From Sminthopsis crassicaudata (taxonomy: Eukaryota): a DNA stretch of 64,000 bases. The notes beneath the pieces are model-generated. The model made no database searches, was not told the origin of the DNA, and worked only from the letters and a program-made list of their open reading frames with translations. This document shows, one piece after another, positions 1-64,000 of the stretch. Numbering within the stretch: position 1 is the stretch's first letter; each line of letters opens with the position of its first letter. The translations under genes were made by a program, and so were the position numbers. The DNA lies in NCBI RefSeq assembly GCF_048593235.1, contig NC_133619.1, positions 649,738,558 through 649,802,557 of the forward strand, written 5' to 3'.

Positions 1-49
1 CATATCGCAGAGGCAGTCTCCCATCGTCTCCCTCTCTTTCGGTTCTCAG

Positions 50-3000
50 TACCGGGAGCGGGATTCCTTGGAGGCTGTGTTCACCTTCTGGGCGGCCTCC
101 GAGGCTGAGGCCTCTTTCCCACTGAGCCGCCTGTGGGACACTCGACTCAGAGGTTACTTGGGCTCCCGCTACGATGCCCGAATCGGGGTCAGCGACTGGG
201 ACTTGCATATGAAGCTGCATGACCGAGGGGTGAGCCACCTGGACTTGAGTTCCTTGGGAAGCTTGTGGGAGAGAAAACTACCATTTCCAGCGGGCTGCAG
301 GGAGTATTGTTGAAAGGCCCCCCTATGCTTCTCCCAAATGATGTTGGGAAATGGAGTTTTAGGCACCTCTGCATGGGAGCATCTGGCAGATGAAGGGTAA
401 AGATTAGGAGATTGATCACCTGAAGAGAAGGTTCGGAGGATTGCTGGGTCCTTGAGCTCCTCTGTCTCTCAGGCCCGGGTCATCAACAGCCGAGAGTTTC
501 GTCGCTGGCGGGAGACCAGTGTGGCCTTCGAGATTCGGGATGCTTCGGCCTATCAGCTCCCAAATCGGACTCTAGCGTCAGGACGCCTGATGAGCCATGT
601 GCGTGCTTTAGGCTCCCTGCCCATCTCTTGGCTCTGGGGGATGCAGACTTCTCTCCCAAGGGGTCCCACTCGCCGTTGTCCCTTTCTAGCCTTTGATAAC
701 CCAGTAATGGACCCTACTCACCACCTCAGGGGACTGTGGGAGTCTAACCTTAACCCAGTCTACCACCTCACCGGAAATTGGAAAGTTGTGGCTTCTGGGC
801 ACTTAGGACTTCTCGGGAATCCTGGTCTGCCCAGTCCCTCAGTCCTGTATTTCAGGAGATGTGGGACTTCAGGTTCCCAGCCCTTTGTCCCCAGGGTCCC
901 AGCAGCCCCCCTTCCAAGCTTCTGACATTTGAGGGTTTGAGTGTCCTTTTCTCAGTCTCCTGGGGGACCCAGATTTCCACAAATTGATCCATGTCTCTCC
1001 CCCAACCTCAGCGAGGGGAGCGTGTGGCTGTGCGAGGCTACTGGGGGGACGTGGCTACCGGGCCTTTCGTGGCCTTTGGCATCGAGTCTGACGATGAGAG
1101 TGTCTTGAAGAGCCGCAACGGAACCCCTGTTAAGGTGCCCAGGGAGCCCCATCTCTGACCTTCTCCCCTCCACCTCCCGGCCTTCTCCTTTTCTCTTGCT
1201 CTTTCCCGGGCCTTGACCTGGGCAGACCTAAGGTCTCCCTGACTCCCCATCTCTTTGGCCGCGATTGGCTCTCCCCCGCAGTTTCCATCTCTCGCCCTCA
1301 GCGTCTCTGGCTTTCCTCCTTTCGCTTTGACTTGGGGTTGTGTCTGGGCCTCGGGTTGTCTGGTCCAAGTATCTCTTCAGTTTCCTCCGGAAGACTCCAG
1401 GTCCCATTTCCATTTATAACGCGCTACTCCCGAAGTCTGCCCCTTCTCGGCCTCTCCCCACCTCCCTCCAACTGCTCCACTCCACAGCTCCGCCCATTTC
1501 TCCAGGCTCCGCCCACATGTCCTGCTCGTCCCTCCCACAGTGCGCGGGTGAGATCTCCCTGCACAACGTGACCTCGCTGTTTCGAAGCCTAGTGGCTGCG
1601 GAGGAGGTGGTGTCTGGGGCCGAAGCTGAAACCGAGGCCGAGGCCGGGGCCCCAGAGTCTGGTGAGAGGGGCAGGAGGCTCCAAAACTTTCCTCCTCCTC
1701 AGAACCAGTCGCTCTTTTAGTCTCCTTAACTCTGAGTCTTCCCTCCCCTCTCTCCCACTCAGGGCTCTTTAAAACCATCTGGATTCCCAGAGGGGAAACT
1801 GAGGCCAATAGGAGGGGGATAGGAGTCCTCCCAAGGACTAGGGGCAGGGAAAGGGAAAGTTCCTCACCTGAGGGAAGGGCCCGGAGGCCCCTGTGCTTGT
1901 GTGTGTAACAGCCAGGGCAGGAAAGGCCGCCCCTGGCCAGTCCTCTGACTCCTCTTCCTGGCACTGGGTGCCCCCCTCTCTTTCCCCGTCTTCTTCACCT
2001 TCAGACCCGGCGGGCTCCAGACCTTTCCGGGTGCATTTCCTGCCCCTGGGGGCCGCCCCGACCCTGCACCAACGAAAGCGCTACAGCAGCCGCTTCCACC
2101 TTCTCTACGTGTCCTGCGGGTAACTGAGGGCTCGTTCCCCCGCGCCCCTGGCCCAGGTCACCTCAGGGGTCCCCAAGTTTCTCCCCCACTGAAGCTGACT
2201 CTTTTCCTTGGTCCCAGGCGTCCTGAACCGTGAGCCCCTTTCCCCTCCCTCTACCAGAAGGAATCTTGATCCCTCAAACCTCACTCCAGTTCTCCCTCGG
2301 ACCCAGGCGTCCTGCCTCATCCAGGCCTCTCCTCCTTAGACTCGGGAATTTTGAGCCCCCAGTTTTCTGTTCAGGGACTCAGGAGTAAACCAACCCCTTC
2401 CTCTCCGGGATTGCGTCATCCCGATTTCCAACCCCTCCGACAGAGACTCAGGAGCAGATCCCCAGCCCTCTTCTCCAGGAAAGGGGGGCACCTTGATTGT
2501 TTCAGTCCCTCCTCCCTCAGGGACAAAAGGACACGCACTGATTCCCCACCGCCCCGTCCTCCCGCGGGACCTAAGAGCTCTGCCCTTTCCTTCCCGGGAC
2601 CCCAGGAGTCCCGGCTCCCCAGACCTCTCCCCCAGTGACCTAAGCCCTGGTGTTCCGCCCTTCATGCCCCAGGGATCCCGAACTAAAATGCGCCTCGAGG
2701 AATCTGGGAACACGTTGTCCAGCTCTCTGATCCTGGGCTCTTCCTCTCTGCAGGATGGTCCATCAGCTGAGCCCGGAGCTCGGGGCCTGCGTGGCTCCCG
2801 GGGGACGCTTGGTTGTGGAACTGGCCAGGTGAGCGCTGTCCGCGCGGCCTGGGTGCTGAAGGTGCGGGCCCCGCTCGGGAGCCCTGACCTTCCCATCTGT
2901 CCTTAGGTACCTTGTGGATCTGCGCCCTAACCAGCTAGAGAGTTTCTGTGATCGCGTCCGAGAGCTGGCTGAAGCTGCTGGCTTCGCACCGGAGTCCCAC

Positions 3001-4035
3001 GAGGGTCCCCCCGAAACCTTCGCGCGCTTCTCTCGGAAGCCCCAGCCAGAAGGGGAGGCCCCGAGTGTTGGTCAGAAGACCAAAGCCCCGCCCCTTGAGA
3101 AGACTAATACCGATATTTTAACCCCGCCCCCTGATGCCCCAGAACCCGCCCCCTCTGAAATTCAGAGCCCATCCTCCCAGGCTGATGCTCCTGGAACACT
3201 GACCCCGCCTCCTAGGGTCTCTGAGCCCGCCCCCTCCGAAATTCAGAGCCCATCCCCCCAGGTTGATGCTCCTGGAGCGCTGACCACACCTCCCAGGGCT
3301 TCTGAGCCCGCCCCTTCTGAAATTCAGGGCCCATCCTCCCAGGCGGATGCTCCTGGAACACTGACCCCGCCTCCTAGGGTCTCTGAGCCCGCCCCCTCCG
3401 AAATTCAGAGCCCATCCCCCCAGGTTGATGCTCCTGGAGCGCTGACCACACCTCCCAGGGCTTCTGAGCCCGCCCCTTCTGAAATTCAGGGCCCATCCTC
3501 CCAGGCTGATGCTCCTGGAGCGCTGATCCCGCCTCCCAGGGCCTCTGAGCCCGCCCCCTCTGAAATTCAGAGCCCATCCTCCAGTGCCGAAGCTCCTGGA
3601 GCACTGACCCCGCCTCCCAGGGCTTCTGAGCCCGCCCCTTCTGAAATTCAGGGCCCATCCTCCCAGGCGGATGCTCCTGGACCGCTGACCCCGCCTCCTA
3701 GAGCTTCTGAACCTGCCTCCTTTGAAATTCAGAGCCCATCCTCCAGTGCCGAAGCTCCTGGAGCACTGACCCCGCCTCCCAGGGCTTCTGAGCCCGCCCC
3801 CTCTGAAATTCAGAGCCCATCCTCCAGTGCCGAAGCTCCTGGAGCACTGACCCCGCCTCCCAGGGCTTCTGAGCCCGCCCCCTCTGAAATTCAGAGCCCA
3901 TCCTCCAGTGCCGAAGCTCCTGGAGCACTGACCCCGCCTCCCAGGGCTTCTGAGCCCGCCCCCTCTGAAATTCAGAGCCCATCCTCCAGTGCCGAAGCTC
4001 CTGGAGCACTGACCCCCGCCTCCCAGGGCTTCTGA
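50..4035 (+). CDS. DNAAF3: Dynein axonemal assembly factor 3, 3' part (5' exons lie left of the window). Exons 50-229, 473-598, 1012-1134, 1541-1661, 2005-2119, 2754-2828, 2907-4035 (to 4525 if the extra C at 4013-4017 is removed)
   Basis: All exons have AG/GT boundaries with consistent phases. Translation ([19 protein letters not shown]; [25 protein letters not shown]; FRVHFLPL; [20 protein letters not shown]) matches DNAAF3 as recalled. It lies directly upstream of TNNI3, as in human. Confidence 0.93.
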
Positions 4036-4210
4036 GCCCGCCCCCTCTGAAATTCAGAGCCCATCCTCCAGTGCCGAAGCTCCTGGAGCACTGACCCCGC
4101 CTCCCAGGGCTTCTGAGCCCGCCCCCTCTGAAATTCAGAGCCCATCCTCCAGTGCCGAAGCTCCTGGAACACTGACCCCGCCTCCCAGGGCCTCTGAGCC
4201 GGCTCCCTAT
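3120..4210 (+). repeat. Coding minisatellite, 81-bp unit (27 aa, [27 protein letters not shown]), about 13 copies, in the DNAAF3 last exon
   Basis: Direct 81-bp periodicity visible in both DNA and translation. Confidence 0.95.
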
Positions 4211-4702
4211 GGCATTCTTGGACCAGCCACCAGCCCAGAAGTAGCGGGCATGCGGGGCCCTCCCCTTGGCCATGTGCCTCGCCCCTCAAAGGCTCGGAGC
4301 CTGCCTCCAGATGCGGAGCCAGGGCCTTCTGGAATTTTGGCTCCGCCCCCTGGGCACTCCGCCCCCGCCCTCCCGGGCGTTCCGGGACCTGCCAAGGGTC
4401 CTGATGATCTTGGAATGTCCTCTGGGGAATCCGGTGCCCCTTCTAACCCAACACTGACCCCACCTTCGGCATTTCCGAACCCTTCCCCCGACGACTCTGG
4501 CTCCAGATCGCGAGGCTCAGACTAAGCCGCCGAATTCTAGAGGGGACCCCTTGGTCCCCGAATTCTCCAGTTTCTCCTAGGCCCCTGCCCCTTCCCCTCC
4601 ACCCCACGGCTATTTTGGCCCCAGGATTCTTTCTCATCGCGTCCCCCTGGATTTCTGGGGCTCGTAGTTCCCTGTCCGTCCCAGGGAGTCAGAACTTGTT
4701 GG

Positions 4703-4708
4703 AATAAA
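4703..4708 (+). terminator. Polyadenylation signal of DNAAF3
   Basis: AATAAA about 180 nt after the 4525 stop codon. Confidence 0.7.
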
Positions 4709-4966
4709 GAATCGGACCCCATCAACTGTCTGTTATCTGGGAGAGAGCAGCACATCGCCACCGCCTTAAGGACAGGGGTGTCGGGACTCCTGGGTCCCCA
4801 AGAACAATGGCTCAGGGGCTCAGGATGCCTTGCTTCCAGAGGGCGGAGAGTCTAGGTCCCATGTCCGGGTCTTTGAAAGGAATGTGCTAGAGAGCCAGCC
4901 CAGTTTAGGAGACTTGAATAGGTGGGGGTTCAAGGGACCTCGGTTCTGGAGAATCAAAACGGGGAG

Positions 4967-5286
4967 TCCCCAAGGGAGAAAGGGCTGGGGACTAGGAGAG
5001 GGTCCCCAAGGGAGAAAGGGCTGGGGACTAGGAGAGGGCGCCCAAGGGAGAAAGGGCTGGGGACTAGGAGAGGGTCCCCAAGGGAGAAAGGGCTGGGGAC
5101 TAGGAGAGGGTCCCCAAGGGAGAAAGGGCTGGGGACTAGGAGAGGGCGCCCAAGGGAGAAAGGGCTGGGGACTAGGAGAGGGTCCCCAAGGGAGAAAGGG
5201 CTGGGGACTAGGAGAGGGTCCCCAAGGGAGAAAGGGCTGGGGACTAGGAGAGGGTCCCCAAGGGAGAAAGGGCTGGGGACTAGGAG
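4967..5286. repeat. 36-bp G-rich minisatellite, about 9 copies, between DNAAF3 and the TNNI3 promoter
   Basis: Unit CCCCAAGGGAGAAAGGGCTGGGGACTAGGAGAGGGT repeated in tandem. Confidence 0.95.
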
Positions 5287-5471
5287 GAAGAGGCTCGGCT
5301 CCAGATGGGATGGGGCTGGGGGCCTGCGTTGTTGAGGGACTAGGGGAGGCCCCTTAGGGTGGCCGAGAACTTTCCGAGGACCCCTGGGCCCCTGAGGGAG
5401 GAGGGGCTGGTGCGTCAGGATTCTTGGCTCCTGTGGACCTGAGGGAGGGACCTGCCAGACTCGGGGCATCT

Positions 5472-5520
5472 CCCGCCCCCTCTGCGCCCCCTTATCTCCC
5501 CTGCGGTGGTATATTTAGCC
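5472..5520 (+). promoter_or_regulatory. TNNI3 proximal promoter: GC box, GATA site and A/T-rich MEF2/TATA-like element
   Basis: CCCGCCCC at 5472-5479, CTTATCT (reverse GATA) at 5491-5497 and GTATATTTAG at 5509-5518, about 110 nt before the ATG. Same architecture as the known cardiac TnI promoter. Confidence 0.75.
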
Positions 5521-5623
5521 TCCGCTCGGCTTTTGTCACACACTGTCCCCAGAGGAGCCCGAGGAGATCAGAGGCTAGCGGACCCCAGCCCCCCAAGGTC
5601 ATCCCGGAGACTCCTCTGACAAC

Positions 5624-9460
<3,837 letters not shown>

Positions 9461-9507
9461 TGGGCCGCAGCCTCCCTCTGGCAAACCTGGGCCCACGCCC
9501 AGCCTTG

Positions 9508-9513
9508 AATAAA
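9508..9513 (+). terminator. Polyadenylation signal of TNNI3
   Basis: AATAAA 48 nt after the stop codon. Confidence 0.85.
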
Positions 9514-11116
9514 ATTCTCTCTGAGTCAGGTCCCTAGTGTTTGTCTGACGAAGTCCCCTGGGGACCAGAGGGGAGGGGAGCCTGGGCACGAAGTTCCAGG
9601 TGCTTCCGGAGGGTCAGTGTCTGATCCAGGAAACAGATGAAGAAACGATGATCTCGGGTCCCTCATGTCTGAGAGGCTGTCCTTTATTGGCCTTGTGATC
9701 CTGGTCAAGCCGGTTCCTTCCCAGTCTCTGAGCCTCAGTTTATCCACCTGTAAAAATGAGGATTGTACCCAATGATCTCATCCCAGCTTGTCACTGTGAG
9801 ATCTTCTGCAGGCAACTCCCCAGCCGGGAGCCCCTTCCTTCCCTAAGAGAGGGCTCAGGTGTTGACGGAAGGAGTCTGAGAGCTTGTTGGGGGCAGACCC
9901 TGAGCTAAGATACAAACCCCCACGTGGCCGCTCCTGCCCCGTTACATTCCCCTAGCACCCAGGAGCACTTCTGAGCCGATACAGAAGGGAGGTGAGATAA
10001 GTACTGGTGAGGGGCTGGGACAGAACTGGAAAGTTCCTTTGAGAGAAGAGGAAGGACATTCCCGGCAAAGGCTGGGAGCGGGGAACGTCTGTGTGGGGGC
10101 ACTGGGACACAGGCTTACTGGAGAGTGGCGCTCAGGAGCGGCGACCTGGCCCAATCTGGGAAAGGCCCCGCGTGTCCCCAGGACCCACTGACCAGAGCTC
10201 ACCTGGCACTCTGTCGGTCCCCTGGCTTGGACTCTGTGATCCTGGTCTAGGTTTTGGGGCAGAGCGGAGCCCCTGACCTGAAGCCAGAGGAGGACCCGGG
10301 TCCCGGTCCCAGCCCTCCGCCCCCTCCCTGGGGAGCCTCTGGGCGGGGCTGCCTCTGTAATGTGAGGGGGTCCCAGCCAGTCATCTCCACGGGCCTTTCC
10401 AGCTCTGTCAGTAGTTTTATTTAGGCCCCAGCAAAGCTCGATGGAGCATCGGTTACTGAGCTCTGGCCCAGAGGGAGGAGATCTGGGATTCTGGCCCAGG
10501 GCCAGAGCGATGGGGGGCATGGGGGGCACGGCTTCGGGCTGGGGACTGTCCTGGCTCTGATCACCCTGCCACCTCGTGCCAGGATGCCCTCCTCCCCACA
10601 CCTGTCATCTCCATTTAGGATCTGATGTCACCAGACGGAAATTTTGATGGGAGACAAAGCGGGGGGGTGGGGTGGAGGGAACAGGAGACAATGACAGGAA
10701 CAAACAAGTGGATAGAGACAGAGAAATGGAGAAATAGAACAACAAGGGGAGATGGAGACAATAAAAAAGCACAGAAATACATTCACGGTCTGTTGAAGGA
10801 ACTGGGAACGTTTAGCCTGGAGAGACTGGGGTGCCGGGGGAGAGGACTATCTGGTAGAAGAGGAATTAGCTCTCTTCCCTTTGGCCACAGGACTAAGCAA
10901 TGGGTACAATAGGCCTGATGTTAGGAAAACTCAGTTGCAGAGAGCCAGAGTGGAGGAGGCTTCCGCCTCGACTTCCACTAGAGACTGATGGAGGGATTGA
11001 GTTTGTAGGAGAGGAGCAATCATTGGTCAGGTGTGTGTTGGGCTACAGGGTCACAGAGAGATCATTCGACTTAAAAATCTGAGACGAACCTAGAGAAAAG
11101 AGAAGGAAATGGGGAA

Positions 11117-11340
11117 AAGGAGAGACTGAGAGAGAGAGAAAGAGAGAACGAGAGACCGAGAGAGTGAAGGAGAGACTGAGAGAGAGAGAAAGAGAGAACG
11201 AGAGACCGAGAGAGTGAAGGAGAGACCGAGAGAGAGAGAAAGAGAGAACGAGAGACCGAGAGAGTGAAGGAGAGACCGAGAGAGAGAGAAAGAGAGAACG
11301 AGAGACCGAGAGAGTGAAGGAGAGACTGAGAGAGAGAACA
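11117..11340. repeat. GA-rich 50-bp tandem repeat, about 4.5 copies
   Basis: AAGGAGAGAC(T/C)GAGAGAGAGAGAAAGAGAGAACGAGAGACCGAGAGAGTG periodicity. Confidence 0.85.
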
Positions 11341-12362
11341 AGAGCGCAAAGGTCAGATGGGGGGCGAGACTACGGGGACATAGAATCTTTTAAAGCACTT
11401 CTTCGGTGTCAGGTCCTGGGCTGGTCCCCAGGGATGAAAAGGCAAAAGTCTTCCCTCCAGGAGCTCACGGCTAATGGACGAGAACAAACACGGGTCACAC
11501 AAGTGATGTCGTTTTGGGGGTGATCTTGGAATTGGGGAGGGGGCACAAGGTGGGATTGAAGGTGGAGGGCAGCAGGGAGAGCATTCGGGCATGGGGGACA
11601 ACCGGCGCAAAGGAAGGGGGCTGGGAAAACCAAATGTCCTGCACAAGCAATAGCAAGGAGGTCATTTGGGTCATCCAGTGTGTGGAGGAGAGTAAAATGG
11701 GACACTGGAAAGGGGTGTGTGTACATAGGGGGAAACTAAGGCTGGGAGCGGCTTTAAGAGTCAAATAGGATTATTTCCCTTTCGATCCTGAAGGTACTAA
11801 GGAGGCACTGGCATGGGGCTGGGGGTGGGGAGAGAATGAGAGAGAGCCCGAGACACAGAGAAGAGAGAGAGAGAGACAGACCTGCCCTTTAGAAACATTG
11901 CTTTGTTAGATGAGTAGAGGAGGAGGAGGGAAAGACTTGAATCCAGGAAAGGGGCCTGCACAGGGGTAGGGGGCTGTGGACCCGGGTAAGGGAAAGGGGG
12001 GCTCTGGGAGTATAGAGAAGGGAACCAAGAAAGGCGAGGGGAAGGGGAAGGAAGGAACACGGGAGGGAGAGAAGAGAAAGGAAGGAAAGACAGAGACTGG
12101 GACCGATGGAGACACAGACACTGAGAAATCCAAAGGCAGAAACACAAGAATAAAAAGGAAAGGATTCAGGGGGGAAATCCCTCCTTTCCCTCTCCCCACC
12201 ACACAGCAGCGTTGGAAAGACGGCCAACAAGAAGGCAGGAAGGGTCCGGGCAGGCCGAGGGGAGCCAGGAGTCAGCCAGGGTGAAGGGAGGAGGAGCCCC
12301 TGGCGGCCCTGCCTCAGAGACCCCAGCATATCTTGGGAGGTTCCCCTCCCCCAGGCTGAGGC

Positions 12363-12451
12363 TATAAAGCACTTGATTCTCTGTCCCTGACTCACAGCAA
12401 CTGTTCCAGCTTCAGGCAAACCCTTGCTCTTTACTGAAGCCTCAGCCCCAG
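12363..12451 (+). promoter_or_regulatory. Putative TNNT1 TATA box and non-coding exon 1
   Basis: TATAAA at 12363-12368 and a donor CAG|GTAATG at 12451/12452. TNNT1 exon 1 is non-coding in human. The transcription start is not demonstrable from sequence. Confidence 0.5.
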
Positions 12452-12784
12452 GTAATGGAGCCTCCCCCTCCCTGACCCTTCCCCAAGCCTCCCCACCGAG
12501 GAGCTGGGACCTTGTGCAGATAGAGAGAAAGGGAGACTGAGGCCAGAGAGGGAGCCCCCCCCCACCTCCCCTCCAGGGAAAGGCAGGGATGTGGCGGGCT
12601 GGGAGTGAAGGGAAATGAGCTAGTGGTTAGAGCTGCCCCAAAGGGAAGGGGATCGCCCGGAACCAGGGAGCGTGCTGGGAGAGCTTCAAATAACCACGGG
12701 AGATAGTCCATTTGTGTTCTTCATTCCTGTTTAGGAAAAGGTTGGAGCGACTGGTCTCGGAGCCCTTCCAACTCTGAGATCCAG

Positions 12785-13690
12785 AGGATGGGAGACAGAA
12801 AAAGAGAGACATGGGGAGATAGAGAAAGTGAGGGGGGAGCTCCAGAGACAGAGACACAGACAAGGAGAGATGGACAGACACAGGGAGAGAGATAGAGAGG
12901 GGACAGAGACAAGGGGAGATGGACACAGGGAGAGATAGAGAGGGGACAGAGACAAGGGGAGATGGACACAGGGAGAGAGAGGGGGGACAGAGACAAGGGG
13001 AGATGGACACAGGGAGAGAGAGAGGGGACAGAGACAAGGGGAGATGGACACAGGGAGAGAGAGAGGGGACAGAGACAAGGGGAGATGGACACAGGGAGAG
13101 AGAGAGGGGACAGAGACAAGGGGAGATGGACACAGGGAGAGAGGGGGGAGGCAGAGACAAGGAGAGATGGACATGGAGAGAAACAGAGAGAGGAGGCAGA
13201 GACAGGGAGAGATAGGGGACAGAGACAAGGAGAGATAGACATGGAGAGAGATAGAGAGAGGGGGCAGAGACAGGGAGAGAGAGGGGAGAAAAAGAGAGAT
13301 GGACACAGGGAGAGAGACAGAGAGGAGAGAGAGACAAGGGGAGAGACAAGGAGAGATAGACATGGAGAGAGACAGAGAAAGAGACAGAGAGGGGACAGAG
13401 ACAAGGAGAGATGGACATGGAGAGGTGGGGCAGAGACAACGGGAGAGATAAGGAGAGATGGACAGACACAAGGACAGAAGCACACATGGGGGGACAGAGA
13501 CAAAGTGACAAACAGTGAGAGAGACAAAGGGAGATTACAGGGAGAGAGAAGCTCAAAGGACAGACACACATACAAGGACAGAGACAGAGAGACAGACACA
13601 GAGATAAAGAGAGACAGGCATGGACAGAGATGGACAGAGACAGACAAATAGAGACAGAAAAAGGCAAAGGGGCAGTGAGAGAGACAATGA
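12785..13690. repeat. GA-rich low-complexity tract with 41-43-bp subrepeats, TNNT1 intron 1
   Basis: GGGGACAGAGACAAGGGGAGATGGACACAGGGAGAGAGA units at about 12897-13160 within an almost pure purine strand. Confidence 0.85.
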
Positions 13691-14444
13691 TGTTGCAGAA
13701 TTGCAGAGCGCCATAAATAGGGACAGATACACACACACCGGGAGAGAAGGGATTAGATGAGACACGATTTACAGTAAGAGTGGGGGGCTTGAACAGTTGA
13801 GAGGAAACCTACTCATTTGTTGAAATCCAAGAGAAATGGGTGAGGGTGAGGAGTGGGGGTGGGGAGGGGGAACAAGACTGCTTTCCAGGAACCTTCTTTT
13901 CTAGTATTATTGCCTTAACGATGACCTTGGAAAATTCCATTCCCTCCTTAGGCCTCAGTTTCTCTATCTGTAAAACTCCAGAAGGGGAGCCCAAACTTCT
14001 AATTGGGCTTCTAAGAATATGAGCCTGGGATGGGTTGGGGATGGTCCGAGAGAAGTCTTAAGGTCAGGGTTTGGGGAGAGGAGCCAAGGGCAGTTGTGAG
14101 TCAGGGCCTATGGGTAACTCTATCCTTATTCGGACACATCGCTGGCCTTGGCCCTGGCCCGAGACCCCCAGAAATAGCTTCTGACAGGATAGGAGTGGGA
14201 ACTGGGGGCGGCTATTGTTTGTCCCAAGAATGCCCAGGGATAATCTCCCCGATCGGGTTCCTTCCCATCCCCCACTGTCCTGAGACCAAAAGACAGGTGG
14301 TGGGGCTGGTGGGGGGAAGGGCCCCGAGCACCGCCCCCTCCACCCCGCTCCATCACTTCAGTGGGCCCATGGGTCAGCAGCTCCCACCCCTCGGGGACAT
14401 GAGCACGCCTGTCCTTCCATCTTTTTTCCCAGGCTCCTCCGACA

Positions 14445-17400
14445 ATGTCAGACACCGAGGAGCAAGATTATGAGGAGTAAGTATTGGGGGGGGAAAGGAT
14501 GGGGAATGGGTGCAGTAAATATTGTGGGGGGAAGGATGGGGAATGGGTGCAGTAAATATTGGGGGGGAGGATGGGGAAAGGCTGCACCTTGATGTCTGAA
14601 TCTAACTTCTTCCTCTCTCCTGCCCCAATCCGTAGGGAACAGCAGGAAGGTGAGTCGAGGGCCTTGGGATGGAGGGAAAGGAAGATCGGACTCCTGGGTC
14701 CTGAAGGTGTGGGCGCTGGGGTTCGGACCCCCGGGTCCCGTACTCTGAACTTGAGAAGGCCAAGGAAGGCGGCCCAGGTGCCCGAGGACTTCACACGGAG
14801 GAGAGGAGGCGGCCGGCTTTAACTCTTTCAGCACCACGGCGCTGTCCACCGCCCCCTCCCAAAGACAACCCTTTTTTTTTTCTTTTTTCTCCCTCTAACC
14901 TGTGGGTTCCCTGACCTCAGAGGAGGAGGCCGCCGAGGAGGAAGGTGAGTTCACGGGGACGGTGACGGAGGGGTGCTTGGCTCTCTGAATTTGGGGGGGG
15001 GGGCTGGAAGCTGGATTCTTACTGCTGCGTGACCGCTAAGACTGAAGGGAGCTTAGAGATCCTTGGGGCCAAGACTGCCCAGTGTACCCCTGGGGCTGGG
15101 AGGGGGGTGACAGCCCAGAGAGGGCAAGGGGGCTGCCAGTGCATTCAGTGGGGGGGGGGGAACTCTCCACCTGGCGCCAGATTCTGCCCTTTAACAGCCT
15201 CTCCTCTTTCTCCCCTCCCCCTGCACTGCTGGCGGGACCCCCTCCCCAATTCCTCGCTTCTCCCTCCCCCCCCACCCCAGCCCCCGAGGAGTCGGAGCCG
15301 GTCGCAGAGCGAGGTACGGTGGTCGCTTCGCTTCCGTCTCCGGGAACCGGGCAGGGGGGAAATCCCATCCAGGCCGCGGCCCCTTCACTCCATCCCTGGG
15401 TATTCTCTAAGCAATACCCAGCCCCCTTTGAGGGGCCGCACCCACTCCTTTCCCACACCTGCCTTCTTTCCTTGATATACATTCAAAGGTTTGGGGTTCG
15501 GAGGGAGGGGAGCTAAGAAAGCTGGGGGTCGGGAGCTCCTAGATGCCTGAATTTGGCAGGTGGCCCCGGTGGAAACTGGGAGATCCCTAATGGGGCACCT
15601 GGGTCCCTGAGGGGGTGGGGGAAGGAGTGCCACAGAGGGCAGGTCCAACGGGCCCTTGAGGAGGGGTTTGCTGAGTGAGGGGATATCAGGGTCCCTGAGT
15701 GGGAAGGGACTGGGAAAAGGGAAACAGGGATCCCTGGAGGATGGGGAACACTCCCCAACAAATTGTGAATGTATATGGTCGCTGTGTGATCCCAGCTCTG
15801 CACCCCCTACCCATTTTACCCCCCTCCCTGAGGGCAAGAGGAATCGGTACCCAGACCCTTCCCAATCCTCCTGAGACCTAGGATCAAGGGAGGTATTAGT
15901 CTCCCAACCCATTTTTTCTTCTCTAATTATCTCTCTCTGTCTTCAACTCCCTCCTTACAGAAGAGGAGCGACCCAAACCCAGGTGAGTGTCTGTCCTAAC
16001 GGTGGACTGCGTCCAGAGGGCAATCCTGAATCACAGGGAACGTGACTAATCCTCTCCCATTTCACAGATGGGGGTGGGGGGCTCAGAAAGAGAGAAACAC
16101 TTTTTGCTCAAGGTCACACAAGCTTTNNNNNNNNNNNNNNNNNNNNNNNNNNNNNNNNNNNNNNNNNNNNNNNNNNNNNNNNNNNNNNNNNNNNNNNNNN
16201 NNNNNNNNNNNNNNNNNNNNNNNNNNNNNNNNNNNNNNNNNNNNNNNNNNNNNNNNNNNNNNNNNNNNNNNNNNNNNNNNNNNNNNNNNNNNNNNNNNNN
16301 NNNNNNNNNNNNNNNNNNNNNNNNNNNNNNNNNNNNNNNNNNNNNNNNNNNNNNNNNNNNNNNNNNNNNNNNNNNNNNNNNNNNNNNNNNNNNNNNNNNN
16401 NNNNNNNNNNNNNNNNNNNNNNNNNNNNNNNNNNNNNNNNNNNNNNNNNNNNNNNNNNNNNNNNNNNNNNNNNNNNNNNNNNNNNNNNNNNNNNNNNNNN
16501 NNNNNNNNNNNNNNNNNNNNNNNNNNNNNNNNNNNNNNNNNNNNNNNNNNNNNNNNNNNNNNNNNNNNNNNNNNNNNNNNNNNNNNNNNNNNNNNNNNNN
16601 NNNNNNNNNNNNNNNNNNNNNNNNNNNNNNNNNNNNNNNNNNNNNNNNNNNNNNNNNNNNNNNNNNNNNNNNNNNNNNNNNNNNNNNNNNNNNNNNNNNN
16701 NNNNNNNNNNNNNNNNNNNNNNNNNNNNNNNNNNNNNNNNNNNNNNNNNNNNNNNNNNNNNNNNNNNNNNNNNNNNNNNNNNNNNNNNNNNNNNNNNNNN
16801 NNNNNNNNNNNNNNNNNNNNNNNNNNNNNNNNNNNNNNNNNNNNNNNNNNNNNNNNNNNNNNNNNNNNNNNNNNNNNNNNNNNNNNNNNNNNNNNNNNNN
16901 NNNNNNNNNNNNNNNNNNNNNNNNNNNNNNNNNNNNNNNNNNNNNNNNNNNNNNNNNNNNNNNNNNNNNNNNNNNNNNNNNNNNNNNNNNNNNNNNNNNN
17001 NNNNNNNNNNNNNNNNNNNNNNNNNNNNNNNNNNNNNNNNNNTATTGACTTGTCCGGTTGATTATAGAATTAGAAAAAGTTCCAAGAGATTGAGGAAGAT
17101 CACACTAACCAGGGCTTCTGATTTCCTTACTTTCTGACTTTTCCCAGAAGTTATTTAGTGTACCTAGGGTCAGATTGGAACTCAGGGCCTTCTGATTCCT
17201 CTAAGATCAGTGCTCTATCCACGGCACCATCTAGCTGCCCTCACGCAGGAAGTCTTGACCAAAGTGGTACAGGAAGGGAGCTTAGGAAATGTTTGCTTAG
17301 TCTTTGCTTTGTAGATAGAAGGAAAACGAGACTCACCAGGAATGGGGACTTGGTCAAGCCTATGAGGTGCAATCCACCATTTAGTGCTTCCCCAAATGGT

Positions 17401-20400
17401 CTCAAGGGAACATGTGAAGTGGTGCTCAGGGCTCACCCTCCCGAAGACACATTCCTGCAGCCTTTTGGAAGATTCAGTTTGATCTCTTATTAGTCCAAGA
17501 TTTGGGGGAAGAGAGAAGAGGGAACAAAGGAGACCCTCGCCCTGATTGTGAGGTCTTCACTAGCCCTTCCTCTGTTTCCCTGCCCTGCCCAGCAGGCCCG
17601 TGGTGCCTCCACTGATCCCACCAAAGATCCCTGAGGGAGAGAGAGTCGATTTCGATGTGAGTGGAGGGAGTAGACGGCACTGGGGGCGTTCTGTGTGCCT
17701 GGCTGGAGCTTCTGGCTTTAAGTTTGTGCCACTGAGTCTTGCCTGCTTGCTGGCTGGTGGGAGGGGTCTCCAGCAGGTGCTGATCTGCACCAGCCCATTC
17801 ACTCATAGGGCTGCCTCCTAAAGCCCTAAACCGAGAACTGGGAAGTGCGGCCCCGAGCCTGGTCCCCGAAGCCCACCTGACATGGCACGTTCGAAATCTC
17901 CATGTGGCTGCTGGGCTGGAGCAGGGAAGTTGGGAGCTAGTGCTAAAAGTCCTGCCTTAATGATCTCTGAAACAAGTTCCCCATGCCCCAAATGTCACTC
18001 CTAGGACATCCACCGAAAACGCATGGAGAAGGACCTGCTGGAGCTGCAGACCCTGATCGACGTTCACTTTGAGCAGAGGAAGAAGGAGGAGGAGGAGCTC
18101 GTGGGGCTGAAGGACAGGATTGTGAGTGTTGGGGAGCCAAGGCATCCCCCTCTCCCAACCATGGGACCCTGACATGGGCCTCAGGGCAAGCTCCTCCAAG
18201 GCCATGGGTTTCCTTGAGCAGATCCCCCAGGCAATCTCCCAGGGCTGTGATGCTTGTAGGGAATCTTGTGTTTGAGAAACCACAAGGTCACAGATGGAGA
18301 TCTCATAGCCCTTGGGACCGCACTCTTCCATTTTTTTTTTTCTTGAGGCTGGGGTTATGTGACTTGCCCAGGGTCACACAGCTAGGAAGTGTTAAGTGTC
18401 TGAGATCACATTTGAACTCAGGTCCTCCTGAATTCAAGGCTGGTGCTCTATCCACTGCACCACCTAGTTGTCCCTGCACCTTTCCATTTTACACTTGAGG
18501 AAACTGAGACCCAGCCAGGTAGCTGGAGCTTCTAAAGCCCAACGAATGCATTTCCTTACTTTGGAGGCACCTGGTGGCTTAGACCAGAGATTCTTAAACT
18601 TTCCCCGGGCCAAGAAATGATAGCTGCACAGATCCAACATGTAGTAATAATAAATCCCCAAGAAACGTTAGAACACTTCTTTGGTACACGCATTTTGCCA
18701 TTTATTAAAGATGAAGGCACATTTGCAGACCAATGATGGGACAGAGGTTCTTGTTTACTTTTATATAAAGAAATCTTGGCGGGATATTTAGTACCTTTTA
18801 TTGTTGTCCATTTTTCCACAATCTCCACATCCAGTTACAGGCCCTCTTATGGCATCTCCACCTACAGTTCAAGCAGCTTTGGCTTAGACACTTACTGGCT
18901 ATATGACCCTGGGCAAGTCACTTCACTAATGCTGCCTCAGTTTTCTCATCTCTAAAATGGGAATGATAATAGCACCTCCCTGTGGGGTTGTTTTGTCAGG
19001 ATTCAATGAGATAATAGTTGTGAAGGTTCTTTGCAAACCTACTCTAGACACATTGCTGGGATGTTATCAGGAGGAGGGGACTTGAGACCCCAAGAGATTA
19101 AGGAAGGGCCATTCCTCAGATCACAAGAACCAGGGCTTCTGATCTCCTTACTTTCCCAGGAGTTCCCAGTGCCACAGGGAGGTGGGTGCAGGGGAGGATG
19201 GGGGACAATCCTCTCCTCTCACTCGCCTCTCCCTCCAGGAACGCCGGAGAGCAGAGCGAGCGGAGCAGCAGCGCGTCCGGACAGAGAAGGAGAGGGAGCG
19301 ACAAGCCAAGCTGGCGGTGGGCCCCCCTTCCCTTCTCTGCCAACCACACAGCCTTCCAGGCCTTCTTGTTTTCTGCTGGCTCCGGTCCCCCCTGAGCCCA
19401 GGCTCCTCATCTCCAAAGGGAGATGCTCTGTAAGGCTCCTTCCTGCTGGAGCCTTGCTCAAGGCCTAACTTTACCCAGGGAAAAAGTTACTTAAGCAGCC
19501 TGCTTGCAGGCTCAGGCCCCTGGGCCTCTCTGGGCCCCATGAGCCTCTCTGGGCCCCTGGGCCTCTCTGGGTCCTGTGGGCCTCTCTGGGCCCCATGAGC
19601 CTCTCTGGGCCCCTGGGCCTTCTGGGCCCCCGTGGGCCAATCTAGGTCCCATGGGCCTCTCTGCCCCCCACATGGGCCTCTCGGGGCCCCCGTGGGCCAA
19701 TCTAGGTCCCATGGGCCTCTCTGGGCCCCCATGAGCCTCTCTGGGCCCCATGGGCCTCTCTGGGCCCCATGAGCCTCTCTGGGCCCCCATGAGCCTCTCT
19801 GGGACCCCATGAGCCTCTCTGGGTCCTGTGGGCCTCTCTGGGCTCCCATGAGCCTCTCTGGGCCCCCATGAGCCTCTCTGGGCTCCCATGAGCCTCTCTA
19901 GGCCCCGTGGGCCTCTCTGGGCCCCATGAGCCTCTCTGGGCCCCATGAGCCTCTCTGGGCCCCATGAGCCTCTCTGGGCCCCCATGAGCCTCTCTGGGCC
20001 CTTGGGCCTCTCTGGGTCCTGTGGGCCTCTCTGCCCCCCCATGGGCCTCTCTGGGTCCTGTGGGCCTCTCTGGGCCCCCATGAGCCTCTCTGGGTCCTGT
20101 GGGCCTCTCTGGGCCCCCATGAGCCTCTCTGGGCCCCTGGGCCTCTCTGGGTCCTGTGGGCCTCTCTGGGCTCCCATGAGCCTCTCTGGGTCGGCTACTT
20201 CATGAATGTCTGAGAGAGAGAGAAGGGGCTCCCCGGGTCAGGCCCTGAGGACACCACTCCAGAATCTCTCCACAGCTGCTCCCAGGGAGTTACCCCTAGC
20301 CTGGAGGGGGGGTGGGGGAGGGCAAGCGGCAAAGCCCCGCCCACACGGGCCTTTAGAGACAGCTCCCACCCCCAGCCCGTCGCATCCAGGAGCTGGTCCC

Positions 20401-23400
20401 ATCTTTTCTACATCCTTCCTCTCCCGCCCCCCCCCCCCCCCAGGAGGAAAAGATGAGGAAGGAGGAGGAAGAGGCGAAGAAAAGGGCTGAAGATGACGCC
20501 AAAAAGAAGAAGGTCCTGTCCAATATGGGCGCCCACTTTGGGGGCTACCTGGTCAAGGTAATGTTGGCTGGGCCTCTGGGGGGGCTCGCGGTGGGGGATG
20601 GGGCTGGGGGCTTCACCAGGCCTCCCTCCCCGCAGGCAGAGCAAAAGCGGGGGAAACGCCAGACGGGAAGAGAGATGAAGCAGAGAATTCTGTCGGAGCG
20701 GAAGAAACCCTTGAACATCGATCATATGGGGGAGGAGCAGCTCAGGTGGGAGCACAAGTGCAGGGGGAGGAGGGAGGGAAAAAATGGGGGGGAGGAGAAC
20801 AGCCGATAGACGCTCGCGGAGGGCCAGAGGGGACTGCGCACGCACCGAAGTCCGAAGACAGAAGCAGGATGAAGAGGGGCTGGGAGAAGCTTGGAGAAAT
20901 TTATGAGGGGACAAAAGGAGGCTTGGAGCAGAGCCCGAGGGGCGGGAGGTGGGATCCGCCACCTGCAGCTCTGGGGAGGAAAGGCGAAGAATAAAAGGGG
21001 AGCGGGAGACGGCTTTCCCGCAGGCAGAGGCGGCGCGCGGCCAGCAGGGGGCTGCTTTCCCGCAGGCAGAGGCGGCGCGCGGCCAGCAGGGGGCGGCTTT
21101 CCCGCAGGCAGAGGCGGCGCGCGGCCAGCAGGGGGCGGCTTTCCCGCAGGCAGAGGCGGCGCGCGGCCAGCAGGGGGCACCACCGCCACGCAGCCCCCGA
21201 GACGGAGCTGGTCTCGGGCCTCGGCGGGCGCCGGCTGGAGACGGACTCGGAGCCAAGGAGAGCCCCGTTCTTCCTGGAGGCCCCGGGGGCTGAGGAGGGG
21301 CTGGCGCGGGCGCATCTCCGTGGAAGAGCCGGGGCAGGCGGGGGGGAGGGGGGGTCAGGGCGTGAGGGAGCGGGACAGAGCGGGGCAGGCGAGTCCGCAG
21401 AGCGGACGGAAGCAGGGACGGGCGCTGCGCGGGCCCGCGGGGCCCATGGTCTCCCTCCCGCCCCTGTCCCGCAGGGAGAAGGCCCGGGAGCTGTCCGACT
21501 GGATTCACCAGCTGGAGTCCGAGAAATTTGACCTGACCGAGAAACTAAAGCAGCAGAAGTATGAGGTGAGGGGGGCGGGGCGGGGGGGGGGCCTGAGGGA
21601 GGGGGGGAGGGAGGCCATCACCCCTTCCTCTGAACCTTCCTTCTCCGCCCCCAGATCAACGTTCTCTACAACCGAATCAGCCACGCCCAGAAATTGTAAG
21701 TGGGTCTCACCCCCTGCCCCCCTTCCAACACCCGCATCCCTCAGCTCTCCTGCCGTTTCTCTCCCCGCGTCTCTGCCCCCTCTAGGGGGCGCTCCTGGGC
21801 TTCTCCCTTTGTGTCTGTAGCTCCGTGTCTGTCTTTCCCCGTCCTCTTCCTCAACCCCCAGCTTCTTTTTAAGGTGATCGGGATTTCCGGACTCAGTACT
21901 AAAAGGATGGTAAATGGAGCAGTAGAAAAAGAGACTGCGGTCTCAGAGAACCCCGGGGGCTCATTTCCCTTTTTGACCCGACTAGGGCCGGCAGATCGCA
22001 GCAGTGTCTGGGCCTCGGGCACCGGGCGGAGAGCGGTGCCTCCGGGGCTGGGGGAGGGGCCGGATTCAGAGGGGCTCCTGTGGGGGAACCCTGGGAAGCC
22101 GAGCTTCCTCCGCCTCCGCGGGATGACCTTTACCGTCCCGGGATAAAGGGCGTGATGGCGCCCTCGGGGCCGCCTAGTGGAGCCGCCGAGAGTGACCAGG
22201 CCCGGGTCGGGGCGAGTCTGACAGGAGGGAAGTCTGGGGAAGGCCCGGCTTACACCCTGGGCCGTGGGGTCTCGGGCTCCCAGACGCCAGGCTGGAAGGA
22301 GCCACTGAGGACACTAGAGGACCGTCCCCAGAGGGGGAAGTGACTGGCTTGAGGCCACACGGGCGGCCCTCAGGGACTTAGTGTGGCCGGTGCATGGCCA
22401 TGGTCAGCCATGGAGACGGTGGCGCCCACGTGGCCTTTGGGCCTTGGGCGGCTCCCAGGGCCCGAGCTGCTCCCCAGCATCGCGGCCCAGGCCGCTAGCC
22501 AGAGCTCTTGGGTCCCGTACAAGTGATGATGCAGTGAGGGGGACCGTCTGGGTTCCCACGCCCTCAGGCTGGGCGCCAGCTTATTCCACCAAGTAAATGA
22601 GGGGGCTCTGCTGGCTGGGAGCCGGGGAACGCCCCCTCCGAGGAGCTGGAGGGAAGACCGCCCCAGGACCGTAGAGAAGTGGCAGTGGGTGGCAGTGGGC
22701 CGCAGCCCAGGGCTTGAGCACCAAGGTTGGTGGGAAGGATAACACCGTAGAGACGGCTGTGGGAGGAGAAAGTGGCCTGGTGCTGAGGGGAGCAAGGGCT
22801 GGTCATGAGGCCTGCTGGTACCCAAGGCCCCTGGGGGACTGGACACAAGCCCTGCTGGTACCCAAGGCCCCTGGGGGGCTGGACACAAGCCCTGCTGGTA
22901 CCCAAGGCCCCTGGGGGACTGGACACACAGTCAGCTCTTTCCAAGCCCCTGGGGGACTGGACACATGGTCAGCTCTTTCCCAAGCCCCTGGGGGACTGGA
23001 CACATGGTCAGCTCTTTCCCAAGCCCCTGGGGGACTGGACACACGGTCAGCTCTTTCCCAAGCCCCTGGGGAACTGGATACATGGTCAGCTCTTTCCCAA
23101 GCCCCTGGGGGACTGGACACATGGTCAGCTCTTTCCCAAGCCCCTGGGGGACTGGACACACAGTCAGCTCTTTCCCAAGCCCCTGGGGAACTGGATACAT
23201 GGTCAGCTCTTTCCCAAGCCCCTGGAGGACTGGACACATGGTCAGCTCTTTCCCAAGCCCCTGGGGGACTGGACACATGGTCAGCTCTTTCCCAAGCCCC
23301 TGGGGGACTGGACACACGGTCAGCTCTTTCCCAAGCCCCTGGGGGACTGGACACACGGTCAGCTCTTTCCCAAGCCCCTGGGGGACTGGACACACGGTCT

Positions 23401-26114
23401 GCTCTTTCCCAAGCCCCTGGGGAACTGGACACACGGTCAGCTCTTTCCCAAGCCCCTGGGGAACTGGACACATGGTCAGCTCTTTCCCAAGCCCCTGGGG
23501 GACTGGACACACGGTCAGCTCTTTCCCAAGCCCCTGGGGGACTGGACACACGGTCAGCTCTTTCCCAAGCCCCTAGGGGACTGGACACAAGGCCTACTGG
23601 TACCCAAGCCCCTGGGGGACTGGACACACGGTCAGCTCTTTCCCAAGCCCCTGGGGGACTGGACACACGGTCTGCTCTTTCCCAAGCCCCTGGGGGACTG
23701 GACACACGGTCAGCTCTTTCCCAAGCCCCTGGGGGACTGGATACATGGTCAGCTCTTTCCCAAGCCCCTGGAGGACTGGACACATGGTCAGCTCTTTCCC
23801 AAGCCCCTGGGGGACTGGACACACGGTCAGCTCTTTCCCAAGCCCCTGGGGGACTGGATACATGGTCAGCTCTTTCCCAAGCCCCTGGGGGACTGGACAC
23901 ATGGTCTGCTCTTTCCCAAGCCCCTGGGGGACTGGACACACGGTCAGCTCTTTCCCAAGCCCCTGGGGGACTGGACACACGGTCTGCTCTTTCCCAAGGC
24001 CCCTGGGGAACTGGACACACGGTCAGCTCTTTCCCAAGCCCCTAGGGGACTGGACACAAGGCCTGCTGGTACCCAAGCCCCTGGGGGACTGGACACACGG
24101 TCAGCTCTTTCCCAAGCCCCTGGGGGACTGGACACACGGTCAGCTCTTTCCCAAGCCCCTGGGGACTGGACACAAGGCCTGCTCTTTCCCAAGCCCCTGG
24201 GGGACTGGACACACGGTCTGCTCTTTCCCAAGCCCCTGGGGAACTGGATACATGGTCAGCTCTTTCCCAAGCCCCTGGGGGACTGGACACACGGTCAGCT
24301 CTTTCCCAAGCCCCTGGGGGACTGGACACACGGTCAGCTCTTTCCCAAGCCCCTGGGGGACTGGATACATGGTCAGCTCTTTCCCAAGCCCCTGGGGGAC
24401 TGGACACAAGGCCTGCTGGTACCCAAGGCCCCTGGGGACTGGACACACAGTCTGCTCTTTCCCAAGGCCCCTGGGGGACTGGACACACGGTCTGCTCTTT
24501 CCCAAGGCCCCTGGGGAACTGGACACACGGTCTGCTCTTTCCCAAGGCCCCTGGGGGACTGGATACATGGCCTACTCTTTCCCAAGGCCCCTGGGGGACT
24601 GGACATACAGTCGGCTCTTTCCCAAAGCCCCTGGGGGACTGGACACAAGGCCTGCTGGTACCCAAGGCCCCTGGGGGACTGGATACATGGCCTACTCTTT
24701 CCCAAAGCCCCTGGGGGGCTGGACACAAGGCCTGCTGGTACTCAAGGCCTCTGGAGGACTGGACATATAGTCTGCTCTTTCCCAAGCCCCCTGGGGCCTG
24801 GATACATGGCTTACTCTTTCCCAAGGCCCCTGGGGGACTGGACACAAGGCCTGCTCTTTCCCAAGGCCCCTGGGGGACTGGACATACAGTCGGCTCTTTC
24901 CCAAAGCCCCTGGGGGACTGGACACAAGGCCTGCTGGTACCCAAGGCCCCTGGGGGACTGGACACAAGGCCTGCTCTTTCCCAAGGCCCCTGGGGGACTG
25001 GACACACAGCCTACTCTTTCCCAAGGCCCCTGGGGGATTGGACACACAGCTTGCTGGTGGTACCCAAGGAGGGTAGGGCATAGAGGGTGGGTAGGGTTCC
25101 ATATGCATCCTCTGTGAGGAAGTGTAGGAGGCTGTGAAATCACTCATTTGCTGCAGTATTTAAATCAATAATTGATGCTTGGGGTAAAAAAAATTAAAAC
25201 TCTTGCAAATACATTTTAGGGAACACATGGATAGATAATCCATCTGAGAAAGATCTGAGGGTGTTAGTGGGCCACAAGTTCAGCATGAGGTAACGGAATA
25301 GTATGGAGGACAAAAAGGAAATTCAATAGGGACATATTAAGAGAAGCAGGGAAAGTGCTATAACTCTAGCTGCATGAGAAAAGTGTCCTGGCCAGAAGGG
25401 GGCCAAGAGCATCGGACTCAAGCCTCTCTTGGATGGCCTGCTAAGTTCTGGGTAGTGAGGGCTAGCATAGATACAGGTTGGGGGCAGCTGACTCCCTGTC
25501 TCCCCCCACTTGTCTGTCACCCCTCCTTCTGTCTGGGTCTTCCCCCCTTTTTCTCTCTCCATTGTTCTCTCCTCCCCTCTGTTTCTCTCCCTCTCTCTCT
25601 CTCTCCCCCACCATCAACCTGTCTCTGTCTGTGTTTCTGTCTCAGGCTGAGCATGTCTTCTCAGTATCCCCCAGCATCTTGTCATCCTAAATGTGTCTCC
25701 CTAAGACTCAGTCTCCCCATCTGTTTCTCCCTGGATCTGTTGGGCTCTGTATCCTCCACACTTCAATTTGTCCTTTCCCCTCTCTCCTTTCCTTCCTCCC
25801 CAACTCATGCCATACACCAGCTTAGATTCTCACTTCTAACCCTTCCAAGTCCACTGACCATGACAGTGATGAGAAACAGCCCCCCAAGACATGGCACACC
25901 AAAGGGACGGCTCATGTTGATCCAATAAACCCCACAAATAGCTGGCCGTCCTCGAGCCCCATGGACAGCAACTCTGTGGTTGGGAGCCTGTGCTTGCAGA
26001 GCTGGGAGGTGGGCTTCCTGGGACCCCATCCAGCCCTGGGGCTGACTCCCGTCTGTCTCCCTGAGCAGTAGGAAGGGGGCCGGCAAGGGTCGTGTTGGCG
26101 GACGCTGGAAGTGA
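14445..26114 (+). CDS. TNNT1: Slow skeletal troponin T, 261 aa including alternative exon 5. Exons 14445-14476, 14636-14649, 14921-14944, 15281-15313, 15961-15982, 17593-17656, 18005-18121, 19239-19316, 20444-20557, 20636-20745, 21475-21565, 21655-21695, 26069-26114
   Basis: [86 protein letters not shown]. The 786 nt join in frame and all introns are GT-AG. Confidence 0.97.
14477..14587. repeat. Three 37-38-bp tandem copies beginning at the TNNT1 exon 2 donor
   Basis: GTAAGTATTGG.. at 14477, GTAAATATTG.. at 14515 and 14552. Confidence 0.8.
16127..17042. other. Assembly gap (916 N) in TNNT1 intron 6
   Basis: Run of N. The flanking exons join in frame, so no constitutive coding exon appears to be missing. 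Confidence 0.99.
17165..17240 (-). mobile_element. Partial marsupial tRNA-derived SINE (WSINE1/MAR1-like), 5' half
   Basis: GTGCTCTATCCACGGCACCATCTAGCTGCCC is the reverse complement of the SINE head. Confidence 0.65.
18331..18474 (-). mobile_element. Full-length marsupial SINE (WSINE1-like)
   Basis: Reverse complement reads GGGACAACTAGGTGGTGCAGTGGATAGAGCACCAGCC..GAGGACCTGAGTTCAAAT..TGACCCTGGGCAAGTCAC..poly(A), with A and B boxes. Confidence 0.85.
18885..19035 (+). mobile_element. MIR-like SINE
   Basis: TGACCCTGGGCAAGTCACTT..GCCTCAGTTTTCTCATCTCTAAAATGGGAATGATAATAGCACC core. Confidence 0.7.
19511..20190. repeat. 19-20-bp variable minisatellite, TNNT1 intron 9
   Basis: GGGCCCCCATGAGCCTCTCT-type units with variants. 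Confidence 0.93.
21011..21178. repeat. 42-bp CpG-rich tandem repeat, 4 copies, TNNT1 intron 11
   Basis: CTTTCCCGCAGG recurs at 21013, 21055, 21097 and 21139. Confidence 0.93.
22805..25050. repeat. 39-bp minisatellite, about 55-58 copies, TNNT1 intron 13
   Basis: Unit GGACTGGACACACGGTCAGCTCTTTCCCAAGCCCCTGGG with interspersed GCTGGTACCCAAGG variants. Confidence 0.97.
25200..25400 (+). mobile_element. Old CR1/L3-like LINE fragment
   Basis: GAGAAAGATCTGAGGGTGTTAGTGGGCCACAAGTTCAGCATGAG resembles CR1/L3 ORF2 remnants. Recognised by eye only. Confidence 0.45.
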
Positions 26115-26252
26115 GCCTTCCATCCAAGGAGAGACCCGGAGAGAGGATCGCAGTGGCCCTTCCCATCTAGTCCTGAGATGCCCCTACTCCTCTGACCCCG
26201 CAGGCAGCCCCTGCCCTCGACCCCACTTTCAGCTTCTTGCCTGATATTCTTG

Positions 26253-26258
26253 AATAAA
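26253..26258 (+). terminator. Polyadenylation signal of TNNT1
   Basis: AATAAA about 140 nt after the stop codon. Confidence 0.8.
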
Positions 26259-27477
26259 CACACTCCTGGGTAGTCTGCCAAGACTCGGTCTTCGGTTCTT
26301 CTGGAACGAAGGAGGATCCCCCATGATTCCTTGGTCTTAGGACCAGGCCAGTCCTGTCCTCAAGACTGGGATACTGGTGACAAGAGGGCCTTGACTGAGT
26401 GCTGCCTTCAGTGGAATGAATAGTGGCTTTGGAGTTATGGCCCTCAGAAAGCTTACATCGAATGGGGGAGACAACATGTATATAAGAATATAAAAACAGC
26501 TGTCGCATTCGCATTGGTCCACCCACCACAGGGCCGCTGCACTTGCTAGGTCTAGGATCTCAGCCAACAAGCATAATTAAGCGAACATGTGCCAAGCACT
26601 GTGCTAAGCTGTCTTATTTTGGGCTCTTATCGGCCCCTCACCCAGATTGCCAGGGAAAACCACTTAAACAGCTGAGTTTTGGTGCATATCTAGTGAGGAA
26701 GAGTCAGATTGAGAACACCTAATGTCAAAGAGAATTTCTACCCGCCCCTAGTGGTAATAGGGAGCTATTCCAAAAGGAATCACAAAGAAAACAATGGGCA
26801 CTACAGATTGGACAGCTTGTTTCTCCCTCCATACAAAACAACAGCTTAATTACAAAAGGCTCAAGCTCACACTGACAAAAGGGTCAACCTTTATCTCCCT
26901 GGAGTTGGGCCAGCCAATCCAGGTTGGCCCTCCAGGTTACCCTCCCTTCAGATCAGTGTTCTCATAAAAGGCTGTGGCTACAGAAGACAGCTGTCACTGC
27001 CAGTCTGCTCTCCAGGAGTGGGCAGAGCTTCCCCACTAAGGCAGCTCCTAAGGCTAAAGATGATCCTCTCAGTCAATCAGTCCCCTATTCTGGGGGACAG
27101 AAACCTCAGCAGAACAGACAGCTGTGAGCCTGAAGCCAAGGTCCAGGGCTGAGGCAATGCTCATGTGTATCTCATGCATGAGCAGCTGCTGGTGAGAGGG
27201 GAGAGATGAGTGGAAGTCCTTTCTCCTTTTAAAGTCCACAATGGGCTGCTCTTCCTTGCTCAGTGGTCAGCCTGGGTTAGAACCCAAAGGGACTTGGTGG
27301 CAGCTGTCCCAGGTCCTGAAGACTAAGGGAGCCCAGCTCAACTTCACAGGGTGGCCCTTGGAGATACTGAATGTATGCCCAAAAAATTCCATTTAATTTT
27401 GGGCAGGAGGGCAGTAAAAGTGGGGGGAATCAGGTTTTCTTATAGAAGGTGTCAGGAGATTGGATGAAAAAAAGATT

Positions 27478-27575
27478 TAAGTATTTACTGTGTTCCAGGA
27501 ACTGTGCTAACCACTGGTGATACAGATCCCCAAGCAAAGCCTGCCCTCAAGGAGCTGACATTCTAGTGAGGGAGG
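27478..27575 (+). mobile_element. L2-like 3' fragment
   Basis: AAGTATTTACTGTGTTCCAGGAACTGTGCTAA..TGCCCTCAAGGAGCTGACATTCTAGTG is typical of L2 tails. Confidence 0.55.
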
Positions 27576-28133
27576 TGCATTTCGATGAGGTCGAGGCAGC
27601 TGGGGTGCTGTAGATGGCAAGTGGACCTGCAGCTGGGAAAACCTGAATTCCAGGGGGACTTCAGACTAGCTGCGTGACCCTGGACGGGGCACTGCACCTC
27701 TGATTTTCCTCTTCTGGAGGACTGTGGGATAAAGTGAGAGAGTATTCTCAAAACATTTTGTAGCCAAATCTTTCAGCACTAGACAAAAGCTGCTCTGATG
27801 CTGAAGAAGAATGGGATGAGGAGAGGACTGAGCCACTCCATCCAGAAACAAAGGCAGCATTGAGTTGTTTGGGGTTTGTGACTGGAATGGAAATGATCTG
27901 TGGTTAGCTCAAAGCAGTTGATGAGGTTGTGGTGCAGGGAGTGAAGCTGAGCTGAGTTAGGAAGGAAATGGGGGGGGTGGAGAGAAAGAGACAGAGAGGA
28001 ACAGACCGACACACTGAAGTCAGCCAGAGCCAGAGACACAGACACAGGGACACAACATGTCAGTAGGAGGGAAGACAGTGCACAAGCATTTAGACTGTGT
28101 AAAGAATTATGGGAAAAGATTAAATAGTGAGGA

Positions 28134-28397
28134 AGAGCCAGATTGAGAACACCTAATGTCAAAGAGAATTTCTACCCGCCCCTAGTGGTAATAGGGAGCT
28201 ATTGGAGTTTAGTGAGTATGGAAGTGATGTAGTCCAAACCTTACTTTAAGGAAACTCTTCGGGTAGAGCCAGATTGAGAACACCTAATGTCAAAGAGAAT
28301 TTCTACCCGCCCCTAGTGGTAATAGGGAGCTATTGGAGTTTAGTGAGTATGGAAGTGATGTAGTCCAAACCTTACTTTAAGGAAACTCTTCGGGTAG
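28134..28397. repeat. Perfect 131-bp tandem duplication; a 79-bp near-identical copy of the overlapping segment 28125-28203 lies at 26691-26769
   Basis: 28134-28264 equals 28265-28395. 26691-26769 matches 28125-28203 with one mismatch. Confidence 0.9.
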
Positions 28398-29274
28398 CTT
28401 CCTGGAGGCTGGATTGGATTGGGGAGAGGAGAGGCAGAGAAACCACTGAGAATCCTTATCACTTCCTAGGCTCCGGGCACTGGAAGCCCTGGGAGCCAAT
28501 CCCCACCCTCAGGGAGCTCTAAAGGGGCAGACAACAAGCAGACCAATAGGTTGGTAAAGCCTCGGCAGTGGGAGCTTGCTGTCCGTTGCTTTCAGTTCAC
28601 CGTGGCCTGCCGTTGCCTTGGTCGGCCCAGACCGTTCCGTGGCTTTCTATTGCCCTCGGCCAGCAAGCTCTCCCTCCCCCTGTAGAAGATGGGATTTATT
28701 TGGGACTGGAAGGAAGAAGGCGGTGTATAGAGTATCCAAGGCATGAGGGGCAGCCGGAGAGAATGCCTGCAGCCAGGAGGGGGAGAGTCATGAAACAGCA
28801 GGAGGAGTCCCCGGATGGAGTGTGGGGCAGGAAGAAGCCTGAAGTTCAAAGAGAGGGTTTATTTTTTGAACCCGAAAGTGGGGGTTGATACACAGGAAGT
28901 TATTGAGCAAGGGGGGGTGGTGACAACACTTCAGGAAATCCCTTTGGTGACTGGAGGATGGAATGGGGAGAGACTGGAGGCAGGCAAGGCCCTCCTCCCC
29001 AGCACATCTGCAACAACCAAGGTGTGAGGGGGTGAGGGAAGGGGCTGTGTCAGAGAGAAGCCTGCTTATTCCACAGATGCTGCAGAAGGGAAATTAACAG
29101 GCTTTGGCTCCACATTGGATATGGGATGTGAAAGAGAGAAATCCAGAATGGGCGCTGAGCTTTGAGCCTGAGCTGTTGCCTTCTACAGTAACAGGGAAGA
29201 GACGAGGGGAAGGATGGGGAAAACATGAGTTATATTTGAACATGTCTACTGAACAGAGGGAGATCTGAGAAACA

Positions 29275-29420
29275 TTTTTTTGGGGGGGTTGCAAGGCAAT
29301 TGGAGGTAAGTGACCTGTCCAGGATCACACGGCTAGTATTAGTGACTGAGACCAGATCTGAACTCAGGTTCTCCTGACTCCAGGGCTGGTGCTCTATCGG
29401 CTGTGCCACCTAGCTGCCCC
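29275..29420 (-). mobile_element. Marsupial SINE (WSINE1/MAR1-like)
   Basis: Ends in GGTGCTCTATCGGCTGTGCCACCTAGCTGCCCC and has a poly-T tail at left. Confidence 0.8.
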
Positions 29421-30099
29421 CCTCCCCCGCCCCAATCATTAGCATAAGCATGGTAATTAAATCCTTGGGAGCTGATGATGTCATCAAATGAAATAGTACA
29501 GAAAGAGCAGGGGGGCCAGGACAGAGCCAAGAGGGATACCCTGGGTCAGAAGGCATAACTTGGAGGAGGATCCAGCAAAGGGGGCAGAGGAGCAGTCAGA
29601 GAGGGAGGACTAGGAAAGGGAGGTGGGATGGAGAAGATCATGAGTAAGCTTAGAAAATAGTTTTCAGCAGAGTCGATATGCATGGAAGCCCCTGAGTATG
29701 AAGGGAGTTGAGGAGTAGAGACAAAGTTTGAGTCAGGTACCAGACTCTTGGGGAAAGGCGTCACCCCGAGGTCTGGAGGCAACAGCCTCCGCAGGTCTGA
29801 CCGGGGGTACAACGAACTGCATGAGCCTTAAAGATTTTGTTGAGTGATGGAAGGAGAGAAGTGAGGTGGCAATGGGGAGCAAAGAATATGGTGACTCTCC
29901 CAGCCTGACAGTGAGCTGCCATCGAGATAGGGCAATGAGTACCGAAAAGGGCGCAGGGAGGCTGCATCCTCGGAGGACAGAGCTAGGAGATGGAGGAGTG
30001 CACATGTCCTTCCCCAGGCCCCGGCAGGCTCCTCGAGTTGATGCGGGTGTGTTGGCACACAGTAGGCGCTTAAGAGATGCTCCTGGGCTGACTGGAGAG

Positions 30100-31100
30100 A
30101 AGGGGGTGCGACTGCAAGAGAGAGCGAAGTCCCGGATGATCGCGGCTCAGGGTTCTGGTGGGATCCGTGGGTCTGCAGGTCAGTTTTCGCCTCGGTCCCC
30201 TCAGCTCCCAGCAGGCTCCCCGGGGTGACTCCGCTGGGCTTCACCGGGGGCGTCTCGCTGCGGGGGAGGCATCCAACCAGGCAGGCTAGGGAGGGACGGA
30301 AATCTCACTTCTCCTGCCTCAAGCCGCCCAGACTCCGTTTCCCGGCATGCCGCGGTCCGCACAGACGTTCCGAGGGGCCCCGCCCACCCCGCCCAAACTC
30401 CCTAGGCTGCTTGGATCTGGGACTGCGCTTCCCGACGTGCTCCGGGGTTCAGGCCCCTAAAGCGCAGGTGCAGAACTCAATCCCCGAGGTTTCCCCGGAC
30501 AGTTTTCCGGAGAGACTACACTTCCCGGCGTGCCTCGGAAGAGAGGTGCGCAAAGCGCGGGTGCGGACTACGGTTCCCGGCGGGGTCCGCGGCGGGCAGG
30601 GCTCGGCGGCGGCGGCGGCGGCGCCTTCCCGGCGGCCCCCGCGCCGGGGATCGGGGGATCGGGGGATCGGAAGGGTCGGGCGCGGCGGCGGCGGCGGCAG
30701 CGGCAGCGGCAGCGGCCCGGGATCCCCGCGCGGGCTCCGCGCTCGGCCACGCCGGGCCGGGATGTCGGGCTCGGCGCCGGAGGCGGGCGCGGGGGCGGGC
30801 GCGGCCCGGGAGCGGCGGCAGGAGCAGCTGCGGCAATGGGCGCGGGCGGCGGGCGCCGGGGAGCCTGCGGGCGGCGGGGGCCGGGCCCGGGCCCGCACCG
30901 TGCGCTTCGAGCGCGCCGCCGAGTTCCTGGCCGCGTGCGCCGGCGGGGACCTGGAGGAGGCGCGGGCCATGGTGCGCGGGGGGCCCGGCCCGGGGCTGCT
31001 GGACAGCACCAACGCGGACGGCATCAGCGCGCTGCACCAGGTGTGGGGGAGGGGCGGCCGGGAGTGGGGCACAGGTGCGGGGGGTGCGAGGGGGCCCGGC
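30100..31100 (+). promoter_or_regulatory. CpG island and promoter of PPP1R12C, with four GACTnCnnTTCCCG motifs and CGG runs in the 5' leader
   Basis: Very high CpG density. Motifs at 30331, 30421, 30514 and 30566; (CGG)n runs near 30605-30623 and 30683-30717. Confidence 0.8.
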
Positions 31101-34100
31101 ACCGAGCAGACAGCATCAGGGCAGGCAGCGGGCGCGGGGGAGGGGCGGCCCCGGGAGGGTGCTGGGGGGCCCGGCCGGTGCCCCGAGCAGACAGCCTCAG
31201 TGCAGGCAGCGGTCCCGGGCCAGGAGTGCTGGGAGAGTCCCGAGGCAGGGTGGGGGGCCTAGCTGCTGGACAGCACCGAGCAGACTCCGAGCCCTGCCCC
31301 GGTGTGGGGGAGGGTGACGGGGGAGGAACTGCTCAGGGCCCGGGCTGCTGGACAGCACCTTCAGGGAGGGCACGCACAGCAAGCTGTACCAGGTGCGGGG
31401 GGAGGGGGCGTGAGGGGGGCGGGGTGGTAGGAAGCTCCGGCTCTTGAGGTCCTGGAGGGGGAGGGCAGAAGGCCGGACCCCACCCCCTATCTGTGCCCCC
31501 TGAGCATCTCTGCCATGCTTTTCCCCCTTCTCCATGCCCCCCCACCTGGGGCAGCCCTTCCCAGCTTGCCTGTGCCCTCCTGGGTGAGGGCCCTTCCTGC
31601 CAGGCCCCAGCCTGATCCTTCCCTCCCGGGCTCCTTATTTGGCAGTCTGGGTGCCAGGCGCTGAGTGTAAACACACCGACCCAGAGGAAGAAGGGAGATC
31701 TGGCGGAGACGCCCCCTAGTCCCCGAGCTGGGCCACCAGGGGGGTCCTGGGAGCCAGCCCCCAGCACCGGAGCCCTGACCCGGCCCACGGACCACGTCCT
31801 TCCCCTCTGCCCTCCTCTGCTCCCTCTGTCAGACGAGGGGCCCCTGGGAACGCCCATCCCCGAGCTCTGGCCCCGCTGGCCTGGTCCCAGGGTCCCCTGG
31901 GCTCCCCGAGCCCTGCCCTGGACACCTTGGCCGTGACCTCCGGGTTTGCCTGCTCAGGGTGTCTGTGACGTGGGCCTGGGTCCCTGAACGCCCCCAGTCG
32001 TGTGCAGCCCTGGCGCCCCTCGCCCCCCGCATCCGCCCCCATTGCTCCTTCCTTGTCAGGGCCCCCCAGCTCTGTGCTTTCCTCCCTACGCTTCCCTGGC
32101 CCCAGCCTCGCCCCGGATCGGGGGAGCCCCTCAGGGCCGTGGCAGGCTGTCTCCCCTTCCCTGGCCTGGCCCTCGGGAGGCCGGATCCCGGACCTCCCTT
32201 GCCACGGCCACATTTGTCTCCTGGTGCTTGGGGGCAGAGGACTGGACCTTCCCTGGCTGCATCCTCCCAGTGAGGGGCCTTAGAGTCCCAGGACCTCCCC
32301 CTTCCCCCCCGGCCTCACGGTGCCCCCGACCCCAGGGCGCCCCCGGCCTTGGAGCCTGGGTCCCAGGTGCCGCTTGGCTGAGCTGGCTCCGGGCCCTCCC
32401 TCCGCTCAGCAGGACCTTGTAGGGGAGGCCTGCTGTCCCTCCCCCCCCCCCCCCCGGGTCTCCATGACATCGGGAAGGAAATAAACGGAGCCCGAGCTCA
32501 GGCCGTTCCCAGGCTGGGGTGGCCTGGCCCCCCCTCCCCGCCTGAGTTTCCATGACTTCATCCTCCTGGCCCTCCGTGCCTTCCCTCCTCTCTGGGCCCC
32601 AGAGAGGGAGGGCCTCTGCCCCTTGGGCACCTCGGGGCTTGGGCCTTGGAGGGGCAGGCTGGGGGTTGGGCAGGGCTCTGCAGATCCCCCTCCTCCGCTG
32701 CCCTCCGTGGCTCAGCCGGCCTCCCCTCTGCTCTCTCTGCCAGGCTTGCATTGACGAGAACCTGGAGGTGGTCCGCTTCCTGGTGGAGGAGGGGGCCTCG
32801 GTCAACCAAGCCGACAACGAAGGCTGGACCCCCCTGCACGTGGCCGCCTCCTGTGGATACCTGGACATTGCCCAGTAAGGCCCAGCGGGGGGAGGGGCCT
32901 CCCTGCCTCCTCCCTGCCTCCTCCCGGCCTTGCCTGGGCCCCGTCTCCAGACTTCCTCTGCTTGTGGGGGGTTGAGGGGGTTCAGATATGGAGGAGCGGG
33001 GAGTCACCGGGGGGCCGCGACTTAGTCCTGTTGGCGCCTCTGAGGAAAGACGGAGGCCGCTGCCCAGGCTGGGCACTGCCTGCCAAACCCGCCAAGCTTT
33101 GGTGCCCATGTCTGCTCTCCTGGCACAGGCCTGCGGGCTCTGGCCCGGACCCGGGCGCTGCATCTGTCGGCCTGAGGGCACTGGCCAGACCTCCCTGTAA
33201 CCACGGCCTCCCCTCAGGGCGAGCCCCCAGGCTCTTGTGCGTCCCTTCTGTTAGGCCCAGGCCCACTGAGTGATGTGATCTCAGTTATTGCCTCTCGCAG
33301 AGAGAGGCAGGAACAAGGCCGGGGTCCTGGGGTCCCATTTTATAGTTGGGGAAACTGAGGCAGACGGGTCCCTTCTGGACCCTGAGGGGATGAGGGCAGC
33401 CTTCTAGGCCGCTGTGGCTGCCGTCCGCCTCGGCCTCTCCCACTGTGCCAGGCTGTGAGCCTTCCCGACTCAGAATAGCACCCCCGCCTTGGTTTCCTTA
33501 GTTTAGAAAGATGGAAGCTCCTTGGGCAGCAGCCCGCACCTCCATGCCCCTTTCTGCCTGGGTGGTCTCTGGGATGACAAGAGCCCTTCTCTGACCCTGC
33601 GGGGCTTTTCTGCATTTCCTAACTCGCCTTCTGAAGGGACGAGGGCCCCTCCCCCCGACCCAGGCTGGCTGTCCCCTCTCTGGGAGCCGCCATTGGTCCT
33701 CAGTAGCCTTAGGCCTTGGGGGGGTGCTCCCTCAGCTTTGTCACCGGGCACCAAGCCCTGCCTGGGTCACTGACCCCAGGGCTTTCCTGAGGGAGCGCCA
33801 GGGTGGGCAGCCAGGCCCTGCCCTACCGTCTGGCAGCCCCTGTGGCCCCCCGCTCCCCGAGGTTAGACAAGGTCACATGGGAGGCAGGTGGGGGAGTGGC
33901 CAGAGGCCAACTTGGGGCGAGAGCTCAGACCTTAGGGGAGCTTGAAGCTGCGGGATGATGGGGGAGGGGCTCTCTGATGAGCCAGGGGTTCGCAGGTGGG
34001 GGTTGGGGGGGGTCAGGGTCCCTGAGTCCTGGGCGTGTGCAAATATGTCCGTGTGTGCGCACAGCAGCTGCTCCGTCTTCCTGGTCCTCCTCCGGATGAC

Positions 34101-37100
34101 CCCCGTGGGCACAGAGGGTCCCCACCTCGCCAGCCTCCGGCCCTGTTTTGCTCCTGTCCCTCCTCCCCTTGGCTGCCAAGATCGCGCCCCTAAACTCCAG
34201 CCCCAGCTCTGCACCCTCCTGGGCCCTCAGGCTCGGCCACTCGGGGTCACTGCCACAGATGCCCCTCCCCCCGGCGCTGTCTGCTGCCTGGCCTGCCGGG
34301 CCTCCTCTCACCCCCCACCCGTCTGCCCTCCAGGTACCTGCTGAGCCACGGCGCCAACATCGCCGCCGTGAACAGCGACGGGGACCTGCCCTTGGACCTG
34401 GCGGAGGCCGACGCCATGGAGAGCCTGCTGAGGGCGGAGATTGCCCGCCGGGGTGGGTGCAGGGACCGGGGGGCGGCGGGGCGGGGGCTGGATCTTCTCC
34501 GGGGCCAACAGCGCTTTATCTCTCGTCCCCAAAGGCGTGGACGTGGAGGCCGCCAAGCGGGCGGAGGAGGAGCTCCTGCTGCACGACACGCGGTGCTGGC
34601 TGAACGGGGGCGCTATGCCGGAGGCGCGCCACCCTCGCACGGGCGCCTCGGCCCTGCATGTGGCCGCCGCCAAGGGCTACATGGAGGTCATGAGGTATGG
34701 AGGCCGGGCTGGGCTGGGGGAGCGGGGCACGGGGCAGGATGGGCATGGGTGTGGGGGGGGGCAGCCTCGGCCCGTCAGCCCCCCCCCTCCGTCCCCACAG
34801 GCTGCTCCTCCAGGCCGGCTACGACCCCGAGCTGCGGGACGGGGACGGCTGGACGCCGCTGCACGCGGCCGCCCACTGGGGCGTCGAGGACGCCTGCCGC
34901 CTGCTGGCCGAGCACGGGGGCGGCATGGACTCCTTAACCCATGCGGTGAGGGCCTGGGGGGGCGCCTGCGGGCCGTGTGGGATCCTGGGCGAATGAGGCG
35001 TCCGCACCCGTGGGGCCGCTGTGACCTCGGCTTTCCCCAGGAATTCTTCTTCCCCACCAACCCTCCCCACTCCAGCCCCCCCCTCTCCCATGGCTCCCCC
35101 CGCCCCTCCCCGGGCTCAGACTGTCTTAAGCTCCCTAGGTTTTTCTGGACTTTTCCACCTGTAAATCCAGAAGGCTTCGAACAGGCTCTGGCCCGTTAGG
35201 GCCCATCCCCCCTGGGCAGCGGGTGGCAGGGGATAGAGCCGCTCCCCCGGCTGAGGGAGGCCCGAGCTCCCCTGCGGCCCCCCCTGGGCCTCAGGGTGCC
35301 CCCAGCAGGGTCCTTCTTGCACTGCAGATGTGGGGGCGTTTTAAGGGTCTCTCCTGGAGGCCAGTCTCAGAGGGGACAAGACTTGTAAATGCCTAATGGA
35401 TGCCTGGCACACAGTAGGCACTCTTTAAATGCACATTCTCTTCTCCCTGCCCCCACCGGTCTCCCTACATGTCTCTCCTCCCTGAGGCAGGCCCGTGGCT
35501 GGCACAAAAGGAAGGGTGTGCTGTGGGCTAGGGGCCCGGTGCCCTCGTGGGGTGGGGTCGGGCTCGGCCCCGTGGCCCGGCCCACCTCATCCCCTCCCTG
35601 CCGTCTCCTCCAGGGGCAGCGTCCCTGTGACCTGGCGGATGAGGACGTGCTCAGCCTTCTGGAGGAGCTGGCCCAGAAGCAGGAAGATGTGAGGCCCAGG
35701 GGTCCCCTCCCCCACGCCCCATCACTCCTCCCCTAGCGGGGCCCCTGGACTCTCCGCCCCCGCCCCCCCCAGTCTCCCAGGGCCTGCTGGGCTGTGGCCC
35801 CGGAGCCCTGGCCCAGCCCCCTCCTCCCTTTTCCCTCAGCTTCGGAACCAGAAGGAGGCCCTGGCCCAGGAGCGCGGGACAGAGGCCAGCCCCGAGCCGC
35901 CGCCGCCGGCCACCGGCAAGCACAGGAGGTAAGGCTGGGCCGGGCCGGGCCGGGCCGGGGTCCATCTCCCCCCCCTCCGCCCCTCACCCTCCCTCGTGCC
36001 CCCACAGGAGCTCCGTGTGCCGCCTGAGCAGCAGGGAGAAGATCTCGCTCCAAGATCTCTCCAAGGAGCGGCGCCCGGGGGGCTCCGGGGCCCCCCCACT
36101 GCGCGATGAGGAGGAGGAGGGAGAGGAGGAAGGCCCAGGTGAGGAGGCCCCGGGCCTGGGGGGGGGCACGGGGGGAGGAGACCTGCTGACCTCTGACCGC
36201 CCCCCTCCCCCAGAGCCCAGTGCCTTGAACGGAGTATCTACCCCACAGACCCCGGACTCCCCCAGCCCCAAGGTGAGTGAGGAGAAGGAGGAGGAGGGGC
36301 CTGGGCTGGGTGGGCTGGCTGCTGGGGGGGTCTGGGCTGGCTTTGAAAGTGACCTTTGGGAGACTTCTCCCCTCTGCCCCCACGGATCCCTACCCCCCCC
36401 TCTCTCCCTCAGGCCAAGGAGCCCCGTCTGGCCCGCGTGACCCCCACGCTCTCCCGGAAGCTGAGCGAGCCCCCCGAAGTGTGAGTGCGCCAGACCGGGG
36501 GAGGGGGGGAGGGGGGAGGCCCTTGCCCGAAGTGTCAGTGCTCACCCTCCTCTCCCCCCCAGGACTGTGGAGCCCCCGACGCCACTGCCAGCCCCCACTG
36601 ATTCCCGGGAGCGGCGGAGGTGAGGGGAGCGGGATGGGGGAAGGGGCAGACGCGGGCATCGGGAGCGGGCAGTGCCTGGGAGCCAGCTCCCGACCGTGCC
36701 CTTTGCCCCCCAGATCCTACCAGATGCCCGTGAGGGACGAGGAGTCTGAGTCCCAGCGCAAGGCGCGCTCCCGGCTCATGCGCCAGTCCCGGAGATCCAC
36801 GCAGGTGAGGCGCGAGCCCTGACGCGGCCCCCCTGCCCCCGCCCCCCCCCCCTGCGGGAGCGGCCCCCCCCCTCATTTGTCCCGTTCCCCAGGGGGTGAC
36901 GCTGACCGACCTGAAGGAGGCGGAAAAGAGCGTGCGGGCCTCTGCGCCAGACAAGGAGGACAGGGGCCCCGAGAGCCCGGTGAGCTGGGGGTCAGGAGGG
37001 GGGAGGGGGCACCAGGGCCGGCTCCTCCTTGGCTGATACCCCCCCTCATCCTCCAGGACCCCGCGCGGAGGCCCCGAGTCCCTGGGCTGGAGAACTCGGA

Positions 37101-38380
37101 CGCCGCAGTCCGGAGAGGTAGGGAAGGGGGGCAGGCCCCCCCATCGCTGGGAGGGCGGGGCCGGTGGGCTGCGGGCCGCTCTGACCCCCTCTCACTCCAG
37201 CAGACGAAGCTGAGAGCGACGGGCGCAGCCAGCAGGCGGCTCCGGAACGCCGGAAAGTCCGGGGGGAGCATCGGGGACTGGCCGAGGTGAGGGGCGGGGC
37301 CTCAGGGCCGGGCCCCTGTTGGGGGGGAGGGGGGAGGGGCGGGCCCTTGCAGCCGTGCCCACACCCCCCTGTGCTTCCAGGGTGAGGAGGCGGAGCCCGC
37401 GGCCCCCCTGACCAGTGCCGAGAGCGCGGCCTCCAGGTACCAGGGGCCCCGGGCGGGAGGGCGGGAGGGGGGCGGCGGCCTGGGTCCGCAGGCTGACCGG
37501 CTCTCCTGGGTCCCCAGCGCGGTGGACGGCTCCAAGGGCCCCCAGCCTCAGGAACCCGGGGAGCGGCCCCCCGACGGCAGCAGTTTCCGCAAGGTGAGCC
37601 TTGGGGGGGGCGGGGCCGGGAGCGCTCCCTGTGCTGGGGGGCGGGGCTTGGGGCGGAGCTCTCCAAGGGCTCTGAGTCCTGGCGGTGTCCCCGCAGCTGT
37701 ACCTGAGTCTGCAGGGGGAGAACGAGAGGCTGAGGGAGACCCTGCAGGAGACCACCCTGGGGCTGTCGCAGCTCAAGGTGGAGCTGGAGCGGGCCACGCA
37801 GGTCAGCGCTCCCCACGCCCCGCCCCCTGGCCTCCTCAAGCCCTCTTCTCCCCTCGTGCCTTGCCCCCATGCCTCTTGCTGTCCTTTCGCCCCGCCCCCT
37901 GCCCTCCCCTCCCCCTCACTCGCCCCTTCCAGCTCCAAGCTCTCCCCATCTCCCCTCCTTCAATCTTCCCCATCCTCGCTCTTCTCCCCCCCACCCCCAC
38001 AGAGACAGGAGCAGTACGCTGAGCGGCCGGCCATGTTGGAGCTGGAGAGATTTGTAAGTGGGAGGAAAGGGGGTGGGGCCTGGAGCTTCCCTGGGAGACT
38101 CTTCATCTGGGAGGAGTGGGGGTCTGGCCCCGTCCCCACGCTTGTCTGACGGGCCCCCTCCCCCAGGAGCGGAGGGCCCTGGAGAGGAAGGCAGCCCAGC
38201 TGGAGGAGGAGCTGAAGGTGAGGACAGTGAGGGGTGGGGGGGTTGTTGGGGAGCCCGGCCGCCTCTCTCTTGGGTGACCCCCGTTCTTCTCAGGCCCTGT
38301 CCGATCTTCGGGCCGACAACCAGCGCTTGAAGGATGAGAACGCAGCCCTGATCCGGGTCATCAGCAAACTCTCCAAGTGA
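30762..38380 (+). CDS. PPP1R12C: Protein phosphatase 1 regulatory subunit 12C (MBS85), 687 aa, 21 exons: 30762-31040, 32744-32874, 34334-34452, 34535-34694, 34801-34945, 35614-35688, 35840-35928, 36008-36138, 36214-36272, 36413-36480, 36563-36619, 36714-36804, 36893-36979, 37057-37117, 37201-37286, 37381-37436, 37518-37593, 37697-37801, 38003-38053, 38167-38217, 38294-38380
   Basis: RTVRF PP1-docking motif, ankyrin repeats ([28 protein letters not shown]), inhibitory [12 protein letters not shown] site and C-terminal leucine zipper ..[15 protein letters not shown]. The 2064 nt join in frame with all GT-AG introns. Confidence 0.96.
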
Positions 38381-39129
38381 TTCCCCCCACCCCGGGAGGT
38401 GGGGGCGCCAGCTCTGCTCCCCCGTGCTCCCCTCACCCCTATTTATGCAGCTGCTTCTGCCACAAACCATTCCTTTGTGTGAAACTTGGGGACCTGGAGG
38501 GGACACCTGCATCTCCTCCCCCCAATCACTCCCCAAAAAAGCCATACCCCCGCCCACTCCCCAGCCCCCAGGTCCCTGGGCATCCAGCTGCCTGGGCTGG
38601 AAGGACCCCAGGGACCCTGGGGGCGCTGGAGGAGGGGAGCTGGGGCTAAGGATGGGACCAGCCCCTGACAAGGGCACAGCGCTGAACGAAGGCCGGAGGA
38701 AGTGAATGAGAGCGGCCGGGCCGAACTGCCTGGAGGCGGCAGGGGCCCGGGGCCCAGGGCCCGGGGTGGCCAGAGACGGAGGAATACAGACTTTGGGGAG
38801 CAGGGTGCCGAGAGATCCCCAGCCACCCCTCCCCCCTCCCCCCCCCACGTGTGCCACCACCCCCTCTTCCCATCCCCCCTCCAGGGAGCAAAGAATGTGC
38901 CAATGGTCCCTGCCCCCTCGGGCCTCGGCCGGGGCTGCTGGGACATGTATATAGGGGCGTGGGTTTTTTCTGGGGGCCCCACGCCCACTAATGATGTGCA
39001 ATAGGGGAAGGAGGCTTCTATTTTTGTGGCCGGGGTTGCCCCCCGCCGCCTGGGGTCGGGGTGGGGGGAGGGCACCCACGCTGAGAGAAAGTATTTTCCT
39101 GAGACCTGCCGTGGCCACGGGGCACCGCG

Positions 39130-39135
39130 ATTAAA
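39130..39135 (+). terminator. Probable polyadenylation signal of PPP1R12C
   Basis: ATTAAA followed by GT-rich sequence about 750 nt after the stop codon. Confidence 0.65.
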
Positions 39136-40052
39136 GGGTGTGACTTTGCTGTGGGCCTCAGAGTCTGTGTGTGGGGCACCCTCGGAGCGGGCCGGAGCTT
39201 GACCCAGAGCAGTCAGCACGGATTAAGCTCTTGCTGTGTGCGAACCCTCGAGGGGCTCTTCATGAAGGGAGGGGTCTCCGGGAGGAGTGAGGAGGTGGGT
39301 CCGACTGTGGCCCCGGGACCATCATCATGGCAGCTGGGTGGGGGGGGGGTGGCTTGGGGCGCCCCAAACGGGCAAAAGGGGTGGCAGAGGGAGTGAAGGA
39401 GAATCGGGGGGCAAGTCAAGAGCGATTCCTGGGCTTGTTTTGGGGTAACTCGAGGCCCGTGGTTTGGGTTATCCGGGGACAGTAGATGGGGAGCTGGAGG
39501 TTTGAGGATTCAGTGTGGAGATGGGGATCCAGGGCCATCGGTGGGATGGGACAAGGTGGCTAATGGAAGGAAAGGGGTGCAGGGCCTCGGGGACGGGACT
39601 TCGGCGGGCAAGACCTTGGAGAGAGGAAAGCTTTTGTGTGGGGGGCGGGGCGCCACATGAATGGAAGGCGTCCCAATGGGAGCTCTGTGGGGTAGTCCTT
39701 GGGCAAGCCCCCTAGGCCAGAAGGAAAGGCCCCTGGGAGCTCCGGCGTGGCTCCCTCTAGGGGACACCTCGGATTTGGAGGTTGCGCTCCAATGGCACCC
39801 TTCCCTCCTGTGCGTGAGACAGCAGGGGATCCTGGGGCATTCTAGACCTCAGTGCCGCTCCTTTCCGGGGTTCAGTCACAGCACTTCGGAGCCTGACCTG
39901 AGCACTTCCAACCCCGGGATCAATTCTCTCAAACGCTTTCTGAGAGGGGAGACCCAGCACGGGCAAAGGAAAGCGAGCGCCAGGAGTCCCGGCGCATGCT
40001 GGGTGAAGAACCGCGACCTAGACAGACACCTCGTGCAGTAGACACAACACAC

Positions 40053-40058
40053 TTTATT
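40053..40058 (-). terminator. Polyadenylation signal of EPS8L1
   Basis: AATAAA on the minus strand about 160 nt after the stop codon. Confidence 0.8.
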
Positions 40059-40216
40059 TCCTATCCCGGGCCGGTGGCCACGCCCCTCCCGCCCATAGCC
40101 AATCAGGAGCGCGTTGGGCGGGGCCGGCGGGCGGAGAGAGGAGCGAGGACCAGTCGGTCTCTTGCGGGGTGCTCCGCGTGCCTCTGAAGGAGCTGGGGGG
40201 GATCGGGGTGCAGGGG

Positions 40217-43200
40217 TCACGGCGCGTCCCCGCCCGTCTCCCCCTCCACCTTCCGTTTCTGCTTCTCCATCACTGCCTGGAGCTCCGACAGCTTCTCCGA
40301 GTCCTGGGATCGGAAAGGAAGGAACAGAGCTGAAGACCCCGCCCCCTGGGATCCCCGGGGTCAGGCCTTGCCCCCTCCCCGCCCCCTCGGGGACTCGCCT
40401 CCAGCATAGCTCGGTGCACGGTGACTTGGCTGTAGACCCGGGCCCCCTCCTCCGGGCTCACTGCCTGCAGCTCGTCCTTCTTTAGAGAGAAGAGCTGGGC
40501 GCCCGTTAGGACCCCCAGGGCACTCACGGTCCTATCGAAGGTCGAGGGGGAAGCTGGTCAGGGAGCCCTTCACCCCGCGGGCCGACCCTTGCCCGCTTAG
40601 GCGTCCTGCGCCCCCAGCCCCCCCTCCCAGGGCCAGGTCCTGCCGGCCTGGGCCTTACAGAAACTCGGGGCCTGGGAGGGAGGAGCTTCAGAGAAGCTAA
40701 AGGCCCCTCTCCAGCCCCCAGAGCCCCGAGCTTCCTGCGGAGCACTCACCCGGGGCTGAAGCCCTTGGCCTGCAGCCAGGCTCGGACCTGGGGGGCCGGG
40801 GAGCGGGGACTGAGCGGGGGCTCGGGGGCCGGCCGGGCGGCGCTGGGGGCGCGGCTGGAATTCCGGGGACCCTGCGCCAGGCGAGCCTGCAGCTCCTCGT
40901 TGACGCTCAACATGTGAGCGAACTTTTCTGCAGAATGGGGCGAGGGCAAATAAGGGTCACCGCTGGGGCCCCCCACCAGGGTGCAGCCCCGAGCCACAGG
41001 CCGAGTACTCGGAGGAAGCCAGAGCGATGTGCAGAGGCGCCCTGGAGCTCCAGAACGCGGCCTTCTGGGAGCAGTCCTGGACGGAGCGCCCCATCCCTCC
41101 TCCAGGGGCCCCACTGCCGCCCCCATTCCTCCTCCCGGGACCCCACCTGCCGCCCTCATACCCTTTTCCCCAGCGTCCAAGTCCAGGCTGTCTGTGCTAC
41201 CCCAGCGGGGTCTGGGAGGGGCTGGGGCTGGGGGAGGGGGCGGGGTCCTCTGTTCCTGCAGGGACAAGAAAGTTACCTGGGGGGCCCTCAGGCCTCCTGA
41301 GAGCCTCCATCCTGGCCTCTCGGGAGGGGCTTCTCCCCCTCCCCCCCTTGCTCAATCCCCCCTCCCCGCTCACCAGGGCCCTGGCAGGGCTGGCTTTTCG
41401 GCTCGGGGGCCCGGGGTGAGGAGTGAGGATGTTGTAGGGGACGTAACCCTGCTGTCCCTGAAGGTCCCGAACCTTCCACCACTTCCGGGCATCATCCAGG
41501 ACCTGGGGGGGGGGGGCAGAAAGCCTCAGTTCTGTGGGAGTCCCCACCTCTATTCCTTCACAGCCCCACGGTGACCCCTTCAAGGCTCCCTTTGGGGAGG
41601 GGCCTCCCTGAGTGCGCTTAGCTGCTGCGTGGCCTGGGAGCTAACAGCCCCTCCCCAGTGCCCCCGAGGGCAGGGTCTAATAGAGGCCCTTCAGCGTCTG
41701 CCGACCTGGGCCCACACAGCGGAACCGGGGAGCTGCGGCTGGGGGCTGGCCAACAGCATGGGGGGAGGGGGCTTGTCCCAGGCACAAAAGCCTCTCCTGA
41801 AGGAGAGGGGGCGGGGCGGGGCCAGGGGCTTCATCCCAGAGAGCAGGAAGTGGGAGCCTGGGAAGAGCCAGCACTTGGCCTTGTAGCCTGGGGAGCCACT
41901 GACGGTGTTAGGGGGAGGAGAGCTTTGAGGAAGCCTGGATGTGGAGAGACCAGCTAGGAACCTGTCCTGGCTCGGGCTGGGGGGGGGGGTGCGCAGAGAA
42001 GACTGACGGGACAGACCTTTGGTAGGGAGAGGCCTGACGGGGGAGAGGCTGGCCCTTAGAGGGCGGCCCTTCTTCCTTAGAGGTGGTCACTGCAGCCACC
42101 TGAGCGAAGGCCCCCCAGAGGGATGCTGCAGGGGGCTGAGTGCTGGGAGCACAGGGGCGCCCTTGGAAGAACGGTGGATCCCCAAGGAGAGCACGGAGAA
42201 GGGAAGCCAGTGGGGGAGAGATGCAAGACCGCCAAGGGAGGGGGAGGTCTCTCTGCCCTGCCTCCCGCCCCCCTTCTCTGCTTGGGCTGTCCCCCCCATC
42301 CGGGCCCCAGGGTTTGCTCACCTCCAGCAGGTCCCCGCGATGGACAGAGAGCTCACTGCCGTTCCGGGCCTGGAAGTCGTAGTTACAGAGAACCCACTTC
42401 CCTGGGACTCCCGCCTCGGGCTCGGCCTGGGACTCGGCCTCCAGCTCTGAGTCTGGCTCTGGGTGGCTGACGGGGGTCGTGGGGGAGAGGTCAGAGGCAA
42501 GCTGGTCTCCCCCAAGGGAGGGGGGCAGGGAGGCGGGACTCAGGGGAGGGGCAGGAGAGGGAAAGCTGGGCGGAGCCAGAGCCTCAAAAACACAGACTGG
42601 GAGGCAGAGACATGGAGACCCAGAAACCTGGGCAGAGAAAGTGGGGGAGAGGAGAGAGACTGAGGGAGAAACAGAGAGAGAGGGGGGAGGGAGAGAAGGA
42701 GGGAGAGAGAGAGGGAAGGAAGGAGGGAGAGAGGGAAGGACGGAGGAGACACAGTGGGAGGGAGGGGGACAACGTAGAGGGGGATGCGTTCCTGGGGAGG
42801 GCAGGGAGGAACCCCCCCAATCTTACCTGTGCAAGGGAGGGGGGTCTTCAGGGCCTCGGCCCCTCCCTGTTCGGGGCTGACAGCTCCGGGGTCCGGTCCC
42901 TGCAGGGCCCCGCTTCCGTCCCCTCCATGGCGCCCCCGGGGGCGCAGGTTTCCAGCCCCTCTGCCCCGGGCCCCTGGGCTCTCCCCGACGCCGCTTCCTC
43001 CTCGAGCCGGCCCAGCGCTCCTCCCCCGTCCTCCTTTCCAGTCCTCCCGAGTGTGTTTGTGTCTCTGCGCCTCCCCATCCTCCCTCCCTAGCTCTCCCAG
43101 GCTCCCTCCCTATCCCTGCCGATGCCCCCCGTCCGCTAGCCCCGCTGGTTTCTGCCCCCCCCCGCCGGCTCCCCCCCTCACCACCTCACCCACCTGCACC

Positions 43201-46200
43201 CCCGCCGCAAGGGCCCGGGAGACACAGAGCCGGACAGAGACAGACACAGAGAGACAGAGACAAGTTTAGCGCCTCCGGCCCCTCCCCGAGCCCCGCCCAT
43301 TGCCCGCCCACCGCCCCGCCCCCTCAGACTCACCCATTGACCTCGATCTGGGGGGCCGATTGCTGCCGGGAGAGAAGAGGGGGCTGAGGGCGGGGCCGGG
43401 GGCTCTGGCCCTTCCGCCCGGGACCCTCCAGAGAAGCTCAGGGGCCGGCCCGAGCCGAGGGGAGGGGCGCGGAGACCTGGGCGGGCCGGGCTCACCTGCC
43501 ACCGGCGCCTCTCGTGGCGGTGCTGGCCCTCCACCGGATCCTCCCAGGGCTGGCCCCCGGGCGCGTGGGGGGCGGGCTCCCAGCCGCTGTAGAAGGCCGG
43601 GGCGTAGGGGGCGCCGTCCTCAGGGGGAAGCTCGAGCCTGTGGGGGGCAGGGGGGTCACGTGCGTAGCCGGCGCCGCGCGCCTCAGTTTCCCCGCCCGCA
43701 GCGGGGGCTGACAATGGCTCCCTCCCGGGGGTGGGCGGGGAGCCGGGGAAGGCCCCAGGTACCGGGCTTTGGTCCAGGAGTCTCCCAGGGAAGTCCAGAG
43801 CTCCGCCTCTCGGGGGGTCAGCGTCTCTCTCAGCAGCGCCACGGCCTCGGCGGTCAGACGCGGCTGCTGCACGGCCTGGGCAAGGCCGGGGCCCCCGGAC
43901 GTGTCCACCACCTAGCGGGGAACGGAGGCGTTGCCCCAGCCTGGCCGCCCCCACGCGCCCAGCCCCTCCCCCCTCCCCCGCGGGCCCCTCACCATCTGCA
44001 GCGGGCCCAGCAGGAAGTGCAGCAGCTCGGGGGCCGAGGGGTCCGTGATGTTGGCTCGGAGGCGGGCCTGGGAGGGGGGGAGAAGTTCTGGGTCAGCCGC
44101 CCCTCTCTCTCCCCCCCCCCCCCCGCGGGGGCAGACCCGGGACGACCCCCACTTTCTCACCAGCAGGCTGAAGGAATACTTGATCTTGCGCAGGATGTCT
44201 ACGTACTCCTCCTCCGTGGGGGGCTTGGCCCGAAGGGTCAGGAGCCCCTCTGAGGAAGAGATGGGGAAGGGGAGTCTCGGTGTGGGGAAAGAGCCCCAAG
44301 GCACCCTCGGGCCCTGGTCCCAGCTCAGGCAGATCCCTTCCCCCCCTGCTGCCAGCGTGGCCTGGGGGCCTCTGGGGGGTGGGGGATGTGACCCGGGGAG
44401 GCTTGGGAAAAGAGACTTGGGGGAGGGAGAAGGGAGGAGAGAGAGGGGTGGGGTGGGGGAGACAAACCCAGAAGCAGAGACACCGACAGACAGACCCAGA
44501 AGCAGAGACATGGACAGACAGACAGACCCAGAAGCAGACAGACAGACAGACCCAGAAGCAGACAGACAGACAGACCCAGAAGCAGAGACATGGACAGACA
44601 GACAGACCCAGAAGCAGAGACATGGACAGACAGACCCAGAAGCAGACAGACAGACAGACCCAGAAGCAGAGACATGGACAGACAGACCCAGAACCAGAGA
44701 CATGGACAGACAGACCCAGAAGCAGAGACATGGACAGACAGACCCAGAAGCAGAGACATGGACAGACAGACAGACCCAGAAGCAGAGACACCGACAGACA
44801 GACCCAGAAGCAGAGAGGAGGAGGGGAGTGGGAGTAGAAGGAAAAGGAGGCCGTGAACAGCTCCAGGGGAAAAGAGAGAATTCAGGGTCGGCCTCTCAGT
44901 GCGCCCCCTGGTTCCTGGCCAGGGAAACCCTCAGAGGGGACTTGGGGGGCTCCCTGCCTAGCGCCCCGCCCATGGGACCCCCGATGGCTTTCCCATTTGC
45001 TCCCAATGGGTCCCCTATGGGTGCTTTGGGGGTGAGTGGGGGGCCCAAGCACACCAACAGTTGCCCCCTCAAACCCCGGGGGGCTGAGAGCTGGCTTGTG
45101 TCCCCCAAGGAGCGGCTGGGGGCGAGGGGAAAAGCAGGCAGGTGCGTGCTCCAGCCCCCTGGGGGGAGCTCAGAGCCCAGGAGGCCCCAGGCCCCACAGC
45201 CCAGTGCTAGCCCAGGGACCCCGGGCTGGGGTGCTCTGAAGCCCTGGGGGGCACCTAGTGTGTGCTGTGTATATATAAATGTGTTTGGGGTGGGAGGGCT
45301 GCACAGGCCGGGAGAAGGGGGCCCTTCCTTCCCTCCCTCCTCCCTGGGGGGCCCCTCCCTCCCCCCCAGGACCCCCACCTCCCGCGGCCCTCCTCCGGGC
45401 CCGCCGGCCGCGCTCCCGGTGCTCCAGGACACGGGAGGCCTCGGCGGACTTCTGCAGCTTGGCCACGAAGCTCTCGACATCATCCAGGATGTGATTCAGG
45501 ATGTCCTAGGAGCAGGGTTAGGGTGAGACAGGGAGGGGACCCCGGCGGGTCTCCCCAGGTGCCCCTTCCTCCCCGGCCCGGGGCTCACCACGTTGCGCTC
45601 CGCCTCCAGACTGGCCAGTTCCAGGGCGGGCCTCTGGGTACCTGGGGAGGGAGGCAGGGCTCGGGCGGCTGGCGCTGCCCCTTCCCCCTGCTGTGGTACC
45701 CATTCCCCTCCCTGCTTTTGCCCCTGGCTGGTTACCATTTCCCTGGGGCAGGGCTGAGGCTCCGGCCTGGGGTCCCGTGGGTGAGGGGCTCCCCAAGGCC
45801 ACAAAGCCCCCCCAGCCTTCACCTTCTTGCTCCTCGGGGACGGCTGCCTCTTCACTGGCCCGCGGTGCCACCGGGCGCTCCCGGGGCGCTATAGCCACGC
45901 GAGTGGAAGGCCGGCGTTGGAAGGGGGCGGCCGGGGGCCCGGGGCTGGGTGTGCGGTTCAGCTCCTCCTGGGTGGCCCTGTGGAGGGCGGGGTCAGCCGG
46001 GGCCCCCAGTCTCAGAGTCCCCCCCTCCCCAGCGTGCCCGGCTCCCCGCCCACCTCAGGGCGGCCGCCCGCCGAGCCCCACTCCCCGAGCGCTGGGCTTG
46101 CAAGGCCCCGTGGATGTCCTCTCGGATCAGCTCCGCCTGCCAAGCAAAGACAACGTGGGGCAGCTCCCCTAGCCAGGGCCTCTCCTCCCTGAGCTCCCCC

Positions 46201-48830
46201 CCAAGGAGATGCCCCCCCAGAGCTGGAGCAGGGCCGGCTCCCCTCATGCCCGTCTCCTTCCCTTCTGTTTTCTCCCCTCCTTTGCCCCCCCCCCCCATTT
46301 CCTGAGCCCTTTTTTCTGTCTCTGGTTTCCCTCAGATACTACCAGCACTCCCAGCTAGTTCCTGGGGGCTCTGACTGCTCAGGGGGACCCCCTCCCAACC
46401 CCCCACCGGGCTCAGGGGAAGCTCACAGCTCCCCCTTCCCAGCCCTTCCCCCGCTCACCCCGACCCGGAGGCCCTGGAAGTAGTGGACGTCGGGCTGGGG
46501 CCGCTCGGGCTCCTGGCACACCAGGAGGAGCAGTGAGTGGGTCTGGCCCGGGGGAAGCACGGTCTCGCATCGAAGGATGGAGGGCAAGGCATAGGACTCC
46601 AGCTCCTCCTGTGGGAGGGTGTAGAGGCTGGCAAGATAGCCAGGGGCCCTCCCTCCCCACTGCTTCCCCTCTGACCCCAGAGGCAGAACCCTCCCCATGC
46701 CATTCCCTCTGACCCCAGAGGCAGATCCCCTCCCCATGCCATTCCCTCTGACCCCAGAGGCAGATCCCCTCCCCATGCCATTCCCTCTGACCCCAGAGGC
46801 AGAACCCTCCCCATGCCATTCCCTCTGACCCCAGAGGCAGATCCCTCCCCATGCCATTCCCTCTGACCCCAGAGGCAGAACCCTCCCCATGCCATTCCCT
46901 CTGACCCCAGAGGCAGATCCCCTCCCCATGCCATTCCCTCTGACCCCAGAGGCAGATCCCCTCCCCATGCCATTCCCTCTGACCCCAGAGGCAGAACCCT
47001 CCCCATGCCATTCCCTCTGACCCCAGAGGCAGATCCCTCCCCATGCCATTCCCTCTGACCCCAGAGGCAGAACCCTCCCCATGCCATTCCCTCTGACCCC
47101 AGAGGCAGATCCCCTCCCCATGCCATTCCCTCTGACCCCAGAGGCAGATCCCCTCCCCATGCCATTCCCTCTGACCCCAGAGGCAGAACCCTCCCCATGC
47201 CATTCCCTCTGACCCCAGAGGCAGATCCCCTCCCCACTGCTTCCCCTCTGACCCCAGAGGCAGAACCCTCCCCATGCCATTCCCTCTGACCCCAGAGGCA
47301 GAACCCTCCCCATGCCATTCCCTCTGACCCCAGAGGCAGATCCCCTCCCCACTGCTTCCCCTCTGACCCCAGAGGCAGAACCCTCCCCATGCCATTCCCT
47401 CTGACCCCAGAGGCAGATCCCCTCCCCACTGCTTCCCCTCTGACCCCAGAGGCAGAACCCTCCCCATGCCATTCCCTCTGACCCCAGAGGCAGAACCCTC
47501 CCCATGCCATTCCCTCTGACCCCAGAGGCAGATCCCCTCCCCACTGCTTCCCCTCTGACCCCAGAGGCAGAACCCTCCCCATGCCATTCCCTCTGACCCC
47601 AGAGGCAGAACCCTCCCCATGCCATTCCCTCTGACCCCAGAGGCAGATCCCCTCCCCACTGCTTCCCCTCTGACCCCAGAGGCAGAACCCTCCCCATGCC
47701 ATTCCCTCTGACCCCAGAGGCAGATCCCCTCCCCACTGCTTCCCCTCTGACCCCAGAGGCAGAACCCTCCCCATGCCATTCCCTCTGACCCCAGAGGCAG
47801 AACCCTCCCCATGCCATTCCCTCTGACCCCAGAGGCAGATCCCCCTTCCCACTGAGTCCCCTCTGACCCCATGGGCAGACCCCCCAACCTCCCCCTCTGC
47901 TTCTCCACAGGAAGAAGCCGGGGCCAGGGGGCTGGGAGGGTGACCCTGGGGTTCAGGCCCGCCTCCTGACCTTGGAGTCCACGTCCAGCAGCTTCACGTG
48001 GCCGGCGGACACCTGGAGCAGCATCTCCTGGGCCCAAATGCGCCCCTGGGCGTCCATGGCCGAGAGCTTCCTGGAGGCGTCCTCCACGGTGTGGACCCCA
48101 TCCTCCTCCCCCAAGCAGAAGGTCACCAGGTGCTGGGGGAGGGGCAAGGCAGGTCAGCCCCGGGCTCCCCAGGCTCCCCCACTTCCCCGCCCCCCAGGCT
48201 CCCAAGACTCACGTTGACGGCGTACTGGGACACATCTGCCATGACCACGGTTGAGTACCTCTTCCTTTGCTCTGGGACCAGAGAGGGAAGCTGAGGGACA
48301 GCTGCTCCCGCCCCCGCCTGCCCCCCCAAGTTCAGCACCCTCAGAATCGTCCTGCTCTGCCAGCCAGGAACCTCCTTCACCAGGAAGGGACCTGAGGAGC
48401 CTCCGCTTGGAGGGAGAAGGCACTGAGGGCTACCCCACCCCCACCCATCTTATAGACAAGGAAACTGAGGCCCAAAGCAAAAGTGGAGTCCATCCCGGTC
48501 CTGAGGCTGCCGCGCAGGGCCTTCCACCTCCAGAGCTCCTCCCTCGGTCCCAGCGGATCCTGTCCGGCCGGGCTGGGGGAGTTTCTGGGCAGTTCCTTTA
48601 CAGCCAAGACAGGCCCCGGCCCCCAACCCTGCCTGCCCCCCCCAGGCGGCCCCTGACTCACCATAGATGGACTTGGCGCTGGGCTTGGGGGCTGCCGTGG
48701 GCCTGGTGGAGGGTCGGAGAGTCACTGGGTGAAGCAGGTCAGACCCACCCCCCCCACTGAGGGGCAGAGCCAAGGGGAAGAAGGGATAGGCGGGGGCGGG
48801 GGGACACACTCACCCTGCGGGGCTGCTCAT
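40217..48830 (-). CDS. EPS8L1: EPS8-like protein 1, about 727 aa, 20 coding exons in transcript order: 48830-48814, 48702-48662, 48271-48213, 48132-47971, 46608-46459, 46136-46054, 45977-45736 (alternative donor at 45823), 45641-45589, 45505-45379, 44249-44161, 44067-43993, 43911-43763, 43637-43496, 43362-43334, 42466-42322, 41502-41374, 41255-41162, 40927-40750, 40531-40399, 40303-40217
   Basis: GCCACCATG start. [36 protein letters not shown]; PTB domain ([19 protein letters not shown]); SH3 domain ([33 protein letters not shown]); SAM-like C-terminus ([20 protein letters not shown]). All phases are consistent. One donor is GC. Confidence 0.94.
44460..44815. repeat. AGAC-rich compound tandem repeat in an EPS8L1 intron
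   Basis: CAGACAGACCCAGAAGCAGAGACATGGA units with variable (CAGA)n. Confidence 0.9.
46665..47870. repeat. 38/39-bp minisatellite, about 31 copies, in the EPS8L1 intron between the PTB exons
   Basis: Unit GCCATTCCCTCTGACCCCAGAGGCAGAACCCTCCCCAT with variants. Confidence 0.96.
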
Positions 48831-49097
48831 GGTGGCCCCAGGCCAGGCACCCCGGGAGAGGAGAGGCTTCCCGTGGGGCCCGGAGCCTTCGGGGTCCTGC
48901 TCTGGGGAGGAAAGACAGGCTGCAGCTGCTGGGCCGCCGCGGGCTCCCTGAGCGGGCCCAGTCCCCAGAGCCCCACCTGGCCCGCATACCTAAGCCTTCG
49001 CCTGTGGGTGTGGTTCTGGGAGCGGGAGCTTCCACCTGTGCGAGCCTGGCCCCGAGGGAGGTGGGCACAGGGGAATACCCGGGCCTTAGGGAGGTGC

Positions 49098-49718
49098 GGA
49101 CCGGGATGCCTGGGTGCTCAGGGAGGAGGGCGCTGGGGGACCGGGATGCCTGGGTCCTCGGGGAGGAGGGCGCTGGGGGACCGGGATGCCTGGGTCCTCG
49201 GGGAGGAGGGCGCTGGGGGACCGGGATGCCTGGGTGCTCAGGGAGGAGGGCGCTGGGGGACCGGGATGCCTGGGTCCTCGGGGAGGAGGGCGCTGGGGGA
49301 CCGGGATGCCTGGGTCCTCGGGGAGGAGGGCGCTGGGGGACCGGGATGCCTGGGTCCTCGGGGAGGAGGGCGCTGGGGGACCGGGATGCCTGGGTCCTCG
49401 GGGAGGAGGGCGCTGGGGGACCGGGATGCCTGGGTCCTCGGGGAGGAGGGCGCTGGGGGATCGGGATGCCTGGGTCCTCGGGGAGGAGGGCGCTGGGGGA
49501 CCGGGATGCCTGGGTCCTTGGGGAGGAGGGCGCTGGGGGACCGGGATGCCTGGGTCCTCGGGGAGGAGGGCGCTGGGGGATCGGGATGCCTGGGTCCTCG
49601 GGGAGGAGGGCGCTGGGGGACCGGGATGCCTGGGTCCTCAGGGAGGAGGGCGCTGGGGGACCGGGATGCCTGGGTCCTCGGGGAGGAGGGCGCTGGGGGA
49701 TCGGGATACCTGGGTCCC
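49098..49718. repeat. 40-bp G- and CpG-rich minisatellite, about 15 copies, in the EPS8L1 5' region
   Basis: Unit CCGGGATGCCTGGGTCCTCGGGGAGGAGGGCGCTGGGGGA. Confidence 0.96.
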
Positions 49719-49779
49719 TGGAAGCAGAAGACCAAGTGGAGCAGTGGAAGGAGCCCGGCACAGCCTGTGCTTGGCCTAG

Positions 49780-50470
49780 GGTGTGACCGAAACTGGGCCC
49801 CGCGCCCCTCCCTCCCGCGCTCAGCCAGTCCCCGCTTCCTGCTCCTCCCCGGCCCCAGCCCCGCCCCGCCCCCGCCGCGCACACCTGTCGGTCCGGGTTC
49901 CCCGGGAGAGGGGCCGGTACCGCCCCCTCCGCCCGGCCTCGGGCGCCCCGCCCCCTCCTGGGGTCCAGGCCCACCTTGGCCACGTGAGACCGGGCCTGCC
50001 CCTGAGGGAGCACCGGGCGTTGGGAGGCGGGGGGCGGCCCTCGAGCCCCCGGACCCTAGACCGGGCGGCCCGGGCTCCGCGCTCCGGGCAGGGGCCGGCC
50101 CACGGTGGGAGCAACCGGGCGGCGGAACGACGGGCAGCCTGGGACGGTTTGGGGCGCGCCCACCCCCGGCCCCTCAGCTGCGCCGCCCCTTTTGCTCTCC
50201 CGCACGTCCAGGGCAGGCCCCCGGCCGCCCCGCCCGGCCCCGCGGGTATCGGGTGTCCGAGGTTTTCGGCCCTTTCGGAAACAATGGGAGCCGCCCGGCA
50301 GGAGGGAGCGCCCGGCCGGGAAGGGGCGGGGGGCGGGGCCGGCCGGCGGGGAACCTGCCCGGCCGGCTGGAGAGGGGCGGGAGCCGGCCCTGTTTGCTCA
50401 CGGGGAGGGAGCCCGGGGTGGCGGCCCAGGGCAGGAGCGGGAGAAAGGGCCCCTGTTTCCGGCCCGCTCC
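49780..50470 (-). promoter_or_regulatory. CpG island, likely EPS8L1 promoter and non-coding first exon region
   Basis: CpG-dense with multiple GC boxes (CCCCGCCCC), about 1 kb upstream of the ATG exon. Candidate minus-strand donors lie near 49884 and 48989; the first exon is not fixed. Confidence 0.55.

Positions 50471-64000: not shown

What the first reader, a model, noticed from the sequence alone, without database searches (positions are those of the whole stretch)
3120..4210. 81-bp coding VNTR builds a long Pro/Ser-rich tail on DNAAF3
Seen: the last exon holds about 13 in-frame copies of a 27-aa unit. The first copies alternate as an A/B 162-bp dimer ([15 protein letters not shown] / [15 protein letters not shown]), then the 3' copies are a homogenised C unit ([15 protein letters not shown]), which records successive amplification waves. 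Recalled: the human last exon encodes only about 130 aa, with a few xL(A/T)QP motifs. Inference: a lineage-specific, probably length-polymorphic, disordered tail of 375-538 aa, dense in S/T-P phosphosites and PPPR motifs, on a ciliary dynein assembly factor. It could affect stability, condensate behaviour or sperm and cilia function.
Basis: partly seen in the sequence, partly recalled or inferred. Interest (0 to 1): 0.7.

Follow-up and report, generated by a model that had tools for sequence, protein, structure and literature searches.

The report
DNAAF3 tail built from 81-bp repeats
The last exon of this dasyurid marsupial's cilia-motor assembly gene DNAAF3 holds 13 in-frame copies of an 81-bp unit that are present in mature mRNA and roughly quadruple the protein's floppy tail; related dasyurids carry 16-20 copies, so this is a real but fairly ordinary coding minisatellite.

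Summary
Tandem Repeats Finder gives an 81-bp array of 13.1 copies at 3145-4208. It lies in the terminal exon of DNAAF3, which starts at 2907, in the frame that continues the DUF4471 exons. Unit order is A B A' B A'' C A''' C' C C C C C''; five C units are identical.

An RNA contig joins exons 2113>2748 and 2828>2907 and runs into the array. RNA contigs also cover array pieces and the 3' end.

The array is not specific to this species. The 27-aa unit occurs across marsupials:
- Monodelphis 0, Gracilinanus 1
- wombat and wallaby 2, possum 3, bilby 5
- devil 16
- Antechinus 20, all in frame as 81- or 84-bp units

Units resemble their own species' units, which indicates independent turnover. Two eutherians lack the unit.

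An extra C at 4013-4017 shifts the frame and gives TGA at 4033-4035. The 162 codons downstream stay open in the shifted frame and align without gaps to Antechinus. No contig from four runs carries that extra C. I read it as a probable homopolymer assembly error, about 0.65, but this is unproven.

Length polymorphism is hinted at, not shown. Function is inferred only: a longer disordered tail after the methyltransferase-like domain. This is a new member of a known kind.

The parts
68..2123 (+). Upstream DNAAF3 coding exons inside open stretches 68-313, 452-925, 991-1158 and 1893-2123. The last of these exons ends at 2113. The gene's 5' part lies before the window.
   Evidence: Pfam DUF4471 (PF14740) profile positions 14-70, 65-107, 105-148 and 210-247, in order. 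The RNA contig's loose end matches 2091-2113.
2748..2828 (+). Penultimate coding exon.
   Evidence: DUF4471 positions 249-273. The X7 RNA contig joins 2113>2748 and 2828>2907.
2829..2906 (+). Last intron, 78 nt, GT..AG.
   Evidence: Joint in RNA run X7, with zero X7 depth in the intron bin.
2907..4719 (+). Terminal exon of DNAAF3. The 3' end is approximate.
   Evidence: DUF4471 end, positions 274-302. The RNA contig at 4171-4700 runs 19 nt further and stops, whereas DNA contigs go on to about 4966-4995. AATAAA lies at 4703-4708.
3145..4208 (+). 81-bp coding minisatellite: 13 units of 27 aa, preceded by a partial unit from about 3121.
3145..3792 (+). Units 1-8, with 162-bp higher-order alternation (A B A' B A'' C A''' C').
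   Evidence: Distance matrix and variable sites. 93% identity at offset 162 against 84% at offset 81.
3793..4198 (+). Units 9-13, the homogenised C run. Units 9-12 are identical apart from the extra C.
   Evidence: The C clade has 100/99 support.
4013..4017 (+). Run of five C in unit 11 where the eleven other units that keep this run have four (units 2 and 4 differ there). It shifts the frame by +1.
   Evidence: (spacing 82). No contig from 4 runs lies on 3839-4039.
4033..4035 (+). TGA stop reached in the assembly's frame after the extra C.
4199..4525 (+). Conserved non-repeat C-terminal segment (108 codons plus TAA), open only in the shifted frame.
   Evidence: Aligns without gaps to Antechinus at 81.5% aa identity. 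The other frames have 2-3 stops. The GPDDLGM motif is shared by dasyurids, wombat and Dromiciops, with close variants in possum and wallaby.
4703..4708 (+). AATAAA polyadenylation signal.

Best explanation
This is a transcribed coding minisatellite in the terminal exon of DNAAF3.

Origin (inferred). An ancestral marsupial 27-aa Pro/Ser/Ala-rich unit has 0-3 copies in opossums, Dromiciops and diprotodonts. In dasyurids it was amplified by unequal exchange or replication slippage. This animal has 13 copies: first 162-bp dimers, then a run of identical C units.

Constraints seen. Amplification went on separately in each genus. Selection visibly tolerates only in-frame changes: units are 81 or 84 bp, and differences between units lean towards synonymous.

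Product (inferred). The array adds 351 residues with almost no aromatic or bulky hydrophobic content. This makes a much longer intrinsically disordered tail between the Rossmann/methyltransferase-like globular domain and a short conserved C-terminal segment. If the unseen N-terminal part is about 402 aa, as in devil and Antechinus, the protein would be about 940 aa.

The extra C in unit 11 is most likely a homopolymer error of the assembly, or a private allele. The normal protein then reads through units 12-13 and the conserved end.

Effect (inferred, not shown). The array acts as a flexible spacer and multivalent proline-motif region whose exact length matters little. The expansion would then be mainly mutational drift in a minisatellite-rich GC-rich region.
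For: - Array and frame.
- Gene identity; synteny with TNNI3.
- In mature mRNA: X7 contig with joints 2113>2748 and 2828>2907 running to 3174, no X7 depth in the intron, and array pieces plus 4171-4719 present.
- Copy numbers across marsupials.
- Antechinus has a 738-aa open frame through 20 units, and all anchor spacings are multiples of 3.
- 50 of 54 units have their nearest neighbour in the same species. Species labels need 3 changes on the unit tree against 9.8 in shuffles, 0 of 500 shuffles as low.
- pN/pS between unit types is 0.2-0.66.
- Composition is P 26, S 19, A 16, E 9 %, on the disordered side of the charge-hydropathy line.
- The window holds many other minisatellites.
- For the extra C as an error: the downstream frame is open for 162 codons and aligns without gaps to Antechinus. 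No contig carries the extra C. A published draft of this species' genome was built from noisy long reads with short-read polishing. The devil long-read assembly has several frame-breaking indels in the same array, while an older devil model reads 16 units in frame.
Against: - There is no protein-level evidence that the array is translated.
- The post-array segment has dN/dS 0.67, not significantly below 1 (Fisher p 0.31), so constraint there is weak.
- Logan contigs drop rare variants, so the missing extra-C words do not disprove the extra C.
- X1 shows another extra C behind 3553, so frameshift alleles may really segregate.
- The AlphaFold run failed its internal control: the globular domain also scored pLDDT under 50. 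It gives no real support for disorder.
- I do not know which assembly version the window comes from.
Confidence: 0.8

Rival explanations
1. The extra C at 4013-4017 is real, either as an allele or fixed. This animal's DNAAF3 would then end inside unit 11 (TGA 4033-4035) and lack units 12-13 and the conserved 108-aa end. Because the stop lies in the last exon, a truncated protein would be made rather than the mRNA being degraded.
For: - The extra C is what the assembly says.
- X1, probably the reference animal, shows a different single-C insertion behind 3553 at about half the flank depth, so homopolymer frameshift variants may exist in this array.
- Constraint on the downstream segment is weak: dN/dS 0.67, p 0.31.
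- The NCBI devil model also stops inside the array.
Against: - No contig in two DNA runs, one RNA run and one unclear run covers the extra-C words.
- The downstream 162 codons are open only in the shifted frame and align without gaps to Antechinus.
- The GPDDLGM end motif is kept across marsupial orders.
- Antechinus has no frame-breaking indel in 20 units.
- Other readers noted homopolymer frameshifts in conserved genes of this genome (unchecked).
Confidence: 0.3
2. The expansion is adaptive rather than drift. More units would give more Pro-directed phosphosites and PPPR docking motifs. That would tune DNAAF3 behaviour in dynein assembly particles, with selection through sperm or cilia performance in dasyurids.
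For: - The frame is kept over 13-20 units, and unit differences lean synonymous.
- Large arrays occur in all three dasyurids, and an independent 5-unit array occurs in bilby.
- Dynein assembly factors are reported to sit in liquid-like compartments and to be rich in disordered regions (PMC10835030 text).
Against: - Copy number, unit order and unit sequence differ freely between genera.
- Many non-coding minisatellites surround the gene, which points to a regional mutational tendency.
- There are no functional data.
Confidence: 0.12
3. The array is not part of the protein. It would be an untranslated or spliced-out minisatellite that merely happens to be open.
For: - Two reverse frames of the unit are also open, so openness alone is weak evidence.
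- The NCBI Antechinus model omits 11 of 20 units.
Against: - The spliced RNA contig enters the array in the coding frame with no stop before it.
- No joint skips the array.
- The period is a multiple of 3 in every species.
- The conserved coding end follows in frame in Antechinus.
Confidence: 0.03

Closest known systems
[quoted passage not shown]
   Same: It sits in the same position, directly after the Rossmann/methyltransferase-like globular domain. It is proline-rich and has no known role.
   Different: Here the last exon encodes 538 aa, against about 125 aa in a eutherian (squirrel). Two thirds of it consist of 27-aa tandem units.
Coding minisatellites (VNTRs) in disordered protein regions, for example the human PER3 54-bp, DRD4 48-bp and MUC1 60-bp arrays (from my own knowledge, not tested here)
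   Same: Units are head-to-tail and a multiple of 3 bp, they are translated in frame, units are homogenised within a lineage, and copy number changes between lineages.
   Different: The gene is different and the unit is 81 bp. Copy-number variation between individuals is not yet shown here.
DNAAF3 arrays of other dasyurids: Antechinus flavipes (L002 8442-10089) and Tasmanian devil (L001 11321-12653; P0011)
   Same: They share the same exon, the same 81-bp unit, the same flanks and the same conserved C-terminal end.
   Different: They have 20 and 16 units against 13. Unit variants are species-specific (Antechinus has 84-bp units with an extra Leu). The C-type unit is found only in this window's species.
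Armadillo DNAAF3 tail (P0009, flagged low quality by NCBI)
   Same: The same tail region is expanded by tandem proline-rich motifs, so the region is repeat-prone in other mammals too.
   Different: The motif is about 8 aa (PPPExLxP) and is not the 27-aa unit.

Membership tests
DNAAF3 (C19orf51/PF22) orthologue | DUF4471 (PF14740) domain | tested here: met
   Five exon-bearing stretches plus the start of the last exon match profile positions 14-302 in order. Three matches are above the 25-bit cutoff. The others are short exon pieces below it.
DNAAF3 (C19orf51/PF22) orthologue | DUF4470 (PF14737) N-terminal domain | not testable with these tools
   The window starts inside the gene, so the N-terminal exons lie before position 1. 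The orthologues found all carry it.
DNAAF3 (C19orf51/PF22) orthologue | Best hits are DNAAF3 of related species, and the gene order is conserved | tested here: met
   The top hit is devil DNAAF3 at E 2e-87, followed by other marsupial DNAAF3. The locus is collinear with devil and Antechinus, with the troponin I gene downstream.
Coding minisatellite / VNTR | Head-to-tail units of 10-100 bp, beyond chance | tested here: met
   Period 81, 13.1 copies, score 1652.
Coding minisatellite / VNTR | Unit is a multiple of 3 and in frame with the upstream coding exon | tested here: met
   81 = 27 x 3 and the register offset is 0. The one exception is the extra C in unit 11.
Coding minisatellite / VNTR | Present in mature mRNA | tested here: met
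   A spliced X7 contig runs into unit 1, and X7 contigs lie on units 3-8 and 12-13 and on the 3' end. Contigs cannot show one molecule spanning the whole array.
Coding minisatellite / VNTR | Copy number varies between individuals | tested here: inconclusive
   X1 and X6 hold a unit variant absent from the assembly (3683-3744 continuing with the A-type middle). X6 differs at two places inside the array. Identical units collapse in contigs, so no copy number can be read.
Coding minisatellite / VNTR | Translated into protein | not testable with these tools
   No proteome data are at hand.
Intrinsically disordered region | Low-complexity, low-hydrophobicity composition with no predicted secondary structure | tested here: inconclusive
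   The composition and charge-hydropathy test fall on the disordered side. In the AlphaFold model of Antechinus DNAAF3 no helix or strand is predicted after residue 440. However, the whole model, including the globular control, has pLDDT under 50.

The most novel reading that the evidence does not exclude
The 13-20 PPPR-bearing units could work as a multivalent docking or pseudo-substrate array for the protein's own arginine-methyltransferase-like domain, or for SH3/WW partners in dynein assembly particles. Their number would then be under selection in dasyurids, a group with strong sperm competition. Copy number would tune axonemal dynein pre-assembly.
Probability: 0.07. Interest if true: 0.65.

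Novelty: new member of a known kind. Interest (0 to 1): 0.36.

Why it matters
DNAAF3 is needed for building ciliary and flagellar dynein arms, and nobody knows what its disordered tail does. Marsupials offer a natural series of this tail, from 0 units (Monodelphis) through 5 (bilby) to 13-20 (dasyurids), with the globular domain unchanged. That series could be used to test whether tail length or valency matters for dynein assembly.

There is also a practical point for annotation. The array misleads gene models: the devil model stops inside it, the Antechinus model drops 11 units, and this assembly has a frameshift. Protein lengths for this gene in databases should not be trusted.

Tried and rejected
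- Reads test of the extra C. Only Logan contigs were available. The identical units 9-12 collapse, and no contig lies on 3839-4039 in any of 4 runs, so the test could not decide.
- AlphaFold2 on Antechinus DNAAF3 with an 11-sequence alignment gave mean pLDDT 32.7 throughout, including the globular control. I rejected it as evidence for disorder and did not run a fold search.
- dN/dS on the post-array segment is 0.67 but not significant. I rejected it as proof that the segment is still coding.
- Contig depth ratios of C-unit contigs to flanks (X1 about 3.5-4.7, X6 about 1.3) might suggest copy-number differences. The tool warns that such depths are no copy number, so I did not use them.
- Bilby DNA could not be fetched because the file was too large, so only its protein was compared.
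- King 2023 on disordered regions of dynein assembly factors is not held.
- Literature searches for DNAAF3 with marsupial, tandem repeat, VNTR or minisatellite found nothing relevant.
- Squirrel and Monodelphis already show that not all mammals carry the array.
The two pieces either side of the stop were searched apart.
- The N runs at 16127-17042 and 61609-61890 were left alone.

Full report
**What is in the sequence.**
Tandem Repeats Finder reports an array of period 81, 13.1 copies, 90% matches and score 1652 at 3145-4208. The repeat finder gives start-to-start spacings of 81 nine times and 82 once. I cut the array into 13 units.
- Units 1 and 3 are type A and differ at 3 sites.
- Units 2 and 4 are type B and are identical.
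- Units 5 and 7 are A-like.
- Units 6, 9, 10, 11 and 12 are identical type C. Unit 11 carries one extra C.
- Units 8 and 13 are C variants.

Units 3, 5 and 7 share two private bases, so the 162-bp alternation runs through unit 8 before the pure C run starts. A partial unit precedes the array from about 3121.

**The gene.**
I built no joined spliced model.
- Open stretches at 68-313, 452-925, 991-1158, 1893-2123 and 2755-2832, and the start of the last exon, match Pfam DUF4471 at profile positions 14-70, 65-107, 105-148, 210-247, 249-273 and 274-302, in that order.
- The last-exon translation finds devil DNAAF3 at E 2e-87, followed by other marsupial DNAAF3.
- The locus is collinear with devil and Antechinus, with the troponin I gene downstream.
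- An earlier scan note names the genome as the fat-tailed dunnart. My hits show a dasyurid, which fits, but I did not prove the species.

**Frame.**
The unit register has offset 0 relative to the exon frame. Of the three + frames only this one is open; the other two have one and two stops per unit. Two reverse frames are also open, so openness alone would be weak evidence. What counts is continuity with the DUF4471 exons.

**Transcription.**
All runs offered were Logan contigs. I laid 2700-4700 against four runs.
- Run X7 has a 344-nt contig that skips 2829-2906 (GT..AG) and runs on to 3174, into unit 1.
- Its 23 loose letters before 2748 match 2091-2113, the end of the upstream exon. One contig therefore carries two splice junctions.
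- X7 has no depth in the intron bin.
- X7 contigs lie on 3328-3480, 3550-3743 and 4040-4173.
- Its contig at 4171-4700 runs only 19 nt further, to about 4719. That is just after AATAAA at 4703-4708. DNA contigs continue to the next repeat near 4966.

The array is thus in spliced mRNA and no joint removes it. Contigs cannot prove that one molecule spans all 13 units, and they say nothing about tissue or expression level.

**The frameshift.**
Unit 11 has five C at 4013-4017. The eleven other units that keep this run have four; units 2 and 4 differ at that spot. The assembly frame then stops at TGA 4033-4035, giving 375 aa from 2908. Without the extra base the frame reaches TAA at 4523-4525, giving 538 aa.

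Evidence that the longer reading is the normal one:
- The 162 codons after the shift are open only in the shifted frame; over the post-array part the other frames have 2-3 stops.
- The 108 non-repeat codons align without gaps to Antechinus at 81.5% aa identity.
- The end motif GPDDLGM is shared by dasyurids, wombat and Dromiciops, with close variants in possum and wallaby.
- Antechinus keeps 20 units without one frame-breaking indel.
- No contig in any of the four runs lies on 3839-4039.
- A published draft of this species' genome came from noisy long reads polished with short reads. That kind of polishing fails inside identical repeats.
- The devil long-read assembly has unit spacings of 78, 79, 68 and 73 in the same array, whereas an older devil model reads 16 units in frame.
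- Two unchecked scan notes report homopolymer frameshifts in other conserved genes of this genome.

Evidence against:
- Contigs drop rare variants, so absence proves nothing.
- dN/dS of the downstream segment is 0.67, not significantly below 1 (p 0.31).
- X1, whose flanks equal the window, has a contig with a different extra C behind 3553 at about half the flank depth.

I put the assembly-error reading at about 0.65.

**Comparison across species.**
The 27-aa unit is shared across marsupials.

| Species | Full units | Note |
|---|---|---|
| Monodelphis | 0 | only the degenerate terminal unit |
| Gracilinanus | 1 | |
| Dromiciops | 1-2 | |
| Wombat | 2 | |
| Wallaby | 2 | |
| Possum | 3 | |
| Bilby | 5 | nearly identical units |
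| Devil | 16 | |
| Antechinus | 20 | genome copy; 81 or 84 bp; 738-aa open frame |

A squirrel tail has one EPAPSEVL motif in about 125 aa. An armadillo tail has about a dozen 8-aa PPPExLxP motifs. The array is nonetheless a dasyurid feature and not a feature of this species alone, and this species does not have the largest one.

**Turnover.**
- 50 of 54 units from four species have their nearest neighbour in their own species.
- On a DNA tree of the 33 units from this window and Antechinus, species labels need 3 changes against 9.8 in shuffles (0 of 500 shuffles as low).
- The seven C-type units form a clade with 100/99 support.
- The first units of both species sit near the base of the tree.

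This fits repeated unequal exchange after the genera split.

**Constraint.**
- Differences between unit types give pN/pS of 0.2-0.66 on small counts.
- Length changes in Antechinus are 3-bp steps.
- The pre-array part of the exon has dN/dS 0.36.

Selection clearly keeps the frame and mildly keeps the unit sequence.

**Nature of the product.**
The array is P 26%, S 19%, A 16% and E 9%, with one aromatic residue in 289. It falls on the disordered side of the charge-hydropathy line, while the globular part of Antechinus DNAAF3 falls on the ordered side.

AlphaFold2 on Antechinus DNAAF3 predicted no helix or strand after residue 440. However, the whole model had pLDDT under 50, including the globular control, so I do not count it as evidence.

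**Likely mechanism.**
Shown: a tandem array, in frame, spliced into mRNA, expanded in dasyurids, and turning over by lineage.

Inferred: it is translated into a tail about four times the eutherian length. It acts as a flexible spacer with many S/T-P and PPPR motifs. Its length is largely free to drift.

The window holds many other minisatellites (36-bp, 39-bp, 77-bp, 40-bp and others). This points to a regional mutational tendency rather than a special demand on this gene. An adaptive role is not excluded.

**Polymorphism.**
X1 and X6 share a contig in which the start of unit 8 continues with an A-type middle, a unit absent from the assembly. X6 also differs at two sites inside the array and five in the flanks. 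Alleles with different unit content therefore exist. Copy number could not be read.

**Novelty.**
Searches for DNAAF3 with marsupial, tandem repeat, VNTR or minisatellite found nothing on this array. It is a new member of a well-known kind, the coding minisatellite in a disordered region.

Noticed in passing
L002:8208-10427: The NCBI Antechinus flavipes DNAAF3 model (844 aa) leaves out 567 nt and 327 nt of the array, in register with the repeat. The genome has one open frame through all 20 units, so the true protein may be about 1,140 aa.
   Followed up: partly
L001:11321-12994: In the devil long-read assembly the same array has unit spacings of 78, 79, 68 and 73 bp, and the NCBI model (627 aa) stops inside it. 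An older model (P0011, 1048 aa) reads 16 units and the conserved end in frame.
   Followed up: partly
window 4966-5286: A 36-bp x 8.9 array (97% matches) lies between the DNAAF3 poly(A) signal and the troponin I gene. Alignments to devil and Antechinus break across it, so it looks specific to this species.
   Followed up: partly
window 6231-6544: A 39-bp x 8.1 array downstream of DNAAF3 is shared, with different copy numbers, with devil and Antechinus.
   Followed up: no
window 22821-25047; 46651-47883; 49098-49717; 19515-20190; 59456-60622: The window is unusually rich in large GC-rich minisatellites: 39-bp x 57, 77-bp x 16, 40-bp x 15.5, 19/39-bp x 35, and 58/276-bp arrays. I did not check whether any is coding.
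   Followed up: no
window 3477-3582: DNA run X1, whose flanks are identical to the window, has a contig with an extra C behind 3553 at about half the flank depth. This is either a second possible frameshift variant in the array or a read error.
   Followed up: no
window 3683-3744: Runs X1 and X6 share a contig in which the start of unit 8 continues with the A-type middle instead of the C-type. This unit variant is not in the assembly.
   Followed up: no
window 16127-17042; 61609-61890: Two runs of N (916 and 282 bases).
   Followed up: no
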